Below, in pieces: positions 1-64,000 of a stretch of DNA of 64,000 nucleotides. How positions within the stretch are numbered: position 1 is the stretch's first letter; the number at the start of each line of letters is the position of its first letter. Under the pieces are notes generated by a model. The model was not told where the DNA came from, ran no database searches, and saw nothing but the letters and a program-made list of their open reading frames with translations. Location: positions 1 through 64,000 of the IMG/VR virus record IMGVR_UViG_3300044712_000810; one strand, written 5' to 3'. Position numbers and translations under genes: made by a program.

Positions 1-39
1 GTAAAAGATCAAAGTGCTAGTCCAACTTTAGCATCAAAT

Positions 40-459
40 ATGGTAACAATTTATACTGACGGCGGTGCTAGAGGAAATCCAGGTCCTGGAGGATGTGGTG
101 CTGTTATTAAAGATGGTTCCGGTAAGACTATAAAAGAAATTAGTGAGTTTCTTGGACACACCACAAATAATGTTGCCGAATATATGGGACTTGTTCGATC
201 TTTAGAGTTTATTATGCGTAATAAACCAGATAATGTAATTATTTACACTGACAGTAACCTTGTTGTAAATCAAATTCAAGGTAAGTTTAAAGTCAAAGAT
301 AGAAAAATTCAACCATTGCATAAATACTGCACCGATATGCTTAAGAAATTAAAATCATATCAAATCATGCATGTTAAACGCGAAAAGAATCGTGAAGCTG
401 ACGCACTCGCAAATAAAGCAATGGATGAAGGAATGTCGAGACTTGAAAAGAAGGAATAG
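40..459 (+). CDS. rnhA: Ribonuclease HI
   Basis: IYTDGGARGNPGPGGCG N-terminal motif, TNNVAEY, YTDSNLV and NREADALAN: the four acidic catalytic residues of RNase HI are present. Confidence 0.95.
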   Translation: MVTIYTDGGARGNPGPGGCGAVIKDGSGKTIKEISEFLGHTTNNVAEYMGLVRSLEFIMRNKPDNVIIYTDSNLVVNQIQGKFKVKDRKIQPLHKYCTDMLKKLKSYQIMHVKREKNREADALANKAMDEGMSRLEKKE

Positions 460-461
460 TT

Positions 462-779
462 GTGAATTATAAATTCTATGCAATAATTTCAGTTTGTATT
501 ATTTTTGAAATTATTGGAGACTACTTATTTAAGAAATGGACTATGACTAATAAAACGTGGGAACTTATTGTAGGAACAACAGGTTACATAATAAGTTCCC
601 TTTTATGGTTATATAGTCTAAAATATGAAGATTTATCGAAAGCATCTGTGATATTTATTGTATTGTCATTAGTTGCATTAACACTAATAGGCGTTTACTG
701 TTTCGATGAAACACTTACAACTCTTAACTGGATTGGCGTTGTTTTAGCAACAATTGCCATAATCTTGGTATCGGTATAA
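462..779 (+). CDS. Small multidrug resistance (SMR/DMT)-like four-helix membrane protein
   Basis: 105 aa, four hydrophobic segments, Glu in TM1 (FEIIGD), C-terminal FDETLTTLNWIGVVL typical of SMR/EamA. Confidence 0.7.
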   Translation: MNYKFYAIISVCIIFEIIGDYLFKKWTMTNKTWELIVGTTGYIISSLLWLYSLKYEDLSKASVIFIVLSLVALTLIGVYCFDETLTTLNWIGVVLATIAIILVSV

Positions 780-781
780 AT

Positions 782-1285
782 ATGGCAGAAGGAAAAACAA
801 ATAAAAACAAAGCTAAAGGCAACGCATATGAAAGAAAGGTTGCCAAAGAATTATCTTTGTGGATATTCGACGATGAACATATGTTAAAACGTGAGCCTAG
901 TTCAGGAGCACAAAAACATAGTTTCACCGGCGATATATTCCCATATAAACAAATACCATGGAAAAGATGGCCAATACATATTGAGACAAAGTCGGGGTAT
1001 GAAGATAGTATCCCGACTTTTCATAATTATAAAAAAGTCGAAAGTTGGTTTAGAAAAGCTCTTGAAGAATCTAAACTTAGTGGTCAACACTGCATATTAT
1101 TAATTTGTCAATTCAAACATCGCAACGCAATTGTTATTTCAAACACTTATCTAACCAACTTATTATTTTCAGTATGTTTTCCAATTAAGGTAGATAACGA
1201 TATAATGGCCGTATACGTATATGATTATAAAGAACTATTAAAATTAAACTTCGAAGACACTTTAAAATTCGAAGATTTAATTTAG
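782..1285 (+). CDS. Holliday junction resolvase-like PD-(D/E)XK nuclease
   Basis: KGNAYERKVAKEL...GDI...IETK motif pattern of Hjc-type phage resolvases. Confidence 0.75.
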   Translation: MAEGKTNKNKAKGNAYERKVAKELSLWIFDDEHMLKREPSSGAQKHSFTGDIFPYKQIPWKRWPIHIETKSGYEDSIPTFHNYKKVESWFRKALEESKLSGQHCILLICQFKHRNAIVISNTYLTNLLFSVCFPIKVDNDIMAVYVYDYKELLKLNFEDTLKFEDLI

Positions 1286-1294
1286 GAGAATATA

Positions 1295-4200
1295 ATGAAT
1301 TATTCAACAATAACACCAAATAGTGTTATACGAAATCAATTTAGAATAGACCAACCAGCAGTATTGGTCATGTTATCTGATAATGCTACTGCGCCAAATG
1401 TACTTAATAACATTCACACATCAGGACTATTACTTACAAACTGTGATGGACTAGTTATACCAAATAAAATGTTTACTATTGGACGTAAGAAATTCAATGG
1501 TAAAATACACTTACTTGATGTTAAGAAATCAATGCTACAACAGAGTACTGATTTGGCATCAATGAAAAAATTAAAGATATTAGCATCAGTACCAACAGAA
1601 AAGGTAAAAGGTAAAGTCGGTGAAGTTGAAAGTAATAAGTATTATATTTATGATGCTACTGTTATAAGTCAAGCATTTGTCGGATTACAAGAATCGTTTC
1701 CGGCGAAGATCTTATTGCATGTTCTTTTAAGTGAATTAACCAATATTTATAATGAAATTAAAAGAAGTAAACCATCATTACAAGTCGATCCTATTATATT
1801 CATCTCAAATCCACAAAGTCCACTCGCACAAATGTTAAGAAATATCAGAATGATGATTCAAGAAAAAGAATTATCTGAAATGACATTTTTTGATAATTAC
1901 TTTCTTGTTAATGTTGGAAATCAAACTACAATACCAATTTTCTTTAAAGATAAATCAGTAACACATATTAATACAAATATGTTAAATAAAGTATTTGACA
2001 TACTTGATGCACTTCCATCACCAATGGAAAATCAATCTCCAGTACAAGCAGATACTGAAAATCTTTCAATAAAAGATAAACCAGAACCTTCAACGTTCTT
2101 ACAAGGTATTGTAAAAGATATCGGACAAAAGAATTTAATTAAAACCGATATTATCGACGATGAACTCAAAGTTGAAATCGATAAACGTGAATTATCAAAA
2201 ATCTTTAAGAAATATAAAATCGAAAACCCAGATATTATTGCAAACGTTAAATCGGCTATTGATGCGTATGTACAAAATAAAGGTGAAAAACTCACACAAG
2301 ATGAAGCCGAAAGAACAGTTCTTAAAGCTATTAACTTTACAATTCACGGAACCGATGAAGTATCTGAGGAATATCTAGCCAGACCAAGATTACTATTTAA
2401 CAAACTCAATGAAATCAAAACATATCAAGTTCCACTTAAATTCCCAAACATGGCATCTTACACAGTGAATCCAGCAGATGTCATCGATATCAAACATACA
2501 TGTGGACAAAACAGACAACAATTTGAGTTTACTGAAACTATTCATGAAAACATTGCAAAACTATTTAGTTCTATCGAAAACGTATCATCAAATCCAATTA
2601 AAGTTGTTAAAATTGAACATGATGTGCGCGATAACGATCTTGATAGATATATTTTATACAAGATTACACTTCAAAATATGACTGGTGAAAACAAACAACC
2701 ATATTCGGTCGAACTCAAAGTTCCAGCACCAGTTAATGAACGTTACTTTAAGCTTCGCGGCAACCACTATATTATTTCAACACAACAATACTTCAGACCA
2801 ATTACTAAAACCGATAAAACTGAAGTTCGTATTCTTACAAACTATGCCATGATTCGTATCGGCATCAAGAATATGAAGTTTAACCCAAGTGATGTTAACG
2901 ATATTATTAACTATATGAAAATTAAGTATCCACGCTTAATGTCTGAAGTACAAGATAACTTTGTATCTTTTAAAGATAATTCAGCAGTATTCTTTGATGG
3001 TAACTTAGTTTATAAACAAGGTCCATTTGAAGTGTTTATTGATGAAGAAACAAACAGACTAAAAGATACAAATGGAAATGAAATCAAGAATGGTCGTTTC
3101 GAATATATTTATGAAATATTAGCACAAAAGATTTTAATGGCCGATCCTAACGATAAATTAACCAAAACAAAACTTAGTATCCCATACTTCCAGATTCACA
3201 TCATGGGTATTAAACTTCCATTAATATTATATCTTTGGTCACAAAAAGGTCTTCTTGGTGCTCTTAATGATTTTGGTGTTGATTATAAAATCGAAGACGA
3301 ACCAAGTGGCGGAGTATCTGTTGCCACTGCAAATAATAAGTTTTTAAATATCTCACCAAAGAATATTCGTGAAAAACTATTAGTCAATGGTATTATCGCA
3401 GCAAGAATTAAAGAAGTTATAAATGATTTAACAGATAAAGAAGCAATTTATAACCACTTAGCACAAAACTATGGTTCACGCGCAATTATCAACTTTAATC
3501 TTGCTACTGAAAACCTTATTGACCCAATTACAAAAGAATTGTTAGAATTCGAAAACTTGCCAACTAACGTTCCTGCGCTTATTACTGGTCGTGCACTCGA
3601 TATGCTTCTTAACCAAAAACAAGATAACCTTGCAGATCTTAAAATCTATCGTGCAAGAATGAGTGAGCTTATTCTTAATGCTACTTATAAACTGATTAAA
3701 CAGGCACATAACCACTACACAACTAAAATATCATACGGTGACGCCAAAGCTAAAATCGAATTCTTCGATCCTGATTATATTATTACTAACATTTTAAGTG
3801 ATATCGGTGTTCTAACAAACACGGAACCTGTTAACCCAATTGACGAAATCATGCTTGCGTCGAAAGTTATTAAAACTGGTAAAGGTGGCGTTCCTAACAG
3901 ACGTGCATTCAAACCAGAGCAAAGAAATATACATGAATCAATGTATGGAATCATTGGCGCAAACAGTACATCTGAAACAACTAACGTTGGTCTTGTTGGT
4001 CACCATACACTTACGCCAGTTATTACAAACAAGTTCGGTTCATATGGTGCAAAAGATATTACCAGTCTTTCTGGTTGGAATATCCTTGCTCTTGATGAAT
4101 TACTTACACCATTTCAAAACTCTGTTGACGCGGGCCGTATGGTAATGGCAAGAACACACGCATCACAAATCACACCAGTAAACAACGCTGAAGCACCGTT

Positions 4201-5923
4201 AGTAGGTACTGGAGCACAATTTATCGTTGGACAATTAGCTAGCCCAAGATTCGTACATAGAGCTAAACGTGATGGTGTTGTTACTGCAATTGAAAAAGAT
4301 CGTACAATGACTGTAAAATATTCTGACGGTTCAATTGAAAGTTTAGATATACTTCCAAGATTAAGTAGAACTCGTCGTGGTTCATTCATTAGTCTTGAAA
4401 TGATTCCAGTCGAAGTCGGCCAAAAGTTCTTAAAGAATCAAATCATTGCTAGAAGTAAGAGTTTTAGTGAAGATGGTATTTATTGTTCCGGTAAAAACGT
4501 CAGTATTGCTGTAATGAACTATATGGGTTATTCGCATGAAGACGCATATGTAGTTTCACAAGACTGGGCAAAAGAAACAACAACTGATGTTATTAAAGAA
4601 GTTAGTGTTATTATTCCACCAGAGACTAAAATTCTTAATATGGTTAGAGAAAATAAATCAGTAAGCAACGGTGAAACACTTGTAGAATTCGTATATGAAG
4701 AAGCACTTGAAAACTATCTTGAAATGAATAACATTGCTCTTAGCGAAGATGATGAAGAAATTTCAAACTACGCTAAAGGTGATCATACAATTAAAACCAT
4801 TGCACCTCAAGGTGAAATTGTTGATATTAAAATATTCATAAACAATAAAAATAGTGTTGATAAATCATTACTCGGATTCCATGATGACATGACAAAACGC
4901 GATAGAAAAACACTTGCAACACTTACTAAAAATAGATCAGAAAACAAAGATATTATTAGTGCATCAGATAACATGCGTTTGAGTTATTTCACCATTGGAA
5001 ATCATAAACATAAAGGCGCAGACTTCCTAGGTGCCAAGATTGTTTATTATGTAAAACAAACAAAGATCATGAGAGAAGGTGATAAAATCGCCAATAGATA
5101 TGGAGCTAAAGGTGTTATTAGTAAAATCTTAACACAAGCACCAAAAGGTGAATTTACACCACGTATTGACTGTTTCATTAGTCCTGCCGGTGTATTCTCA
5201 AGAAAGAACGTATCATTTATTAAAGAACTTTATATCGGTAAAATCTTTAAACACTTAAATGATAAAATTATCGAAATGGCTAATGATCAAACAGTTAAAA
5301 CAGAAACTATTATTAAAACGATTGTTGAAACATATAAAATAATTAGTACACAAAAAATGGTTGATGCGATTAAAAGTAATATAAATACATATAATAGTTT
5401 AAATACATTAAGAAATAATATTAAAAATGGTAAGTTTAAGTTATATTACTTAATTGAACCATTTGACAATATTGGATTTGGAAAGATTAAATTATGTGCG
5501 GAGTTTTTAAATATCCCATTAGATGAAAAAGTTTACATTCCAGAATTAGGGACATGGACTGACGTACCAGTTCCAGTTGGAGTAAGTTATTATCAAGCAC
5601 TCGAACACTATTCTGACGTATATAGTAACGTTCGTGGAAGTGAAAAATATCAAAGTCTAACAAGACAACCAACACACGGTAAAAGCCGTCAAGGTGGTCA
5701 AGCATTAGGTAACCTCGACGTTCAAGCATTACTTTCACTTGAAGCACAAAACATACTTGAAGAATTGCTTGGCCCAAGATCTGACCAACATATTCCAAAA
5801 CGTGCTATTTACAACAATATCATCGAATATGGTGAAACTCCAAATATGCCTCGCACTGGTTATGGTGGAACAAAGGACTTGTTCGATATTTATATGGTCG
5901 GACTTGGACTTGAAATGAAATAA
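1295..5923 (+). CDS. Phage multisubunit RNA polymerase beta-like subunit with long N-terminal extension
   Basis: GYSHEDA (beta metal-binding Asp region), GDKIANRYGAKGVIS, RQPTHGKSRQGGQALG and GRMVMARTHASQ resemble conserved RpoB segments. Confidence 0.9.
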   Translation: MNYSTITPNSVIRNQFRIDQPAVLVMLSDNATAPNVLNNIHTSGLLLTNCDGLVIPNKMFTIGRKKFNGKIHLLDVKKSMLQQSTDLASMKKLKILASVPTEKVKGKVGEVESNKYYIYDATVISQAFVGLQESFPAKILLHVLLSELTNIYNEIKRSKPSLQVDPIIFISNPQSPLAQMLRNIRMMIQEKELSEMTFFDNYFLVNVGNQTTIPIFFKDKSVTHINTNMLNKVFDILDALPSPMENQSPVQADTENLSIKDKPEPSTFLQGIVKDIGQKNLIKTDIIDDELKVEIDKRELSKIFKKYKIENPDIIANVKSAIDAYVQNKGEKLTQDEAERTVLKAINFTIHGTDEVSEEYLARPRLLFNKLNEIKTYQVPLKFPNMASYTVNPADVIDIKHTCGQNRQQFEFTETIHENIAKLFSSIENVSSNPIKVVKIEHDVRDNDLDRYILYKITLQNMTGENKQPYSVELKVPAPVNERYFKLRGNHYIISTQQYFRPITKTDKTEVRILTNYAMIRIGIKNMKFNPSDVNDIINYMKIKYPRLMSEVQDNFVSFKDNSAVFFDGNLVYKQGPFEVFIDEETNRLKDTNGNEIKNGRFEYIYEILAQKILMADPNDKLTKTKLSIPYFQIHIMGIKLPLILYLWSQKGLLGALNDFGVDYKIEDEPSGGVSVATANNKFLNISPKNIREKLLVNGIIAARIKEVINDLTDKEAIYNHLAQNYGSRAIINFNLATENLIDPITKELLEFENLPTNVPALITGRALDMLLNQKQDNLADLKIYRARMSELILNATYKLIKQAHNHYTTKISYGDAKAKIEFFDPDYIITNILSDIGVLTNTEPVNPIDEIMLASKVIKTGKGGVPNRRAFKPEQRNIHESMYGIIGANSTSETTNVGLVGHHTLTPVITNKFGSYGAKDITSLSGWNILALDELLTPFQNSVDAGRMVMARTHASQITPVNNAEAPLVGTGAQFIVGQLASPRFVHRAKRDGVVTAIEKDRTMTVKYSDGSIESLDILPRLSRTRRGSFISLEMIPVEVGQKFLKNQIIARSKSFSEDGIYCSGKNVSIAVMNYMGYSHEDAYVVSQDWAKETTTDVIKEVSVIIPPETKILNMVRENKSVSNGETLVEFVYEEALENYLEMNNIALSEDDEEISNYAKGDHTIKTIAPQGEIVDIKIFINNKNSVDKSLLGFHDDMTKRDRKTLATLTKNRSENKDIISASDNMRLSYFTIGNHKHKGADFLGAKIVYYVKQTKIMREGDKIANRYGAKGVISKILTQAPKGEFTPRIDCFISPAGVFSRKNVSFIKELYIGKIFKHLNDKIIEMANDQTVKTETIIKTIVETYKIISTQKMVDAIKSNINTYNSLNTLRNNIKNGKFKLYYLIEPFDNIGFGKIKLCAEFLNIPLDEKVYIPELGTWTDVPVPVGVSYYQALEHYSDVYSNVRGSEKYQSLTRQPTHGKSRQGGQALGNLDVQALLSLEAQNILEELLGPRSDQHIPKRAIYNNIIEYGETPNMPRTGYGGTKDLFDIYMVGLGLEMK

Positions 5924-6048
5924 TTTAATAATGTCTAAATTAATATAAAAATATTAACAGTATAACTCCGAAGTCGGTACATTTACTTTAGCATATTCAT
6001 AGGGCCTTTACCCCGAGGCCCTATGAAATTTTTTAATAATCTAATTTT

Positions 6049-6060
6049 TCGTATAGAAAT
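6049..6060 (+). promoter_or_regulatory. Copy of the TCRTATAGAAAT putative phage promoter motif
   Basis: TCGTATAGAAAT after a hairpin at ~6001-6023 and upstream of the GGAGG RBS of the 6113 gene; one of 14 copies. Confidence 0.7.
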
Positions 6061-6112
6061 AATAAGTGTGCCAAGACCTAATTACTTTACTCAAACCTTT
6101 GGAGGATCCATC

Positions 6113-6685
6113 ATGCAGAAGATCGTTGTTTTTCTTTGTCCCAACCAGGACCCGGACGGCAAGGTTCAGTTCAACATGAACGGCGAAGTCTTCACCCTCG
6201 CGCACACCACCGACGAAAAGGGCAAGGGCGTGAAGATCGAAAAGGATGACCAGGAAAAGACCTGGATCATCGACGCCATCCACAAGGCCGCGCGCGACCT
6301 GGTGAACGAACACACGGACAACAACGCGATTCCTCGCGTGAAGTTCCTCCCGAGCTTCGTGATCCGCAAGCGGAACCAGGAAACCGGGGAGACCCACGTT
6401 TCCATGACGTTCCATCACCGGATCGCTACCCGTTTCGAGGCGGACCTCGAATCCAAGACCCTGAACAAGATCGGCAACGTGCTGGTCAACCTCGAGGTCA
6501 TGGAAGGCAACATCGACAAGTGGGCATCCTGCGAGTACGGCAACCGTCCTCCCATGAAGACCTTCCGTCGCAACACCGGTGCCAAGGTCGCCAGCTCCGG
6601 CGGCGAAGCCACCACCAACATGGGCGACGAGATCGCCAAGGCATCCGCCAAGAAAGGCAAGAAGGCCTCCGGCGGAGACGCGTAA
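6113..6685 (+). CDS. Hypothetical protein with GC-rich codon usage
   Basis: GGAGG RBS before ATG 6113; C/G-ending codons contrast with flanking genes; Lys/Ala-rich tail. Confidence 0.8.
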   Translation: MQKIVVFLCPNQDPDGKVQFNMNGEVFTLAHTTDEKGKGVKIEKDDQEKTWIIDAIHKAARDLVNEHTDNNAIPRVKFLPSFVIRKRNQETGETHVSMTFHHRIATRFEADLESKTLNKIGNVLVNLEVMEGNIDKWASCEYGNRPPMKTFRRNTGAKVASSGGEATTNMGDEIAKASAKKGKKASGGDA

Positions 6686-6757
6686 ACAAACCTCTACAAG
6701 GTGGGGGGTTCCTTTGGGACCCCCTACCCGTTTTTATTATTACAGGAGTAAACATGA

Positions 6758-7126
6758 ATGTTAAGGTTTCCACTAAATTGCTGGATTACTTTTTTAACAG
6801 ATGGTAAATTTTTTATTGGTCGTATAATAAATGCTGGCGAAAAGTTTTTAACTATCGTCGATTTAGTCGAAAGAGTAATGACGCCAACAGGCGAGTATTT
6901 ATATACTGATAATATTCTCGGTGGAAAATGGTATTTCGACCGTAATAAAATAAGCTGTTTTAAACGTCTTGATGAAAAAAGTATGTTTGCTGAAGAAAAT
7001 GAATATAATGAAAACATGCAAAAAACATATAAAGATGCAATAGCAGAAAGTAGAAGATCCGAATTTAGAATAATAAAGAAGATAGAACCGGTATTTGATG
7101 AACAGGAGATCAATAATGGCAAATAA
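6758..7126 (+). CDS. Hypothetical protein
   Basis: ORF with upstream AGGAG, co-oriented and tightly packed. Confidence 0.7.
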   Translation: MLRFPLNCWITFLTDGKFFIGRIINAGEKFLTIVDLVERVMTPTGEYLYTDNILGGKWYFDRNKISCFKRLDEKSMFAEENEYNENMQKTYKDAIAESRRSEFRIIKKIEPVFDEQEINNGK

Positions 7127-7556
7127 GATTGTTATTGGTGCTGAAGATGGAATTAATATTAAAGATAAAAGTAATATGAATCCAGAACCACCAAGAGAAA
7201 AAGTTGAATTATTACATGAAAAATTATTCAGTCAATATGGTATAGATCCTACAGAATTATATAAAGATGGAAGAAAATTAAAAAATATTCCAAAAGATTG
7301 GATTAGAGATATTATTATTGAGAATGCGAAATCTACTGGATTTGAAATAATGAATCAAACATTTGATCCAGAAACCAGAATGGTTTCATTCGGTATTGGC
7401 CGTTTGTGTGAAGAATTCTACACACAATTTAATGTAAACTTATTTGAAAGCGTAAATAAATCACTCGAAGCAAAAGGTGAAAATCCTTACGATTACATGC
7501 GTGTAATCGTAATGAACATTACTGTCGATGAAGGTTACGTTAATATTAGATATTAA
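7116..7556 (+). CDS. Hypothetical protein
   Basis: AGGAG before ATG 7116; tightly packed. Confidence 0.7.
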   Translation: MANKIVIGAEDGINIKDKSNMNPEPPREKVELLHEKLFSQYGIDPTELYKDGRKLKNIPKDWIRDIIIENAKSTGFEIMNQTFDPETRMVSFGIGRLCEEFYTQFNVNLFESVNKSLEAKGENPYDYMRVIVMNITVDEGYVNIRY

Positions 7557-7567
7557 GGAGCTTAATA

Positions 7568-8425
7568 ATGGGTCTGGAATTGGAAAATATTTTACAACAA
7601 GCGGAATCCGTACTTGAAGCAGAAACTCCAATCGAGTCGTCTGAATCACCTCTTGATTCAGTTGCTGAAAAACCAGCTACCGTAGATGGAATGGTTGCAA
7701 AAATCTCACCTGCAAACTGGGATATGTTCAGTAAAGTACTAGGATTTCTTGAAAAATCTTCTATTATAATTAAAGATAGTGCGATTTCACAAAATATTAA
7801 TGGATCAATTGTAGTTGCCGATATCAGTAAGATTTTTGGCGGCGAAAAGATTAATCTTGAAATTATGAATCCAAAGAAAACAATTAAGTTATTTAAACAA
7901 TTTAGAAATAACTCTGATGTTTATATTTATAAAGATGATGAAAACAGTAGATTTGTTGTAACTAATGGCGAAATTCGCCTATTCATGCCACAACAAGTTG
8001 AAGCAATTACTGAAAGTGCAAAACTTCCAGAAGATCTCGCAAAATCTACATTATTGTATTCATTTACTTTGGATAAAATTCAATCTAAAGCAGTTCAAGA
8101 AATTACAAGTGATTCAAATTATATTGAATATATTGTACAAGATGATAAAGTAAAAGCTTTACATATTCCAGAAACCGCTATTTATATATTTAATGAATTC
8201 TTAAGTGATCCGAAAACCGCAAAACTAGATGAAACAAATGCCGATAAACTTTTAAGATCCGACGTATTTCTTCCAGTAAAATCCGACGAATACAAGATTA
8301 ATATCGGACAACTTCCTGATAAAACATATTTCAGTTATGTCGAATGTAATATCGGATACGAAGGCGTTAATGTTTCAATCTATGAGGACTTAAAAGATGC
8401 AACCGGCGGAAACTTGTTCGGATAA
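7568..8425 (+). CDS. Putative DNA sliding clamp (T4 gp45-like)
   Basis: SSIIIKDSAISQNINGSIVVADISKIF...RFVVTNGEIRLFMP aligns by eye with gp45 SGIMLKSG...YAEANISDVI...IKIADARSTIFWP; clamp-loader gene in the same window. Confidence 0.5.
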   Translation: MGLELENILQQAESVLEAETPIESSESPLDSVAEKPATVDGMVAKISPANWDMFSKVLGFLEKSSIIIKDSAISQNINGSIVVADISKIFGGEKINLEIMNPKKTIKLFKQFRNNSDVYIYKDDENSRFVVTNGEIRLFMPQQVEAITESAKLPEDLAKSTLLYSFTLDKIQSKAVQEITSDSNYIEYIVQDDKVKALHIPETAIYIFNEFLSDPKTAKLDETNADKLLRSDVFLPVKSDEYKINIGQLPDKTYFSYVECNIGYEGVNVSIYEDLKDATGGNLFG

Positions 8426-8558
8426 AGATATTAAAATATCCAAACGCCAATTTATTAAAATATGGGATATAGCAACTGAAGCTGAAAACTATGATAAATC
8501 GGTTTTTAGATATATTAGAGATAAACTAGTCAATCAAGGACTTCTTGAAAAAGATTAA
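8397..8558 (+). CDS. Small hypothetical protein (53 aa, not in ORF track)
   Basis: Hand translation MQPAETCSDKDIKISKRQFIKIWDIATEAENYDKSVFRYIRDKLVNQGLLEKD; GAGG upstream; fills the gap between genes. Confidence 0.5.
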   Translation: MQPAETCSDKDIKISKRQFIKIWDIATEAENYDKSVFRYIRDKLVNQGLLEKD

Positions 8559-8583
8559 TAATAATATTTATTAGGAGTAATAA

Positions 8584-9225
8584 ATGGATATTACAACATT
8601 AGATTCTGCGGAACATGCAGTTGTCCTACAAGACAATTATATGGACCGCGATTTACTTAACACTTTTGAAGACGCTTTAAAACAACAATACATTAATTTA
8701 GATAACCTTGGTATCGATCTACTTGAAAATTTCAATATTTCAAATACTGACTACAAAGTAGAAATATATCAAAACATGCTAGACTATGTGAATGAAAATT
8801 ATGCAGCTATTGTCGACTTCGACGCAGCTATGACATCAGTACAAAAATTATTTGAAGTTGGTGATTACGTTTACAAATTTATATGTGTTGATTGTTTCAA
8901 TACTGTACTCCCTAAATTTATATCTAGTATAGACTGCATTGATATTTCTACTTTTGATTCCATAATTAGAACCAAGTTTAACTACACTTATTCTACAGTT
9001 AAAGCATCTTTGCTAAAGTGTGTAAAGTCTTCTTCGGAGGAGTTAATTAAACTCCAAAAAATAGACCCCACTGTAGTAAACGATGCGAAATATTTGAGGC
9101 TGGTCAATAGATACAGCTATTACATAGAGTTAGTTGATTTCGGGGATACCGAAAGATTCTTAAATAATTACATAAGACCAGTTCTCTCAAAGAATTTCGC
9201 ACAAATTCTTTGGAGGACCATGTAA
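8584..9225 (+). CDS. Hypothetical protein
   Basis: 213 aa ORF, AGGAG RBS. Confidence 0.75.
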   Translation: MDITTLDSAEHAVVLQDNYMDRDLLNTFEDALKQQYINLDNLGIDLLENFNISNTDYKVEIYQNMLDYVNENYAAIVDFDAAMTSVQKLFEVGDYVYKFICVDCFNTVLPKFISSIDCIDISTFDSIIRTKFNYTYSTVKASLLKCVKSSSEELIKLQKIDPTVVNDAKYLRLVNRYSYYIELVDFGDTERFLNNYIRPVLSKNFAQILWRTM

Positions 9226-9366
9226 GCATGGAGACAATCCTATTTTGCGCATTAATCTTTTGTGTACTTAAATTAAGAGAAAATCATACAAGTAAAACTT
9301 ATAGTCAAGCTTCTAAATCATACAGGACATATTATAGAGACCAATTCACAAAATAACGGAGACAAC

Positions 9367-9747
9367 ATGTCAACTTTATACGATGCATTAATCAAACAAT
9401 ACATGGACCTTCGTGACCAAGAGAAAGAGTTTAAACAAAAGAAAGATGAAATACGTGAACAGATAGCCAGTTTGATGCACGATGAAGGCGTTTGTGATAA
9501 AATGCTTGAAATCGACGGTAAAGAATATTTGTGCACATACCAAGGTCGCGAAACACTCAAATGCAACTACGACGCATTACTTGAAACAGTCGGACAAAAC
9601 GTTTTCAACCAACTAGTATCCAAAAATGAAAGTGTAACACTATATATTAAAGAAGCACCGAAAGGCAAAGCTAAGGGAAAATCGTTTAGTTCACCAAAGC
9701 CATTGGATGATAACTTACCGAAACCACCCAAAGGCATTTTCAGTTAG
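9367..9747 (+). CDS. Hypothetical protein with N-terminal coiled coil
   Basis: GGAG RBS; followed by GC hairpin plus T-tract at ~9753-9778. Confidence 0.75.
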   Translation: MSTLYDALIKQYMDLRDQEKEFKQKKDEIREQIASLMHDEGVCDKMLEIDGKEYLCTYQGRETLKCNYDALLETVGQNVFNQLVSKNESVTLYIKEAPKGKAKGKSFSSPKPLDDNLPKPPKGIFS

Positions 9748-9789
9748 TATAACCGGGGGTCGAAAGGCCCCCTTTTTAAGGAGTTAAAA

Positions 9790-10242
9790 ATGCAATTCAC
9801 AGTTTATATTAGAACAACTACTGACGATTTTGTTGTTGATTTGGATGAAAAAGAAATCGGCCTAGCACTTGTTAATCAAATACGCACTCTAGTAAATTCA
9901 CCAACGGTTTCTATTGCAGATATTGAAGGAACTATTCCAAATTATTATGCAGAAACATATACAATTGAACTTACTGAAGATGAAGCCGCATTAACCGGAT
10001 TATTTAATAATTCTTGTTCAATCGATGTAATAACTAAACCACTTACACTGAATCGTTACTTTGAAGAAGCATTGAATATTGAAACAAAACCTTATGGAAT
10101 GATTCGTGTATTCAATAAAAAGAGATTCATTACTGATTGGGCAAATCAGAAATATGATACATTCTTCCGCGACCCTTCTATAATTGAAAGACGTGAAGAA
10201 TTCAACCCTATGCCAAAGAAGAACACTTACGATGGACAATAA
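9790..10242 (+). CDS. Hypothetical protein
   Basis: AAGGAG RBS, 150 aa. Confidence 0.75.
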   Translation: MQFTVYIRTTTDDFVVDLDEKEIGLALVNQIRTLVNSPTVSIADIEGTIPNYYAETYTIELTEDEAALTGLFNNSCSIDVITKPLTLNRYFEEALNIETKPYGMIRVFNKKRFITDWANQKYDTFFRDPSIIERREEFNPMPKKNTYDGQ

Positions 10243-10900
10243 ACATGTTGTAATGGCTCTCTCTGGAGGGCTTGACAGCACAGTAATGTTAGCGCATTAC
10301 TTATCTAACGGTTATACCGTTGATACTATGACATTTACATATGGAAGTAAACACAATTCTTATGAAAATGAAGCCGCAAAGAAAGTATGTGAGTATTATA
10401 ACTTGCAATTCAATCTTTGCGATTTAAGTAATATCATTGGAACATATTTTAAATCTAATTTATTAAAGTCCGGTGGAGCAATTCCTGAAGGACATTATAC
10501 AGATAAAAGTATGGAAACGACAGTAGTTCCTTCCAGAAACATCATATTCCTTAGTATATTATCGGGATTCGCTTGGTCGGTTGAAGCTAGTAAGGTTGCA
10601 ATCGGCATTCATGCAGGTGATCATGCTATATATCCTGATTGTCGTCCCGATTTTTATAAAGCGATGGACAATGCCATTTATCTTGGCACAGATCGTCGTG
10701 TAGAAATGGAAGCGCCTTTTGTCAATATTGATAAAGGTGATATATTTGATATAGGAATGAAATTAAATGCGCCGATTCATCTTACAAGAACTTGTTATAA
10801 AGATCAGCCACTTGCATGTGGCAAATGTGGTTCTTGTGTAGAACGAATTGAAGCAGCAGCAAAATTCGGACACATAGATCCGATCGAGTATGAAAAATAA
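10232..10900 (+). CDS. queC: 7-cyano-7-deazaguanine synthase
   Basis: SGGLDST ATP-pyrophosphatase motif, VPSRN, YPDCRPDF and zinc motif TRTCY...CGKCGSC. Confidence 0.95.
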   Translation: MDNKHVVMALSGGLDSTVMLAHYLSNGYTVDTMTFTYGSKHNSYENEAAKKVCEYYNLQFNLCDLSNIIGTYFKSNLLKSGGAIPEGHYTDKSMETTVVPSRNIIFLSILSGFAWSVEASKVAIGIHAGDHAIYPDCRPDFYKAMDNAIYLGTDRRVEMEAPFVNIDKGDIFDIGMKLNAPIHLTRTCYKDQPLACGKCGSCVERIEAAAKFGHIDPIEYEK

Positions 10901-11174
10901 AGTACTACTCATCGACGATTTAGTCTTTAAACTTCCACCGAAGTTTAATGGTGATATTATCGATGCACTTGAAGTATTTATTAAATACATGCGAGTAATA
11001 AAAAAGAAAGATGGTGGAAAACCAATCTTTCCAAAAGAAGGGACATTTGTAATGTCCGAATTCATAAATGACGCACTTAAAGAAATGGACGAAACACAAA
11101 AGAAAGTATTTGGACAGTTTCTAATTGCGGAACAAATCGATGATGATAAATGGAAAACTATAAATGGAGAATAA
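10890..11174 (+). CDS. Hypothetical protein
   Basis: Overlaps the stop of queC and the start region of queD. Confidence 0.7.
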   Translation: MKNKVLLIDDLVFKLPPKFNGDIIDALEVFIKYMRVIKKKDGGKPIFPKEGTFVMSEFINDALKEMDETQKKVFGQFLIAEQIDDDKWKTINGE

Positions 11175-11175
11175 T

Positions 11176-11607
11176 ATGTGTTTATATTTCATTGAAAAAA
11201 CCTTTGATTTTGAAGCATCACATAGATTGCGTGGATTGATTAAATGTCATCCATGCAGTTCACTACACGGTCACTCATACAAAGTCAAAGTATATGTTGA
11301 AAAACAACATCTGGATGCAAAAGGAATGGTTATTGATTTTGGTGATCTAAAACCATTCGGAATGTGGTTAAAAGAGAATTTTGATCATGCAGTAGTTGTA
11401 TCTCCTGATGATGACGAACTCATTGAGTTTTTAGAAAAACAAGGACAAAAAATTTTCATCATGCCTAATACACTCAATGTAACCGCTGAAAACATGGCAC
11501 GACTATTTGCAGAAAAAGTTAAAGAAATGTTTCCTGATTTACTGGAAAGAAGTATTAGAATTTCAGTTCAAGAAACTGAAAACAATATTGCGGGATATAT
11601 AATGTAA
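11176..11607 (+). CDS. queD: 6-carboxy-5,6,7,8-tetrahydropterin synthase
   Basis: FEASHRL...CSSLHGHSY, GMVIDFGDLK, FDHA, TAENMA, ETENN motifs. Confidence 0.92.
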   Translation: MCLYFIEKTFDFEASHRLRGLIKCHPCSSLHGHSYKVKVYVEKQHLDAKGMVIDFGDLKPFGMWLKENFDHAVVVSPDDDELIEFLEKQGQKIFIMPNTLNVTAENMARLFAEKVKEMFPDLLERSIRISVQETENNIAGYIM

Positions 11608-11659
11608 ATCAATTGGGGTGGGCCAAGATCTGGTTCACCCCACTTTTTAGGAGGTTACT

Positions 11660-11845
11660 ATGGATGATCAAGAAATGATGAAAACAATGGCATTAGAAAA
11701 AATCATCGACTTTCAAGCATTATATGGTACAAATGATATAATTGGATATGTTAAAGATTTAAATACTAAAATTAAAGAATTAAAAGAAAAAAATCAAGAT
11801 CTTCATGATGAAATATCATTTATGATACAAACATCTAACGACTAG
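11660..11845 (+). CDS. Hypothetical protein
   Basis: AGGAGG RBS. Confidence 0.65.
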   Translation: MDDQEMMKTMALEKIIDFQALYGTNDIIGYVKDLNTKIKELKEKNQDLHDEISFMIQTSND

Positions 11846-11854
11846 GAGGTCACA

Positions 11855-12289
11855 ATGGCATCTGAAGTTGAAAAAGTAGCAGAGTTTAAAGACGCAAATC
11901 ATTATCGCACATCTTGTAGATGTGGATCGTCAGATCATTGCCTCGATATGTATATCGAGTATGATAAAGATGCCGATTGGGTTACTGTTGATATGTCTAT
12001 TGAAATGGCACGTCATGAAGAATTTTATGATTCCTTGCCATATGTAATTTCTGATCTACTTGATCGTGATTATAAAGGTCGCACTCCAAAGCGTGAACTT
12101 CTCACTGATTGGATTTGGAATACATATCATTGTATTGCTCGTCGTATTTCAGATGCTTGTAAGATCTTATTTACTGGTCGGGTAGAAACTTCGGGAGATT
12201 TTATCTTCCGTGGAAAAGAACAAATTCAAGAACTCGTAGACGCACTTTATGAAAGCGCTAATCGAATTGAAGGACGAAATAAACGTTAA
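11855..12289 (+). CDS. Hypothetical protein
   Basis: AGGAGG RBS; followed by terminator hairpin. Confidence 0.75.
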   Translation: MASEVEKVAEFKDANHYRTSCRCGSSDHCLDMYIEYDKDADWVTVDMSIEMARHEEFYDSLPYVISDLLDRDYKGRTPKRELLTDWIWNTYHCIARRISDACKILFTGRVETSGDFIFRGKEQIQELVDALYESANRIEGRNKR

Positions 12290-12328
12290 ATTATAGGGCC
12301 GAGAGGCCCATTTTTATTATTTAACATT

Positions 12329-12340
12329 TCATATAGAAAT
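12329..12340 (+). promoter_or_regulatory. TCATATAGAAAT putative promoter
   Basis: Follows the terminator GGGCC-GAGA-GGCCC-TTTTT; precedes an RBS and ORF. Confidence 0.7.
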
Positions 12341-12369
12341 TGCATAGTAAACTACCAAAGGAGCCTTTT

Positions 12370-12771
12370 ATGTTTGAACCGCAGATGAGCAAAGAAGATA
12401 TGATGTATGTTGTTGGAGCAATGGTTACGTCTTCATGTTTGATCGACATGACTCCCGAAGAAATCGAAGCAACAACTAAGATTGCAAAAGAATTGGCAGA
12501 GAAAGAAGAATGGCAAATCGATGAAAGATTTGTCATTAATATGGATACAGGTGCAAAACATTTGATCGATAAAATCAATGCAGGTGATAGACAGCTTTTT
12601 ATTGAAATGACTGGATATAACATGGGTCATTTCATGCACAATATGTCCAAAGAAAAATGGGATACTTTTATTGAAATGTCTAAATCAATGGTTACAGATA
12701 TTACTCCGGATATGAGATTTCTTGCAATGAATGATGAATTTCTTTTAAAGCCTGAGATTGAAATAAAGTAA
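12370..12771 (+). CDS. Hypothetical protein
   Basis: AAGGAG before ATG 12370; single-gene cassette between promoter motif and terminator. Confidence 0.7.
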   Translation: MFEPQMSKEDMMYVVGAMVTSSCLIDMTPEEIEATTKIAKELAEKEEWQIDERFVINMDTGAKHLIDKINAGDRQLFIEMTGYNMGHFMHNMSKEKWDTFIEMSKSMVTDITPDMRFLAMNDEFLLKPEIEIK

Positions 12772-12808
12772 AATACAGGGCCGAAAGGCCCTTTTATTAT
12801 TGCCGATT

Positions 12809-12820
12809 TTATATAGAAAT
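12809..12820 (+). promoter_or_regulatory. TTATATAGAAAT putative promoter
   Basis: Follows the terminator GGGCC-GAAA-GGCCC-TTTT. Confidence 0.65.
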
Positions 12821-12853
12821 AGTATTACTGAGTGCATAGCTGAGAAATGGGAG

Positions 12854-13069
12854 ATGTCCGAAGCTTTCCCACACAGGCTTAGTTTATTGAAGCGGATGAA
12901 AGAAATGGGGTTTAGGCCAAACCGGTGGAGCCACCCAGAAGTGTATCATTGCGCAGAGATAAATGAAAAATATGGAGTCCGAGTCTCTCGGAAGAATTAC
13001 AAAGATTCCATATACGGGAGGGGTAGTGTCCTTTCTGCACTCAACATTTACAACAAGGAGGCAACATGA
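12854..13069 (+). CDS. Small basic protein, possible divergent HicA-like toxin
   Basis: LLKRMKEMGF-RPNRWSH resembles the HicA (L..GF...R..GSH) start; stop overlaps the start of the HicB-like gene. Confidence 0.4.
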   Translation: MSEAFPHRLSLLKRMKEMGFRPNRWSHPEVYHCAEINEKYGVRVSRKNYKDSIYGRGSVLSALNIYNKEAT

Positions 13070-13296
13070 CAAAGTATTTGGCAATAGCTGAAGAATGCGT
13101 TGATGGCGGCTATCAGATTTCGTTCCCGGATTTTCCAAATCTGGCAACGGAGTGTGATAACTTCAGAGACATTTATCCGATGGCAAAGGATTGCATCACC
13201 GGGTATCTTGAGGGTGAAGAACCCTTGTCCGATCCACAAAATAAAGAGGTGTTGGAACCTCTTCCAGGTCAACTGGTCTTCGTCGTATTTGTGTAA
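13066..13296 (+). CDS. HicB-like antitoxin (no DNA-binding domain)
   Basis: YLAIAEECVDGGYQISFPDFPNLATECD...AKDCITGYL matches the HicB N-terminal pattern. Confidence 0.75.
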   Translation: MTKYLAIAEECVDGGYQISFPDFPNLATECDNFRDIYPMAKDCITGYLEGEEPLSDPQNKEVLEPLPGQLVFVVFV

Positions 13297-13334
13297 TATA
13301 TGGGGCTTCGGCCCCATTTTAACTTTTTCTGGTT

Positions 13335-13346
13335 TCATATAGAAAT
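13335..13346 (+). promoter_or_regulatory. TCATATAGAAAT putative promoter
   Basis: Follows the terminator GGGGC-TTCG-GCCCC-ATTTT; upstream of primase. Confidence 0.7.
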
Positions 13347-13393
13347 AGTGTACATGGACCAACATATGGTCTACATATTATTTAGGAGGCATT

Positions 13394-14317
13394 ATGTTTA
13401 ATATATTGTCTTATAATGGGATAGTAAATCACTTAAACAGAATTTCTCCAAATATGTTTAAACAAACATCTGGAGAAATAGTAATACATTGTCCTTATTG
13501 TGGTGATGCAGATAGATCAAATGCAGGAAGTCATGGCCACTTATATTTGGCAAAAGATTCTCCAGTATTTCATTGTTTTAGATGTGATGAATCTGGAACT
13601 CTTGTTCGATTATTATCGGAAACAGGTTTTACAGATGCAGAAACTTTAAGTCATTTAAAGCGAACCACTAAATTTTATTATTCAAAAGATTATTATGATA
13701 TTGATAACAACAAGAAAACAAAAATTAAAGATTTTAAATTAAAGTATAATCAGAGGATCATTGAGTTTGAAAAAACTAAACCTCAAGATTATCAGTTTTT
13801 TAGTAATTACATACACTCACGTATAGGGAGAGTTGAATTCAGTGATTTCCTGTTATATCCAAATGAACATTGGAAGAAACCAATATGTGAGTTTTATAAC
13901 TTAGATGGAGAATGTTCAGTTAAAAGATATACAACTGGAGATCTTCGATATTTTGAAAAGAAAAGTATTTATTATTTTCAAAATTTTGATAATGCGAAAA
14001 AAATCGTATTAGCAGAAGGTCCTTTCGATATTATTAACTTATACTTATATAATAATAAATTTAAAGATTGCCATTTCATTTCAATAAATGGTAAATCATA
14101 CACTTCTGTATTAGAAAAACTAATACAATCAACATTATTATTAGGTGAATATGAAATACATTTAGTTTATGATACTGATAACCCTAGATATAAACAATCA
14201 ACATACGGATGTAAAGCATTAGCAAAAATATATAATAAGAATATCAGTATTAGAAGTTGGCTACCATGTTTATCAAAAGATACCGGTGACATACCATTTG
14301 TCGAGGAGACCTCATGA
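13394..14317 (+). CDS. DNA primase (Zn ribbon + TOPRIM)
   Basis: HCPYCGD...FHCFRC zinc ribbon; LAEGPFD and YDTD TOPRIM motifs. Confidence 0.8.
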   Translation: MFNILSYNGIVNHLNRISPNMFKQTSGEIVIHCPYCGDADRSNAGSHGHLYLAKDSPVFHCFRCDESGTLVRLLSETGFTDAETLSHLKRTTKFYYSKDYYDIDNNKKTKIKDFKLKYNQRIIEFEKTKPQDYQFFSNYIHSRIGRVEFSDFLLYPNEHWKKPICEFYNLDGECSVKRYTTGDLRYFEKKSIYYFQNFDNAKKIVLAEGPFDIINLYLYNNKFKDCHFISINGKSYTSVLEKLIQSTLLLGEYEIHLVYDTDNPRYKQSTYGCKALAKIYNKNISIRSWLPCLSKDTGDIPFVEETS

Positions 14318-15162
14318 TTAAATCAGTTCCGATAACGACGCCAGTATGGGGAATAGTCGGTGCATGTATTAGATGCATCGAAAAAGGTTCCGTCGTTTCT
14401 AGCGTTATTAAAACAACAGATGAATATCAAATTGAATTCGTCGATAAGACTGCCGAAATACAAAAAAGCAGATATTTAAGATTATTTCCAATTAATATAG
14501 AACATGATAAAAGTTCATATGAAATAAATGGAACAGCAAATTATATTTCATTAACAGCGAAAGGTGTAACACCTCCAGTTGAACCATGGGTTGATTTGGC
14601 AAATACATTAAGTGAATATCCATTAGATCCAGGAAGAGCAATCACATATGAATCAAGAAATGTAATTCATTCATTTTTTGACGATGAAAAAGATCATTTC
14701 GTAATTGAAGACAGTGATAACTTATTAGTTAAATTAAAATTCTTTCATGAAAATATTAACAATATGTTATCATTCTTTTCAACTATCACTAGAACACATA
14801 GTGTAAGTGACAAACACGAAGTTAAACTTAGTCAACTGTGGAAAGCAAATCGTTTTATGGGATTATTCGATCAAATCGAAAAACCATCGAAAGAGTCGCT
14901 ACACGGTTTAATTCTATTATTAAAAACCTTTTATGCATCAAGTGTGAAAAACATTAAAGTTATGAACTACAGTCTAACAAAAGAAAATCCATATATTGTT
15001 GTTAAATTTATGGGTTTCACAATAGTTCGTGAACAAATATTAGATCCGTTTAAATATTTAAACCATCCTGGTATTAATTTCATGGCATTACATTTAGAAA
15101 AATCTGGTAAATTTGTTGACTACATGATTAAAGCCAACAAAGAAATGATAAAGGTTCTCTAA
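14314..15162 (+). CDS. Hypothetical protein
   Basis: 282 aa, ATGA overlap with primase. Confidence 0.75.
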   Translation: MIKSVPITTPVWGIVGACIRCIEKGSVVSSVIKTTDEYQIEFVDKTAEIQKSRYLRLFPINIEHDKSSYEINGTANYISLTAKGVTPPVEPWVDLANTLSEYPLDPGRAITYESRNVIHSFFDDEKDHFVIEDSDNLLVKLKFFHENINNMLSFFSTITRTHSVSDKHEVKLSQLWKANRFMGLFDQIEKPSKESLHGLILLLKTFYASSVKNIKVMNYSLTKENPYIVVKFMGFTIVREQILDPFKYLNHPGINFMALHLEKSGKFVDYMIKANKEMIKVL

Positions 15163-15938
15163 TGGAAACTTCATTTAGCAGACAAGTAAGAATAAGTAAA
15201 GATCAATTAGTTCAATCTGAACTAGCAGATTTAATAACTTATACCAGAGGTTCATATTATAAACTCGATAGTATTGAAGAATTTGATGATCATCACATGA
15301 TCACATTTTCAGAAGGAAGATCGAGATTATATGAGAACAAAGATGTTAACAAGTGGTTAACTATCATAACTGGTGGAATTCGTGTTGCACATGAAATAGT
15401 TTTAAATCCATATGAATTTAAAGATGTTTTAACATTCATTGAAAGAGAAGTTCCATATATACATGAATATATTAAAGATAATAAATTATCAGATATAACA
15501 ATATATAGTGAACTAACCGCACATAGCGATATTGATCTTGTCAATTTGGTTGACAAGTTTGGACATCGTTCAGATATTTTAAATAATCATAAAGATAAAC
15601 TTGGCCATTTAGTATTAGTTAATATAATGCGTCAATTTTATCAAGGTGATAACTTTGAACCTGAAAGCAAATTAGTAGCCGGAAAATCAACATTCCATCA
15701 TGTCGAAAGACTTATTGCTGGTAACATTGATTTTGAAGGACTCATTGAATATTATTCATCTAAAATAAGAGGCAAAAACATCTATATTACAAATCAAACA
15801 ACGTTAGCTTATGAATCGACTCATGGTTCATATTTTGACTATGATGGTAATAGAATTTACACTGGTAAAAGATTTAAAAACTTCTTTAGATATGCACCAG
15901 AATTTGGAATACTTGAGACACTTAATTTAATATATTAG
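15162..15938 (+). CDS. Hypothetical protein
   Basis: 258 aa, overlaps the stop of the upstream gene. Confidence 0.75.
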   Translation: METSFSRQVRISKDQLVQSELADLITYTRGSYYKLDSIEEFDDHHMITFSEGRSRLYENKDVNKWLTIITGGIRVAHEIVLNPYEFKDVLTFIEREVPYIHEYIKDNKLSDITIYSELTAHSDIDLVNLVDKFGHRSDILNNHKDKLGHLVLVNIMRQFYQGDNFEPESKLVAGKSTFHHVERLIAGNIDFEGLIEYYSSKIRGKNIYITNQTTLAYESTHGSYFDYDGNRIYTGKRFKNFFRYAPEFGILETLNLIY

Positions 15939-15946
15939 GAGAATTC

Positions 15947-17386
15947 ATGCAAAAGATACTACCTATATTCTATGGTTCTTACGGTCGCTATATTACAAGA
16001 TTTAGAGCTATTCCATATTACATTGATTGTTTGAAACCAGTTGAAAGACGACTACTAGTTGGACTTTATGATAGAGCAAGAACAAAACTTACTAAGAATG
16101 CAACAACTGTTGGTCACGTTATGGGTACAACACACCCACACGGTGACTCTAGTTTAGCTGAATCACTGGTCAACCTAGCAAACGCCGGATACTGTGACTC
16201 TAAAGGAAACTTTGGTTCCCCTGGTCTTAATGATGCTCGCCCAGCACATATGCGTTACATTGAGTGTAAACTTAAAAAATGGGTGGCAGACTTAGCATTT
16301 GAATATATTAAATTTGTACCTTGGGACCGACTCGAACTAGAACCAGAACCACTATACTTACCTTCACCAATCCCCGTTGGACTAATCGGTTCTGGTGTTA
16401 TCTCCGGTATTGCGTTTCACAGACCATTAATTCCGAAGTATAGTTTAAAAGATTTAACTAATAGACTTAAATGGATATTAGAAAATTGGAAAGCATATCA
16501 CGAACTCGACAAGAGTAAAATCGATTATACGCAAGATATGCCAGAAAATATATATGGTCCTAAGATTGCACCTGCAACAGATGATATCTGGTGTAGATGT
16601 GATGTGGCCGAAAGTGCTAAAAACGAATATTATAAAATACTATTTACCGGCCAAGGATCTGTAACTTATATTCCGAAAGGCGAAATCAAAGGAAATAAAA
16701 TCCATATCTATGGTCGTGCACCAAACTCTTCATTTAGTAGTCTAATTAAGGATTCTAGTGAAGCAAATAAGGACAGACCATTAGAAGTAAGATTAGTAGA
16801 TATTTCCGGTGAATTTATCAATATTGAAATCATTCCAGCAAAACGCTCAGCTGATTTAAATCAACTCGCGAAAACAATCTGGAGTGAATATTTAATTAAA
16901 AATATTAACTTTACATCAATTGTTTGTACAGATGATGGTAAAGCAAATGATATTGGCATTGATGACTTATTAATAAATAGTTATAAGTTTTGGAGAGACG
17001 CTGTACTTAATAGTCGTCTCGAAGTATTTAAAAAAGCAAATGAAAATAAATTCGAAATGATTGTTGTCGGACTTGTAAGACAATTATTTGAAAAATATAA
17101 ATCTGTAAAAATCGATGATATCATCGATAAATTTAAACAAGATATACTTCCACAAAACCCAGAAGTAACACTTGAAGATTTAAATAAAGATGACTTGACG
17201 TATTCTAATTTTAAACGTCAAGTCAACGAAGAACACATCCGAAAAGTTTGTAGTCAAAAGTCTATTCAGAAACTAATTGAAATGAATGTTGAAGTTGCAT
17301 CGGCAAATCAAAAGATTCAAGATGCGAAAAACAACATCGCTACTGTTGATAATGATTGTTACGCCTTTGTAAGTAAGTTGTGTTAG
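15947..17386 (+). CDS. Type IIA topoisomerase A-type subunit (GyrA/ParC/gp52-like)
   Basis: RAIPYYIDCLKPVERRLL, HPHGDSS, GNFGSPG and HMRYIE (catalytic Tyr). Confidence 0.9.
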   Translation: MQKILPIFYGSYGRYITRFRAIPYYIDCLKPVERRLLVGLYDRARTKLTKNATTVGHVMGTTHPHGDSSLAESLVNLANAGYCDSKGNFGSPGLNDARPAHMRYIECKLKKWVADLAFEYIKFVPWDRLELEPEPLYLPSPIPVGLIGSGVISGIAFHRPLIPKYSLKDLTNRLKWILENWKAYHELDKSKIDYTQDMPENIYGPKIAPATDDIWCRCDVAESAKNEYYKILFTGQGSVTYIPKGEIKGNKIHIYGRAPNSSFSSLIKDSSEANKDRPLEVRLVDISGEFINIEIIPAKRSADLNQLAKTIWSEYLIKNINFTSIVCTDDGKANDIGIDDLLINSYKFWRDAVLNSRLEVFKKANENKFEMIVVGLVRQLFEKYKSVKIDDIIDKFKQDILPQNPEVTLEDLNKDDLTYSNFKRQVNEEHIRKVCSQKSIQKLIEMNVEVASANQKIQDAKNNIATVDNDCYAFVSKLC

Positions 17387-17543
17387 TAAAATGAAGTAAC
17401 ATTATTTTAGTAAATGTAGTACCCAATTACGAAACTATTATAAATGTCGTAAAAAATAATGTATCAATGTTGTACCCAATTATAGGATCTGTGGGGTAAG
17501 AAAATACTTACCCCACGTACTATTCTTTAATCTTGGAGGAACT

Positions 17544-18092
17544 GTGAAAGCAGTAATTAATTTTTTCGGAGGCCCAGGAACGGGCAAAAGTACACTTGCT
17601 TCAAATCTATTTGTAGAAATGAAAAAGCGAGCAATGAGTTGTGAACTCATCAATGAATATGCGAAAGAACTGACATGGGAATCAAGACATAATATTTTGA
17701 AACATGATCAGCTTTATATATTTGCAAAACAACATAGAAAAATATATCGTGTTGCAGAAAATGTTGACTATGCAATATGCGATAGTCCACTATTATTATC
17801 TGCAATGTATTATGATAAACAATACAATGTTTATGATGAAGATATATTCGATTCTTTAGTTGTTGATACATTTAACAAGTATCCCAATTTAAATTTCTAT
17901 ATTAAAAGATCTACATTATACGATCCTATTGGACGCAATCAAACTGAAGACGAAGCAAAAGAAATCGACGAACGGATTTTAAGATATCTTGACAAACATC
18001 GCATCGAGTGTAATGTTATTGGTTTAAATTTTGATTATAATATTAATCACATTTTAGACACAATAAGGAAACAAAATGTCAATAGTAGATGA
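17544..18092 (+). CDS. P-loop kinase/ATPase (NadR-like AAA_28 type)
   Basis: INFFGGPGTGKST, EYAKELTWE, ICDSPLLLS. Confidence 0.75.
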   Translation: MKAVINFFGGPGTGKSTLASNLFVEMKKRAMSCELINEYAKELTWESRHNILKHDQLYIFAKQHRKIYRVAENVDYAICDSPLLLSAMYYDKQYNVYDEDIFDSLVVDTFNKYPNLNFYIKRSTLYDPIGRNQTEDEAKEIDERILRYLDKHRIECNVIGLNFDYNINHILDTIRKQNVNSR

Positions 18093-18330
18093 TATTAATG
18101 AATTTGATATGCAAATTGAATCTCATTTAAAAGAAATTGACAGACTAAAGAAAGCAAAACAAATACTTATTGATAAGTGGCAAGAAACATGTCCACATCC
18201 ATCACAGACATCAAAAAGTACATATTATGAAGGATCTTATTTAGATAGATCCAGATCAATTGAAACGATTTATTGTGCTATATGTGGAAAAAAATTAGGT
18301 GAACAAACACATATTGGATGGTATGCATAG
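18076..18330 (+). CDS. Hypothetical protein
   Basis: Overlapping co-oriented ORF with C-P-H...CxxC. Confidence 0.65.
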   Translation: MSIVDDINEFDMQIESHLKEIDRLKKAKQILIDKWQETCPHPSQTSKSTYYEGSYLDRSRSIETIYCAICGKKLGEQTHIGWYA

Positions 18331-18338
18331 GAGGATAA

Positions 18339-19346
18339 ATGGCAGATCTTAGTCCGAATATTGCGTGGTATCAAAAATATAGACCTAAGACAATAAATGA
18401 CTTAGTTTTTGAAAATGATAACCATAAAACGTTAGTAGAGAATTGGTTAATTCAAGGTTCTATTGATGGTAACGTTTTGTTATATGGACCTCACGGCAAA
18501 GGCAAAACTACTCTTTCACGTATATTAATCACTGAAATCATTAAAAACCAAAACGACTTATATCGCATGATGTCTCGTTCTGTTAAAGAAATTGACGAAA
18601 TTGCGGTATGGATTAAAAAGAAACCCGTTGGCAGTAAAAAGAAAATAGTATATATCGAAGAATTCGATAAACTATCAGGTCAAGCATTAGGTACAATGAA
18701 AGATACTCTCATGGAAGATTATCAATCTCATGCGAGTTTTATATGTACCACAAACCACTATAATTCAATTCCTGGTGCAGTACTCGATAGATTCAATCAT
18801 CAATTAGCATTCGATGGTAAAAATATCGAAGGTGTAAAAAGAAGACTTACCAGTATTCTTGAAGCTGAAGGTGCTAAATTTGATACTGATGAATTCGATA
18901 AATTCATTACTACAAATAGTGGTAGAAGTTTTAGAAAAATCATTAGTTATTTACAAGAATCTTTTGTAAGTAATAATGGCATTATAAATTTCGCACAACT
19001 CGAAAAAGCATTAAATATTGAACAAAACGTTACAAATCTATTTGTAGGTATGATCAATCAAGTAATGCGAATGACTAATCCAAAAGATAAGAAACAATCA
19101 ATGACTTATCCATTGGAAAGTCCAATTGCAAAAGAATATCAACAGTTTGTGACGATACTTCATAATAACTATGATTTGAACTATGGAAGTATATTTGAAA
19201 AGATATATGATAACATCAAGTTCATTCCGATCAAACTAATACTATCGCATTACTTCGAAACTAGCGATCATAAGAAATGGGCACATGCTCATATGATTGG
19301 TTGTTGGTACGAATGTATGAAATGTGCAACTGAAATAACAATGTAG
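18339..19346 (+). CDS. Clamp loader ATPase subunit (RFC small / T4 gp44-like)
   Basis: WYQKYRPKTINDLV, YGPHGKGKTT, IEEFDKL, FICTTN. Confidence 0.9.
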   Translation: MADLSPNIAWYQKYRPKTINDLVFENDNHKTLVENWLIQGSIDGNVLLYGPHGKGKTTLSRILITEIIKNQNDLYRMMSRSVKEIDEIAVWIKKKPVGSKKKIVYIEEFDKLSGQALGTMKDTLMEDYQSHASFICTTNHYNSIPGAVLDRFNHQLAFDGKNIEGVKRRLTSILEAEGAKFDTDEFDKFITTNSGRSFRKIISYLQESFVSNNGIINFAQLEKALNIEQNVTNLFVGMINQVMRMTNPKDKKQSMTYPLESPIAKEYQQFVTILHNNYDLNYGSIFEKIYDNIKFIPIKLILSHYFETSDHKKWAHAHMIGCWYECMKCATEITM

Positions 19347-19353
19347 GTGAAAT

Positions 19354-19743
19354 ATGAAAATCGTTTGTGATTTAATTCAAGCAGATGTTCCAACACTAAA
19401 TGGAAGAATATATTCAAAAAAAATAATGGAACAGTGTATTGAAAATACGCAAGAAAAAATAAAAAATAGGCAGTTATTTATAACACAAACAGATAAACCA
19501 TCACCAAAAGGTATTGTAAATTTAGAAGACTGTTGTGCAGTCATTACAGAATTGAAATTAAATGAAAATAATAAATTTGAAATTACGGTAGAATCATTAT
19601 CCGGTTTCAAAGGTCCAATGTTTGATAAATTTATTAAATATTGCGATGTTAGTCCTTTTGGTATTGGTACTGTCGATCAGAACAATAATATCGGTGAAGA
19701 TTATAAATTAATTTCATTTAATCTTTATCCAAAACAAAAGTAA
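19354..19743 (+). CDS. Prohead protease (T4 gp21)-like protein, probably degenerate
   Basis: QADVPTLNGRIYS and VSPFGIG resemble gp21 motifs; the GEL-x-HP His is replaced (TQTDKP). Confidence 0.5.
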   Translation: MKIVCDLIQADVPTLNGRIYSKKIMEQCIENTQEKIKNRQLFITQTDKPSPKGIVNLEDCCAVITELKLNENNKFEITVESLSGFKGPMFDKFIKYCDVSPFGIGTVDQNNNIGEDYKLISFNLYPKQK

Positions 19744-19744
19744 T

Positions 19745-20659
19745 ATGGCATTCTTTGAAGAATTAATGGAAAAATATTATAAAATTACTTTTCCAGAAAA
19801 TGTAAAAGAAATTGCAAAAATAGGAGGCCGAGAAGCATATTACTTAGCGAATGATAAATCCGCATTTGTAAGTGCAAAAACAAAACATGATCGAAATGTA
19901 ATTGAACTCGACATGAAATCGGCATATCCTACACTTTGTAAGATTATTTACAAAGATAATCCACCGGTTCCAGAATTTGTGGAAAAAATATTCTTAATAC
20001 AAGATAAATTAGCAAGAAACGCATTTATTACAACTACACTTGCACATAATCCTGACACAGCAGACGAAATTAAAAGACTTAACCAAATGTGCAAACTAAC
20101 TATTTTCGGTTTTATGTTTGATAATATTGCGACCGGTGACGATGTTGAAATTCTTGAATTCAAGAAAGACGGCATCGTTGCCGTCGTAAATGATGAAACA
20201 AAACAGCTTTTAGAATACGCCATTAATGGCCAAGTTTTAGAACAAGAGTTTACATCATTTATCATTTCAAATGATATCAAATTTCATATCGAAACATATA
20301 ATATATATGCAAGAAGTAACAGAACTTCAATTTTTGTTACAGATGATAAAATTAAACTCAAAGGGCAACATACAAAAATTCCACCATATCTTCATAAATG
20401 TTTGGATGATGTTGCCCGTGGTAATGAATTAAGTACAGATATATATAAATATTATAATAAGACATACTTTGAAATACTAAGATATAATAATTTATCAAAT
20501 GAATTACATGATAAATATATAACATTTGAAAATAAAGTTTTAAATTCAGAAGGACAGTATGAATTACTTACACATCGTACTGTCGTTGATCCTAAGTTAT
20601 ATATCAAAACATTTTTATATCCAACAATCTTAGCACATAAAATTGGAGACTTATCTTGA
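19745..20659 (+). CDS. Small divergent family-B polymerase palm-like protein
   Basis: ELDMKSAYP (motif A-like), KRLNQMCKLTIFG (motif B-like), FKKDGI (motif C-like). Confidence 0.5.
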   Translation: MAFFEELMEKYYKITFPENVKEIAKIGGREAYYLANDKSAFVSAKTKHDRNVIELDMKSAYPTLCKIIYKDNPPVPEFVEKIFLIQDKLARNAFITTTLAHNPDTADEIKRLNQMCKLTIFGFMFDNIATGDDVEILEFKKDGIVAVVNDETKQLLEYAINGQVLEQEFTSFIISNDIKFHIETYNIYARSNRTSIFVTDDKIKLKGQHTKIPPYLHKCLDDVARGNELSTDIYKYYNKTYFEILRYNNLSNELHDKYITFENKVLNSEGQYELLTHRTVVDPKLYIKTFLYPTILAHKIGDLS

Positions 20660-20880
20660 AGTTAAATATATCTAAAGAAAAATATATGGCCGCTATTACT
20701 TACTTTACTATAATGGAAGAAAGGCGACCTGACGAAAGAGAATTACTATCAAAAGCAATGGCAATGACAGATGAAGATGTCGAAAGTGTTAAATCATTTG
20801 CTGAAAATTTCACAAAAGATGAAATTGAAGAAATGGTAAAAAGAGCAAAGAAAAATATAACAACGAGTACAACACAATGA
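20656..20880 (+). CDS. Hypothetical protein
   Basis: TTG start overlapping upstream stop, GGAG RBS. Confidence 0.55.
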   Translation: MKLNISKEKYMAAITYFTIMEERRPDERELLSKAMAMTDEDVESVKSFAENFTKDEIEEMVKRAKKNITTSTTQ

Positions 20881-21431
20881 CAGAATACTATTTAGAAACG
20901 TATTCAGGAATTAAGTTTTATTATAATGATATTAAACTTGAATATATTAACATTGTTGATATTGCCCATGCTATTGCAATGCAAGCAAGATGTAATGGAC
21001 ACACCGAAAGATTTTATGGAATCGCTGAACATTGTTTAAATGTTTCAGAAATCGTTCCTGATTATTTAAAACTTCCGGCACTCTTACATGATGCTGCTGA
21101 AGCATATGTTGGTGACCTTGTCGGACCTGTTAAATATCAACCCGGACTAGAACGATACCGGGAAATTGAAGATAGAATAACAGGTGCAATATATAAAAAA
21201 TTCGACATAACTGTTTCGGCCGAAGATCGCAAGATTATTAAACTTGCTGATTTACGAATGTTAAAAACTGAAGGTTTGCAGTTATTTAAATATCCAAAAG
21301 AATGGTCATTAATTGCGCCTGATATCACTCCTATTGAAGGTTTTCAGATTCTTGGACTTAATTGGGAACGGGCAAAAGAGTATTATTTAGATGAATTCAA
21401 TCGTCTTATGAGTCTACGAACAAAAATTTAA
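20877..21431 (+). CDS. HD-domain phosphohydrolase (YfbR/5'-deoxynucleotidase-like)
   Basis: DIAHAIA...RCNGH...YGIAEHC...ALLHDAAEAYVGD...ADLRML. Confidence 0.85.
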   Translation: MTEYYLETYSGIKFYYNDIKLEYINIVDIAHAIAMQARCNGHTERFYGIAEHCLNVSEIVPDYLKLPALLHDAAEAYVGDLVGPVKYQPGLERYREIEDRITGAIYKKFDITVSAEDRKIIKLADLRMLKTEGLQLFKYPKEWSLIAPDITPIEGFQILGLNWERAKEYYLDEFNRLMSLRTKI

Positions 21432-21529
21432 TTTTGTCTAAGTTTATATAAATATAATACCCGTGTTCGGGAGTACATTTGGGAACCAACCCAACCCCGA
21501 AAACGTCGAAATTTTAATATTCTCTAATT

Positions 21530-21541
21530 TCATATAGAAAT
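21530..21541 (+). promoter_or_regulatory. TCATATAGAAAT putative promoter
   Basis: Exact motif copy upstream of topoisomerase B. Confidence 0.65.
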
Positions 21542-21596
21542 ATTAGAAGTACGCGAAACGCGTTTATTTTCTTCTTCAATGTTTTTTGGAGGATTG

Positions 21597-23408
21597 ATGG
21601 AATCATCATATCAAGCATTAGATTCGATTACGATGGTTCGTACACGACCCGGCATGTTTATCGGTGATACTTCAACTCCAAACCATTTGGTAGAAGAAGT
21701 AGTCGACAACATGTTCGACGAAGTTGCGAACGGATTTGCCAGCATTGGATCAGTTTATTTTAATGAAGATGATGGTTCTGTTTGGATCACGGACAATGGA
21801 CGTGGTATCAAAGTAGAATCTATGAAAATCCCATCTGGCGAAATCAAAGATTCTATTGAAGTTTTGTGTACAAAACTTTTCTCAGGATCTAAATTCGATT
21901 TAAAAGATTATGAAACATTAATTGGTATGCACGGCGTTGGTCTGGTAGCTGTTAACGCACTATCAGATTGGCTGTCAATTAGAACTAGAGATAGAACTAA
22001 TAAAAATCAAGTACATGTTTATAATTTTGTTGATGCAAAGTTAGTATCGAAAGAGACAGTCGAAGACAATGACTTAACTAAATCCACAATCGTAGGATTT
22101 AAACCTAGTAATAGGTATTTTGATGACGTTGAGTTCAACGTCAGGTATTTTGCGTCTAGACTTTTATTAACGCAGTCTCAGTTCGAAAATTGTCAATTTT
22201 ATTTTAACAATAAAGAGATCCCAAAAATTTCTTTTGACCAATATGTTAAACGCATGTTAGGTCTTAAGGATGATCATAAAATATATCAATTAAAACATGA
22301 TAAATCAAAGAATGAATCGATTAAAGTATTTATTACTTATGTTGATGACGTTGATACTAATATCTTGAGTGATGTTAATCTAAGATCCTGCGAAGGAACT
22401 TTTATGACATCATTTCAAACACTATTAAAAAATACTTTAAAAGAAAAAATTGACAAAAAATTTAAAAACATTAACTTAAATGATCTATTAACTGGACTAC
22501 GTTTATACGTCTCATTAAGAGTTCCCGAACCTAAGTTTGACTCTCAAACTAAAGTTCGAATGGTTCTCGATGTGAGAAAAAGTCTGATTAAACCTTTAGA
22601 GCAACAAGTTGAATGGTTTTGTTCTCAAAAGGAGATTGTGGATTTAGTTAATCAATTACTTGAACGAAAACTCAATAAGAAATTTACAGCTAAATCAGAT
22701 AAAACAAAGAAATATGTAGATGCCGAAAATAAATTGCGCGACTGTGAAAAGAAACCTGGAGATGTACTATACATCTGTGAAGGTGATAGCGCTGACGGTA
22801 CTCTCAAAAAAATCAAAAATCATCAAGTAGAAGCATCATATCCACTTCGTGGTAAGATGTTAAATATTGAAAAAGCATCATTTGAGAAAATCGAGAAGAA
22901 CAAAGAAATAACCGATCTTAAAGAAGCTTTAGGATCCAAAAACAATAGACGATATCAGAAAATCAAAGTCTTGGCAGACGCAGATTTAGACGGTGCTCAC
23001 ATCGTGACACTATGTCTATTAGTTCTTCAAAAATTAGCTCCGGATATGATACAAGAAGGTAGAGTAAGCGTAATTTTACCACCACTCTACGGTGCCACTA
23101 AAGGCAAACAATTTTATCCGATATATGATGTGAAACATGTTGATTATTATATTAACAATGGCTTTGAAGTATCACGCTTCAAAGGTTTGGGGGAAATGGA
23201 CCCCCATGAATTATCTGCAACAGTCCGATCTGGTGTTGAATATGTCGTTCAATATCCTCAAGATGCAAAAGTTCGTGAAAATCTCGTAAGAATGATAACT
23301 GATACTCAAATCAAACGGGCAATCATGAACGATGACCGTTGCCAAATGGATAGAATACTGCAAGAAGTCTTGCAAAACTTACAACAAAAATCAAAAAACC
23401 CTGATTAG
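21597..23408 (+). CDS. Type IIA topoisomerase B-type subunit (GyrB/ParE-like)
   Basis: VRTRPGMFIG, EVVDNMFDE, DNGRGI, GMHGVG, EGDSA, PLRGK, ADADLDG, RFKGLGEM. Confidence 0.95.
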   Translation: MESSYQALDSITMVRTRPGMFIGDTSTPNHLVEEVVDNMFDEVANGFASIGSVYFNEDDGSVWITDNGRGIKVESMKIPSGEIKDSIEVLCTKLFSGSKFDLKDYETLIGMHGVGLVAVNALSDWLSIRTRDRTNKNQVHVYNFVDAKLVSKETVEDNDLTKSTIVGFKPSNRYFDDVEFNVRYFASRLLLTQSQFENCQFYFNNKEIPKISFDQYVKRMLGLKDDHKIYQLKHDKSKNESIKVFITYVDDVDTNILSDVNLRSCEGTFMTSFQTLLKNTLKEKIDKKFKNINLNDLLTGLRLYVSLRVPEPKFDSQTKVRMVLDVRKSLIKPLEQQVEWFCSQKEIVDLVNQLLERKLNKKFTAKSDKTKKYVDAENKLRDCEKKPGDVLYICEGDSADGTLKKIKNHQVEASYPLRGKMLNIEKASFEKIEKNKEITDLKEALGSKNNRRYQKIKVLADADLDGAHIVTLCLLVLQKLAPDMIQEGRVSVILPPLYGATKGKQFYPIYDVKHVDYYINNGFEVSRFKGLGEMDPHELSATVRSGVEYVVQYPQDAKVRENLVRMITDTQIKRAIMNDDRCQMDRILQEVLQNLQQKSKNPD

Positions 23409-23418
23409 GAGAATTATT

Positions 23419-23841
23419 ATGTCTAATGCACCTTTCGTTCCTCCATTCGCCGGTGGTCCCGTTACTGCTCCTGAAACCCCTTCTGTTGAAGGTGTTGAAA
23501 AGAAAGCCCGCAAGAAAGGCGGAGAGCGTAAGACCCCCAATGCCCCAATGAGCAAGGAAGACATTCAGTTCGTAGTTAAGAATGTAAAGACTATGTCTTA
23601 CAAAGAAATCGCTGATGCCCGTAATCTTACTAAGCATCAAGTTAACCGTGCACTCATGGAAGCCAAGAAAATGCTTCGTGATGGCGCTGGTGAAGATGAA
23701 GCAAAGAAAGCAAAGGTTGAAGCATACATTAAAGATTATCTTAGCCGTCCTGAAGATACCCTTCCTGGCGCTGGCGGACGTAAGTCTGAAGTTAAAGCCG
23801 CTATCAATGACGTTGTTGGTGACATCCTAAGCAGCCTTTAA
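23419..23841 (+). CDS. Hypothetical protein with HTH-like segment
   Basis: AGGAG RBS; MSYKEIADARNLTKHQVNRAL resembles a sigma region-4-type HTH. Confidence 0.6.
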   Translation: MSNAPFVPPFAGGPVTAPETPSVEGVEKKARKKGGERKTPNAPMSKEDIQFVVKNVKTMSYKEIADARNLTKHQVNRALMEAKKMLRDGAGEDEAKKAKVEAYIKDYLSRPEDTLPGAGGRKSEVKAAINDVVGDILSSL

Positions 23842-23980
23842 TCAATAGTTTGACGATACACAAATATTAGCTTTTTTCTCAAACTTAATATTCGACGAGA
23901 GTCTTTTCCCAAGGTCCGGTCGAAAGACCGGCCTTGGATATTTTATTTCACACTCAAAGATATTATGCAAGGAGCTTAGA

Positions 23981-24358
23981 ATGTCTTTCACACTAAACGA
24001 AGTCACTTTAGTCGGACGAATTGGTAAGAAGCCCGAACTAAATAAGACTAAGACTGATATCCCCGTAACAAACTTTTATATTGCTACCGACGAACTCTTA
24101 GCTGAAACCGACGCCAATGGCAGAAAGATGAAGAAAACAGAATGGCACCGTATCGTTGCATGGAAGAAAACTGCCGAGTTTGTTGCAAATCATTTGTCAA
24201 CTGGAACTCTAATCTGTGTCAAAGGCAAGCTCAAATCCCGCGAATGGAAAGACCAAACTGGTCAAGACCGTCGCGTTGTTGAAATTGTTGCAGACAAGAT
24301 TGATGTAGTAACCTGGCCGCCTAAGAAGGACGAAGTTCCTTCTGCAGCCAGCGCTTAA
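23981..24358 (+). CDS. ssb: Single-stranded DNA-binding protein (copy 1)
   Basis: LNEVTLVGRIGKKPE, TEWHRIVAW, VKGKLKSREW. Confidence 0.9.
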   Translation: MSFTLNEVTLVGRIGKKPELNKTKTDIPVTNFYIATDELLAETDANGRKMKKTEWHRIVAWKKTAEFVANHLSTGTLICVKGKLKSREWKDQTGQDRRVVEIVADKIDVVTWPPKKDEVPSAASA

Positions 24359-24426
24359 ATCCATCCCCCGTATTAACTTGGGCCTGATTGTCAGGCCCAT
24401 TTTTAGTTTTTTTACATGAGGAATAC

Positions 24427-24630
24427 ATGGCTAATAAACCAGGAAACGAATATACAAAACATGAATATATAAAAGCTGAATGTAATAAAAGTGATTGTAT
24501 CCATCACAGCACTGGAATATTCTCTGCAAGATGGGGACATACATACGGAACAGTATTACAACCTTGTATTGCATGTATTCACTTCAACAAAATTGATCTA
24601 TATGTGAAAAAGGAAGAAACGGATGGCTAA
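24427..24630 (+). CDS. Small Cys/His-rich hypothetical protein
   Basis: GAGG RBS before ATG 24427. Confidence 0.6.
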   Translation: MANKPGNEYTKHEYIKAECNKSDCIHHSTGIFSARWGHTYGTVLQPCIACIHFNKIDLYVKKEETDG

Positions 24631-25423
24631 AGCATTAGTTCCTATTTATGAATGTGATCTTTGTGGACATATATCAAAGAATCCATTTGATGTTCGTGTA
24701 TTTAACGGATTAGTATCTGATGGTGAAAATTATATTTTCTCTGACGATTCAATCATGGTAGGTGTGCCTTGTGGATGTATTATAGGACACTTACAGCTTG
24801 GTGAAAAACCAAAACAAAAACAAATCCAGATTCGTAAACCGGCACCAAAACCGGAACCGGAAACCATTTCGGAACACGAAATTTTGGAACCACCTGTCGA
24901 AGTTGTGGAAGATGATCCTATCTACCCCGACTTAGATGCGCCAGATATCGACGACCCAGTTGATACTGGTGAAAGTTTAGGTCTAACAAATCCGGATGAT
25001 ATTTTCGATAGAATTATCGAAGAAAAACAAGAAGATTTAAAACCAGTCCTTCGTGAAGACCAAGAAGGCAAATATTTTGTGTTAAGAAAAATTAATACAG
25101 AAAATGATGAATCTGAATTGATTGCTTCATTAGGTCACGTATCTATTGAATCATTCAAAAAGAATGCATATGACAAATCTTTAGTTGGCGTTTATGTAGC
25201 AGTAATGCTATCCGCCGATGAAATTATAGAAAAAGTTAGAAAGAAAACTGTATCATTTATTGATAACATTATCATGGGTGGAATTCCACATATCACTGAA
25301 AGTGAACTTGATGTATCATTAGATGGTCAACGTGCATATATAACACAGGATGATTATAACAACGCAAGACGTTATTTTACAAAACCTAAATCTTTACAGG
25401 ATATTCTGAAAGAAAAAGAATGA
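24623..25423 (+). CDS. Hypothetical protein (N-terminal CxxC, acidic linker)
   Basis: 266 aa, overlapping neighbours. Confidence 0.75.
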   Translation: MAKALVPIYECDLCGHISKNPFDVRVFNGLVSDGENYIFSDDSIMVGVPCGCIIGHLQLGEKPKQKQIQIRKPAPKPEPETISEHEILEPPVEVVEDDPIYPDLDAPDIDDPVDTGESLGLTNPDDIFDRIIEEKQEDLKPVLREDQEGKYFVLRKINTENDESELIASLGHVSIESFKKNAYDKSLVGVYVAVMLSADEIIEKVRKKTVSFIDNIIMGGIPHITESELDVSLDGQRAYITQDDYNNARRYFTKPKSLQDILKEKE

Positions 25424-25686
25424 ATAACATATTAGTAGAGTTGCTAGGATTTATAGCTGGTTCATTAACAACATTCTCAGCAATACCACAAGTACTACGA
25501 GTATATAAAACTAAATCGACAAAAGATCTTAGTGCATTAACATATTTATCAATATGTATCGGCGCGATACTATGGGTAATATATGGAGCAATTGTAGGCT
25601 CATTATCTGTAACTATCATGAGTATTATAAGCGCCATATTAAATGGTTCTATTCTAATCATGAAGTTAAAAGACCTTCAAAAGTAG
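25420..25686 (+). CDS. SemiSWEET / PQ-loop membrane transporter
   Basis: LGFIAGSLTTFSAIPQVLRVYKTKSTKDLS...LWVIYG, three TM helices. Confidence 0.9.
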   Translation: MNNILVELLGFIAGSLTTFSAIPQVLRVYKTKSTKDLSALTYLSICIGAILWVIYGAIVGSLSVTIMSIISAILNGSILIMKLKDLQK

Positions 25687-25735
25687 TAGGTCGGGGACGT
25701 TTAAAGCGTCCCCAAAATTTTTATTTTTAACTGAA

Positions 25736-25747
25736 TCATATAGAAAT
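25736..25747 (+). promoter_or_regulatory. TCATATAGAAAT putative promoter
   Basis: Follows the hairpin GGGGACG-TTTAAAG-CGTCCCC. Confidence 0.7.
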
Positions 25748-25770
25748 AATATGATCGGGAGGTTAACCTT

Positions 25771-26046
25771 ATGTGGGCACTAGTTGAATTTCTTGTTTTC
25801 GTTATGGCGTGTGCTTTTGTTGTTACGCAACTTTTGTTGCCAGCAATAAGAAACACACCATATTTTCCGGTTTTCAGAAAAACTGGAAAACAGGTGACAA
25901 AGACCGAATGTGAAATCAAAACACTCAACGAACTCGAACAAATACAAACACTGGAGGAGACACGCGATGAACTTGCTGGACGAATTGAAAGAAAGGTTCG
26001 AAAAGGATCCGAGGAGATCGTCGATGGGACAGTCGATGGAAAGTAA
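25771..26046 (+). CDS. Small membrane-anchored hypothetical protein
   Basis: N-terminal hydrophobic helix, GGGAGG RBS. Confidence 0.65.
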   Translation: MWALVEFLVFVMACAFVVTQLLLPAIRNTPYFPVFRKTGKQVTKTECEIKTLNELEQIQTLEETRDELAGRIERKVRKGSEEIVDGTVDGK

Positions 26047-27382
26047 CACGCCCAAAACCGGGGGAATCAAACGTTGGTTCGTGATCCTCGGCAGCATCAT
26101 TCTTCTGATCGTTCTTCTGCAAATGTCTTCACGTCTCATCGAGATCGTGGACGCCGAAGAATACGCCGTCGTGCAGTACCCCAACGGCACGTTGGAAGTG
26201 TGGCATGAACCCGGCCTGCACCTGCAGTGGCTCGGCAAAGTCACCGCCTACAAGAAATCCAACCAGTTCTGGTTCAGCAGACACAAAGACCAGGGCAAAA
26301 CCGGCGATGAAAGCATCGACACCAGATTCAACGACGCCGGTACAGCGAAAGTTTCCGGCGGCATTCGTTACGATCTGCCTGTTCCCAAGGGTCACGAAAA
26401 GAAAGATCTTGAAGCATTTCAACAGCAAATCATCAACATCCACACCAGATACGGATCAACGGCAAGAATCGAGTCGGAACTCATCCGCCCGATCATGCAG
26501 CGTTCCGTCTTTCTGTCCGGCCAGTTGAAATCTTCCAAGGAAGTCTTCTCAACCGCCGCTGGCAGATTCCAACAGGATATCGAAGACCAGGCAACCAACG
26601 GCATCTATCGTACCATCACCGAGAATGTTCGCGTAAAAGACGAACTCACCGGCGAGACAAAGATGATGACCCTCGAAAAGGTCGTTGCAGACAAAGAAGG
26701 TCCGAACGGCATCGCCCGTATCGACGTTTCTCCTGTCGCATATTTCGGTATGCGTCTGTACAGTCTGTCCATCGACAGCATCGAACCTGACGGGGCTGTG
26801 AAAGGCCAGATTGCCGAACAGCAAAAGATTACCATGGAAGTTCAGACCTCCATGGCTCGCGCTAAACAGGCAGAACAGCAAGCTTTGACTGCGGTCAAAG
26901 AAGGCGAAGCCAAAGCAGCGGCAACCAAATGGGAACAGGAAGCGATCAAGGCTCGCGAAGTTACCAAGGCCCAACAGGAAAAACAGGTTGCTGAAACCAA
27001 CGCCGAAAAGGACAAGAAAGTTGCTGAAACCAAAGCAGAGCAGATGAAACAGGTTGCAATGCTTGGTGCCGAAGCAGCAAAGTTCTACAAACAGGAACAA
27101 GACTTGCGTGCTGAAGCTGACGCTAACTACAAAACCAAAATCTTGTACGCCGACGGCGCTCTTGCGCAGAAACTCGACGCATACGTGAAGGTAAGCCAGA
27201 TGTATGCCGATGCAATGCGCGACTACAAGGGCGCCTGGGTTCCGCAACTCGTCATGGGCGGCGGACAAAGTGGATCGAATTCCAGTGTTCAGGACTTGAT
27301 GTCTTTGCTTTCCGCAAAGGCAGCCAAGGATCTGTCGTTGGATCTGTCGATCACCGGACCTCAAGGCAAAAAGAACAACTAA
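25967..27382 (+). CDS. SPFH / Band-7 / flotillin-like membrane protein with long coiled coil
   Basis: One TM segment, VVQYPNG...EPGLHLQW, Ala/Glu/Lys coiled coil, VPQLVMGGG tail; start may instead be 26036. Confidence 0.8.
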   Translation: MNLLDELKERFEKDPRRSSMGQSMESNTPKTGGIKRWFVILGSIILLIVLLQMSSRLIEIVDAEEYAVVQYPNGTLEVWHEPGLHLQWLGKVTAYKKSNQFWFSRHKDQGKTGDESIDTRFNDAGTAKVSGGIRYDLPVPKGHEKKDLEAFQQQIINIHTRYGSTARIESELIRPIMQRSVFLSGQLKSSKEVFSTAAGRFQQDIEDQATNGIYRTITENVRVKDELTGETKMMTLEKVVADKEGPNGIARIDVSPVAYFGMRLYSLSIDSIEPDGAVKGQIAEQQKITMEVQTSMARAKQAEQQALTAVKEGEAKAAATKWEQEAIKAREVTKAQQEKQVAETNAEKDKKVAETKAEQMKQVAMLGAEAAKFYKQEQDLRAEADANYKTKILYADGALAQKLDAYVKVSQMYADAMRDYKGAWVPQLVMGGGQSGSNSSVQDLMSLLSAKAAKDLSLDLSITGPQGKKNN

Positions 27383-27482
27383 CAAAAGAGGGGGACTTCG
27401 GTCCCCCGATTTTAAATATTTTTTCTAATGTTATAAAAAAATTATTAACATGTGACGAAAATTAAAAAAGGAGATCTAGCTA

Positions 27483-29021
27483 GTGGCAAGAAAAACAACT
27501 AGCAATATCAAGAAAAAACAAAAGAATTTTATGGATTTCCTTAAGTCAATAACCAAATGGCTTGGAAATAAATCTAGATCAGCAAATCAATTGGATTATC
27601 TTATTAATGCATATGATGTTGATAAGATGGTATTTAAAAGACTTTTGAGTTATGTTTATTCATTTCCTCATTTGATTTACTATTATAATAAATATATGAA
27701 CAAATTATTTGACTATAATAGTATGGATATTAAAGAGTGGATTTATTCATTAGCATTCTTAATTGATGCAAATAATGTCCAACAAAAGAAATTCATGTAT
27801 ATTAAGTCAAATGAATTCAAAGAAGAAACACAAAAACAGATTACTGATTTACTACGTGAATATTTTAATACTGTATATGATCAACAAATGAATGATGAAG
27901 ATCTCGAAGTATACTATCGTCTTTTCAACTTAAATGTTATAAAAGACGAAGATATTATGATGGCAGATAAATTAATAAATAATGAATCTACCATTAAAAT
28001 TGAGCGCGATGATTTTATTGATACTTCACCTGAAGAGGATGATGTGGCAAGAAAACAACCTAGTTTTGAAATCACGAAATTAAGTCAATCATTAATTGAT
28101 TTAAGTAATGAAATTAAGCTCTCTGCCCAAAGTCGGGATGAATGTAAAAGTTGTCCAATGTTTGGTAAACCTATTGTTACATTCGATAGTAATATTGAAG
28201 AACCTGGAGAAGTCGATGTCATTTTCATAGGACTGAATCCGGGGACAGATGAAGCATTAGTTGATAGACCATTTGTTGGAGATTCTGGTAAACAATTAAG
28301 ACGTGAATTGATACATCCAATGACAATGGCAGGAAAGACTTGGACTATATTCAATTCAATATTATGTAGTAGTGCAAACAAAGAAAACATTCCAGAATTT
28401 GATAAAGTCAGTGCAAACTGTAAAGGATTAGTTTGGAATTTGGCCGGAAAGTTTCCAACGAAATTATATATTCCAGTTGGAAGTGATGCATTAGCATTAT
28501 TTGGTATTAAAGATAAGATTACAAAAGCATCCGGAAATGAATATGATATGGGTAATGGAATTAAAGTTATTCCGCTTGTTCATCCATCGGCAGTAGCAAA
28601 AGCTAGAACAAAGATGGAACCAATATATAAAGAATCATGTGAAAAGATTCTAAAATATATGAATATTACAAAACAAGCAATTCAACCAGTTCCACCAAAA
28701 GCGCAAGAAAAGAAACAATATAACAAAGATAACTTTAATATACCAGAACATCTATTAATCAAAGAAGTTACAACAAACTTAACATTCTTTGATGTTAAAG
28801 AATTAAACGCATATAAAGTTCTTATGATATTTATTGATGAAAATGGTGATAAGAAATATTTAATAAAAGATCATCAACTTCCAATTTACATCAAACAAAA
28901 AGAATTTAATGAACTTGATAATATCAATGGCAACTTTGAAGCAATGTCGTTAATCCCAGGTGGAAGACGATATCAAGTAACTAAATTAATCAGAGAAAAA
29001 TTAAACGAGATGAGAGGATAA
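27483..29021 (+). CDS. Multidomain protein with central family-4 uracil-DNA glycosylase domain
   Basis: CKSCPM...VIFIGLNPGTDE...RPFVGDSGKQL...VHPS; the C-terminal ~100 aa resemble the PolB N-terminal domain (FIDENGDK). Confidence 0.75.
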   Translation: MARKTTSNIKKKQKNFMDFLKSITKWLGNKSRSANQLDYLINAYDVDKMVFKRLLSYVYSFPHLIYYYNKYMNKLFDYNSMDIKEWIYSLAFLIDANNVQQKKFMYIKSNEFKEETQKQITDLLREYFNTVYDQQMNDEDLEVYYRLFNLNVIKDEDIMMADKLINNESTIKIERDDFIDTSPEEDDVARKQPSFEITKLSQSLIDLSNEIKLSAQSRDECKSCPMFGKPIVTFDSNIEEPGEVDVIFIGLNPGTDEALVDRPFVGDSGKQLRRELIHPMTMAGKTWTIFNSILCSSANKENIPEFDKVSANCKGLVWNLAGKFPTKLYIPVGSDALALFGIKDKITKASGNEYDMGNGIKVIPLVHPSAVAKARTKMEPIYKESCEKILKYMNITKQAIQPVPPKAQEKKQYNKDNFNIPEHLLIKEVTTNLTFFDVKELNAYKVLMIFIDENGDKKYLIKDHQLPIYIKQKEFNELDNINGNFEAMSLIPGGRRYQVTKLIREKLNEMRG

Positions 29022-29022
29022 T

Positions 29023-29346
29023 ATGAGCACAGTATATAAAAAAGTTGAAACCGATGCAACAGAAGCAGAAAGATCTGTAACTGCAATACAACTCCCAGTA
29101 GATGAATTAGTCAATGGCTATTTTGCTAAATTGAAAGAAGAAGGCATGAATGAAAAGTTAGAACGACTTAAAATGGCTAATGAATACCTTCTTGATGAAA
29201 ATCGCAGACTTACAAATGAACTAAGTAAATTTAAAGTAAAAGCAAATCGTGGATCTATTGGTTTATGGTTAATGAAACATGTTACAGAACTAACTGATAA
29301 AGTTTCTAATAAACTTAAAAACAAATTAAATAAAATGGAGAAATAA
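29023..29346 (+). CDS. Hypothetical coiled-coil protein
   Basis: GAGG RBS, tightly packed. Confidence 0.7.
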   Translation: MSTVYKKVETDATEAERSVTAIQLPVDELVNGYFAKLKEEGMNEKLERLKMANEYLLDENRRLTNELSKFKVKANRGSIGLWLMKHVTELTDKVSNKLKNKLNKMEK

Positions 29347-29347
29347 T

Positions 29348-29884
29348 ATGTCAATCGCTTATAGTAATTGGGTCAATAACAAAAGTTTAAAAACAGCAGA
29401 TGTTCTAATTACAGAAATGATGTATGAAAAAGAACTAATCACTCAACATAATTTTGAACTTAAGAAGATTAATAAACAACTCGAAGATGAAAACATTCGA
29501 ATTAATGCTAGAATTAGTATTGTCGAATCAAAAATTAATAAGTTCATTAGTCAAATGCAAGGTTCTGATAGTTTTAAAAATATAATTTCAATGTTAGAAA
29601 AACAACTTGCTGAAATTCAAAAGATTAAAGAATTTATTGAAACTGGTTTTGACGATATTGATCTCAAATCAGAAGAAGAAAAAGAAGTTATTAAGCGTAG
29701 AACTGCTGGTAGTTTAAAGAAAAAAGCACCAAACATTGATCAAAAGATGACAGAATGTCAAAATGAAATCATTGAAAGTATGCGTCCAGGAATGATGGTA
29801 AGAAATATTGCCACTGGTAAAATGCTTACTATTAATGAGTTTCGTGAACTGTTAGAACAACAGCTCGATAAAATGGATGAGTAA
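29348..29884 (+). CDS. Hypothetical coiled-coil protein
   Basis: GGAG RBS, tightly packed. Confidence 0.7.
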   Translation: MSIAYSNWVNNKSLKTADVLITEMMYEKELITQHNFELKKINKQLEDENIRINARISIVESKINKFISQMQGSDSFKNIISMLEKQLAEIQKIKEFIETGFDDIDLKSEEEKEVIKRRTAGSLKKKAPNIDQKMTECQNEIIESMRPGMMVRNIATGKMLTINEFRELLEQQLDKMDE

Positions 29885-31218
29885 TGTGGGTTTATCTAAA
29901 TAAAGAACACATTGACGAGTATTTAAATAAGTATACGGATTTGGCCGAAGGTTTTAATTCTTATATTTTAGTCGAGACTAAGGACGCCGTGTTTTTACCA
30001 CGACTATTTTATAAAAATTATCCTGATAATAACTTAAAGATTCATTACGGCCAAAAACAGGTAACACCAGAAGAAGTACAATTTAAGTTTACCGGAAAAC
30101 TAAGACCAGATCAAGTTCCAATCGTTAATACAATTATCGATGAATTTAAAAGAACTGGAAAAGTTAATGGTATTATAAAAGCAAGACCTGGAATTGGCAA
30201 AACCGTAATGTCCGTTTATATTGCATCAAAACTTGGTCTAAAACCATGTGTTGTTGTAGATAATGATAATCTGATGAAACAATGGATAAGAGCATTTCTA
30301 GATTTTACAGATTTAGAAATTGGTGATATCGGAATTGGTCGTCAAAAATCATTCGGAATTGATAAGAAAGTATGTATCTTCATGGTTCAAACTTTACTTG
30401 GCCGCATTAAAAAAGACACTACACAAGCTTTCGCAACAGTTGATAGTGGCAGATTCGGAGTAGTATTCTACGACGAAGTTCACAACACAAGCGCATCCGA
30501 GAAATATTCAAAATCTTCCGTTCTCTTTAGAACACTAAACATTCTCGGACTATCTGCCACACCATTTCATTGCGGCCCCGCAGAAATTCTCATGAAGAAC
30601 ACCATTGGTGAAATACTTTATGAAACCAATGTTTATGATCTTAAACCTAAATTTAAATTGATTTATTATAATTCGGGATTAAGTAAATACACATACATGA
30701 TTGGTAAAGTCGGTGACTATTTACGCAAAAAAGCAATGTACAATTCAATTGTGCAAAAGAGTCAAGTATATCTTGATCTCATCACTGACACTACCAAAAA
30801 ACTATTAGAAGAAAAACATAAAACGATGATATTATGCTTTACTGAAAAACAAGTACAAGCAATATCAGAAGCATTAACTAAAGCGGGTATTGAAAACTTA
30901 CGATTCTATGGTAAAGAACGTGAGATTCAATATACTGAAGATGTAATCGTTGCAACCTATTCCTTTTGCGGAAAAGGTTTCGATTATAAAGATCTAAGTG
31001 CATTAATACTCGCATGTCCACTTGCTGGTAAAAAGAGTTTAATACAAAGTTGTGGAAGAATTGTAAGACTAGCAGAAAATAAGATGACTCCAATAGTCAT
31101 AAGTCTAGTTGATCTTTGCTTCCCGACAATGTTTGTTCCTGATATACAGAAACAAAAGAAAATAATCAAAGAAGAATTTAACTGCGACATAGAAGAAATC
31201 AAGTGGGGAATTGAATAA
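29884..31218 (+). CDS. Superfamily 2 DNA helicase (UvsW-like)
   Basis: LRPDQ, ARPGIGKT, YDEVH, LGLSATP, GKGFD, QSCGRIVR. Confidence 0.9.
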   Translation: MWVYLNKEHIDEYLNKYTDLAEGFNSYILVETKDAVFLPRLFYKNYPDNNLKIHYGQKQVTPEEVQFKFTGKLRPDQVPIVNTIIDEFKRTGKVNGIIKARPGIGKTVMSVYIASKLGLKPCVVVDNDNLMKQWIRAFLDFTDLEIGDIGIGRQKSFGIDKKVCIFMVQTLLGRIKKDTTQAFATVDSGRFGVVFYDEVHNTSASEKYSKSSVLFRTLNILGLSATPFHCGPAEILMKNTIGEILYETNVYDLKPKFKLIYYNSGLSKYTYMIGKVGDYLRKKAMYNSIVQKSQVYLDLITDTTKKLLEEKHKTMILCFTEKQVQAISEALTKAGIENLRFYGKEREIQYTEDVIVATYSFCGKGFDYKDLSALILACPLAGKKSLIQSCGRIVRLAENKMTPIVISLVDLCFPTMFVPDIQKQKKIIKEEFNCDIEEIKWGIE

Positions 31219-31493
31219 TGGGTTGGTTACGGTACGAATTCTATGACGACAACACAATGTTTAAAGCATTTTATTATACAAATGATGAAAAACAAGCAGA
31301 AATACTAAAAGAACTTTATTTAATGTTAAAAGATTGCAGTGAATGTAAAATACTTTTCATTGATTGTAATCCACTAGAATATAAATATATGTTCAAATAT
31401 AAAAGTGCCGTTAACCAACAATCTGAAATGATCAGAAGAATCTTAGAAAAACTAGTTGTAAATAATCTTCCGGAGCAAGATCATGTCGAATGA
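31218..31493 (+). CDS. Hypothetical protein
   Basis: Coupled to the helicase stop. Confidence 0.65.
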   Translation: MGWLRYEFYDDNTMFKAFYYTNDEKQAEILKELYLMLKDCSECKILFIDCNPLEYKYMFKYKSAVNQQSEMIRRILEKLVVNNLPEQDHVE

Positions 31494-31737
31494 TAATCGT
31501 CCAAAAGATTATCCAAAGGTTTCAATGCAAATTGAAATCAAAATGTCTGACAAAAAATTTTATAAACCACTAATCGATTATCTTTATGCTCATGATTATT
31601 GGCCTGAATTTGAAGTCGAAACTATCATGCGAGATAATTATACTGCGGTTATTATAAATTTATATCCGAGATATGATGAAATGATTTATATCCATAAAAT
31701 ACTTATGGATATCCACGCCGAGTTAGAACAAAACTAA
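31483..31737 (+). CDS. Hypothetical protein
   Basis: GGAG RBS, overlap with upstream gene. Confidence 0.65.
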   Translation: MSNDNRPKDYPKVSMQIEIKMSDKKFYKPLIDYLYAHDYWPEFEVETIMRDNYTAVIINLYPRYDEMIYIHKILMDIHAELEQN

Positions 31738-31747
31738 GAGGACTAAA

Positions 31748-32530
31748 ATGGCTGATACAGAGCTGTCAAAGTACCTGGACGTTAGTCATCCACTCATGGA
31801 GCTTTTCAAAAAGACTGCTCCGGGTACACAGAAGCATTGTCTTAACGTGGCCGCTTTTTGCGAAAGTATCGCAAGAGATTTGAATTTAAAAAATCCAGAT
31901 ATGTTAAAGTGTGCAGCACTGTATCATGATATCGGTAAAACCGTCAATCCGATGTATTTTACCGAAAATCAATCCGGTGTTAATCCACATGATGATATTA
32001 AGAATCCACATTTAAGTTTTCAATTGATATCGCGACATATCCCAGATACTGTATTCATATTACATCAATACAAATTTCCAATAGAAATTATTGATATAGC
32101 CAGTGAACACCACGGTGATTCTGTCTTATCATACTTCTATAATATTGCAAAGAAACAACAGTCAAACGATTTACATCCAACAGAATTGATTAAACAATTC
32201 AGATATAGATCGCCGCGTCCAAAAACTGCGGAAAGTGCAATACTCATGATTTGTGATCGTGTGGAAGCAACCGCTAGAAGCAAATTCATGAATGCACCAA
32301 AAGATGTTCAAGTCGATTTTGCAGAGTTTGTTCATGGAATCATCAACGAACTTAAAGAAGATGGTCAATTAGACAATATGAAGATTGGTACTTGTCGCAA
32401 AGTTGAAATAATACTTTCGCGTGAACTTGCATCAATCTATCATAGTCGAATTGCATATCCGGCTGAACCGGAAGATGAAGATGACCAAACAATTGGTGAA
32501 ACAAGACCCAAAGACGTGACAGACGCGTAG
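31748..32530 (+). CDS. Stand-alone HD (HDIG) phosphodiesterase domain, PgpH/7TM-HD-like
   Basis: APGTQKH, YHDIGK...YFTENQ...NPHD, EHHG, FRY.SPRPKTAESAILMICDRVEATARS as in PgpH-type cytoplasmic HD domains. Confidence 0.8.
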   Translation: MADTELSKYLDVSHPLMELFKKTAPGTQKHCLNVAAFCESIARDLNLKNPDMLKCAALYHDIGKTVNPMYFTENQSGVNPHDDIKNPHLSFQLISRHIPDTVFILHQYKFPIEIIDIASEHHGDSVLSYFYNIAKKQQSNDLHPTELIKQFRYRSPRPKTAESAILMICDRVEATARSKFMNAPKDVQVDFAEFVHGIINELKEDGQLDNMKIGTCRKVEIILSRELASIYHSRIAYPAEPEDEDDQTIGETRPKDVTDA

Positions 32531-32575
32531 TAACAATGGGCGGGGAAACCCGCCCTTTTTAAAGGAGACTCAAAC

Positions 32576-32764
32576 ATGCTAATTACAATTTTAACTGGAA
32601 TCGCAACATTTCTATGGGCATTCTGTGGTGGAATGGGTCTAGCAATAGAAGAAATTGCATTTAAACGAAATATAAGATTAATCGATTATGTTGGTGCATA
32701 TATATGTGGACCGATAGCCCTACTAATAACAGTATTAAGATTGAGAGATAAATACAATGGATGA
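32576..32764 (+). CDS. Small membrane hypothetical protein
   Basis: AAGGAG RBS, two hydrophobic segments. Confidence 0.6.
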   Translation: MLITILTGIATFLWAFCGGMGLAIEEIAFKRNIRLIDYVGAYICGPIALLITVLRLRDKYNG

Positions 32765-33059
32765 ATTAGAAATAGAACAAATAAATGAACAAAAAGAAGA
32801 TCTACAAGAACCACCAAGATTCAAAGTAATATTCTTTAACGATGACTTTACAACAACTGATTTTGTAACTGACGTTGTTCAAAGTGTTTTCAAAAGAACA
32901 ATCGAAGAAGCAGAAAGAATAACAAATGTTATTCATACAACAGGTCATGCAGTTGTCGGAACATATACAAAAGAAATAGCTGAAACAAAAAGAGCACAAG
33001 TAATAAACAAAGCAAGAGCACAGGAGTTCCCGCTTCGGGTTGAATGTGAACTAGATTAA
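32757..33059 (+). CDS. clpS: ATP-dependent Clp protease adaptor
   Basis: EPPRFKVIFFNDDFTTTDFV, IHTTGHAVVGTYTKEIAETK, FPLRVECE. Confidence 0.92.
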   Translation: MDELEIEQINEQKEDLQEPPRFKVIFFNDDFTTTDFVTDVVQSVFKRTIEEAERITNVIHTTGHAVVGTYTKEIAETKRAQVINKARAQEFPLRVECELD

Positions 33060-33072
33060 ATGAGGATATTCT

Positions 33073-33963
33073 ATGCTTAATGATGGATTTTATAAAAAAG
33101 TTGAAGATCCAAAATATTTAAAAAACATACTTTACGGCGATACAGACTCTTTGTTCCTTTGTATCCCAACTAAAACATCAGCAAAACAAATGTCAATTGA
33201 CGAAATTATTAAAATTTCAAAAGATACTGGTAAGAATATAAATGATTTAATTCAACAGTATATGGTTAAATATTTGTTTCCAAAAGCAAATATTGATCCT
33301 AATTTTAATAAGACTCAATTTAAAAACGAAATGATTATGTCGAGTATCATGTTCCTCGACGTTAAAAAACAGTATGCATATAAACTACTAGTAAAAGAAG
33401 GTGTTGTACTAACAGAACCTGAAACCAAATATACCGGTATTCAGATTGTTAGAACCAATACTGCAAAAATTACTAGTAAACTTTTAAGAGAAATGATTGA
33501 GGATGTTATTCTTAATCCACAAATTACAAGAAAACAACGTATTCCAAAACTTATTGAACTCGTTGATGCAAAACACAAAGTATTTAATGATTTTGCAGAC
33601 GCATGTGATTTTACCGAAATAGGTATTCCATGTAAATGGCAAAAACAAGATCAACATATTATGGGAATGAAATTATATAATTTCATAATGGAGAAAGAGA
33701 CATTTAACTTAGGATCTTCCGGAAGATTCATCTATTGCAAATTTCATGATACTAGAACATTAAATCTTTCCGGTATAGATACTGATAAATTAAACGGTAT
33801 AGTCGTACCATATTCATATGATAAAGATAAACTTCGTGATGCAATGGCTAAATATAAAATCATCATCGATAGACAAACACAATGGGACACACTGTACTCC
33901 AAGACTTGTCAACGCTTAACTGAACTAGTAAAACTGATCGATAAGAGATCAGAAGGGAAGTAA
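33073..33963 (+). CDS. Family-B DNA polymerase, C-terminal part (palm motif C + thumb)
   Basis: ILYGDTDSLF, KKQYAY, KYTGIQIVRTNT. Confidence 0.9.
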   Translation: MLNDGFYKKVEDPKYLKNILYGDTDSLFLCIPTKTSAKQMSIDEIIKISKDTGKNINDLIQQYMVKYLFPKANIDPNFNKTQFKNEMIMSSIMFLDVKKQYAYKLLVKEGVVLTEPETKYTGIQIVRTNTAKITSKLLREMIEDVILNPQITRKQRIPKLIELVDAKHKVFNDFADACDFTEIGIPCKWQKQDQHIMGMKLYNFIMEKETFNLGSSGRFIYCKFHDTRTLNLSGIDTDKLNGIVVPYSYDKDKLRDAMAKYKIIIDRQTQWDTLYSKTCQRLTELVKLIDKRSEGK

Positions 33964-33964
33964 G

Positions 33965-34450
33965 ATGAATTTTTACGTAGTATTCAAGTGCAAAAACGAA
34001 AACGATTGTGTTCTTAATAGAAAATGTAATAAATTCGGTCTTAATGACTATGATGATGCAGTAAAAGAATTTGGTCCATTTGATATTTATCATTTTGAAA
34101 ATTCATGCAATGTATGTCAATCAAAAGTATCAATTCATTTCACTCCAGACGAAGCAAGACAAGTTGGAGTATTTAAAGAAGAATGTTATTTGGAAATTAT
34201 TGTTCCGGCTAATTACTTAAATAAATACTTAGTGAAAAAATTTACTGCAAATTTATATGATGAGCGCGAAGATGTAGAAATTGATATTACTCCATGGTGG
34301 CATTTCGGATTATGCAAGAAGTATAAAACCGAAAGAAGAACCGTCAAAGAAAATTTATTATATGGAGTAACAATGCGTTATTCATATGATGATGACGAAA
34401 TTAAAAAAGATTGGATTGAAATGGGTTGTCCATTAGAAATCAAAGAGTAA
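33965..34450 (+). CDS. Hypothetical protein
   Basis: 161 aa co-oriented ORF. Confidence 0.7.
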   Translation: MNFYVVFKCKNENDCVLNRKCNKFGLNDYDDAVKEFGPFDIYHFENSCNVCQSKVSIHFTPDEARQVGVFKEECYLEIIVPANYLNKYLVKKFTANLYDEREDVEIDITPWWHFGLCKKYKTERRTVKENLLYGVTMRYSYDDDEIKKDWIEMGCPLEIKE

Positions 34451-34534
34451 GATAAAAATTGAATTTTGTCTTAAGTTATAAAAAAATAGTACCATTGTCG
34501 TCGGGACGGACGGCAATTTTAATAATCTCAAAAA

Positions 34535-34546
34535 TCGTATAGAAAT
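34535..34546 (+). promoter_or_regulatory. TCGTATAGAAAT putative promoter driving tRNA-Asn
   Basis: Motif copy ~80 nt upstream of the tRNA. Confidence 0.65.
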
Positions 34547-34626
34547 ATTGAAAATATAGGGTCCATAGTAGGTACCCTGACCTGAGGGCTCATTCGAGCC
34601 CTCTGGTTTCAATTTACTTTTAGTAC

Positions 34627-34701
34627 TCTGGGTTAGTTCAGTGGCAGAACGTCTGGCTGTTAACCAGAATGTCGGGAGTTCGAACCTCTCACCCAGAGCC
34701 A
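34627..34701 (+). tRNA. tRNA-Asn(GTT)
   Basis: Cloverleaf: TCTGGGT/ACCCAGA, anticodon arm TCTGG-CTGTTAA-CCAGA, T arm GGGAG-TTCGAAC-CTCTC, G73, encoded CCA. Confidence 0.95.
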
Positions 34702-34720
34702 TTTTTATTTTGGAGAATTC

Positions 34721-34906
34721 ATGGAAAATAAACAAGACCATGCAACAATCTCAATCGGATTTAATTCCGACGTAGAATTTTTTGTTATGAAAAACAATGG
34801 AAGAATACTAACAACACTTTCATCCAAAGACAACCATTTACTCAAAATTGAATTACCCGTCGAGGTAATGCGACAGTTAGTTGAAGAATACAAGCACTAC
34901 CTGTAG
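34721..34906 (+). CDS. Hypothetical protein
   Basis: GGAG RBS. Confidence 0.6.
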   Translation: MENKQDHATISIGFNSDVEFFVMKNNGRILTTLSSKDNHLLKIELPVEVMRQLVEEYKHYL

Positions 34907-34927
34907 TACCAATTTTTTAATTTGATT

Positions 34928-35410
34928 ATGAACACATACATTATAGCAGATACACATTTTGGACATGCCAACATTATCAAATACTGTAATAGACCATTTA
35001 CCGATTTTATCGAAATGGACTATATCCTAAAACGAAACTGGAATTCAACAGTAGGAATTAATGATACTGTATGGCATCTTGGCGATTTTGCAATGTTACC
35101 AAAACAAAACATTCAACAGCTTATTCCTCAGCTTAATGGTAGGAAAAAAATAGTACTCGGAAATCATGATAGATATGAGAAACAATTCTATTTAGATTCC
35201 GGATTTGAAGAAGTATATGAACACAATGAAGTATTCTTTGAGAAGTACTCAATGTCTCATCATCCTCTCCCGAATCCTACGATCCTAAATATTCACGGTC
35301 ACGTTCACAATACAAGTTTCGACTTTAAAAGTGAATTGCACGTCTGTGTATGTGTCGAACTACATGATTACAAACCGATACTACTCAACAGTATAATACC
35401 GCAAATTTAA
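34928..35410 (+). CDS. Calcineurin-like metallophosphoesterase
   Basis: ADTHFGH, HLGDF, GNHD, SHHP, HGHVH. Confidence 0.9.
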   Translation: MNTYIIADTHFGHANIIKYCNRPFTDFIEMDYILKRNWNSTVGINDTVWHLGDFAMLPKQNIQQLIPQLNGRKKIVLGNHDRYEKQFYLDSGFEEVYEHNEVFFEKYSMSHHPLPNPTILNIHGHVHNTSFDFKSELHVCVCVELHDYKPILLNSIIPQI

Positions 35411-35452
35411 CATCGCGGTCATTATAGAATAAGAATATGGGAGATTGGATTT

Positions 35453-35653
35453 ATGGAAAGTGGTACAGTTAAGTGGTTTGATGAGAAGAAAGGTTACGGT
35501 TTTATTAGCAGCAATGGTGATGATCTATTCGTGCATTTCAGTGATATCCAAGCAAAGGGATTCAGAAAGCTCACAGAAGGTCAGGAAGTAAAGTTCAAAG
35601 TAGCTAAAGGACAAAACGGAAAGAAAAAGGCAGTCGAAGTAACTGCTGCTTAA
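35453..35653 (+). CDS. Cold-shock domain RNA chaperone
   Basis: [33 protein letters not shown]. Confidence 0.95.
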
Positions 35654-35826
35654 TTTTAAGATTTACGGCCTTGATTAATTAAGATTCTAAAAATTTAAAA
35701 TGTCGTACCCAAATTATATTAAAAATGTCGTGCAAAAATTATAAATTATTTATTAGATAATTCTAACGATGGGACACTCGCTGTGTCCCATTTTTTAGTT
35801 TTTTTTTATTTTAATATTCAATTTAC

Positions 35827-35838
35827 TCATATAGAAAT
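35827..35838 (+). promoter_or_regulatory. TCATATAGAAAT putative promoter
   Basis: Follows the hairpin ATGGGACAC...GTGTCCCAT-TTTTT. Confidence 0.7.
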
Positions 35839-35879
35839 ATTATAATAGGCACTAACGCCTAAACATACAAGGAGGCATT

Positions 35880-36317
35880 ATGAAACGCAAAGACAAAGAT
35901 GACTTGAGGCTCATCGTCAAAGACGGTGAGATACATGTGAACGCCGATCTGACCATCCGCATGTTCGACAGAACTCGCGGAGGAAAGGCTGATCCTCTGT
36001 TCCCGCTGTGCGATATCGCACACTGGCTGAACAAGAATCGGCACAGCACACCACAGTTAGCAAGAGCAATCGAACGACTGGCAGAAGATCATCGGTGCAA
36101 GTCCAAAGTGTTCTGTGACAAGAACACAATGGGCATGTACTGCACCAACCTCGCCGGTTTGAAGTTGTTGAATGCGACGGATCACAGCACCGAGGTTTTC
36201 AGTAATCTCCTGCTGAAGATGATGTTGCACTTCGACGCCGATTTCGCCGCGAACTTCAAAGCGGCTGCAGGCATCAACAACAACAAGAGCGGAAAAGTCG
36301 TGCAAATGGCCGGCTAA
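35880..36317 (+). CDS. Hypothetical protein, weak BRO-N-like resemblance, GC-rich codons
   Basis: AAGGAGG RBS; PLFPLCDIAHWL...AIERL...TNLAGLKLL pattern loosely BRO-like. Confidence 0.65.
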   Translation: MKRKDKDDLRLIVKDGEIHVNADLTIRMFDRTRGGKADPLFPLCDIAHWLNKNRHSTPQLARAIERLAEDHRCKSKVFCDKNTMGMYCTNLAGLKLLNATDHSTEVFSNLLLKMMLHFDADFAANFKAAAGINNNKSGKVVQMAG

Positions 36318-36361
36318 CAAGCGGGGGCTTCGGCCCCCGTTTCTACTCATAGGAGAAACAT

Positions 36362-37174
36362 ATGGAAATGCCTTCTGAAGTACAAGACATGGTTGACAAT
36401 CTTCTTAAATTCGATGGCATTGACATTGCCGAAAGGATAACTGGAAAAACATGCAACAACGATGAAGCAACCGAAGCACTTGGTGTTGCATTATCAATTG
36501 AACATAACCATCACAAGAACGAACAACTGAAAAAAATCAATGATACCTACATGGGTATTTCATTTGATGATTTTTTAATAATTGCTAAAAATCTCGGATT
36601 CGAAGCAATCTATGAATACGAATTCGAGTACACATCGCAAGAATACGAGTTCCGCGATGAAAAACAAATCGAGATGTTCAATTACGAACACTCGATACTC
36701 TTGATCGCCAACAGTTTCAGTGGACGGTTAAACCGCGCTGAGATGTATTACAACTGGAAGCCACATGTTTTAAAAGGTACTTTCGGAATTGCGTCGTCCG
36801 GCGGAATGATTTCCAAATACAAAGTGCCACAACACTTAATTGACTTGGATCTCAAAGAAGAAACATACAAATATTTCCGTGGCTATATGCCATGGGATAT
36901 CTGGTGCGGGCATCATGATGTTCGCGAAGCATTTATGTTCAAATTTAACAGATTGCTCGAACATGGTAAGTTTGTCAAGTTATGGTTGGAAAAACCATTT
37001 CTATGGCTTCATGACTATGTCGAACAAACAATATTTGCAGGTTCATATTCAAATGAAAGTGAATACCTGCGTAATAAACTAACACAGATCAATCACATTG
37101 ATCACTGGCCGGATGAAGTTAAGATGAGAGTTATTCCAATAGTCGATCAACGCGACTATTTTCGTCAAGTGTAA
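36362..37174 (+). CDS. Hypothetical protein
   Basis: AGGAG RBS, 270 aa, followed by terminator. Confidence 0.75.
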   Translation: MEMPSEVQDMVDNLLKFDGIDIAERITGKTCNNDEATEALGVALSIEHNHHKNEQLKKINDTYMGISFDDFLIIAKNLGFEAIYEYEFEYTSQEYEFRDEKQIEMFNYEHSILLIANSFSGRLNRAEMYYNWKPHVLKGTFGIASSGGMISKYKVPQHLIDLDLKEETYKYFRGYMPWDIWCGHHDVREAFMFKFNRLLEHGKFVKLWLEKPFLWLHDYVEQTIFAGSYSNESEYLRNKLTQINHIDHWPDEVKMRVIPIVDQRDYFRQV

Positions 37175-37221
37175 CACAAGAATGGGGGTGGAAACACCCC
37201 CATTTTTAATATTCTCTTTTT

Positions 37222-37233
37222 TCATATAGAAAT
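37222..37233 (+). promoter_or_regulatory. TCATATAGAAAT putative promoter of the Ro60/ncRNA operon
   Basis: Follows the terminator GGGGGTG-GAAA-CACCCC-ATTTTT. Confidence 0.7.
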
Positions 37234-37359
37234 AATACCAATGCGCGAGTAACCGTGTCGCCAACTTTTGGTTACATGCGTAAACCATTGATGTGCAAAC
37301 ATCGATGGTTTTATTGCACAGTCCTCCTGTTTAATTTTAACAACCTTTGGGAGGTTTAA

Positions 37360-38982
37360 ATGAAGAAAGTCGTAAAATCAGTGGAAAAGGCAATTTACAA
37401 AAACCCAACAGCGACAGCAGACACTGTCAACAAACACGGCACAAAAGCTTGGACTCAGTCCGATAGCACTCGTGTCGATCAGATCATGATGACAGGTACA
37501 TTTGGAAACTCGTTCTACGCCTCCGGCGACGAACTTGTGAAAGATGCTATCGAAGTCATCGAACGCGTGGCAAAGAAAGATCCTGCGCTGCTTGCATCAA
37601 CCATCGTGAAGGGTCGTAATGACGGCTTCATCAGAACTGCACCGTTAATCGGTCTAACAGTTCTATCGATGCACGCTCCAGCTGAATTTCGTAAAATCTT
37701 CAACGATACCGTGAAAACCGGTAACGACCTTGAAGACTTCATGAAGTTCGCATCAACCATGCGTAAAGGATTCGGAACTGCAATCAAGAAAGCTATGTGG
37801 GGATGGCTGTTTGAAAAGGTAACACCTTTCTACGCAACCAAATACACAAAGCAAATCGCGAACGCAATTTCCGTTTCGCATCCAAGAACACTCGATCCTA
37901 TCTTCGATTACATCATGCAGCACACTGCTGGTAAATCGAGAAACTATGCGGCTGCTCTCAAAAAGTATCCTGCCCTTCGTGGTATGGAAGAAGCAAAGGT
38001 AGCAGTTCAAAACAAAGACTGGAAGAAAGCCCAGAAACTAATCGACGAGCACAGACTCGATCCGACTACTTTTCTTGGCATGGGAACAATGACAAAAGAT
38101 GTGTGGAAATCACTTTCTGCACAATTTGGTGTCATGGCATATCTCAAATACCTTAACAAGATCGTCCGCGAGGATGCTCTTGATCCTAAGGTAATGAGAG
38201 AAAAGCTAAAACCTGAAGTCCTGAACAAGGCAAAGGTTTTCCCATTCCGTCTTTACATCGCAAGAGAAAACATCCAGAACGCAACAGTTCGTGATCATCT
38301 CGCCCAAGTCCTCGACGACTACGGCAAGATTTACAACTGGGAATCTTGGGGTGACAAGCAATTTGTCATCGCACCAGACGTTTCTGGATCAATGGTTCAA
38401 GCTGTACGTGGATCTAAACTAACTCCAGCCACAGTTGCTGGTATGTTCAGTGGATTCCTGTACAAATTCATTCCAGGAAGTATTCTTCTTCCTTGGAGCA
38501 CTGAAGTTCGTCCGAACCTCGTGCGTCCTCGTCAGGACTCTGTTCTGACACATATCGAAAGTATTGCCCGTGCAAACGGCGGTGGAACAGCAATGGCTTC
38601 ACCGATCGATCACATGATCCGCAATAAGATCAAGTGTGACTACTTCATCGGAATCACCGATTCTGAAGAATGGTCTGCACCTGTGACCAGATATGCTTGG
38701 GGCGGACGTAGATCCGATGAAAGACAGTGGATTGATGCTTGGACTGAATACAGAAATAAAGTCAACAAGAATGCGAAAGCAATTCTTCTTCGTGTGGATG
38801 GATACCCAACACAGCCATTCGATGACAAAACAGCTAAAGAAAATGGAATTTACCAGATCTTCGGTTGGTCCGACAACGTACTCAAATACGTTGATTACGT
38901 GATCAATTCTGAAAAATATGTGGTAAAAGAAAAAGAAAAGAAAGTTGAAAAACTTGATAAATATGTAACTATCGAAAGATAG
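37360..38982 (+). CDS. Ro60/Rsr ortholog (TROVE + C-terminal vWA)
   Basis: TGTFGNSFYA, RNDGFIRTAP, FPFRLYIA, vWA MIDAS-like APDVSGSM, GGGTAMASP, ITDSEEW. Confidence 0.9.
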   Translation: MKKVVKSVEKAIYKNPTATADTVNKHGTKAWTQSDSTRVDQIMMTGTFGNSFYASGDELVKDAIEVIERVAKKDPALLASTIVKGRNDGFIRTAPLIGLTVLSMHAPAEFRKIFNDTVKTGNDLEDFMKFASTMRKGFGTAIKKAMWGWLFEKVTPFYATKYTKQIANAISVSHPRTLDPIFDYIMQHTAGKSRNYAAALKKYPALRGMEEAKVAVQNKDWKKAQKLIDEHRLDPTTFLGMGTMTKDVWKSLSAQFGVMAYLKYLNKIVREDALDPKVMREKLKPEVLNKAKVFPFRLYIARENIQNATVRDHLAQVLDDYGKIYNWESWGDKQFVIAPDVSGSMVQAVRGSKLTPATVAGMFSGFLYKFIPGSILLPWSTEVRPNLVRPRQDSVLTHIESIARANGGGTAMASPIDHMIRNKIKCDYFIGITDSEEWSAPVTRYAWGGRRSDERQWIDAWTEYRNKVNKNAKAILLRVDGYPTQPFDDKTAKENGIYQIFGWSDNVLKYVDYVINSEKYVVKEKEKKVEKLDKYVTIER

Positions 38983-39031
38983 TTTTCAGGTGGGAGTTAT
39001 TACACTCCCACCAACTACAAATTTCTAAATT

Positions 39032-39100
39032 TGCAAGGTATCAGTAATAAGTTTCAACGCACTGTTAAAGCCAAAAAGGCTTATTACATTAGTCCTTGCG
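39032..39100 (+). ncRNA. Scaffold RNA unit 1 (Asn GUU anticodon-loop cargo)
   Basis: GCAAGG/CCTTGC closing stem; GTAATAAGTTT/AGGCTTATTAC inner stem; CAAC-GC-A-CTGTTAA-A-GC. Confidence 0.8.
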
Positions 39101-39115
39101 CTTCTTTCAAATTTT

Positions 39116-39338
39116 GGAAGGTATCAGAAAAACGTTCAACGCACATGAAATGCACCCGAGTTAACACTCGTGTAGGTTCGAGTCCTACCCTTGGCACCAA
39201 TCATGGGGACCATCTAGAGAGAAAGTCGAAAGACCGCTTCAAAAGATAGCAATTAAATTTGCAGGTACCCTCCAAATTTTGCCGAGGTGGCGGAATTGGT
39301 AGACGCAGGTAAAAACAATGTTTTTCATCAGTCCTTCC
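39116..39338 (+). ncRNA. Scaffold RNA unit 2 enclosing a circularly permuted tRNA-Leu-like body
   Basis: GGAAGG/CCTTCC; 3' half 39154-39199 (variable arm, T arm, CCTTGGC-A-CCA) precedes 5' half 39281-39310 (GCCGAGGTGGCGGAATTGGTAGACGCA). Confidence 0.85.
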
Positions 39339-39347
39339 GACTTATTT

Positions 39348-39425
39348 TGTGGAGTAGAGTAGTCTGGTCTAACTCGTAGGTCTCATAAGCCTAGTACACA
39401 GGTTCAAATCCTGTCTCCGCAACCA
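39348..39425 (+). tRNA. tRNA-Met(CAT), initiator-like sequence
   Basis: TGTGGAG/CTCCGCA, D stem GAGT/ACTC, TAGGT-CTCATAA-GCCTA, ACAGG-TTCAAAT-CCTGT, ACCA end. Confidence 0.9.
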
Positions 39426-39429
39426 CTTT

Positions 39430-39523
39430 TGAAAGGTAATCCGACAAGATTCAACGTTACCATTATACGTCTATCGGGCAACTCGACGCCCGATCGAAAC
39501 CGTCTTGTCATCTAGTCCTTTCA
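39430..39523 (+). ncRNA. Scaffold RNA unit 3
   Basis: TGAAAGG/CCTTTCA; GACAAGAT/GTCTTGTC; TTCAACG; insert hairpin ATCGGGC/GCCCGAT. Confidence 0.8.
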
Positions 39524-39529
39524 CCCTTT

Positions 39530-39592
39530 TGCAAGGTAAATGAATCTGGATTCAACGGAAAACTGAAAACACCAGATTTAACAGTCCTTGCA
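39530..39592 (+). ncRNA. Scaffold RNA unit 4 (minimal; possible Phe GAA loop CTGAAAA)
   Basis: TGCAAGG/CCTTGCA; AATCTGG/CCAGATT; TTCAACG. Confidence 0.8.
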
Positions 39593-39612
39593 CTTAAAAT
39601 TTCTCACAACTT

Positions 39613-39757
39613 TTGAGAGGTAACCCCGAGTAGGTTCAACGCTATATGGAAGCCGGTGTCATCGGTTCGAATCCGATCTCCTCCATCACAAATCTTTTGG
39701 GGGAGTAGCTCAGTCTGGTAGAGCACGAAAAACAATCTGCTCAATTAGTCCTCTCAA
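39613..39757 (+). ncRNA. Scaffold RNA unit 5 enclosing a circularly permuted tRNA-Ala-like body
   Basis: TTGAGAGG/CCTCTCAA; T arm ATCGG-TTCGAAT-CCGAT and CTCCTCC-A (39661-39685) precede GGGGGAGTAGCTCAGTCTGGTAGAGCAC (from 39699); G3:U70. Confidence 0.85.
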
Positions 39758-39771
39758 CTTTTAAAAATTTT

Positions 39772-39846
39772 GGTCTAGTAGCTTAATGGTAGAGCACCTG
39801 CCTGTCGAGCAGCAAGATGTCGGTTCAAATCCGATCTAGATCGCCA
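39772..39846 (+). tRNA. tRNA-Asp(GTC), atypical anticodon arm
   Basis: GGTCTAG/CTAGATC, loop CTGTCGA, GTCGG-TTCAAAT-CCGAT, G73 and CCA. Confidence 0.85.
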
Positions 39847-39851
39847 TCTTT

Positions 39852-39970
39852 TGCAAGGTAACCCCGTGTGGTTTCAACGGAAACTAACAAGTCATCAAAA
39901 CTGGTTACAGTAGGATTCGAAGCCTACAACACCTTCGGGTGAAACGAGCCACACAAACCATGTCCTTGCA
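39852..39970 (+). ncRNA. Scaffold RNA unit 6 (T-arm-like and UUCG hairpins)
   Basis: TGCAAGG/CCTTGCA; GTGTGGTTT/GAGCCACAC; GTAGG-ATTCGAAG-CCTAC; CACC-TTCG-GGTG. Confidence 0.8.
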
Positions 39971-39981
39971 CTTAAAATTTT

Positions 39982-40067
39982 GGGGATGTTACACAAGCGG
40001 CAACGTGACCTGGCTGTAACCCAGGTGCCTTCGGGCTTCAGAGGTTCGAGTCCTCTCTTCCCCACCA
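39982..40067 (+). tRNA. tRNA-Tyr(GTA)
   Basis: GGGGATG/CTTCCCC, CCTGG-CTGTAAC-CCAGG, long variable arm, AGAGG-TTCGAGT-CCTCT, ACCA. Confidence 0.92.
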
Positions 40068-40085
40068 TTATAATTTGGAGATATT

Positions 40086-40481
40086 ATGTTTGATTTCAAT
40101 AAATGCGACAATCCAAAAAAGCAAGGTAATATTGGAATTGGTATCGCAATCGCATGGTTCGTAAAAAATGGTTGTACCGTATCTATTCCATTAACAGATT
40201 GTCAAGAATATGATCTTGTCATCGATGATATTAATGGAAAATTATACAAAGTTCAAGTTAAAACTACAACATTTAAAGAATTTAATACTTATAAAATTAA
40301 CTTAAAAACCTGTGGTGGCAATCAAAGTTTTAATACAATTAAAAAATTCGATAAAACGAAAGTAGATTTATTATTCATTGTTACCTGTGAAGGTGATATG
40401 TATTTAATTCCAACAAATAAAATAACACAAACAAATTGTTTAAAACTTGGTGAAAAATATCAAGACTGTAAAGTTACTTAA
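40086..40481 (+). CDS. Free-standing PD-(D/E)XK endonuclease (I-Ssp6803I/PDDEXK_5-like)
   Basis: KQGNIG...VSIPL.D...YDLVID...LYKVQVKT...KVDLLFI. Confidence 0.8.
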   Translation: MFDFNKCDNPKKQGNIGIGIAIAWFVKNGCTVSIPLTDCQEYDLVIDDINGKLYKVQVKTTTFKEFNTYKINLKTCGGNQSFNTIKKFDKTKVDLLFIVTCEGDMYLIPTNKITQTNCLKLGEKYQDCKVT

Positions 40482-40494
40482 AATTTCCACTTAT

Positions 40495-40577
40495 TTGAAG
40501 GGTAAACCGACAAGTTTCAACGCTCATAACGTATTCGCGCCATCTTGCGAATCTAACTTGTCACGCAGTCCCTTCAA
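40495..40577 (+). ncRNA. Scaffold RNA unit 7 (Met CAU anticodon-loop cargo)
   Basis: TTGAAGGG/CCCTTCAA; GACAAGTT/AACTTGTC; CAAC-G-CTCATAA-C. Confidence 0.8.
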
Positions 40578-40583
40578 CTTTTT

Positions 40584-40654
40584 TGTGAGGTATCAGTAAT
40601 AAGTTTCAACGCCCCTTGCACGAGCCTAAAACGCTTATTACACAAGTCCTCACA
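40584..40654 (+). ncRNA. Scaffold RNA unit 8 (Ala UGC anticodon-loop cargo)
   Basis: TGTGAGG/CCTCACA; same inner stem as unit 1; GCCC-CTTGCAC-GAGC. Confidence 0.8.
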
Positions 40655-40671
40655 TTTAAATTTCCAAATTT

Positions 40672-40805
40672 TGGAAGGTATCAAGAAACATCCAACGTTA
40701 ACTCCAAACCGGGGGTTATGGTTCAAGTCCATACATTTTGCCAAATAAGGCAGTGTAATGTAATGTAGCATACCGGTTCAACGCAGTTTCTTAAAAGTCC
40801 TTCCA
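40672..40805 (+). ncRNA. Scaffold RNA unit 9 enclosing a permuted tRNA-Trp-like body
   Basis: TGGAAGG/CCTTCCA; CTCCAAA-CCGG, T arm TATGG-TTCAAGT-CCATA, closed acceptor hairpin, then D arm ATGT/GCAT and CCGGT. Confidence 0.75.
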
Positions 40806-40812
40806 CATTTTT

Positions 40813-40880
40813 TGCGAGGTATTCTTCCAGGATTCAACGATCCTCTAAATCGAAAACGACCCTGGATATCAGTCCTCGCG
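40813..40880 (+). ncRNA. Scaffold RNA unit 10 (CGAT-CCTCTAA-ATCG stem-loop, Arg UCU-like)
   Basis: TGCGAGG/CCTCGCG; TCCAGG/CCTGGA; TTCAACG. Confidence 0.8.
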
Positions 40881-40900
40881 ACTTTTTTAAGGAGAACCAC

Positions 40901-41077
40901 ATGTGTAAAGATGAATGCACTTGCGAAGTCAAGTGTCCAATCTGTCAAGAATTGATAGATAAACATGGTGGATTATATCCAAACCAAGAAACAATCAAAG
41001 CCATCGAAGAAGTTCGAAACGGCAAAACAAAAACATTTAATTCAGTTGAAGAGTTATTTAACGAATTACACAAATAA
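40901..41077 (+). CDS. 58-aa protein: Cys-rich N-terminus plus DinJ/RelB-type C-terminal toxin-binding segment (not in ORF track)
   Basis: AAGGAG RBS; hand translation MCKDECTCEVKCPICQELIDKHGGLYPNQETIKAIEEVRNGKTKTFNSVEELFNELHK; followed by terminator CGGGTC-TTCG-GACCC. Confidence 0.75.
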   Translation: MCKDECTCEVKCPICQELIDKHGGLYPNQETIKAIEEVRNGKTKTFNSVEELFNELHK

Positions 41078-41114
41078 CCGGGTCTTCGGACCCAATTTTT
41101 ATTTTTACCTAAAG

Positions 41115-41126
41115 TCATATAGAAAT
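41115..41126 (+). promoter_or_regulatory. TCATATAGAAAT putative promoter
   Basis: Follows the terminator at ~41079-41100. Confidence 0.65.
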
Positions 41127-41282
41127 AGTACAAATACCGAACTTTTTGTTTTTAATATTTGCAGTTTTTACATAGAAATATTTTATTAGAAGTATTGATT
41201 TATCAATACGACAAGATATGTAGTTCTTTGGATTTTGGCTCTCTCAAGGCGCATATCTTGTTGTTTTACTTTAGGAGGATTC

Positions 41283-41552
41283 ATGTCAATTACGCGTAGA
41301 GAAGTAACAAAAACTGTTATTGAGATGACGGATGTAACTTGTGATATTTGTGGTAAAACATATACTTTTGATGCAGATAAAAAACATGAAAATGATGATT
41401 GGATTGAAACGCAAGAATTTCATTATATAAGTTTTCGAGGCGGCTACGGCTCCATATTTGGAGACGGTGATACTGTAACCTGTGATATCTGTCAACATTG
41501 TTTAAAAGACAAGTTGGGAGAATATCTCAAAATCAATGAGGGAGATCTTTAA
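41283..41552 (+). CDS. Small zinc-finger-like hypothetical protein
   Basis: AGGAGG RBS; CDICG...CDICQHC. Confidence 0.7.
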   Translation: MSITRREVTKTVIEMTDVTCDICGKTYTFDADKKHENDDWIETQEFHYISFRGGYGSIFGDGDTVTCDICQHCLKDKLGEYLKINEGDL

Positions 41553-41645
41553 TTGAAAAAACTAAACCTGCCAGATCCCGGAGTCTAGGTCCTATCAGGA
41601 CAGGACTCCTCTGCGTCCAACAACTCAGATAGGAGATACCGTCCT

Positions 41646-42173
41646 ATGAATTTCGTAATTGTATTAAACGCTAACTACGAAATACACCAGAAGGTTAGCG
41701 TAAAACAATGTCTAAGTATGATCAGGCGTCAAGTTGTTGAAGTTATTAAATACTCTGACAAAGTTATTACTACATGCAAAGAGAAGATTCAAATTCCTCT
41801 TATAGTACGTTTAATAACTGTAGTTAGAAAAGTATTTAAAAACAAGATACAATTCACAAAGAAAAACCTTTTTGTACGCGACCAATACATGTGTGCGTAC
41901 TGTGCCCAAAAATTCGAAAGTAAACAACTTTCGGTCGATCATATCCTTCCGGAATCGAGAGGAGGTCCGACTTCTTGGGAAAACTGTGTAACAGCCTGTG
42001 TCAAGTGTAACAACAAGAAAGACAACAAGACACCAAGAGAAGCCGGAATGTTTCTCAAATTCAAACCATTCGAACCAACCATAGCCGAATTCGTGAAACT
42101 AAAAGTAACACAAGACGGACTTGAAAAGTTTGTTAAAGAAATATTTGACCAACTTATGGACGAATGCAAATAA
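41646..42173 (+). CDS. HNH endonuclease (McrA-like)
   Basis: RDQYMCAYC...VDHILPESRGG...WENCVTACVKCNNKK. Confidence 0.92.
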   Translation: MNFVIVLNANYEIHQKVSVKQCLSMIRRQVVEVIKYSDKVITTCKEKIQIPLIVRLITVVRKVFKNKIQFTKKNLFVRDQYMCAYCAQKFESKQLSVDHILPESRGGPTSWENCVTACVKCNNKKDNKTPREAGMFLKFKPFEPTIAEFVKLKVTQDGLEKFVKEIFDQLMDECK

Positions 42174-42217
42174 CAACGTGGGGGCGAAAGCCCCCATTTT
42201 TAGCTGGAGACAAAATC

Positions 42218-42511
42218 ATGTCAAAAACACTAAGTTTTAACAAACCCGAAGATTCAATTTACATTGATGATGTAAAAAGTGAAGATTTTATAACATGTCA
42301 TAATTATGTATTATGCATACAGGATGACACTAAAAAATATATATGGTTTGATGTAGAATCAGCATCTGTTAGTCCTAGAACATTTAATACTATCGAAGAT
42401 GCCGTAATATTTTTAAAAAATAAACATGTTGATGATGAAGAAAAAGTTCTCGTGCATAATAAGCATGATGAATATTTCAGCGAATTAATAAGAATTATAG
42501 AATCACTATAA
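42218..42511 (+). CDS. Hypothetical protein
   Basis: GGAG RBS before ATG 42218. Confidence 0.65.
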   Translation: MSKTLSFNKPEDSIYIDDVKSEDFITCHNYVLCIQDDTKKYIWFDVESASVSPRTFNTIEDAVIFLKNKHVDDEEKVLVHNKHDEYFSELIRIIESL

Positions 42512-42525
42512 ACTTGGAGTCAACC

Positions 42526-43629
42526 ATGTCGTGTCTGGATAAATGCGCATTTCTTATTCCATATACTCAAATAGAGGCAGGTGCACAAACACAATTGTGC
42601 AACTATTTAAAAGAACCATTTTGCCTCCGCGCAGCTGTAATGCCAGACATCCATACCGGATATGCGTTACCAGTTGGTGCGGTTGTATTGCTCGAAGGAG
42701 TAATATCACCAGCAGCAGTTGGTGTTGATATAGGTTGCGGAATGTGTTGTATTCGTACAGATGTTCCGATCAAACATATCAAAGGAAAAGAAGAAAAACT
42801 ATTTAAACAAATATATTCTACTATTCCAGTTGGATTTGGTAGTCATGCAAAAAAAAGAGACTATCCTGATTTCAAATCAGCAATACTGGATAAAAAACTG
42901 GATGCAGCAATAAATTTAAAATTAAAAGAACAACTTGGAACTCTCGGTGGTGGGAATCACTTTATTGAAATTGGTGAAACACGAGAAGGAAATATAGGAA
43001 TTACTATTCATAGTGGATCACGTAATGCTGGAAAGCAAATATGTGATCATTACTGTGCATTAGCTAAAAAAATTCATACTGAATTAAAAGGTGACTTTCT
43101 ATTCTTCGATCGTGATGAAGGAAAGGCATACTTTCAAGATATGAACTTTATGTTATCATATGCATTAGAAAATCGTTTAAATATGATGGTTGACATTCTT
43201 GATATACTTGGGTTGGATCAAAATCTACTCAAGGAAATCATTAATGAGAATCATAATCATGCCGAAGATCTAGATGGAAAGATTCTGCATCGTAAAGGTG
43301 CAACACCAGCAGCAAAAGACCAATTGGGTGTTATCCCAGGTAATATGCGCGACGGTGTATATATAACTAAAGGTCTTGGCAACGACAAATATCTGTCAAG
43401 TGCAAGTCATGGAGCCGGTCGTAAAGGTTCTAGAACTTGGGCAAAACAAAAAGATACAGTCGAAACATTTGCAAAACTAATGAATGGTATTGTCGCGAAA
43501 GTTGACAAACATACATTGGATGAAGCACCTTGGGCATATAAAAAGATCGAGGATGTAATTAAAGCACAAGAAGGAATTGTGGTTGATATTATCGATCACA
43601 TTAGACCAATCATTAACATCAAAGGATAG
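42526..43629 (+). CDS. rtcB: RtcB 2',3'-cyclic-phosphate/5'-OH RNA ligase
   Basis: MPDIHTG, VGVDIGCG, LGTLGGGNHFIE, IHSGSR, NENHNH, HRKGATP, SASHGAGR, DEAPWAYK. Confidence 0.95.
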   Translation: MSCLDKCAFLIPYTQIEAGAQTQLCNYLKEPFCLRAAVMPDIHTGYALPVGAVVLLEGVISPAAVGVDIGCGMCCIRTDVPIKHIKGKEEKLFKQIYSTIPVGFGSHAKKRDYPDFKSAILDKKLDAAINLKLKEQLGTLGGGNHFIEIGETREGNIGITIHSGSRNAGKQICDHYCALAKKIHTELKGDFLFFDRDEGKAYFQDMNFMLSYALENRLNMMVDILDILGLDQNLLKEIINENHNHAEDLDGKILHRKGATPAAKDQLGVIPGNMRDGVYITKGLGNDKYLSSASHGAGRKGSRTWAKQKDTVETFAKLMNGIVAKVDKHTLDEAPWAYKKIEDVIKAQEGIVVDIIDHIRPIINIKG

Positions 43630-43632
43630 CAT

Positions 43633-43947
43633 ATGATTCTCTACTTTGACAGTAATGAGTTTAATGAAGTTAAAAAGATTTGGGCAAGAGAAGCAATCGA
43701 ACTTGATAAGTTTGATTACGATATTGAAAATCCAAAATATGATGAAGTTATTGCAAAATCTCTTTATGATGTTGCAAAGATTTGTCCTGAACTCGGTGAT
43801 CGTCAAATTTGGGAAGATTTCGTTACTGAAATGTTTGAGAATTGTAACGATTGTGAACCTGAAGATGTCGAAGGTATTGATGTGACAAAATTTATTGCAT
43901 CGTATGATGACATTGATATTGATCCTCTTATCAAACGCGCAGCTTAA
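43633..43947 (+). CDS. Hypothetical acidic protein
   Basis: Tightly packed between rtcB and the AAA gene. Confidence 0.7.
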   Translation: MILYFDSNEFNEVKKIWAREAIELDKFDYDIENPKYDEVIAKSLYDVAKICPELGDRQIWEDFVTEMFENCNDCEPEDVEGIDVTKFIASYDDIDIDPLIKRAA

Positions 43948-43950
43948 AAT

Positions 43951-45204
43951 ATGAAGAAACTATCGAAATCTAAATTGAAAAATAGGGCATCAAGATTGAA
44001 AGCAGTAGTAGGCAGTCCAATGTCTATTGATATGGAATATTATGAGGACACTGTAAAATATCAAGGAGACAAAATGGATCAGGGCGAAGATCTGAATGTT
44101 GGTCTTACGTTTGGCGCTGACTTCGGTTATCCTGTTTATGGCGTTGTTGCCAAAGGTAAAACTGAAGAACTTCTGCGTCATGCAAACAAGACCGGTCTTT
44201 CCGAACACGAAGAATTCAACATGGTCATTGATGGAAAGAAACGTAGTGACGTATTTGAGATTTTTCGCAAATATGGTCGTTGCATGGACTTCCAAAAAAG
44301 AACTTTCGTCTGTATGGCGGAAGATGCTTACATCGGTGTTAACTTCACCGATCGTGATTCCTATAGTGGAATCTATGTTTCCTTTGACGGAAACGATAAA
44401 AACAAATTGATTGAACTTCGCAATCAAATTTATGCAGAACTTAAAGAATTTAAAAAAGTGTGCATTAACTGTGAAGTCAATTGGTATTATGCCAAAGGAT
44501 GCAATCAAGAACTTCAGTCTCAACAGATTCAGGAAGTTCTTGATGATAATGTTTATCCCGAAGCATATCCTTATATTGAAAATCTTGATGAATTCATCAA
44601 TGATTATCTTGCCGGTGATGAACAAGTTCTCATCTTCCTGGGTCCTCCCGGAACCGGTAAAACTCGTTTGATCCGCTACATTCTTAATCGTATGGTCGTC
44701 AAACAAATTGAAAAACAAGGAGTAGGTCTTAGCCGTTATGGCGATGCCTATTTCGAAGATGACGATGATGTAAATATCATGTATACTACCGATGCGAAAG
44801 TATTGGAACATGAAGAGTTCATTGTGGATTTCCTTACCAATAGGCACTCCGCAATGGTTCTTGAAGATATTGACTTTAACCTTCGTCCTCGCATGGATAA
44901 CAACACTTCCATGTATAAACTTCTTGCCTCCAGTGATGGTCTTCTGACCAACCGTGGACGTAAGATGATTATTAGTACCAACGTTGATAGCGTTGCGAAA
45001 ATCGACGAAGCTCTTATTCGTCCCGGACGTTGCTACGGCATCGTTCAATTCCAGAAACTTAATCCCGAACAGGCAAATACGTTTCTGAAAGTTATTGGCA
45101 GTGACGAAACTGTTACTGTTGAAAAAACCATTGCCGAACTTTACGCTATGAAGAAACATACTCGTAGCGGTTCTGGCAACAATATTCGCAAAATCGGATT
45201 CTAG
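43951..45204 (+). CDS. AAA+ ATPase
   Basis: GPPGTGKT, VLEDID, STN, IDEALIRPGRC. Confidence 0.9.
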   Translation: MKKLSKSKLKNRASRLKAVVGSPMSIDMEYYEDTVKYQGDKMDQGEDLNVGLTFGADFGYPVYGVVAKGKTEELLRHANKTGLSEHEEFNMVIDGKKRSDVFEIFRKYGRCMDFQKRTFVCMAEDAYIGVNFTDRDSYSGIYVSFDGNDKNKLIELRNQIYAELKEFKKVCINCEVNWYYAKGCNQELQSQQIQEVLDDNVYPEAYPYIENLDEFINDYLAGDEQVLIFLGPPGTGKTRLIRYILNRMVVKQIEKQGVGLSRYGDAYFEDDDDVNIMYTTDAKVLEHEEFIVDFLTNRHSAMVLEDIDFNLRPRMDNNTSMYKLLASSDGLLTNRGRKMIISTNVDSVAKIDEALIRPGRCYGIVQFQKLNPEQANTFLKVIGSDETVTVEKTIAELYAMKKHTRSGSGNNIRKIGF

Positions 45205-45250
45205 ATTATAGCGGCCCATATACTGGGCCGCATTTTTATTTTTATATGTT

Positions 45251-45262
45251 TCATATAGAAAT
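45251..45262 (+). promoter_or_regulatory. TCATATAGAAAT putative promoter
   Basis: Follows the terminator GCGGCCCA...TGGGCCGC-ATTTTT. Confidence 0.7.
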
Positions 45263-45284
45263 AATCATGTTATGAGGAGGCATT

Positions 45285-45497
45285 ATGAGAACAATAACCA
45301 TGGAAAATGGAAGCATGTACTATGATGAAGAATTTAATTCACTAATCATAGCCAAAAATCTTGAAAATGGCAATGTTTCCGTTTTTACACCATGTACAGA
45401 CTGGGATATAACGTTTAGGTTAGGGCGTCCACAATTTTTTACAACTGTAATAACACGAGAACAATTTAACACGTACATTAGCATGGAGGACTCATGA
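45285..45497 (+). CDS. Hypothetical protein
   Basis: GAGGAGG RBS; ATGA overlap with the vWA gene. Confidence 0.65.
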   Translation: MRTITMENGSMYYDEEFNSLIIAKNLENGNVSVFTPCTDWDITFRLGRPQFFTTVITREQFNTYISMEDS

Positions 45498-46903
45498 CAG
45501 CAAGAGACTGGATTGACGTTTGCATCTCGTTTGACACAACAGGAAGCATGTATCCCTGCCTGGGCGAAGTTCGCTCCAAGATCACCAAAATGGTGGACAC
45601 CCTGTTTTCGAAGATCCCGAATCTTCGTATCGCAATCATCGCTCATGGCGACTACTGCGATGCAGGCCGTCCTTACACCGTTAAGGTGATGGATTTCACC
45701 AACGAAAAGAACACCATCGTCAACTTCGTGAACAAGGTCGAACCGACCGGCGGCGGTGATGCACCTGAATGCTACGAACTGGTTCTCAAAACTGCGAGAA
45801 CTCTTCTCTCGTGGCGTTCCGGCACCTCCAAGTCCATCGTCATGATTGGCGACGACAATCCGCACGGACCTACCTATCCGCAGAACGTCGACAAGATCGA
45901 CTGGCAGAACGAATGCGGCCTGCTGAAAGAAGCCAACGTCAAGGTCTATGGCATTCATGCCATGCCTGGTTGCCGTCGTCACAGCGAAACCTTTTACAGG
46001 GCAATCGCTGCAAGAACCGAAGGCACCTATCTGACCCTGGACCAGTTCGCAGCGATCGAACAGCTCATTCTCGGCATCTGCTACAAACAGGACAGCGTCG
46101 AGAAACTCAACGAATACGTCGAAGTCATCAAGGTCGGTGCCGGTCGTAGCACCCTGCGTAACATCGCAGCACTCACCGGAACCACCTTCGACGAGGCCGA
46201 CTATTCAAAGAAGCACATGCCCAAGGGCCTCGTGCCGGTTCCTTCCGGCCGCTTCCAGGTCTTCACCGTTCCATCGAAGATGGCAATCAAACAGTTCGTC
46301 GTCGATCGCGGAATCCTTTTCAAGAAGGGCCGTGGCTTCTACGAGCTCACCAAGTCCGAAACCGTCCAGCAGTACAAAGAAGTCATTCTGCAGGACAAGA
46401 TCACTGGCGAATTCTACGCCGGTGCTGCCGCTCGCGAAATGCTCGGCCTGCGCCCGCAGATCGAAGGAACTTCTGGTGGCATCCACGAGAAGCTTCGTCC
46501 TGTCGATCTGGACAAATACCGCGTGTTCATCCAGAGCACCTCGGTAAACCGCGCTCTCGTCGCCGGATCTGGCTTCCTTTACGAAGTCGAAGACTGGGAC
46601 AAGAAGGGAGAGACTCTCGAAGTCAAGGAAACCATTCCTGTCGTGGTCGGAAAAACTGCCAAAGCAACCGCCAAGGCTCCGACCAAGGCGACCACCAAGA
46701 CCCCTGCCAAGGCCCCGGCCAAAAGCAGAACGAAACCCACCGTGGTTCACGCCAAGATCACCGGCTTCGTGGTCAAGATCGAAGACGACGGCAAGATCAA
46801 CATCGCAAACGCCTCCGGCGAAAAGCCTTTCATGACCATCGCCGCCGAACACAACTTGGCATCCGCTCTGCGCAAGATCGCAGAAGTCGGAGAATTCAAG
46901 TAA
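45494..46903 (+). CDS. von Willebrand factor A domain protein with Lys/Ala/Thr-rich linker
   Basis: SFDTTGSM MIDAS, TGGGDAPECYE, MIGDDNPH; GC-rich codons. Confidence 0.85.
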   Translation: MTARDWIDVCISFDTTGSMYPCLGEVRSKITKMVDTLFSKIPNLRIAIIAHGDYCDAGRPYTVKVMDFTNEKNTIVNFVNKVEPTGGGDAPECYELVLKTARTLLSWRSGTSKSIVMIGDDNPHGPTYPQNVDKIDWQNECGLLKEANVKVYGIHAMPGCRRHSETFYRAIAARTEGTYLTLDQFAAIEQLILGICYKQDSVEKLNEYVEVIKVGAGRSTLRNIAALTGTTFDEADYSKKHMPKGLVPVPSGRFQVFTVPSKMAIKQFVVDRGILFKKGRGFYELTKSETVQQYKEVILQDKITGEFYAGAAAREMLGLRPQIEGTSGGIHEKLRPVDLDKYRVFIQSTSVNRALVAGSGFLYEVEDWDKKGETLEVKETIPVVVGKTAKATAKAPTKATTKTPAKAPAKSRTKPTVVHAKITGFVVKIEDDGKINIANASGEKPFMTIAAEHNLASALRKIAEVGEFK

Positions 46904-46951
46904 ACCCAACGGGCGGGCCGAAAGGTCCGCCCAATTTTATTTTCTCTTAAC

Positions 46952-46963
46952 TTATATAGAAAT
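46952..46963 (+). promoter_or_regulatory. TTATATAGAAAT putative promoter
   Basis: Follows the terminator GGGCGGGCC-GAAA-GGTCCGCCC. Confidence 0.65.
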
Positions 46964-46991
46964 AGTACAATAACAAACAAAGGAGGCAAAC

Positions 46992-47468
46992 ATGTCTTTA
47001 AAAGGAGTTGTTCCACCTGTTGAAGTAAGAAACAAGATTATAAGAGCCATTAAACTGGCTCTCATCGTGATTGCCGGAATCTTATCATTCCTTTTAGGAG
47101 TGACATATTCCATCACTCATGCAGCAGTTGCTGACAAAATGTCAAAAAAGTACAACGTTGAACTAACATTGAACAATCTAACTGAAAACATCATCAGGTT
47201 CGAAAAGTCGGACATCGTTCCAAACATCGCAGTAATGCGTAAACAAATTCCGACATTTGACAAGACTTACGAAACCTACATCAAATCGCAACCTGTACAA
47301 AGTCGACTTCGCATGGTCGTTGACTGGATGTTGACGAACTTGTCAGAGTCGCAACTCAAAAAACTAGAAGACCCAAATGAAGATTTTGGCAATATGTTGC
47401 CAAAAAGATTTCAAGAAGAAATCATCGAGATTATTAGCACGGGTCTTCAACTGGCGAAAAACCAATGA
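46992..47468 (+). CDS. Membrane-anchored hypothetical protein
   Basis: AAGGAGG RBS, one TM helix. Confidence 0.7.
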   Translation: MSLKGVVPPVEVRNKIIRAIKLALIVIAGILSFLLGVTYSITHAAVADKMSKKYNVELTLNNLTENIIRFEKSDIVPNIAVMRKQIPTFDKTYETYIKSQPVQSRLRMVVDWMLTNLSESQLKKLEDPNEDFGNMLPKRFQEEIIEIISTGLQLAKNQ

Positions 47469-47578
47469 CAAAAATTAAAGTGGGGGATGGCTTACGTCCC
47501 CCACGCAATTTGATTTCCCTTCTAAAGTTATAAAGAAATAGTTTTATAGTATAAAATCCTTGGGAATTGGGGGTAAGA

Positions 47579-49681
47579 GTGCAACAAATCCAATGTGACG
47601 ATTTAATTGACATGATTAAGTCCGACAAAATTTCTCCCTATCAATTTTATTCTACGGATATTGATTATCCACAGTATTACAGTGTTGAATATTTTTTAAA
47701 TCATCCTCATGATACTATTGAAAAAAATCAAAAGCTTAAAATCCTGTTTTTAGACATCGAAGTTTATATGCAAGGATCTACGAAATTCCCAAAACCAGAA
47801 GAAGGGGAATTTCCAGTAAGCGCAATTACAACATATTTAAATACAAAAAACAAGTTTACATCTTATTTTTTATTATTGAATAAAAACATACAAAAATTTC
47901 CAGTAGAAGATCTTGAAAAACAAAAACAAGATTATTTAAACACACTGTTACAAAATAAATATATAACAGACAAAGATACACTGGAAATTAAAATTTTTAC
48001 GAATGAAACAGAACTGTTAAAAACATTTTGGGAAGATGTAAAAACAGATGATCCAGCATGTTTAACAGGATGGAACAGCGATCAATTCGACTTACCGTAT
48101 CTATATTACAGAACGGTTAATGTATTAAATGGTGATGAAAAACGTGCTCATAAGTTAATGTCTAAATTTGGACAAGTTAAAGTTAGAGCATATGGTGGAA
48201 AAATAGTAATAGATTTTCCAGAATTTATTAATATGGATTTATATTACTTATATAAACCACGAGCAGAAGGTGGACTTGCACAAGGTAAAACTATGGCAAG
48301 TTATTCACTAGATTTCGTGTCAGAACAAATTTTAAAATTAAAGAAATTAGAATATAAAAATGAAGGTATGAGTCTGGATATGTTTTATGAAGCAGATCCA
48401 GTTGGATACTTATTATATAACATAATGGACTGTTGCCTAGTTAATTTACTTAACAATAAACTAGGACACCCAGACCGATATAACATGTTACGTCGTCTTA
48501 TGAAGACACCATTAGGTATTGCACTAAGAGGTCCTTCCGCATTATTTGATACATTCGTTTTACATGAATTGACAAGAAATGGTCAGGGCCCAAGATTTGG
48601 AATACTAGACGAAACAAGTGTAGAAATTCCAGAACATGAGATTAGACAAATACCTACACAAAAAACAAGTAAGAAAATTAAATGGGGAATTACTGAAATT
48701 TCCCAAGAAACTTATAGAGCGATAACTTGTAGATATCCTGGCGCATATGTTAAGGATTCTCCAGGTTTAATTTATGACTTGGATGATGGAATTCTAATTG
48801 ACTTAGATGCAACATCACTGTATCCAAGTATGATCTGTCAATATAATATCAGTTTCGATACATTCCATGGAAGAGTAATTGATCCTATTGTAACTAAATC
48901 ATTAGTAACAATTGATAATATTATTAAATCAAATGGACCAATTGCAGATAATATCTATATTGGTCTTTGTGACATGGCATCAAAATATGTATATAGAGAA
49001 GAATTTACAAATAAAAACGATTATACACAACAAGTGTATTATATCACATGTTATCTTATTAAGAAAATAAAAGAACATGGAAAAGAACTTGATAAGTTAT
49101 TTCATCCAAAAGACTATAAAGATTATATCGTACTTAAACGTTACTTGTTACCACTTATTGACTTACTTGAAGACTTATCATCAAACTCTGAAGAATATAA
49201 TACATTCGCCCATGACTATTTATTAATGGACAAAACTGATCCAGAAGTAAAAAGTTTATTAATAGTTGAAAATATAACGAAACCAACAATATGTGTTAAT
49301 CGTATTTTGGTCGAAGATTTTCCAAATTATCTAAAACAACAAAAACTAGTATTTACTCTAACCGGATGTTTATTCAATGAACACAATGACAAAATAAGTA
49401 TCTTTTATGAATTCCTTACAAACATGAAAAATATGCGCGATCAATATAAAAGAGATCGCGACAGTAATGAAGAAGGAAGCGAAAAGTATCGTTATTTTGA
49501 CATGATGCAGAATGCCACCAAAGTAACAATGAACTCAACATATGGTCTATATGGCATGAGTTTATTCAGATATAGTAATAAATGGTTGGCGAAAACTATT
49601 ACAATTTCCGGAAGATTAACACTAAAACTAGCACAAAGATTATCTGATGTATATATAAGTTCTCTCAAGGAAAATAATTAA
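47579..49681 (+). CDS. Family-B DNA polymerase, N-terminal part (3'-5' exonuclease, motifs A and B)
   Basis: FLDIEV (ExoI), GWNSDQFDLPYL (ExoII), YNIMD (ExoIII), DLDATSLYPS, KVTMNSTYG; lacks YGDTDS. Confidence 0.9.
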   Translation: MQQIQCDDLIDMIKSDKISPYQFYSTDIDYPQYYSVEYFLNHPHDTIEKNQKLKILFLDIEVYMQGSTKFPKPEEGEFPVSAITTYLNTKNKFTSYFLLLNKNIQKFPVEDLEKQKQDYLNTLLQNKYITDKDTLEIKIFTNETELLKTFWEDVKTDDPACLTGWNSDQFDLPYLYYRTVNVLNGDEKRAHKLMSKFGQVKVRAYGGKIVIDFPEFINMDLYYLYKPRAEGGLAQGKTMASYSLDFVSEQILKLKKLEYKNEGMSLDMFYEADPVGYLLYNIMDCCLVNLLNNKLGHPDRYNMLRRLMKTPLGIALRGPSALFDTFVLHELTRNGQGPRFGILDETSVEIPEHEIRQIPTQKTSKKIKWGITEISQETYRAITCRYPGAYVKDSPGLIYDLDDGILIDLDATSLYPSMICQYNISFDTFHGRVIDPIVTKSLVTIDNIIKSNGPIADNIYIGLCDMASKYVYREEFTNKNDYTQQVYYITCYLIKKIKEHGKELDKLFHPKDYKDYIVLKRYLLPLIDLLEDLSSNSEEYNTFAHDYLLMDKTDPEVKSLLIVENITKPTICVNRILVEDFPNYLKQQKLVFTLTGCLFNEHNDKISIFYEFLTNMKNMRDQYKRDRDSNEEGSEKYRYFDMMQNATKVTMNSTYGLYGMSLFRYSNKWLAKTITISGRLTLKLAQRLSDVYISSLKENN

Positions 49682-50409
49682 TGTATGAACAAGAAAATAT
49701 ACCTCTTGCGAATTTGTTCCAATTAGGAAGTAGAAAACCAATATATCAAATAAGAGACGGTGGAACAATAATGGAGAAACCAGCTTTAGTAAATCTGGAT
49801 GGTCATGCAATGTTTGGTGGTTCTGATATTGAAAACATGGAAATAACACCAGAAGAACCAAAGATTGAACCTGTAGAACTTGTTGGTGAAATTGAAGAAG
49901 AACCAACATTAACACAAACAAAGAAAGGTTATAATATTATCAATCTGTTTTGGTTATATAATCAAAAACTATTTGATAAAAAACCATTACTCGATAATGA
50001 AACACATTTTGCAACAATTAGTTTTAATTGTAATTTTGGAAATCTCCGAGTTGACTTATTTGAAATACCACCTGAAGCCATAAAAGGACACGTAGTATTT
50101 CTTAATTTGTTAAAACGAAAGATCTCCGGCACAATATATCCTGGATCATTATTTCGCTTATTATACGAACCATCAATCAATATGACTTGTATGGAACAAT
50201 TAGTTACATACACTGGTGAAGACTGGCAAAGTCAAAGACCCGTATGTAAGTTTATGAAAAATGATCATGGTATATTACTAACTATAGACGATCATATGAA
50301 AAATAGTCACTTATACAACTTTACCGGATGGCAACGTGAAGCATTTATATATGCAGCAAAGTTTGCTTTAAATCAAGGATTTCAATTAGTAGCACAAAAT
50401 AACATGTAA
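49681..50409 (+). CDS. Hypothetical protein
   Basis: 242 aa, coupled to the polymerase stop. Confidence 0.75.
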   Translation: MYEQENIPLANLFQLGSRKPIYQIRDGGTIMEKPALVNLDGHAMFGGSDIENMEITPEEPKIEPVELVGEIEEEPTLTQTKKGYNIINLFWLYNQKLFDKKPLLDNETHFATISFNCNFGNLRVDLFEIPPEAIKGHVVFLNLLKRKISGTIYPGSLFRLLYEPSINMTCMEQLVTYTGEDWQSQRPVCKFMKNDHGILLTIDDHMKNSHLYNFTGWQREAFIYAAKFALNQGFQLVAQNNM

Positions 50410-50481
50410 TTAAGTTTCTTAAAAAATAAAAAAATTATAACCATGAACCCGAATTGTATTGATTTTTAAGGAGAAAGTATC

Positions 50482-50853
50482 ATGCGTAATTTAAACAAAG
50501 TAATTCTTATCGGTAATGTTGGAAACACACCAGAGCTTAGACAAACAAAGAATAACATTCCAGTTACTAACTTTAATTTGGCTACTACTGATTATTGGAA
50601 AGATCGTAACACAGGTGAAAGTAAGAAAAACACAAAATGGCACAAAATCGTACTTTGGGGCGATGCGGCCGAAAGAGCTTGTAACTTTGTTAAAAAAGGA
50701 ATGTTAGTACTAGTTGAAGGCAGTATTTCATATCGTGAACATACTGATGATGCTGGTGTAAAACGTACGATTGCAGAAATCAAAGCAGAAAAAGTAAGAA
50801 AGCAATCATCCCCAAGATTTAGACAGAATGAGGATGATGCTTCCGATGAGTAA
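50482..50853 (+). CDS. ssb: Single-stranded DNA-binding protein (copy 2)
   Basis: LNKVILIGNVGNTPELR, TKWHKIVLWG, VEGSISYRE. Confidence 0.9.
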   Translation: MRNLNKVILIGNVGNTPELRQTKNNIPVTNFNLATTDYWKDRNTGESKKNTKWHKIVLWGDAAERACNFVKKGMLVLVEGSISYREHTDDAGVKRTIAEIKAEKVRKQSSPRFRQNEDDASDE

Positions 50854-51628
50854 TTTACCTGATATCCAAAATAGTTGTCCCGATATTAAAGTAAAACTTA
50901 ATCGAGTTGGTATTGAAGACTTTAGACTTCCAATCACTATTCTCGAAAAAGAAAATGGATATCAGAAAACAGTTGCAAGTATTAACTGTTATGTTGATTT
51001 AGATTGTAATAACAGAGGAGTCAATATGTCTAGACTCCCATTAGTATTACATGAATATAATGAAAAAATATTTAATATGAATTTACTTGCAGAAATTGCA
51101 AAAACAATTCGCGAGAATTGTGAAGCAGAAGAATCTCAAGTAATTTATAAATTTCCATATTTCATTAAAAAGAAAGCGCCAGTTACAGGATATGAAGGAT
51201 ATGTATTCTATGATGTAACTTTTGACATGACATCAAATAAGACTGGTCAAACATTCAAATTTCAAGTTAAAACTTACGCAACCAGTCTCTGTCCTTGTAG
51301 CAAAGAAATATCTGAAGATGGCGCACATAATCAGAAATGCCTCATTCAAATCGATGTAGTTCCAAAGAAAGACTCATGGATTTGGATTGAAGATATTATT
51401 AAAGTCGCTGAAAGTTCTGCATCTTGTGAAATTTTCAGCGTACTAAAACGCCCAGATGAAAAGTATGTTACAGAAAATGCATATAATAATGCGGCGTTTG
51501 TTGAAGATATAACTCGAAATGTATATGAAAAATTAACAAATATCGAAGGTATTGATACATTCAATATTGTTGTTATCTCGGATGAAAGTATTCATCTACA
51601 TAAAGCATATGCTAGATTGCATGTTTAA
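50846..51628 (+). CDS. folE2: GTP cyclohydrolase IB
   Basis: LPDIQ, RGVNMSR, SLCPCSKEIS...GAHNQ, VLKRPDEKYVTE, FVEDITR, ESIHLHKAYA. Confidence 0.92.
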   Translation: MSNLPDIQNSCPDIKVKLNRVGIEDFRLPITILEKENGYQKTVASINCYVDLDCNNRGVNMSRLPLVLHEYNEKIFNMNLLAEIAKTIRENCEAEESQVIYKFPYFIKKKAPVTGYEGYVFYDVTFDMTSNKTGQTFKFQVKTYATSLCPCSKEISEDGAHNQKCLIQIDVVPKKDSWIWIEDIIKVAESSASCEIFSVLKRPDEKYVTENAYNNAAFVEDITRNVYEKLTNIEGIDTFNIVVISDESIHLHKAYARLHV

Positions 51629-51643
51629 TACGGAGTTTAAAAC

Positions 51644-51838
51644 ATGCATCGTGATCCCAATAGCACATTTGTAGAAATATATGAAACTTGCACTTGGTGC
51701 AAAGGACGAGGACATTTCTCTAAAGATGAAAGTCCAGATGAAAGTCAATATTGTCCAGTATGTAATGGTCTTGGAAAAATTGGTGAACACATATCACTAA
51801 AAGACTTTAGAGAATTACTAATAAATATGAAAAGGTAA
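51644..51838 (+). CDS. Small CxxCxGxG zinc-finger protein
   Basis: CTWCKGRG and CPVCNGLG. Confidence 0.7.
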   Translation: MHRDPNSTFVEIYETCTWCKGRGHFSKDESPDESQYCPVCNGLGKIGEHISLKDFRELLINMKR

Positions 51839-51841
51839 AGT

Positions 51842-52144
51842 ATGAGCGAACCAAAAACATATAATTTAGAAGAATTTCTAAATTCAAAACAAGATAAACT
51901 AGCAGTAATAGATGATCATAGATTACGTATTACAGATCACGTACTAGCTATTATCAGAAAAGCAACAGACAGAGATCAAATGCTAACGGATGTTGAAGCG
52001 TATCTAGAAATTGAAAAAACGAAAAGCGTTTTGTTCTGGCACTCTGTTGATTATGATGAAGTTTGTTTCGAAGGTGAAAATGTAGTTTTCACTAGATTGG
52101 GCTTATCCATGCCCGTAGAAGAAACGTCGGAAGAAAATAATTAA
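51842..52144 (+). CDS. Hypothetical protein
   Basis: Co-oriented, followed by terminator. Confidence 0.7.
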   Translation: MSEPKTYNLEEFLNSKQDKLAVIDDHRLRITDHVLAIIRKATDRDQMLTDVEAYLEIEKTKSVLFWHSVDYDEVCFEGENVVFTRLGLSMPVEETSEENN

Positions 52145-52198
52145 AATAAGGGTGGGAGAAATCCCACCCAGTTTTAAGAATCATGTACGAGGAAAAAG

Positions 52199-52534
52199 AT
52201 GCATATAGAAAACATAAAATTCGATGAAGACAGTTTAACTATCGATTTCATGTACGAAGACAATATCATATACCAGCTCGATTTAGAAAGATGTAAAACT
52301 TCAAGTGAATTACTCGACTGGATTCTCCAAATCAATGACAAATCTTGGTGTACTCCGAACGTATTAAAAGAATTATTTCGAATATTAGATGAAGCAAGTA
52401 ACATTGTCTTTTATGATAGTATTCAGATGATTTATTGTCCCTTTGGAAATAATAAACATGTAGATTGGACAAATGGAAAAGTCGAGGATTTAATATGCAA
52501 GTCAAAATCATCTCAGGAACAACAGATCCAATAA
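52199..52534 (+). CDS. Hypothetical protein
   Basis: GAGG RBS. Confidence 0.65.
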   Translation: MHIENIKFDEDSLTIDFMYEDNIIYQLDLERCKTSSELLDWILQINDKSWCTPNVLKELFRILDEASNIVFYDSIQMIYCPFGNNKHVDWTNGKVEDLICKSKSSQEQQIQ

Positions 52535-53247
52535 ATTTACTTTATATCTCTGCTAGACAATGCTATAGTCCTGGTTCAATTGTTGATTGTTTTGACGAAC
52601 TAATGCTAATTAGTAAAAATGATAAACTCAAACTAATTAACCATGTAATGTCATCAGGACATCTGAGTGTTCTTGAACACGCGTCATTCACGTTTGCGAT
52701 TAAAGAAATATCAAGAGCGTGTAGTCACCAACTGGTACGTCATCGTATAGCCAGTTATTCACATCAATCTCAAAGATATGCTGGTGCCGGCGATGAAGGC
52801 GTTTTCACCGACAGGTATGTCATTCCAAAAACAATGTATAATCCAGAAATTACATGTTCTGGAAAATATTTTGCAACACTCGAGAAAATCGAGGAATGTT
52901 ACAAAGAAATGGTAAAAGAAATTCCTAAAGAAGATGCACGATTTATATTACCTAATGCAACAAAAACAAATATCATAGTCACAATGAACTTTAGAAGTTT
53001 ATTTCACTTCTTCGAAGAACGTTGTTGTAACTGTGCACAATGGGAAATTCGAAACATGGCAAATACTATGTTACAACTATGTAAAGAAAAAGAACCCGAA
53101 TTATTTGCCAATTCTGGCGCAAAATGTTTGCGTTTAGGTTATTGCAACGAATCGATAAAAAGATCTTGTGGCCGTAGACCAACAAGGGATTTAATATATA
53201 AGAAAGTTGGTGAAAATTATGTTCCATTATTTATTAAAAAGTCTTAA
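52495..53247 (+). CDS. thyX: FAD-dependent thymidylate synthase
   Basis: GHLSVLEH, SRACSHQLVRHRIASYSHQSQRY, EDARFILPN, AQWEIR. Confidence 0.93.
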   Translation: MQVKIISGTTDPINLLYISARQCYSPGSIVDCFDELMLISKNDKLKLINHVMSSGHLSVLEHASFTFAIKEISRACSHQLVRHRIASYSHQSQRYAGAGDEGVFTDRYVIPKTMYNPEITCSGKYFATLEKIEECYKEMVKEIPKEDARFILPNATKTNIIVTMNFRSLFHFFEERCCNCAQWEIRNMANTMLQLCKEKEPELFANSGAKCLRLGYCNESIKRSCGRRPTRDLIYKKVGENYVPLFIKKS

Positions 53248-53884
53248 AGGATTAGCAGATAGAGTATTAACAAACTGCGTTTATTTACCCGATGAAGAAG
53301 AATACGAAGACCTTTCATATTGGAGAAAAAAAGACATGTTGACTGTGATTGATGAAAATACACCGCCTGATGAGTTCGAAGTAATTGATGCCACCAAGTC
53401 CATAGTTATGGTTGTCAAATCTGATGGACATTTTATCAGGTCAAAAGAAGATGGTTCATTTGATCTTGTTGCCGATCAAAATTATTCCTTGAATGGCGCA
53501 AGAGTTGTTGGAAATTTCATAGAGTTTCCATATAAACCAAGAATTAAAATGACAATTCCAAAAGGACTTAAAATTCATTTTGATTCGCCATTTGATAATC
53601 AAACAATAAATAAAATCTATACTGATTTTGATGTACAATGTAAAGAAGAAGAGAGAAACATTGTCGCATCATACATCATGTATAATAAAATGCACTTTTA
53701 TCTGCATTTAGATAACACGCGAGTTATGACACTAAGTAAACCTTTCTCATACCCACTTGGAACTCCAATACTCAACTTCCACTTTCAGTATATTTATGTG
53801 GCCGAAGAGCTTCCAACTTATAACAAAATATACTTAGTCAAAAACGACGAAGTTTTTAACAACTTCGAAAACTATTACAAATAA
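53207..53884 (+). CDS. Hypothetical protein
   Basis: 225 aa ORF overlapping the thyX end; exact start uncertain. Confidence 0.65.
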   Translation: MVKIMFHYLLKSLKGLADRVLTNCVYLPDEEEYEDLSYWRKKDMLTVIDENTPPDEFEVIDATKSIVMVVKSDGHFIRSKEDGSFDLVADQNYSLNGARVVGNFIEFPYKPRIKMTIPKGLKIHFDSPFDNQTINKIYTDFDVQCKEEERNIVASYIMYNKMHFYLHLDNTRVMTLSKPFSYPLGTPILNFHFQYIYVAEELPTYNKIYLVKNDEVFNNFENYYK

Positions 53885-53892
53885 GGACTAAA

Positions 53893-54168
53893 ATGGCAAC
53901 ACGCGAAATAACAGTTTGTGATGTTTGCGGTAAAGAAATATTCGGTTCCGAACTTCATGTAATAAAAGTAAACATTGGCCATTCTAGTGATGGTCATCGC
54001 AACTCCGATGATTATGAACATCTGGATTTGTGTACTGAGCATTGTAATCAAATGCAATGGGATATAGATAAAATTACTAGAAAACATGCACAGGCATATA
54101 GTCATGTGAATGAACAACAAGCTGCTATTGCTTGGGTAATTATTCATAAAGATAAATACAAAAAATAA
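53893..54168 (+). CDS. Small zinc-finger-like hypothetical protein
   Basis: CDVCG...DLCTEHC; AAGGA RBS. Confidence 0.7.
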   Translation: MATREITVCDVCGKEIFGSELHVIKVNIGHSSDGHRNSDDYEHLDLCTEHCNQMQWDIDKITRKHAQAYSHVNEQQAAIAWVIIHKDKYKK

Positions 54169-54210
54169 CAACACAGGCCCTTCGGGGCCTATTTTTTATT
54201 TATACGTTTT

Positions 54211-54222
54211 TCATATAGAAAT
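54211..54222 (+). promoter_or_regulatory. TCATATAGAAAT putative promoter
   Basis: Follows the terminator AGGCCC-TTCG-GGGCCT-ATTTTTT. Confidence 0.7.
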
Positions 54223-54242
54223 AGTGTTGTTGGAGGACATTT

Positions 54243-54761
54243 ATGGCAAAACGTCAGTATGTTTTATCAGATCGATTTTTTATATCTGTTAACGTTTTTG
54301 ATAATGGGCACCAAACAACGTCAAGAATAAATGGAACTAAAATATTTCACCATGAATCATTAAGAATAAATGAATCTGGTGATGTTTTTTATAATTTTAC
54401 ACCAAAACAAATATATCAACTATATAAAAAGCACTGTGATTGTCCTTCTGGTAACCTTATTGGATGGAAATTCGCTGGAATTGGTGGAAGAATAAAAATG
54501 AAAATACTAATTCCAAATAGTGCACAAAGACTAAACGTTATGTTTACAAATGAATGCAGAGCTGATAAAATTCAAATAATAAGTATGTGGGATCAAAAAT
54601 TTAGAAAAATAACAGAATGCACAAGTTGGTTCGACAAAAAAATTAAATACAAATGTGGAAATTCATATTACTGTAATGATTTTAACAATAACCCATTAAA
54701 TCAATATTATGCAAAAGGATTTCACTTCTATTTAACATTAAGAGATCTTTTGGAGGCATAG
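54243..54761 (+). CDS. Hypothetical protein
   Basis: GGAGG RBS. Confidence 0.7.
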   Translation: MAKRQYVLSDRFFISVNVFDNGHQTTSRINGTKIFHHESLRINESGDVFYNFTPKQIYQLYKKHCDCPSGNLIGWKFAGIGGRIKMKILIPNSAQRLNVMFTNECRADKIQIISMWDQKFRKITECTSWFDKKIKYKCGNSYYCNDFNNNPLNQYYAKGFHFYLTLRDLLEA

Positions 54762-55102
54762 TGTCTTATTTAATGTTTCTCGATGATGAAAGATTTCCAA
54801 AGACAGATCGAGATTGGATACTTGCTCGATCTTTTAAAGATGCCATATATTATATGGAACGAAAAGGTTGTCCTTCTTACATTTCATTTGATAATGATCT
54901 TGGAGAAGGCAAATTTGAAGGGATTCATTTAGCACATTGGATGGTTGAAAAAGACATGAATGAGAATCAAACATTTTTTCCTCCAGATTTCGACTTCAAC
55001 GTCCATTCGGCCAACACTCAGGCCGGACCCAGAATTGAATCACTGCTTCGTCAATATTTGACGTATAGAAAACAACTGCTTCATCCGGAGGACCCAAAAT
55101 GA
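54761..55102 (+). CDS. Cyclic-phosphate-processing receiver-like domain (cREC)
   Basis: LFLDDER-like start, ISFDNDLG...EG, VHSAN pattern. Confidence 0.75.
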   Translation: MSYLMFLDDERFPKTDRDWILARSFKDAIYYMERKGCPSYISFDNDLGEGKFEGIHLAHWMVEKDMNENQTFFPPDFDFNVHSANTQAGPRIESLLRQYLTYRKQLLHPEDPK

Positions 55103-55293
55103 TCGGGGATTTTATAATTTTTATAAAAAATATGATCAAATGGTTAAAAGAAATAATTCCACAAATAATCAAACAAGACATAATGTGTCTTAATCATAAT
55201 TATATATCCGCCGAAGATTACACAGGCGATGCTGATGGTGCAAAAAAAATATGTACAAAATGTAAAAAGAAAAAATATGCTTATTATATGTAG
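55099..55293 (+). CDS. Hypothetical protein
   Basis: GGAGG RBS, ATGA overlap. Confidence 0.6.
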   Translation: MIGDFIIFIKNMIKWLKEIIPQIIKQDIMCLNHNYISAEDYTGDADGAKKICTKCKKKKYAYYM

Positions 55294-55342
55294 CTAAAAA
55301 AGCCCCTGGTATATCCAGGGGCAATTTTTATTTATAGACTTT

Positions 55343-55354
55343 TGATATAGAAAT
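55343..55354 (+). promoter_or_regulatory. TGATATAGAAAT putative promoter
   Basis: Follows the hairpin GCCCCTGG-TATAT-CCAGGGGC. Confidence 0.6.
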
Positions 55355-55375
55355 TGTATATGCAGGAGGATAAAA

Positions 55376-55678
55376 ATGAGAAGAAGACTACAACCAAAGC
55401 GTTCAAATTTCTTGTCGTATGATGACCATAAACAATTTCACAAAGAAATCGATGCACTCGAAGAGAGATTAACACGATTAATCTCTAATCAATTCGAAGC
55501 AGAGTGTCATGGGAAAGACTGTTTTAATCGTGTCATCTGGGGTATTCGTTTCTGGCCAGGAAGCAATCCTGCAATTCCATTTCCTTTCATTGAAGGCGAC
55601 TTTGAAGAGCTTAATGCTCTTTGCGACTACATTGAAGGAAAGCGATATACCGTAAAGATGGAAACACCAAAAAGCTAA
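55376..55678 (+). CDS. Hypothetical protein
   Basis: AGGAGG RBS; last + strand gene. Confidence 0.7.
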   Translation: MRRRLQPKRSNFLSYDDHKQFHKEIDALEERLTRLISNQFEAECHGKDCFNRVIWGIRFWPGSNPAIPFPFIEGDFEELNALCDYIEGKRYTVKMETPKS

Positions 55679-55709
55679 AAAGAGGGTCCCCGAAGGGACC
55701 CCTTTTTTT
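55677..55709. terminator. Bidirectional intrinsic terminator at the strand switch
   Basis: A-tract, GGGTCCC-CGAA-GGGACCC, T-tract, between convergent gene blocks. Confidence 0.85.
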
Positions 55710-56454
55710 ATTTTACAAAAGCAGCATACTTGTCGAAAGTATCAAGATACTTCATGTTATTAAACATTTGTAATACACGTTCTTTAACACGATCTTCGGC
55801 ACTTGTTAATGGAGCACCGTCGAAACTCCAAGTTACAGATAATTGTGCAACATCATTTGCTGTTACATCACTGCTAAATGTATCAATTGGTACTGACTTT
55901 GGAAATACACCTTGATAGATATAACATTCTTCAATGTCATCTAATTGCAATGGATTTCCAACTCTGGCACCCGTTGGCTTTGTCTGAATAACTGCTGCCC
56001 AACCTTTATAGCTGGTAGGAATCATTTCAGCACCTTTAAATGGACTTACTCCAACAAACTCATCGAAGAATCCAGACCAAAGACGAATGATATTAATCAA
56101 TGGTAAGTTTTGATATTCACGATGCGCTGTTGTAAACTCACGAGTAATGGTCTTTGATGTTGGGAATGTTGCACCCACACCACCTTGACCGATTACATCA
56201 GCTGTGTTAATAGTAATACCGTGAGGTTGAAAACTTTCACAGCTACTATGTAACCAAGTTACTGCCGTTGATGCTTCCTGTTTGAAAATCTTATCAGGAA
56301 CACCAAACATTACTTGGAAGTAACCACTGATGTAAGGTTGGTTTGTTCTAAAGTGACCACCAATGTCGCGAGTGAGATAATCCGGGTTTTCACGATCTTT
56401 ATAAGCATTGCCAAATCTATTAATTAATCTACTGATGATATCAGTTGTAGCCAT
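55708..56454 (-). CDS. Tail tube protein (T4 gp19-like)
   Basis: Downstream of sheath; YQGVFPKSV, VAQLSVTWSFD pattern. Confidence 0.75.
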   Translation of the reverse strand: MATTDIISRLINRFGNAYKDRENPDYLTRDIGGHFRTNQPYISGYFQVMFGVPDKIFKQEASTAVTWLHSSCESFQPHGITINTADVIGQGGVGATFPTSKTITREFTTAHREYQNLPLINIIRLWSGFFDEFVGVSPFKGAEMIPTSYKGWAAVIQTKPTGARVGNPLQLDDIEECYIYQGVFPKSVPIDTFSSDVTANDVAQLSVTWSFDGAPLTSAEDRVKERVLQMFNNMKYLDTFDKYAAFVK

Positions 56455-56472
56455 TTTCTATATCCCCCTCGA

Positions 56473-58473
56473 TTAGTGGACGATGATAAATACGTTAATG
56501 CGTTCGATGGCTCTGATTGGTGTAATGTCAATGTATACGTTTAATTCAGAACGAACATCATCGAACTTAACGTTTGTTGTAAATGATTTAAGTACAGAAT
56601 ATCTTTCAAGAGCAGGGTTTTCAAGGAATGCTGCAAGGAAGTTATCAACACGGAATTTAGCTTGATTGATCCAGTATTGTGTTGCCTTTCTTTGTAAGAT
56701 ATCTTTAAGTAATGTTGGAATTACTTTACGAATATAAGCAACGAATTTAGCAACGTGAGCACGTTTCAGAATAGACAGACGTTTCCATGTTGTAAGTTGT
56801 GTAAGGAAGTATTTACCTTGTGGTTCAACGATTGTGAAGTTAAGTTCACGATCTTGTAAATCACCACGTTCTGTATGGTTCGCACGATATGCGAGTTCAA
56901 TTGGCTCTTGAATTGCACCTTTTTCGATACCTGCAACTGGTTCAGCAATAAAGTATGCGCCGTCACAATATAAGTGTCTTTCAATAGCATGATAGATAGG
57001 AGTCATGTAAATGTATTCACCAGTGTAAATATCGAAAATCTTTCTATATTGAACATATAACATAGATGTCCAAACGTTCCAATCGTACTCATTTAAACGA
57101 GCATCAAGGTCTTGTTTGTATTTCTTGTGCATTGGATAAATGTCACCAAGATGAATACAATCTTGACGATAGTCAGCTAATGCTCTAGCTGAATTTTGTA
57201 CTGCTGGTGGGAAACCACCGGATACAATATAGTCTGGTTCATACCATGGGTATACGGCTTCACCAAGCTGTTCGATAGAACCGTCAATACTTGTACCATC
57301 AGAATATGGACCAACACCTTGATATGCTTGTGCAACAAGTTTAAATACAGTATCACTTGGAGCATATGTACCAGAACCTGACATATAAAGTCCAGTACCA
57401 TCGGTACCATTTTCAAGTTGTACTCCACCTTTAGCAACGTTGTTTGTTCCTAATGGAGAAACTGTACTAAGGGCAAGCATAACTTGTAAACGACGATCTT
57501 CGGCATCTGTACTTGTAATAAGTTCATCAGCCGCAGCAGCGGACTTACAACGCATAAGTTCTGATTCTTCATTAATAACATCTTCGATATAAAGAATACG
57601 TCCAGAACTAATGTCACGAATGACTTCGTTCTTTGGTGTTCTACGAATTAATGATACTTCCCATGGACCTTCAACTAATGATTCAGTTCCATCATCATTG
57701 ATTTGGGAAACCCAAATATCCATGAAACAGTACTTATAAAGGACTTCACCTTTGTCATCTGTAAACATTCTTTCAAGTTGAGTGTTACGAACACCCTTAA
57801 CTTTAAGTCTGTTATAATATGCACCAGCACCATTTGCATAGAAATAGTAAACAACGTTTTGTTCAATTTCTGGCAAATCTTGATCTGGTTGATCGATATG
57901 TAATCCCCATGGTAATGCTTGATAAGGAACTACTTTGTTAATTGGTGAAGTTGTTGATGGATTAGTATATTTACGATCAAGAGTAAGTATATAACCTGAA
58001 GTATCATCCTTTGAAACTACTTGGACTGCTTCTGCCATACTTACAGTTGGTGGGTAAATCCAATCACCAATGTCAACTGCACTATAACCGTTAAAAGTTT
58101 GACAATTCACGGTGTTACTATTTTGTGTGAAAATGAAATCTTCTGTAACTGTTTGGAAGTTTGTATTCTTTTGAATTGCGGTATTAGCTAAATAAGAGTC
58201 TTCTGGAGTAATACGAATAGCAAGAACTTTTCCAGTATATTCTAACGCTTTGTCCAAACAATAATGTGAAGGACTTGTACGTCTATAGTTTGGTTTACCA
58301 AACAGTTTTTGGAATTGTGCTCTTGAATTTACTTGAACGACTCTATTATGTGGACCTCTATCGCAAAGAATAACACCAAAAACAGTACGACCGATTTCTA
58401 AAGTAGGAGCAACATAAGAAGCATCTTCAATAGTAACATATACTGCCGGTTCTCTTCTATCTGTTACTGGCAT
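56473..58473 (-). CDS. Contractile tail sheath protein
   Basis: EPAVYVTIED N-terminus, FQKLFGKP, APVAGIEKG-like segment, ELNFTIVE, IDITPIRAIERINVFI C-terminus. Confidence 0.85.
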   Translation of the reverse strand: MPVTDRREPAVYVTIEDASYVAPTLEIGRTVFGVILCDRGPHNRVVQVNSRAQFQKLFGKPNYRRTSPSHYCLDKALEYTGKVLAIRITPEDSYLANTAIQKNTNFQTVTEDFIFTQNSNTVNCQTFNGYSAVDIGDWIYPPTVSMAEAVQVVSKDDTSGYILTLDRKYTNPSTTSPINKVVPYQALPWGLHIDQPDQDLPEIEQNVVYYFYANGAGAYYNRLKVKGVRNTQLERMFTDDKGEVLYKYCFMDIWVSQINDDGTESLVEGPWEVSLIRRTPKNEVIRDISSGRILYIEDVINEESELMRCKSAAAADELITSTDAEDRRLQVMLALSTVSPLGTNNVAKGGVQLENGTDGTGLYMSGSGTYAPSDTVFKLVAQAYQGVGPYSDGTSIDGSIEQLGEAVYPWYEPDYIVSGGFPPAVQNSARALADYRQDCIHLGDIYPMHKKYKQDLDARLNEYDWNVWTSMLYVQYRKIFDIYTGEYIYMTPIYHAIERHLYCDGAYFIAEPVAGIEKGAIQEPIELAYRANHTERGDLQDRELNFTIVEPQGKYFLTQLTTWKRLSILKRAHVAKFVAYIRKVIPTLLKDILQRKATQYWINQAKFRVDNFLAAFLENPALERYSVLKSFTTNVKFDDVRSELNVYIDITPIRAIERINVFIIVH

Positions 58474-58500
58474 ATTTTATCTCCTATCATTGTAAATAAT

Positions 58501-58983
58501 TTATACGTAATAATTATCATCACTATCAATGTTTGTTGGGCTTGTATTACCATTATTTAGCTGATACCATTCTATTAAACGATTACGCTTTATTTCTGCT
58601 TCTTCATATGTATCTGAATAATTTGAAAAGAATATCGATGTGGTTCCCATCATTACTTGAAATCCATAAAATCTTCCGGATTCTACTATTGGAAATATCA
58701 TCGAAATCAATGGAATTGACATATGACCTTCAAACATTTCAAAAAGTGGATGTGGAACATTTAAAGCAGCACCTAATCGTTGTAGTAATTCAGCTCTTTT
58801 TTGTTCTACAAGTGTTAGATTTTCATCCGAATACATAAAAACAGTGCCGTTTGCAACAGTTATAAAAAATCTGTATTCGGCACCATTTTCTTCAATAACA
58901 CCAACACATGTGATTTGATTTAAACATAAAAGTCCTTCATGTACAGTATCGATAAATAATGAAGGATCAATTGTTAGTGGCAT
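58501..58983 (-). CDS. Hypothetical protein
   Basis: 160 aa in the structural block. Confidence 0.7.
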   Translation of the reverse strand: MPLTIDPSLFIDTVHEGLLCLNQITCVGVIEENGAEYRFFITVANGTVFMYSDENLTLVEQKRAELLQRLGAALNVPHPLFEMFEGHMSIPLISMIFPIVESGRFYGFQVMMGTTSIFFSNYSDTYEEAEIKRNRLIEWYQLNNGNTSPTNIDSDDNYYV

Positions 58984-58984
58984 A

Positions 58985-60619
58985 TTACACCACCTTTGTA
59001 TAATCTTTGAAGTAATTAGATGTTAAGAGTTCTTCAAGTCCAAGGACTTTTAAACATCCAGTTGCTTCTGGTCTAAATAATTCCATTGTTTTTCTGGATC
59101 TAAAATTAATTCGTCTTACTGAATCTGTTACTTCTTCCAGTGTGTATAATGGTTTATAAATAATATTTGCTAATACTGAATTTTCAAGTTTTTCATCATC
59201 TGGTTTATAAATGACATAAATCTTATCATCATGAATAGCAGGACAAGTTAAAATCATTTGTTTTAAGAAAACGTTAACTTGAATATTCATAGCATGTAAA
59301 TTATCAAAACCTGCAATACCTTCACGGAAAGTTGGTAAACTTGTAGCGTATTCTTGTAAGTTTTCAAGTAAACATGCAGTTCTAATACCTGTCAGAAGAT
59401 ATTGTGGGACTGCACGATAATTTAAATAAATATAACGGTTTATAACTGATATACGTGGTACTATTGATTGATAGATCGCAGAAACGAATCCAGATGATAC
59501 AATACTCATTTCGTCACGGAATAATTGTAAATTAATTGTTTCATATGTATTGTATTCTTTCATCTTCTTTTCATTATTAGAAAGAAGATATGCAATGTCA
59601 TGATCTTTATTTAACAGAATTTGATTCTTAATACCTTCACTGATCATTTGAACCAGTTTAATATTATAAATAGAATTGAAATCTTGAAGGATTTCTGCTG
59701 TTAATTCAAAATCAAAATCGTCTCTTGGATCGATATCAATATCCCAACCAGATTGTTCAACCGATACTCTTACACGTCCAACTTCACCACTTTTCGGTCT
59801 AAACACAACACTGATTTTTAAAGATTCAACTTTATAATCTTTAGTAGGATCGCCATCGGTTATCACGCCTGAATATTGGAAGAAACCACTATCCAAATCA
59901 AGAAAACCGTTTAATTTCAAAGCGGGTTCATAATTGCCGTCTGTCCAAGTCTCTTCAATTAATATCTGTCTTCTCGCGTCAGGTTTAATTGCAACTGGAA
60001 TTTTAACAGTTGTTATATTACTACTAGAATCTGTTACTTTAATAGTTACTTCTTCAGCAATAAAATATCGTCTATTAATAGTTGCAAGTTTATCATTAAT
60101 ATGTTCCGGATAACTTACACTCTTACTAAAGACATTTTCTGCTTTGTTTGGAAGTAATATAAAATACTCAGGCTTTGTACGGATAAGGGCGCGAGGTCTA
60201 GGAATTGGAAGGACTTCCTTAGTACCATCAGTATTATTAATATGTGCTTTTAATCCAATTTTTGGAACAGTTAGAATTGGAGTATCAACAAAATAATTAG
60301 TAATAGCTTTACTAAGGATATCACTTGTATAAATATCAGTTAAAATTGGAAATGAAATAATAGCATAACCAATAGCATTACCAGTCTGACTGATATTTGC
60401 ACTTTCTTCAAGAATTGAAGCTCGTTGACGTTTAAATATATCTTCGAGTAATGTTAATGTTTCTTTATCATCAATTCCTTCTAATAAATATGATTTATAT
60501 TTATTAAAAAGTTCTGTATCGAAGATAACAGGCTCGGCGGCTTTCGGACCACTTTTCATTGGCGCATGATCATTAATAAAACGAGAGTAGTTTGCAAAAA
60601 TTCTATCTTGTAATCTCAT
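58985..60619 (-). CDS. Capsid-like (T4 gp23/gp24-type HK97 fold) protein
   Basis: LEGID...RQRASILEES...FPILT..Y...I and DIDPRDDFDFELTAEILQDFNSIYN resemble T4-type capsid segments. Confidence 0.55.
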   Translation of the reverse strand: MRLQDRIFANYSRFINDHAPMKSGPKAAEPVIFDTELFNKYKSYLLEGIDDKETLTLLEDIFKRQRASILEESANISQTGNAIGYAIISFPILTDIYTSDILSKAITNYFVDTPILTVPKIGLKAHINNTDGTKEVLPIPRPRALIRTKPEYFILLPNKAENVFSKSVSYPEHINDKLATINRRYFIAEEVTIKVTDSSSNITTVKIPVAIKPDARRQILIEETWTDGNYEPALKLNGFLDLDSGFFQYSGVITDGDPTKDYKVESLKISVVFRPKSGEVGRVRVSVEQSGWDIDIDPRDDFDFELTAEILQDFNSIYNIKLVQMISEGIKNQILLNKDHDIAYLLSNNEKKMKEYNTYETINLQLFRDEMSIVSSGFVSAIYQSIVPRISVINRYIYLNYRAVPQYLLTGIRTACLLENLQEYATSLPTFREGIAGFDNLHAMNIQVNVFLKQMILTCPAIHDDKIYVIYKPDDEKLENSVLANIIYKPLYTLEEVTDSVRRINFRSRKTMELFRPEATGCLKVLGLEELLTSNYFKDYTKVV

Positions 60620-60634
60620 AGTCCGACCCTATAT

Positions 60635-60985
60635 TTAAAGGATTTTTTCACCAAATACTTTATTAAAACTTTGTATCGATTCTTTTCTTTGTTTTATTTG
60701 TTCACCGGTTGATGGGACATCTTTTTGTTGCGGTCTTCCAACTGCGCCAGCAATACCACCAACACTTTGTGAAGTTTTATCAAGAGCAGCAGCCATACCA
60801 GCAGGCATAGCTTTAGATCTTGCAATATGCTTCATTGTTGATGTTGTTGCTTTATCCATACTGTCTTCATCTGCATTCTTTATAATATTCAAAACTTTAG
60901 AATCACTTTTAATTTCATTAAACTCTGTTAGAACATTAAGTATACTAATCATTACACTCTCCTTAACAGAGAATGTACCAAACAA
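60635..60985 (-). CDS. Hypothetical protein
   Basis: 116 aa in the structural block. Confidence 0.65.
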   Translation of the reverse strand: MFGTFSVKESVMISILNVLTEFNEIKSDSKVLNIIKNADEDSMDKATTSTMKHIARSKAMPAGMAAALDKTSQSVGGIAGAVGRPQQKDVPSTGEQIKQRKESIQSFNKVFGEKIL

Positions 60986-61664
60986 TAATTAGCTCACTCT
61001 CTTTCTCTTTAAACTTAGGAGAAAAACAAATGTGTGAAAACATTTGTACGTTCTGACCACTAGTAAAATATAAACCAGCTTCAGAAATTTGTACACTTGC
61101 ACCACTTTGCAAACCTGACGGTTCACCTTGTGGAACCACACATTGGCATTTAACTTTTGTATATGCAGTACAATCAGGTGTTGGATCACCTTCAGGATAT
61201 TGTACTGACTCTAATGTAATTGATCCATCAATTGTAATCGGTTTAACGGCATCAACATATCTATAAAGACTTGTTTCGCCTGAATCATAACCAGATGTAT
61301 CATTTAAATATGCATTGTTACCAAGTGTGATTGGTCTATACATACCAGCATCACAAATGGCAGGACCTTGTAATGTGAATAAATCACCATCAGCAACAGC
61401 GCCACCTCCACCAACACCGAAGTGCGATATAGTATATCCTCTCCAGTCTGGTCTTACACCTGATGAAAATGTATTAACATTGAATATTTTTTGTGCGACG
61501 AATTCACGACCTTTTGCTACAACAAGGTTGAACTTTTCTTCAACTAATTGGCGGTTCATATAAAGTTGAACAAATCCAACCGGACCATAATTCAATTTAC
61601 GTTTCGCTGTTTCTTGTTGTAATTTATCCCAAATCTTATATTCATCATTCATTTCAATTAACAC
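60963..61664 (-). CDS. Putative tail/baseplate structural protein
   Basis: NLVVAKGREFVAQ, ISEAGLY, MFSHICF, ELIIVWYI pattern seen in myovirus tail-associated proteins. Confidence 0.55.
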   Translation of the reverse strand: MLIEMNDEYKIWDKLQQETAKRKLNYGPVGFVQLYMNRQLVEEKFNLVVAKGREFVAQKIFNVNTFSSGVRPDWRGYTISHFGVGGGGAVADGDLFTLQGPAICDAGMYRPITLGNNAYLNDTSGYDSGETSLYRYVDAVKPITIDGSITLESVQYPEGDPTPDCTAYTKVKCQCVVPQGEPSGLQSGASVQISEAGLYFTSGQNVQMFSHICFSPKFKEKESELIIVWYILC

Positions 61665-61679
61665 GCTGAACCTCCATTT

Positions 61680-63536
61680 CTATGGATAAAGTACTTCATA
61701 AGTTTCACCTAATGAATAAGTATCGCCATATTTACTAGCTTTTATTTGAGAGTTAGTTGGTACGGGAGCTCCAAATGAAGAACTAGAAAACACGGGTCTA
61801 GATACCATTTCAATACTATCAAATTTGTCTAATTTTGGTTTATATTCATAATTATCAGAAACAGATTTAAGACTTGCAAATACTCGACGTATATTTGTTG
61901 CAAGTTCATCTTTTATTTTACTACTATCTTTATTATTAAATGACTTTTGATATGTTGAAAATATACTTAATAATGTAGCATCGGATTCTTTATCAAGATA
62001 CAGTTTAAATCTATCAATATCAGATAAATTAATAACTGAACCCCAACTTGTTCTCATAAAGATTTTATGAGTATCTCTACCGACTAATCCTAATGCTAAT
62101 TGATCCGAAATAATATGTTTAATTATACAACGTACATATGATAATAATTGCGCATTATCAGAATATTTGGAAGTCATTTTAAATAAATAATCTATACCCA
62201 TATCAACAAAATCAAATCTGAATAATGTAAAGATGAAACTGTAAGGATCATCAATCATTACGTCATTAAATTTATCGTCAACAATTATGGATGATGTTGA
62301 CTTTGTTACAAGTTCGACGTGATATGGTTTTAAATTATAAATGATTTTATAAGTAACTGTATCTTCCACATGTAATGTTAATTTAGGTAAGAAATCCATA
62401 AAATAAGAAAAATACTTTTTAAAGTGAATATCAGTTGTTGTATGTTCATACAACATTAATGAATTATAAATATCATTCATTATTTGTCTGTAGTCTTCTT
62501 TTACATTTGAACTGTTTCCAATACGTTGTTGTAAATAATAAAAGAATACAGGGTCAATTATTTCAATAATATCAAGCATATTATCCGGAGTATAATCTTT
62601 ATCAGTTGAATAAAACTGATTGAAAAATATAGATATCTTTTCATTAAAGAACTTATCAAGTGCTGTTCTTGTTTTGATTTCATTGTATTCACTAATAAGT
62701 CCATCTAAATCTGATACAGAATATGGATTATTATAATCTATCCAACTTAATATACGTTTAAGATCAAAATGTTCCCAACTAATATTATGATAAACAGATG
62801 CCAAATAAACCCATATGTAAACTATATTTCCCAGTGTCATCGAAAAGTTTTGACCATCGCTGAAATACATAGTGAAAAGATTATCTCTATATTCTTTAAT
62901 AAATGTGCATGTTATTAAATCACGCATTAAAGATACTTTGGTTGTAATATTATAATCAAGTAATAACATGTTAGTCTTACTTGGTAATATAATATTTTCA
63001 GAGTCTTTTAATTCGGACAAATGTTCCGGACTAATAAGTAATGTAGGAACTTGATTGTAAATTTGAAGATAATCAAGTGGAGTATCTTTTATATCTACTT
63101 GATCATTCTTATAAATTAAAACAGGTTTTAAAACCCATTTCGATTGATTATTATCCCAGTCCGCATATAATTCATAAATGTTCATTTGATCATCAAACGA
63201 GTTACCGACTTTATCAAGGAATTGAATAGTTCCTTTATAACGCATAAAATCAGATAACGCTTTTAGAAAAATAACTTTTGAATTGTATGTAAACTCATCT
63301 GCTAATTCTTGTGGTACACCAACCGCGACTAATAACTGATCGTAAATGTTTTCAAGTATATCACTATTTTCATATAGTGTCTTTAATTCAATAGGATCAA
63401 TATTATATGCATTATTAAAATATGTATTTTCTAAAGTTGTAAGTATGGCTTGATATAAATTTTCATCTTTAAAAGGTGTATACGTTTTCAAATAATCATT
63501 AAAATACGTTTTAAGTTGATCAATTGTGATCGCCAT
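61680..63536 (-). CDS. Putative baseplate wedge-like structural protein
   Basis: 618 aa; FMRYKGTIQFL and NLKPYHV segments typical of baseplate wedge proteins; structural context. Confidence 0.5.
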   Translation of the reverse strand: MAITIDQLKTYFNDYLKTYTPFKDENLYQAILTTLENTYFNNAYNIDPIELKTLYENSDILENIYDQLLVAVGVPQELADEFTYNSKVIFLKALSDFMRYKGTIQFLDKVGNSFDDQMNIYELYADWDNNQSKWVLKPVLIYKNDQVDIKDTPLDYLQIYNQVPTLLISPEHLSELKDSENIILPSKTNMLLLDYNITTKVSLMRDLITCTFIKEYRDNLFTMYFSDGQNFSMTLGNIVYIWVYLASVYHNISWEHFDLKRILSWIDYNNPYSVSDLDGLISEYNEIKTRTALDKFFNEKISIFFNQFYSTDKDYTPDNMLDIIEIIDPVFFYYLQQRIGNSSNVKEDYRQIMNDIYNSLMLYEHTTTDIHFKKYFSYFMDFLPKLTLHVEDTVTYKIIYNLKPYHVELVTKSTSSIIVDDKFNDVMIDDPYSFIFTLFRFDFVDMGIDYLFKMTSKYSDNAQLLSYVRCIIKHIISDQLALGLVGRDTHKIFMRTSWGSVINLSDIDRFKLYLDKESDATLLSIFSTYQKSFNNKDSSKIKDELATNIRRVFASLKSVSDNYEYKPKLDKFDSIEMVSRPVFSSSSFGAPVPTNSQIKASKYGDTYSLGETYEVLYP

Positions 63537-63933
63537 TTTTTACTATCTCCGTATAAAACTCATGTGCCAAAGTAATTAGTTTATTAATGCCATAACTATT
63601 ATTGTCGTGATGTATATTAAACTTACAAATATCGATACGTTTAGATTTCAAATTTAAACATTCATATTCATACGTCTTTAAAATATCAAATGGGATTTCA
63701 CCTATTGTTTGATATTTTAAGTTTGGAAAGTTATCTATGTATCCGTATGGACTTGGATAACTTTCAAAAATACGAACGAATTCTTTATTAAATTTACGTT
63801 TAAAAAGAATTACTAGTTCATTGACGATGATTGGCGCGAGATCTCCAACTTTATAGAAATCGTTGTATGGTTCATAAAACTCAAAGAGTTGTTTTAAGAA
63901 ATCCTCATATCTAGCATACTTTTCCATTTGCAA
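63520..63933 (-). CDS. Hypothetical protein
   Basis: 137 aa, overlaps the start of the next - strand gene. Confidence 0.65.
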   Translation of the reverse strand: MQMEKYARYEDFLKQLFEFYEPYNDFYKVGDLAPIIVNELVILFKRKFNKEFVRIFESYPSPYGYIDNFPNLKYQTIGEIPFDILKTYEYECLNLKSKRIDICKFNIHHDNNSYGINKLITLAHEFYTEIVKNGDHN

Positions 63934-64000
63934 TTTATAATCATTGTATTCTAAATATTTTTCAACGGATAAATCATATATAAAGTGTTTAAATATTTTA

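What the first reader, a model, noticed from the sequence alone, without database searches (positions are those of the whole stretch)
40672..40805. Permuted tRNA-Trp-like body that keeps its anticodon loop and has a closed acceptor hairpin (unit 9)
Seen: CTCCAAA-CCGG, variable GGGT, T arm, ACATTTTGCC-AAATAA-GGCAGTGT closed hairpin (contains G-CCA), D arm ATGT-AATGTA-GCAT and CCGGT, which pairs with ACCGG. A second TTCAACG follows. Known: TrpRS reads the CCA anticodon and G73. Inference: the closest match here to classical YrlA architecture, but also carrying an anticodon; a possible TrpRS or tRNase decoy.
Basis: partly seen in the sequence, partly recalled or inferred. Interest (0 to 1): 0.7.

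Follow-up and report, generated by a model that had tools for sequence, protein, structure and literature searches.

The report
Phage Y RNA with tRNA-Trp body
The flagged 134 bases are one of ten small structured RNAs (Y RNAs) encoded just after the Ro60/Rsr gene of a 315-kb jumbo phage; its upper part is a circularly permuted, tRNA-Trp-like fold, and it matters because the whole array, this unit included, carries copies of tRNA anticodon loops, which has not been described for Y RNAs.

Summary
Unit 9 (40672-40805, + strand) is the ninth of ten units sharing one scaffold: helix P1, an internal loop (GGUA / AGUCC), helix P2, then UUCAACG. All ten lie in one operon with a Ro60/Rsr gene in a 315-kb phage genome. 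A covariance model built from 16 related units without unit 9 finds it full length (53 bits, E about 6e-11). The T, acceptor and D helices covary across 17 units. It is therefore a YrlA-type Y RNA, but it misses the Rfam YrlA model and the literal GNCGAA motif.

Its body most resembles the phage's own tRNA-Trp. The string CUCCAAA is not a closed anticodon loop; it lies in the open junction between the anticodon-like stem and P2. Two homologs keep CCAA but not C32-U33.

Five of the ten units hold an exact 7-nt anticodon loop of one of the phage's own tRNAs (1 of 20,000 shuffles reaches this). Anticodon-like hairpins recur in relatives and in classical YrlA "V arms".

Binding to Rsr and any TrpRS or nuclease decoy role are untested. 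Verdict: new variant of a known kind.

The parts
37223..37238 (+). Phage promoter-like motif CATATAGAAATAATAC upstream of rsr; start of the operon that holds the array
   Evidence: 11 copies on the + strand of the window against 0.22 expected. It follows the terminator at 37178-37207.
37318..37359 (+). rsr 5' leader with a strand-swapped copy of the P1 motif (AGUCCUCC ... GGGAGGU) that pairs over the ribosome-binding site
   Evidence: Read from the sequence. The same arrangement occurs before rsr in at least 8 relatives. Autoregulation is an inference.
37360..38982 (+). Ro60/Rsr gene (540 aa)
   Evidence: Pfam vWA_Ro60 3e-13 and TROVE 2e-6. PDB hits to Ro60 chains 9NEN and 1YVP, Rsr 2NVO and a TROVE-domain protein 9L5Y.
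39025..40882 (+). Array of ten Y-RNA units: U1 39025-39102, U2 39108-39341, U3 39423-39525, U4 39523-39594, U5 39607-39758, U6 39845-39972, U7 40489-40578, U8 40577-40656, U9 40665-40807, U10 40806-40882. Interleaved with tRNA-Met 39348-39425, tRNA-Asp 39772-39846, tRNA-Tyr 39982-40067 and a PD-(D/E)XK ORF 40086-40481
   Evidence: The 5' motif gives 8 matches against 0 expected. All ten units lie only at this locus of the 315-kb genome. All share one fold. P1 covaries among the paralogs. tRNAs. ORF.
40672..40678 (+). Unit 9, P1 5' strand (UGGAAGG), followed by the internal-loop motif UAUC
   Evidence: Pairs with 40799-40805; pairing probability 0.8-1.0.
40683..40689 (+). Unit 9, P2 5' strand (AAGAAAC)
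   Evidence: Pairs with 40786-40792; pairing probability 0.9-1.0.
40690..40697 (+). Unit 9 copy of the family motif (AUCCAACG; UUCAACG in the other nine units). It has the 5-nt pattern of a T-loop
   Evidence: The T-loop reading is an inference.
40702..40708 (+). CUCCAAA, identical to the anticodon loop of the phage's own tRNA-Trp. Here it is the 5' strand of the junction between P2 and the anticodon-like stem
   Evidence: CCAA is kept in homologs L149:9621-9765 and L178:5740-5872.
40708..40712 (+). Anticodon-like stem, 3' strand (ACCGG)
   Evidence: 5 Watson-Crick pairs with 40773-40777. The position 27:43 pair covaries in the three homologs.
40717..40733 (+). T arm (UAUGG, loop UUCAAGU, CCAUA)
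   Evidence: The helix covaries in 17 units.
40735..40756 (+). Closed acceptor-like hairpin (loop AAAUAA) containing a paired G-CCA
   Evidence: The acceptor helix covaries in the family, but unit 9 is shifted in register.
40758..40771 (+). D arm (AUGU, loop AAUGUA, GCAU), lacking G18G19
40773..40777 (+). Anticodon-like stem, 5' strand (CCGGU)
40777..40785 (+). Second UUCAACGCA. It sits where sister units have the A-rich strand (UAAAAAG / GAAAAC). Its AACG can pair with CGUU at 40696-40699
   Evidence: This extra helix is not conserved in the homologs.
40786..40805 (+). Unit 9, P2 3' strand (40786-92), internal loop AAAAGU (40793-98; the family motif AGUCC spans 40796-40800) and P1 3' strand (40799-40805)
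41080..41093 (+). Intrinsic terminator that ends the rsr / Y-RNA operon. The next promoter-like motif is at 41116
42514..43629 (+). RtcB RNA ligase gene in the next transcription unit (context)
   Evidence: Pfam RtcB 3e-80.

Best explanation
Unit 9 is a non-coding Y RNA of the YrlA type that belongs to the phage's Ro60/Rsr ribonucleoprotein.

Shown:
- It is co-transcribed with rsr, being one of ten units between one promoter-like motif and one terminator.
- Its two ends form a conserved, covarying stem: P1, an internal loop GGUA / AGUCC, then P2.
- Its upper part has the helices of a circularly permuted tRNA: an anticodon-like stem, a 4-nt variable region, a T arm, an acceptor closed by a loop, and a D arm.

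Inferred:
- The stem is the Rsr-binding module. It looks like a diverged version of the GNCGAAN0-1G / UUGUCG site of classical YrlA.
- The tRNA-like module is the effector-binding end. It would tether Rsr to, or compete for, a protein that recognises tRNA.
- The body descends from a tRNA-Trp gene, with the Y stem joined between positions 31 and 32. That would explain why the Trp anticodon-loop letters, a vestigial G-CCA and a CCGGU/ACCGG stem survive.
- Unit 9 is one entry in a set of Y RNAs that each present the anticodon region of a different tRNA. The neighbouring tRNA genes and RtcB suggest the set serves tRNA repair or protection during infection.

The confidence given is for the identity (an Rsr-associated, YrlA-type Y RNA with a tRNA-derived top), not for the particular cellular role.
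For: Genomic setting:
- Rsr identity is established.
- Unit 9 starts 1.7 kb after the rsr stop on the same strand. There is no terminator until 41080, and promoter-like motifs occur only at 37223 and 41116.
- The ten units share one scaffold and occur only at this locus in 315 kb.

Conservation:
- P1 and P2 covary among the paralogs.
- The same scaffold lies next to rsr in more than 15 contigs whose Rsr is 36-48% identical.
- Model R1, built without unit 9, finds it at 53 bits, E 6e-11.
- All 76 R1 hits in 99 rsr loci lie on the rsr strand.
- The T, acceptor and D helices are 90% paired. Covariation score is 0.80 against 0.19 or less when the partners are slid, and 0 of 500 shuffles reach it.

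Link to known Y RNAs:
- Sister unit 5 hits Rfam YrlA with E 2e-5.
- The rsr leaders carry a mimic of the P1 motif over the ribosome-binding site.

tRNA-Trp origin:
- tRNA-Trp is the best match for the body.
- CCAA is kept in 2 of 2 homologs.

Array-wide anticodon loops:
- 5 of 10 units hold an exact own-tRNA loop; 1 of 20,000 shuffles reaches this.
- In the clade, 16 anticodon-like hairpins are seen against 3.5 +/- 1.8 in shuffles.
- In distant YrlA-like RNAs, 10 are seen against 2.1 +/- 1.4.

Literature: YrlA is described as a circularly permuted tRNA with a closed acceptor (10.1101/312249; PMC4201824).
Against: - There is no evidence that unit 9 is expressed or processed. Public runs cover only the tRNA-like pieces and unit 5.
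- There is no binding evidence. The complex predictor does not handle protein-RNA pairs.
- Unit 9 gets no Rfam hit at E up to 10, and it lacks the literal GNCGAA motif.
- The tRNA-like fold is 4-6 kcal/mol above the MFE.
- The D loop lacks G18G19, so the D/T elbow contact may be weakened.
- The acceptor register is shifted relative to the family.
- Similarity to tRNA-Trp outside the anticodon arm is weak: p about 0.08 for the 5' half, and a tie with tRNA-Thr for the 3' half.
- Only two homologs of this subtype were found.
- The anticodon-loop pattern was noticed after looking at the data, so its p-values are somewhat optimistic.
Confidence: 0.72

Rival explanations
1. Specific decoy or bait. 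Unit 9 mimics tRNA-Trp closely enough to bind TrpRS or a Trp-specific anticodon nuclease or modification enzyme, and so titrates or senses it. The other units would do the same for other tRNAs.
For: - Exact copies of own-tRNA anticodon loops occur in 5 of 10 units.
- Hairpins with the anticodon-loop signature (U at loop position 2, purine at position 6) are enriched in relatives.
- The orthologous units L179:503 and L202:2960 keep the hairpin through compensatory changes while the triplet differs.
- The phage carries 32 tRNAs and RtcB. This fits a conflict over tRNA cleavage, as discussed for jumbo phages (PMC7824862).
Against: - In unit 9 the CCA letters are not in a closed 7-nt loop, and one A is missing relative to tRNA-Trp.
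- C32-U33 are not conserved in the homologs.
- G-CCA is paired, so there is no free acceptor end.
- No nuclease or synthetase partner is identified.
- The loop copies could simply be a legacy of descent from tRNA genes.
Confidence: 0.25
2. A permuted pre-tRNA gene. The transcript would be cut in the junction, circularised or re-joined (for example by the phage RtcB) and trimmed at the acceptor, giving a working tRNA-Trp as in the permuted tRNA genes of some algae.
For: - The order is 3' half, then linker, then 5' half.
- G-CCA sits at nearly the right distance from the T arm.
- RtcB is encoded 1.7 kb downstream.
- Sister unit 2 has a perfect 7-bp acceptor plus ACCA.
Against: - Once opened, the acceptor strands would not form a 7-bp stem in the tRNA register. 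Pairing uses G73-C74-C75.
- The D loop lacks GG, and the loop would be 6 nt.
- ARAGORN does not call it at the default threshold.
- The phage already has a normal tRNA-Trp.
- The flanking stem is conserved as a structure in units that have no tRNA body at all.
- RtcB lies in a different transcription unit.
Confidence: 0.04
3. Processing punctuation or a decaying relic. The units would be hairpins that only guide RNase cleavage of a tRNA operon, and unit 9 would be a dead tRNA fragment caught between them, with no link to Rsr.
For: - The units are interleaved with real tRNAs and separated by short U-rich spacers.
- The unit 9 body is degenerate: its D loop, acceptor mismatch and MFE gap.
Against: - The phage's main tRNA cluster (275-306 kb, 27 tRNAs) has none of these units.
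- The units follow rsr, not tRNAs, across many contigs, and are always on the rsr strand.
- The tRNA-like helices covary.
- The motif is mimicked in rsr leaders.
Confidence: 0.06

Closest known systems
YrlA (Y RNA-like A; Rfam RF02553; Salmonella Typhimurium, mycobacteria and their phages; Chen et al. 2014, PMC4201824; Wang et al. 2018, 10.1101/312249)
   Same: - It is encoded within 4 kb of rsr on the same strand.
- Its two ends form the Ro-binding stem.
- Its upper module is a circularly permuted tRNA: T arm, acceptor closed by a loop, D arm, with the anticodon-like stem running into the Y stem.
- It occurs in phages.
- In the rsr-yrlBA-rtcBA operon of Salmonella it is a neighbour of RtcB.
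   Different: - Unit 9 gives no Rfam hit, and unit 5 reaches only 36 of the 69 bits needed.
- The 5' motif is GNNNGGUA and the 3' motif AGUCC, instead of GNCGAAN0-1G and UUGUCG.
- UUCAAC stands where YrlA has YUAY.
- There are ten units in one array.
- Anticodon-loop letters are retained. The published YrlA descriptions read here call the hairpin before the T arm a 'less conserved' variable arm, and the passages found do not mention any anticodon mimic in YrlA.
Deinococcus radiodurans Yrn1 and the Rsr / Y RNA / PNPase (RYPER) complex
   Same: - It is a Y RNA that tethers Rsr to an effector through its apical module.
- Chen et al. modelled an 'anticodon arm' in it, with a 5-bp stem and a 6-nt loop.
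   Different: - Arm order and topology differ.
- Yrn1 has no full D arm.
- No PNPase link is shown for the phage units.
Thermus phage phiLo Ro60 with Yrl1/Yrl2 (PMC12135203)
   Same: A phage-encoded Ro60 with Y-like RNAs next to the gene. That Ro60 also matches the window's Rsr (9L5Y, E 5e-8).
   Different: - There are two RNAs with a CGAA bulge, and they lie upstream of the gene.
- The passages read do not describe a tRNA-like body or anticodon copies.
Circularly permuted tRNA genes (Cyanidioschyzon merolae and other algae and archaea; from my own knowledge)
   Same: The 3' half precedes the 5' half, and the break lies at the anticodon loop.
   Different: Those genes are matured into working tRNAs through a bulge-helix-bulge splice and RNase P/Z. 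Unit 9 has a closed, register-shifted acceptor and a conserved Ro-type stem.
Phage tRNAs that counter host anticodon nucleases, such as the T5 tRNA-Lys that overcomes PARIS (from my own knowledge; PARIS is named in the title and abstract of PMC11455837)
   Same: Phage RNAs whose anticodon region is what matters in a conflict over tRNA cleavage.
   Different: Those are working tRNAs that replace cleaved ones. The units here cannot be charged, and they sit on a Ro-binding stem.

Membership tests
YrlA-type Y RNA | Encoded within about 4 kb of a Ro60/Rsr gene, on the same strand | tested here: met
   The rsr stop is at 38982 and unit 9 starts at 40672, on the + strand of the same operon. All 76 family hits in 99 rsr loci lie on the rsr strand.
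YrlA-type Y RNA | Reaches the Rfam RF02553 gathering score (69 bits) | tested here: not met
   Unit 9 gives no hit at E up to 10. Unit 5 scores 36.2 bits. No unit in 31 phage or metagenome rsr loci reaches the score.
YrlA-type Y RNA | 5' and 3' ends pair into a long stem with an internal loop (the Ro-binding module) | tested here: met
   P1 and P2 have pairing probability 0.8-1.0 and covary among paralogs and relatives.
YrlA-type Y RNA | GNCGAAN0-1G motif near the 5' end (proposed Rsr contact; PMC4201824) | tested here: not met
   Unit 9 contains no CGAA. GNNNGGUA occupies that position. Intermediate forms (CGAAUGC, GGAUGC, GAGGUGC) in other rsr loci suggest divergence rather than absence.
YrlA-type Y RNA | tRNA-like module in the order T arm, closed acceptor stem-loop, D arm | tested here: met
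   Helices mapped. The family model built without unit 9 aligns it end to end at 53 bits. The helices covary.
YrlA-type Y RNA | Nucleotides for the tRNA tertiary contacts (U8-A14, G18/G19 with U55/C56, G53-C61, U54-A58) | tested here: inconclusive
   U8, A14, G53-C61, U54, U55, C56 and A58 are present. The D loop AAUGUA has a single G, so G18G19 is not met.
YrlA-type Y RNA | Bound by Rsr in vivo; carries tRNA-type modifications | not testable with these tools
No RNA reads cover unit 9.
Functional tRNA-Trp | Cloverleaf detected by tRNA finders, 7-nt anticodon loop, free 5' end and 3' CCA end | tested here: not met
   ARAGORN and Rfam tRNA do not call it in place. When re-permuted it is called only at 90% threshold, with a 6-nt loop. 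The acceptor is closed by a loop.
Permuted pre-tRNA gene | After opening, the halves give a 7-bp acceptor in tRNA register with a discriminator base and CCA; processing motif at the junction | tested here: not met
   The acceptor pairing uses G73-C74-C75 and is shifted by three positions. The bulge-helix-bulge motif was not examined.

The most novel reading that the evidence does not exclude
Ro60/Rsr-associated Y RNAs, in this phage clade and more widely, may act as a display rack for anticodon stem-loops. Each unit of an array would present the anticodon region of a different tRNA on a common Rsr-binding stem. The hairpin that the literature calls the 'V arm' would then really be an anticodon-arm mimic. 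The array would act as decoys, baits or sensors for host enzymes that cut or modify tRNA anticodon loops, working with the phage's own tRNAs and RtcB. Unit 9 would be the Trp entry, in an 'open-loop' form.
Probability: 0.25. Interest if true: 0.85.

Novelty: new variant of a known kind. Interest (0 to 1): 0.62.

Why it matters
The partner and purpose of the tRNA-like end of bacterial and phage Y RNAs have been unknown since YrlA was described in 2014.

This locus gives a concrete, testable lead:
- Ten Y RNAs sit in one operon with Rsr.
- Half of them carry an exact copy of one of the phage's own anticodon loops.
- The same signature appears in relatives and in classical YrlA "V arms".

If the anticodon-like element is functional, it ties Ro60 ribonucleoproteins to the conflict between phages and host anticodon nucleases. 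It would also suggest which enzymes to test.

Even if it is only a legacy of descent, it indicates that Y RNAs were derived from more than one kind of tRNA gene: Trp-like, Leu/Ser-like and others.

The strand-swapped stem motif over the rsr ribosome-binding site offers a simple assay for the Rsr-binding site.

Tried and rejected
- Self-cleaving ribozyme, intron, riboswitch or other known RNA family: Rfam finds only tRNAs at gathering score, and in the array only a weak YrlA hit and tmRNA-like pieces on unit 5.
- Close relatives of the genome: none among deposited phages and none in IMG/VR with the single Rsr protein.
- Loose DNA patterns for the scaffold in IMG/VR gave almost only chance matches. 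Only L135 and L139 looked real.
- Two pattern scans for more unit-9-type homologs found only chance hits. The subtype therefore rests on three members.
- My first relaxed scan for units, based on motif and pairing rules, was too unspecific and was discarded. A stricter version requiring both P1 and P2 was used instead.
- Expression: four public runs, laid on 38900-41100, cover only tRNA-like pieces and unit 5 with tRNA-Asp, and nothing over unit 9. The one 'RNA' run is probably DNA.
- Rsr-RNA complex prediction was not carried out by the tool, so it is evidence neither way.
- An extra helix CGUU/AACG between P2 and the anticodon-like stem of unit 9 improves the energy. It is not conserved in L178, and a different pairing is used in L149, so it is not claimed.
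- A per-unit longest-common-substring test against tRNA anticodon arms was too weak to be informative. It was replaced by an exact-loop count across the array.

Full report
**Setting**

The window is the first 64 kb of a 314,837-bp virus record with direct terminal repeats, that is, a jumbo phage. It has no near relative among deposited phages.

The finding lies in a gene-poor stretch at about 39,020-40,890 on the + strand. Just upstream is a 540-aa ORF (37360-38982) that is a Ro60/Rsr protein:
- Pfam vWA_Ro60 3e-13 and TROVE 2e-6.
- Sequence matches to solved Ro60 chains 9NEN and 1YVP, to Rsr 2NVO and to a TROVE-domain protein 9L5Y.

Further genes nearby:
- a PD-(D/E)XK ORF at 40086-40481, weakly like PDB 2OST, which I recall as the I-Ssp6803I homing endonuclease
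- a small RelB-like ORF
- an HNH endonuclease
- RtcB RNA ligase at 42514-43629 (3e-80)
- an AAA ATPase

A promoter-like motif, CATATAGAAATARTAC, occurs 11 times on the + strand against 0.22 expected. It stands at 37223 and 41116. Intrinsic terminators stand at 37178-37207 and 41080-41093, with none in between. So rsr, the array and the small ORFs form one transcription unit.

**The array**

A 5' motif (TTTTG-NNN-GGTA, a spacer, then YCAACG) occurs 8 times here against 0 expected. A slightly looser form finds ten units, all at this locus and nowhere else in the 315 kb.

All ten fold alike:
- an outer helix P1 (U-G-NNN-GG with CC-NNN-C-A)
- an internal loop (UA.. opposite ..AGU)
- a second helix P2
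- then UUCAACG and a variable apical module

The variable triplet of P1 is matched by its complement in every unit. Three P1 pairs show changes on both sides among six paralogs.

Three real tRNAs (Met, Asp, Tyr) are interleaved with the units.

**Observation check for unit 9**

The stated ends 40672 and 40805 are the ends of P1.

- P1 and P2 are near-certain in the thermodynamic ensemble.
- The tRNA-like helices are not the minimum-energy fold: -30.3 to -32.7 kcal/mol against -36.5. This is common for tRNAs and is not decisive.
- The re-permuted body is called a tRNA by ARAGORN at 90% threshold (Gly|Trp, 6-nt loop). None of 300 shuffles is called. At the default threshold the body itself is not called.

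**Relatives**

The nearest Rsr proteins are only 44-49% identical. Their contigs are phage-like and carry the same scaffold beside rsr on the same strand. In many the motifs read GAGGUG ... UUUCAAC ... AUUCCUC.

Seventeen units with tRNA-like tops were aligned (A3):
- The T, acceptor and D helices are 90% paired.
- 14 of 16 pairs change on both sides.
- The covariation score is 0.80, against 0.19 or less when the partners are slid, and 0 of 500 shuffles reach it.

A covariance model built from 16 of these, leaving unit 9 out, recovers unit 9 end to end at 53.0 bits with E 6.4e-11 (rough). Real tRNAs of the window score 13.6 bits or less.

On 99 rsr loci the model gives 76 matches, every one on the rsr strand.

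**Relation to YrlA**

Unit 5 matches Rfam YrlA at 36 bits (gathering score 69). Unit 9 gives no hit. No unit in 31 other rsr loci reaches the gathering score.

Chen et al. (PMC4201824) define YrlA by:
- position next to rsr
- a GNCGAAN0-1G motif near the 5' end
- T, AS (acceptor) and D stem-loops, plus a 'less conserved' V stem-loop before the T arm that begins after a YUAY motif

Wang et al. (10.1101/312249) describe most YrlAs as circularly permuted tRNAs with a closed acceptor, no free CCA and a kinked anticodon-like stem.

Unit 9 has that architecture but not the literal motifs. More distant rsr loci hit by my model show intermediate forms:
- CGAAUGC, GGAUGC and GAGGUGC for the 5' motif
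- CUACAU and CUUCAU in place of UUCAAC
- UUGUCG against AGUCC on the 3' strand

I therefore read the scaffold as a diverged YrlA Ro-binding module. This is an inference from sequence continuity.

Indirect support for Rsr binding comes from the rsr leaders of the window and at least 8 relatives. They carry the same two half-motifs in swapped order, pairing across the ribosome-binding site. That is what an autoregulatory mimic of the protein's RNA site would look like.

**The anticodon question**

In unit 9, CUCCAAA is identical to the loop of the phage's tRNA-Trp. However, it is not a hairpin loop.

- The 5-bp stem CCGGU/ACCGG is closed by the true 5'-half strand.
- The loop side opens into the junction with P2: 18 nt on the 5' side and 8 nt on the 3' side. 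The 3' side is the second UUCAACGCA.
- With that stem only CUCCAA remains, one A fewer than in tRNA-Trp.

The body's best match among the 32 phage tRNAs is tRNA-Trp, overall and for each half. The statistics outside the anticodon arm are weak.

G-CCA lies about where G73-CCA would be, but it is paired with the 5' GGC. This shifts the acceptor register by three positions.

Two homologs of the same 'open' subtype exist: L149:9621-9765 and L178:5740-5872. Their Rsr is about 41-45% identical.
- Both keep CCAA directly before the stem strand ACAGC.
- L149 has no U33, and L178 has neither C32 nor U33.
- The 27:43 pair covaries.

Further scans found no more.

**The wider pattern**

Within 20 nt after CAACG, five of the ten units hold an exact 7-nt anticodon loop of one of the phage's own tRNAs:

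| Unit | Loop | tRNA |
|---|---|---|
| U1 | CUGUUAA | Asn |
| U7 | CUCAUAA | Met |
| U8 | CUUGCAC | Ala |
| U9 | CUCCAAA | Trp |
| U10 | CUCUAAA | the CUA-anticodon tRNA at 290747 |

Only 1 of 20,000 shuffles, and 1 of 20,000 sets of random genome windows, reach five. Others are near-copies, for example U2 CAUGAAA, U6 CAUCAAA and U4 CUGAAAA.

In most units the loop is closed by a short local stem whose 5' strand is the conserved ACG(C). In tRNA-like units this stem is completed by 2-3 pairs from the remnant after the D arm. The result is a composite anticodon stem from which P2 branches.

Further counts:
- Across 54 units of the clade, hairpins with a 7-nt loop, U at position 2 and a purine at position 6 number 16, against 3.5 +/- 1.8 in shuffles (0 of 2000 reach it).
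- The orthologous units L179:503 and L202:2960 keep the hairpin through compensatory changes while the triplet differs: ACGU-CUGUUAA-ACGU against AUGU-CUUGAUA-ACAU.
- The same signature holds in distant, classical-looking YrlA hits: 10 against 2.1 +/- 1.4, 0 of 2000 shuffles. These include CUCAUAA, CUGCUAA, CUCUUAA, CUUCGAA, CUGAUAA and CUGUCAC.

The published description treats this hairpin as a variable arm. I found no paper describing anticodon copies in Y RNAs. The search covers open-access text only, and the pattern was noticed after the fact.

**Mechanism**

Shown:
- operon membership
- a conserved covarying stem
- a covarying tRNA-like top
- membership of a family that always accompanies rsr
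- copies of anticodon loops

Inferred:
- Rsr binds P1 and the internal loop.
- The top is the effector end.
- Unit 9 descends from tRNA-Trp.

What the top binds is open. The jumbo-phage literature places TROVE proteins with tRNA repair (PMC7824862). The phage has 32 tRNAs and RtcB. I therefore rank a role in tRNA protection or repair first. The sharper decoy or bait idea is a minority bet. A permuted pre-tRNA and mere processing hairpins are both unlikely, for the reasons given under the rival explanations.

**Verdict**

- The YrlA-like reading is supported.
- The 'kept anticodon loop' is true of the letters but not of the loop.
- The decoy role is untested.
- It is a new variant of a known kind. 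The array-wide anticodon copies are the part worth following.

Noticed in passing
window 37318-37359; also L145, L146, L148, L149, L257, L258, L261, L262 just before their rsr start codons: The rsr leader carries the two halves of the Y-RNA P1 motif in swapped order (AGUCCUCC ... GGGAGGU) and pairs across the ribosome-binding site. It looks like translational autoregulation by Rsr through a mimic of its own RNA site.
   Followed up: partly
window 39108-39341 (unit 2): The apical module is a permuted type-II tRNA (Leu/Ser-like) with a long variable arm, a perfect 7-bp acceptor followed by ACCA, and an insert of about 80 nt closing the acceptor. When re-permuted, ARAGORN calls it tRNA-Ser(UGA) with A at position 33. 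RNase P and 3' trimming could in principle split it.
   Followed up: partly
window 40086-40481: A PD-(D/E)XK ORF of Pfam family PF11645 (PDB 2OST, E 0.003; from memory the I-Ssp6803I homing endonuclease, whose natural target is a tRNA gene's anticodon region) sits inside the Y-RNA/tRNA array, right after tRNA-Tyr. It is probably a free-standing homing endonuclease.
   Followed up: partly
genome position 290747-290821 (outside the window) and window 40837-40843 (unit 10): The phage encodes a tRNA with a CUA (amber-reading) anticodon, which ARAGORN labels 'Pyl'. Unit 10 carries its exact loop, CUCUAAA. Units 2 and 6 have loops with A instead of U at position 33.
   Followed up: no
window 34627-34701, 39348-39425, 39772-39846, 39982-40067: The tRNAs beside the array (Asn, Met, Asp, Tyr) are extra copies of species also present in the main tRNA cluster at 275-306 kb. 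Three of the four have GUN anticodons.
   Followed up: no
L261:3481-3834, L262:3460-3815, L260:7050-7431, L178:2949-3318, L166:7862-8228: Several rsr/Y-RNA loci of related phages also encode a tmRNA close to the Y-RNA array.
   Followed up: no
window 6050-54227, + strand: A 16-nt motif, CATATAGAAATARTAC, recurs 11 times on the + strand against 0.22 expected, typically just after terminators. It is probably this phage's own promoter type.
   Followed up: partly
window 39597-39794: Contigs identical to unit 5 plus the start of tRNA-Asp occur in freshwater, wastewater and soil runs from other studies. This phage, or a close relative, is therefore widespread. The 'RNA' run is probably DNA.
   Followed up: no
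L149:8298-8361, L178:5573-5650, L261:3013-3070, L262:3230-3289: A short-unit subtype with the apical string (U)AAUUGAAAA is conserved in four different phages and is not anticodon-like. Its role is unknown.
   Followed up: no

Follow-up and report, generated by a model that had tools for sequence, protein, structure and literature searches.

The ORF58 locus

ORF58 is a candidate mini-antitoxin gene of an uncultured jumbo phage whose source was a rhizosphere metagenome. The phage genome is 314,837 bp long, has direct terminal repeats and is 100% complete by CheckV; most of its genes are without annotation. The window analysed here is the stretch of 64,000 nucleotides from positions 1 to 64,000 of IMG/VR record IMGVR_UViG_3300044712_000810. 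The following features were located in and around the gene:

37203-37234, + strand: element resembling a promoter, TTTAATATT, about 9 nt, tttCATATAGAAATA; 126 nt separate it from the downstream Ro60 ATG, and the unit closing after ORF58 is proposed to begin here
37360-38982, + strand: Ro60 (Rsr) orthologue, the gene that opens the unit (Pfam vWA_Ro60 E 3e-13, TROVE E 1.6e-6)
39033-40879, + strand: RNA array of ten two-stem, Y-RNA-like modules (U1-U10), among which lie tRNA-Met, tRNA-Asp and tRNA-Tyr
40086-40481: PD-(D/E)XK ORF interrupting the RNA array (PDDEXK_5 E 6e-18)
40814-40879, + strand: U10, the last RNA module, which forms the 5' leader just ahead of ORF58; 21 nt lie between its 3' stem and the ATG
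40890-40895, + strand: ribosome-binding site (RBS), AAGGAG
40901-41077, + strand: ORF58, 58 codons and TAA; protein start MCKDECTCEVKCPIC
40901-40972, + strand: head of ORF58, residues 1-24, with C2, C6, C8, C12, C15 and H22; putative zinc knuckle
40973-41074, + strand: tail of ORF58, residues 25-58; PNQETIKAIEEVRNG (helix 29-39), linker, SVEELFNEL (helix 49-56)
41080-41106, + strand: intrinsic terminator, 5-bp GC stem, TTCG loop and T-run
41116-41127, + strand: next promoter-like motif, CATATAGAAATA, opening a unit of a Zn-ribbon ORF, HNH, ORF115 and RtcB
41646-42173: HNH endonuclease gene
42514-43629, + strand: RtcB RNA ligase (Pfam RtcB E 3e-80)

An earlier note on this DNA had ascribed a strong RBS and its own terminator to ORF58, and both were found. 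AAGGAG stands 5 nt before the ATG; RBS-like words lie upstream of 66 of 114 long ORFs of the same genome. The terminator hairpin GGGTC-TTCG-GACCC (41080-41093), followed by AATTTTTATTTTT, begins 3 nt past the stop codon. The in-frame codon score of ORF58 was 0.24, and the other five frames scored -0.18 to -1.35. This score corresponds to the 22nd percentile of same-length windows from the 114 long ORFs and tops every off-frame window. The repeat signature of the array was absent from the ORF58 region. Only one DNA run, from the rhizosphere metagenome, contained the locus, and the runs listed included none of RNA. The note had also called the gene unannotated. The gene is not uncalled, since a public protein collection already contains the identical 58-aa protein, with no name or Pfam domain. 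With its RBS, phage-like codon usage and terminator, ORF58 is a real gene, and it is presumably translated.

The promoter core motif occurred at 15 sites in the window compared to 1.9 expected, a count reached by none of 100 shuffles, and 14 of the 15 sites were on the + strand. Across the genome, 79 sites of the motif had a common upstream box, and many of them lay 20-40 nt ahead of an RBS and ATG. These results suggest that the motif functions as a promoter. Promoter-like motifs were present on both sides of the block from Ro60 to ORF58. When the + strand was scanned for terminator-like sites from near the end of the Ro60 gene (38900-41080), only that behind ORF58 was found. The arrangement of a stem-loop and T-run followed by a promoter motif recurs across the genome. 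ORF58 thus seems to be the closing cistron of a unit that runs from promoter to terminator, presumably an operon, with Ro60, ten Y-RNA-like modules and three tRNAs. The claim that the gene closes the RNA array agrees with these positions: the last RNA unit ends shortly before the ATG, a terminator-like site follows, and promoter-like motifs flank the block. The next ORF encodes a Zn-ribbon protein (phrog_5435), and by this model RtcB would belong to the neighbouring unit and not to the ORF58 transcript.

The RNA modules were grouped as repeat families. Their outer stem was 6/6 complementary in all ten units, though it had seven different sequences, and the MFE folds shared one common architecture. 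RNAalifold of six units gave seven pairs, three with compensatory changes and none broken. U5 was a sub-threshold match to YrlA (36 bits), and an Rfam search of 40470-40910 gave no credible match. tRNA-Asp(GTC) and tRNA-Tyr(GTA) lie within the unit of ORF58, and tRNA-Asn(GTT) lies 4.7 kb upstream. Eight loci of 1.6-8 kb around other orphan minis from phages contained no tRNA genes; compared to these, only the present phage links its mini to an RNA array.

Homology of the tail to the RelB/DinJ C-terminus

The tail of ORF58 has the pattern PNxETxxAIxE...G...FNSVEELFxxL. The Pfam RelB model (PF04221) matched it with E 3.1e-4 and aligned residues 25-56 to profile positions 51-82 of 82; the score of 21.1 bits was 1.3 bits short of the gathering cut-off of 22.4. 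When PF04221 was searched against the six-frame translation of the whole genome, ORF58 was the sole match in 315 kb (E 3.5e-4). In NCBIfam, TIGR02384 alone matched ORF58, with E 0.13 and 12.5 bits against a threshold of 45.65. Sub-threshold scores with PF04221 and TIGR02384 are expected because half of the model is missing from ORF58.

A phmmer search with ORF58 against 1.84e9 representatives gave ten proteins at E<1e-3. Seven of the ten had a mini-like tail (six proteins of 50-62 aa and the C-terminus of one HTH-fused protein), preceded by CxxC or CxC in six of the seven. P0003 (2,696 aa, E 1e-7) was rejected as a homologue; it is a DUF11-repeat surface protein and a repeat-driven false lead. 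A mini-family profile was then built from eight mini-homologues. Against 5.8e9 proteins, this profile pulled about 65 full-length PF04221 RelB/DinJ proteins with E 2e-8 to 1e-3. In the PDB, it matched residues 56-87 of DinJ 9lew_A (E 1.1e-4) and, weakly, 3bpq_A (E 0.53). With hhalign, the mini-only profile aligned residues 26-57 of ORF58 with residues 53-85 of E. coli DinJ at E 4.9e-4 and a probability of only 32%, which rose to 94% once full-length members were included in the profile. Plain BLASTP of ORF58 against E. coli DinJ gave no alignment, and tblastn against phage records gave only three weak DinJ matches, in Zymomonas records (E 0.2-0.6). No family was assigned to ORF58 by PADLOC, and an ESM Atlas feature search gave unnamed clusters with a top score of 0.80 and no lead.

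Judged from these profile comparisons, the tail of ORF58 is a true homologue of the toxin-binding C-terminus (alpha3-alpha4) of RelB/DinJ. The DinJ/RelB-like C-terminus noticed previously is beyond chance by PF04221, by the mini-family profile and by its match to 9lew_A. The E. coli DinJ string given in the note for comparison was correct, and its register was reproduced by hhalign. A previous report showed that alpha4 of DinJ (residues 77-86) is the chief mediator of YafQ binding and that its deletion abolishes suppression (PMC12301738). The (V)xxLFxxL face of this helix is retained in ORF58.

Cys-rich head and structure model

In ORF58, only positions 51-82 of PF04221 were aligned, no match to a ribbon-helix-helix (RHH) domain was found, and residues 1-24 were Cys-rich. 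The proposed replacement of the RHH part by a Cys-rich head is therefore upheld. Potential ligand pairs are C6/C8 and C12/C15 (CxCxxxCxxC), in addition to C2 and H22. The homologues P0002, P0005, P0006, P0008, P0010 and P0065 likewise carry a CxxC, 7-13 residues ahead of the PN motif, and P0007 has a CxC. Since most homologues have one CxxC only, a complete metal site is not a family trait. The AF2 model of ORF58 had a mean pLDDT of 83 and contained three helices (residues 13-22, 29-39 and 49-56); residues 1-6 were below pLDDT 50. Helix 1 begins with the CPIC of the head. The head is probably a small zinc knuckle, which would bind zinc and nucleate helix 1.

YafQ as the toxin neighbour of the two-part tail

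The two-part tail was paired with a recognisable toxin in 18 locus groups. In all 18, the toxin neighbour belonged to the YafQ family (PF15738), and no other toxin family was seen beside the tail. These groups comprised the following:

P0006, 60 aa, CPIC head (YafQ_toxin neighbour, E 6e-24)
P0065, CxxC head, called at 106 aa (YafQ_toxin neighbour)
P0040, 49 aa (YafQ_toxin neighbour, three contigs)
P0079, 59 aa (YafQ_toxin neighbour)
L022 and L023-25/28, loci with two-part tail and YafQ_toxin neighbour
Six genome loci, making up four groups, with two-part tail and YafQ_toxin neighbour
Eight further metagenome groups with two-part tail and YafQ_toxin neighbour

Both headless and CxxC-headed minis of 49-60 residues were included. 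The two-part-tail genes, whether for minis or full-length proteins, lay directly upstream of the YafQ_toxin genes and often overlapped them. P0006, P0040, P0065 and P0079 are uncharacterised metagenomic proteins found in this analysis. The final helix alone (FNSVEELF, without PNxxT) occurred in AbrB-headed Aminicenantes proteins. Since these adjoin RelE/ParE-like genes, the last helix alone was rejected as a YafQ-specific marker. The earlier note had named YafQ, RelE and YoeB toxins as partners; the neighbours of the tail point to YafQ and not to RelE or YoeB in general.

The complex of ORF58 with the natural YafQ of L014 was predicted with an ipSAE of 0.47, compared to 0.12 for the best control, but a value of 0.47 falls in a range where, without a good prior, wrong passes outnumber right ones, and the value may echo memory of solved DinJ-YafQ complexes. 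Of 78 solved complexes, 51 attained the ipSAE mark, as did 2 of 108 mismatches; among the passes no higher than 0.60 were only 5 of the 78 solved complexes but all four passing mismatches. Predicted contacts with the L014 YafQ involved residues 12-56 of ORF58; those assigned to the tail span residues 22-56. The prediction is thus weakly suggestive of binding between ORF58 and YafQ. Recognition between type II antitoxins and toxins is usually pair-specific (PMC12301738), and therefore similarity to the tail family alone does not show binding to any host toxin.

Orphan status of ORF58

In the complete phage genome, no YafQ, ParE/RelE, YoeB, HigB-like or Gp49 gene was found (PF15738, PF05016, PF06769, PF05015, PF05973). 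A natural YafQ protein used as query had no significant match in the genome, and a YafQ HMM found no YafQ-like frame among its 2,768 frames (best E 0.019). The toxin search drew on a single YafQ protein, a small HMM and six Pfam models of the RelE superfamily. The earlier statement that no cognate toxin is nearby thus extends to all 314,837 bp, and ORF58 is an orphan across the complete genome.

When the locus was compared by megablast with 50,697 phage records, no match was found, and scans of IMG/VR for the mini, for Ro60 and for the Zn-ribbon neighbour gave no relative of the phage, which is a singleton. Orphan tail proteins also occurred elsewhere in phage or viral contigs, in four groups. 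P0008 was identical in 24 contigs of up to 180 kb, P0005 adjoined a capsid gene, and L029 and L026/27 were found in IMG/VR. Ten non-phage locus groups carried the tail without a recognisable toxin, e.g., P0106 (in a HicAB island), P0014, P0010, L049 and L075. Orphan copies therefore exist outside phages too.

Comparison with known systems

E. coli DinJ (DinJ-YafQ, PDB 4Q2U), the DinJ of 9lew and the PF04221/TIGR02384 families share with ORF58 a PNxxT-capped alpha3, a Gly turn and an LFxxL alpha4. Unlike DinJ, ORF58 has no adjacent toxin and is encoded by a phage without a recognised toxin gene. It also has a 24-residue Cys-rich head instead of the ribbon-helix-helix domain for DNA binding and dimerisation, and therefore no autorepression is possible. 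The YafQ-paired minis P0006, P0040, P0065 and P0079 have a tail like that of ORF58 and, except for P0065 (106 aa), are of similar size (49-60 aa); in P0006 and P0065, CxxC is placed as in ORF58, 9-13 residues before the PN motif. Their genes overlap or abut a YafQ_toxin gene, whereas ORF58 stands alone and has three extra cysteines.

Archaeal RelB proteins (Pyrococcus horikoshii aRelB-aRelE; Methanocaldococcus jannaschii RelB3, PDB 3BPQ) are small, are not known to have a folded DNA-binding domain and wrap a RelE-type toxin, which neutralises it. They provide a precedent that the tail alone can suffice. However, they lie beside their toxin, have no Cys head, are not phage genes and have no significant sequence similarity to ORF58. 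MqsA has a zinc-binding CxxC...CxxC module in its toxin-binding half, and its partner MqsR is a toxin of RelE-like fold. Its own fold is unrelated to that of ORF58, it has an HTH DNA-binding domain, and no sequence similarity between the two was detected.

Phage-encoded substitutes for host antitoxins have been reported. T4 Dmd acts against RnlA/LsoA as a phage orphan antitoxin in counter-defence (PMC7438911), and the DarG-like NADAR proteins AdfN act against DarT1 (PMC11825919). The role proposed for ORF58 follows the same logic, in which a toxin-less phage gene stands in for the host antitoxin. Dmd is not homologous to host antitoxins and AdfN is a damage-reversing enzyme, whereas ORF58 would act by stoichiometric binding, with its origin in the binding segment of the host antitoxin itself and a RelE-superfamily toxin as its target. 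We found no published phage example of an antitoxin-derived binder aimed at such a toxin.

Proposed function and alternative explanations

We propose that ORF58 is a DinJ-type antitoxin with neither partner toxin nor DNA-binding domain that serves as an anti-YafQ counter-defence, a reading to which we assign a probability of about 0.5. Since ORF58 retains from DinJ/RelB only the toxin-gripping tail, behind its Cys-rich head, and comes without a partner toxin gene, what it would disarm during infection is most likely an RNA-cutting toxin of YafQ type from the host. In the proposed mechanism, shut-off of host gene expression by the phage would let the labile DinJ-type antitoxin of the host decay. 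The freed YafQ-family toxin, a ribosome-dependent mRNA endonuclease, would then be occupied by ORF58 instead of the host antitoxin, with the hydrophobic face of the last helix as chief contact. The toxin would be held inactive and abortive infection prevented. Both the binding to a host YafQ and the anti-defence role are inferred, and no published example of phage defence by a YafQ system was found.

The tail may instead bind another BECR-fold nuclease of the host, such as an anticodon nuclease of the colicin-E5/D kind or a multidomain defence toxin of the RelE/ParE superfamily, and not a classical YafQ. Inhibitor, spare tRNAs, Ro60/Y RNAs and RtcB would then make the island a single kit against ribotoxins. 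GUN-anticodon tRNAs are substrates of colicin-E5-type nucleases, and the BECR fold is common to those, RelE and YafQ. The tRNA-Asp(GTC) and tRNA-Tyr(GTA) of the unit, the upstream tRNA-Asn(GTT) and the nearby RtcB gene would suit such a kit, and multidomain defence toxins can contain RelE/ParE-superfamily domains (PMC11980606). However, the recognisable neighbour toxin of this tail was always a monodomain YafQ, and the 1.6-8 kb around each of the other phage-borne orphan minis contained no tRNA genes; we consider a target of this kind unlikely. ORF58 could also be the leftover of a captured dinJ-yafQ module that lost its toxin and RHH and is drifting in a homing-endonuclease-rich accessory region, with no role in infection. 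Mobile endonuclease genes lie on both sides (PDDEXK_5 at 40086-40481, HNH at 41646-42173), toxin-less copies are found in cellular contexts too, and conservation of a singleton is not measurable. Decay is nevertheless improbable given the intact frame, strong RBS, own terminator and a codon usage like that of the long genes of the phage. Moreover, the head is not a truncated RHH but a distinct CxxC element common to YafQ-paired minis, and orphan tails are kept in four other phage or viral contig groups, one of them identical in 24 contigs.

Type II pairs are nearly always adjacent and co-transcribed. ORF58 is bounded by RNA modules on its 5' side and by the terminator and a promoter-like motif on its 3' side, the next ORF encodes the Zn-ribbon protein phrog_5435, and the 2,768 frames of the genome include no YafQ-like one (best E 0.019). 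There is thus little to suggest that ORF58 neutralises a phage-borne toxin beyond the family models, in a true TA or addiction pair whose toxin is unlinked or novel, although the search was confined to the six Pfam models, the YafQ protein and the small HMM named above, in a genome where the majority of genes are unannotated. A chance non-coding frame in the 3' end of the array transcript is very improbable. The ORF is short and has no close homologue from a related phage, but its codon score was above each off-frame window tested, the RBS spacing is ideal, the homology reached E 3.5e-4 genome-wide and E 2e-8 by profile, and the region lacks the array repeat signature.

Beyond the proposed anti-YafQ role of ORF58, a wider reading is offered tentatively. 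Several unrelated lytic phage lineages might carry stand-alone DinJ tails that inhibit host YafQ-family or BECR-fold RNases, and in this phage the tail might be part of one anti-ribotoxin island, with inhibitor, replacement GUN-anticodon tRNAs, Ro60 and ten Y-RNA-like modules, and RtcB.

Implications for phage defence and the antitoxin family

It is still a matter of debate whether type II systems of the RelE superfamily, DinJ-YafQ among them, act in defence against phages. If the proposed function is correct, a phage gene made up of the YafQ-binding antitoxin tail alone would be phage-side evidence for defence by DinJ-YafQ. ORF58 would then be the first counter-defence against a RelE-superfamily type II system and would indirectly support a part for DinJ-YafQ in phage defence. 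It is a simple test reagent because it has 58 residues, no DNA-binding activity and no toxin partner.

The RelB/DinJ tail was found fused to RHH, CopG, HTH_37, ABC-3C MC6/7 and CxxC heads, or headless. By its domain combinations, the tail behaves as a portable module. YafQ-paired antitoxins of 44-62 residues exist and are missed by family thresholds. Among phage anti-defence genes, short antitoxin fragments without a toxin may form a general class that is under-called.

ORF58 Has the Features of a Gene

The virus record, from a rhizosphere metagenome assembly, is complete (314,837 bp, direct terminal repeats, 33% G+C), and the window is its first 64 kb. ORF58 encodes 58 residues:
40901-41077, +, ORF58

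As the earlier note described, it has a ribosome-binding site (AAGGAG, 5 nt upstream of the ATG) and its own terminator, a GGGTC-TTCG-GACCC hairpin with a T-run beginning 3 nt past the stop codon. We scored codon usage after training on 114 long ORFs from this genome and obtained 0.24 in frame, against means of 0.33 (sd 0.16) for true genes and -0.87 for off-frame windows. ORF58 scored above all off-frame windows, and its remaining five frames were negative. It had been called unannotated; in fact, an identical protein was previously predicted by gene callers, with no name and no domain. That ORF58 is not a gene is highly improbable.

The Tail of ORF58 Is Homologous to That of RelB/DinJ Antitoxins

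ORF58 alone matched Pfam RelB (PF04221) with E 3.1e-4; its score of 21.1 bits fell 1.3 short of gathering, and the match was confined to residues 25-56 (profile positions 51-82 of 82). ORF58 falls short of the RelB/DinJ family thresholds because nothing in it corresponds to half of the model. When all six frames of the complete genome were searched, the ORF58 site was the sole PF04221 match (genome-wide E 3.5e-4).

An exhaustive phmmer search of 1.84 billion representatives retrieved ten further proteins at E<1e-3. Six were 50-62-residue proteins with the ORF58-type tail (PNxETxxAIxE..G..tFNSVEELFxxL), one was an HTH_37 protein ending in the tail, and two metagenomic proteins, P0004 and P0009, carried two or three tandem tails connected by low-complexity linkers, which might make them multivalent toxin binders. 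A DUF11 surface protein was dismissed as a false lead. A profile of eight minis (short tail proteins lacking the RHH domain) retrieved 104 of 5.8 billion proteins, about 65 of which were PF04221 antitoxins of 80-108 residues (E from 2e-8); it also matched solved DinJ 9lew_A at residues 56-87 (E 1.1e-4).

BLASTP of ORF58 against E. coli DinJ (from MG1655) gave no alignment, the two being too divergent. Profile alignment placed ORF58 26-57 on DinJ 53-85, exactly the register of the C-terminal parallel first noticed by eye, with E 4.9e-4 and a probability of only 32% for the mini-only profile and 94% when full-length members were included. We take these results to establish that the ORF58 tail is homologous to the RelB/DinJ tail.

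The Two-Part Tail Pairs with YafQ

In published truncation experiments, DinJ alpha4 (residues 77-86) proved to be the chief mediator of YafQ binding and was required for suppression (PMC12301738). It aligns with ORF58 SVEELFNEL, in which the hydrophobic LFxxL face is retained. We then surveyed the neighbours of all tail-bearing proteins with fetchable DNA. A YafQ_toxin (PF15738) gene directly followed a gene for the two-part tail (PNxxT-capped helix plus last helix) in 18 groups, often with an overlap of 4-11 nt.

Two-part-tail genes followed by a PF15738 gene (P handles, metagenomic homologues)
P0006: 60 aa, CPIC head; toxin E 6e-24
P0065: CxxC head
P0040: 49 aa, headless; three contigs
P0079: 59 aa
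Viral contigs: two groups
Genome loci: six in four groups (Arenicellales, Fusobacterium, Acidobacteriaceae, Symbiobacter)
Further metagenome loci: eight groups

No other toxin family was found beside the two-part tail in these 18 toxin-bearing groups. AbrB-type-headed proteins sharing the last helix only were partnered by RelE/ParE-like genes; therefore, the PNxxT helix together with the last helix marks the YafQ-binding type. Such AbrB/SpoVT-headed antitoxins, with only the last helix (GRVKTFNSVEELF) in common, precede RelE/ParE-like 93-aa genes on Aminicenantes-like contigs (L032, L036-L038, L054-L082), and at a further locus, L085, the two frames are apparently fused.

Complex prediction was performed with ORF58 and the 88-residue YafQ encoded beside P0040. 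The median score of three runs was 0.47 against 0.12 for the best control, rated "weak support" by the tool. Among 78 solved complexes, 51 attained the score mark, as did 2 of 108 mismatched pairs; only 5 of those 78 complexes passed with 0.60 or less, as did all 4 passing mismatches, and the ORF58-YafQ pass may reflect memory of solved DinJ-YafQ complexes. Predicted contacts involved residues 12-56, that is, helix 1 and the entire tail. The predicted complex is consistent with an anti-YafQ hypothesis but is no evidence that the two bind in cells.

The Cysteine-Rich Head May Form a Zinc Knuckle

The Cys-rich head noted earlier is present (C2, C6, C8, C12, C15, H22). ORF58 and six of its nearest relatives have a CxxC 7-13 residues ahead of the PN motif, and a seventh, P0007, has CxC; two of these proteins are YafQ-paired. 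A complete four-ligand site (C6/C8 + C12/C15) is possible in ORF58. Heads richer than two cysteines occur in ORF58 and P0007; most CxxC-headed relatives have two only, so the family as a whole does not share the complete site. In the AF2 model, built on a 23-sequence alignment (mean pLDDT 83), the N-terminus is disordered and helices span 13-22, 29-39, and 49-56, the first beginning at CPIC. We propose that the head is a small zinc knuckle capping helix 1; in relatives with two cysteines it might link one chain to another in place of the dimerising RHH.

Toxin-Less Tail Proteins Recur in Viral Contigs

Models of YafQ, ParE/RelE, YoeB, HigB-like, and Gp49 toxins, each positive in control genomes, gave no match in the complete genome, nor did a natural YafQ protein as query. 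A YafQ HMM found nothing significant among all 2,768 frames of at least 40 aa (best E 0.019). The absence of a cognate toxin, reported for the vicinity of ORF58, thus extends to the complete genome, in which the tail motif occurs once. Toxin-less tail proteins were found in four other phage or viral contig groups.

Toxin-less tail proteins (P, proteins; L, fetched loci)
P0008: identical in 24 contigs, up to 180 kb
P0005: capsid gene a few genes downstream
L029: adjoins a YspA/SLOG gene
L026/L027 (IMG/VR viral contigs): 2276-2599, tail fused to an ABC-3C "middle component" MC6/MC7 domain; no toxin gene downstream

The MC6/MC7 domain is one more head for this portable tail. Tail copies without a toxin also occur in cellular-looking contexts.

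ORF58 Probably Closes the Ro60/RNA-Array Unit

Upstream of ORF58 lie a Ro60 orthologue and a 1.85-kb RNA array:
39033-40879, +, ten repeated two-stem modules

The modules, interleaved with tRNA-Met, tRNA-Asp, and tRNA-Tyr, consist of UUUU, a 6-nt stem, UA, an inner stem, UUCAACG, an insert of 25-188 nt, the inner-stem partner, AGU, the outer-stem partner, and RACUU. Outer stems were perfectly complementary in 10/10 modules with seven different sequences, indicating covariation. No Rfam family covered the module frame; one module gave a sub-threshold YrlA match, and two others had tRNA-like T-arms. Lying just downstream of Ro60, the array resembles a set of Y-RNA-like modules for Ro binding, and an unusually large one. 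Within module U2 lies a tRNA-like 3' half whose CCA end is encoded (39173-39199), missed by ARAGORN. Besides tRNA-Met, the phage tRNAs include three with GUN anticodons; colicin-E5-type anticodon nucleases cleave four such tRNAs, these three among them:
34627-34701, tRNA-Asn(GTT)
39772-39846, tRNA-Asp(GTC)
39982-40067, tRNA-Tyr(GTA)

Two endonuclease genes make the island look like a hotspot for mobile endonucleases:
40086-40481, PD-(D/E)XK ORF (PDDEXK_5, homing-endonuclease-like), interrupting the array
41646-42173, HNH endonuclease, between ORF58 and RtcB

Elsewhere, family-B DNA polymerase matches are split over two ORFs 13.6 kb apart, which may represent a divided or rearranged gene:
33073-33963, Pol B profile positions 218-345
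47567-49681, exonuclease domain and positions 102-198

A two-part promoter-like element (TTTAATATT, about 9 nt, then CATATAGAAATA, also written tttCATATAGAAATA) occurs at 79 places in the genome, 59 of them on the + strand. The window contains 15, where 1.9 would be expected, for example those at 37223, 41116, 45252, and 54212. It often stands immediately 3' of a GC hairpin and T-run, 20-40 nt ahead of an RBS/ATG, and probably serves as promoter for a transcription programme specific to the phage, delimiting transcription units. One site lies 126 nt upstream of the Ro60 start and the next 10 nt beyond the T-run of the ORF58 terminator; between them there was no copy with 0-1 mismatches and one 2-mismatch match, within Ro60.

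The last module stops 21 nt short of the ORF58 ATG, and a scan of 38900-42600 gave no + strand terminator-like site ahead of the one behind ORF58, which supports the view that ORF58 closes the array. ORF58 would thus be the last cistron of the Ro60/RNA-array unit. The next unit, to which RtcB is assigned, begins with a 97-aa protein:
41259-41552, two CDIC motifs (phrog_5435, unknown function)
42514-43629, RtcB

Of the proposed co-expression with an RNA-repair array, co-transcription with Ro60 and the RNAs is supported; RtcB would be on another transcript. A shared transcript does not establish a functional link between ORF58 and Ro60 or the RNAs, and no tRNA genes were found near other phage-borne orphan minis within the 1.6-8 kb fetched.

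A Proposed Role against Host YafQ

ORF58 differs from the RelB/DinJ family in having no RHH domain, a score below family threshold, and no adjacent toxin, and is therefore classed as a tail-only derivative outside the canonical membership. By analogy, it may act like the C-terminal half of DinJ, and it resembles archaeal RelB, which lacks a DNA-binding domain and still neutralises its toxin. Phage orphan antitoxins are already known, namely T4 Dmd and DarG-like NADAR proteins (PMC7438911, PMC11825919); our literature search turned up neither a published RelB/DinJ-tail protein carried by a phage nor an account of YafQ systems acting in phage defence.

Other explanations have to be weighed. The same binder could be directed at another BECR-fold nuclease, which is unlikely, the surveyed partners of the two-part tail being YafQ alone. 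Equally doubtful is that ORF58, with its codon usage and expression signals, is the decaying remnant of a captured module. Less likely still, it could be the antitoxin to a toxin of the phage itself that went unrecognised, a reading to be set beside the negative genome-wide searches.

We favour, at a probability of about 0.5, a phage-supplied, tail-only DinJ-type antitoxin acting on the host. When host gene expression stops, the labile host antitoxin would decay, and ORF58 would take over, keeping the host YafQ-family mRNA endonuclease sequestered.
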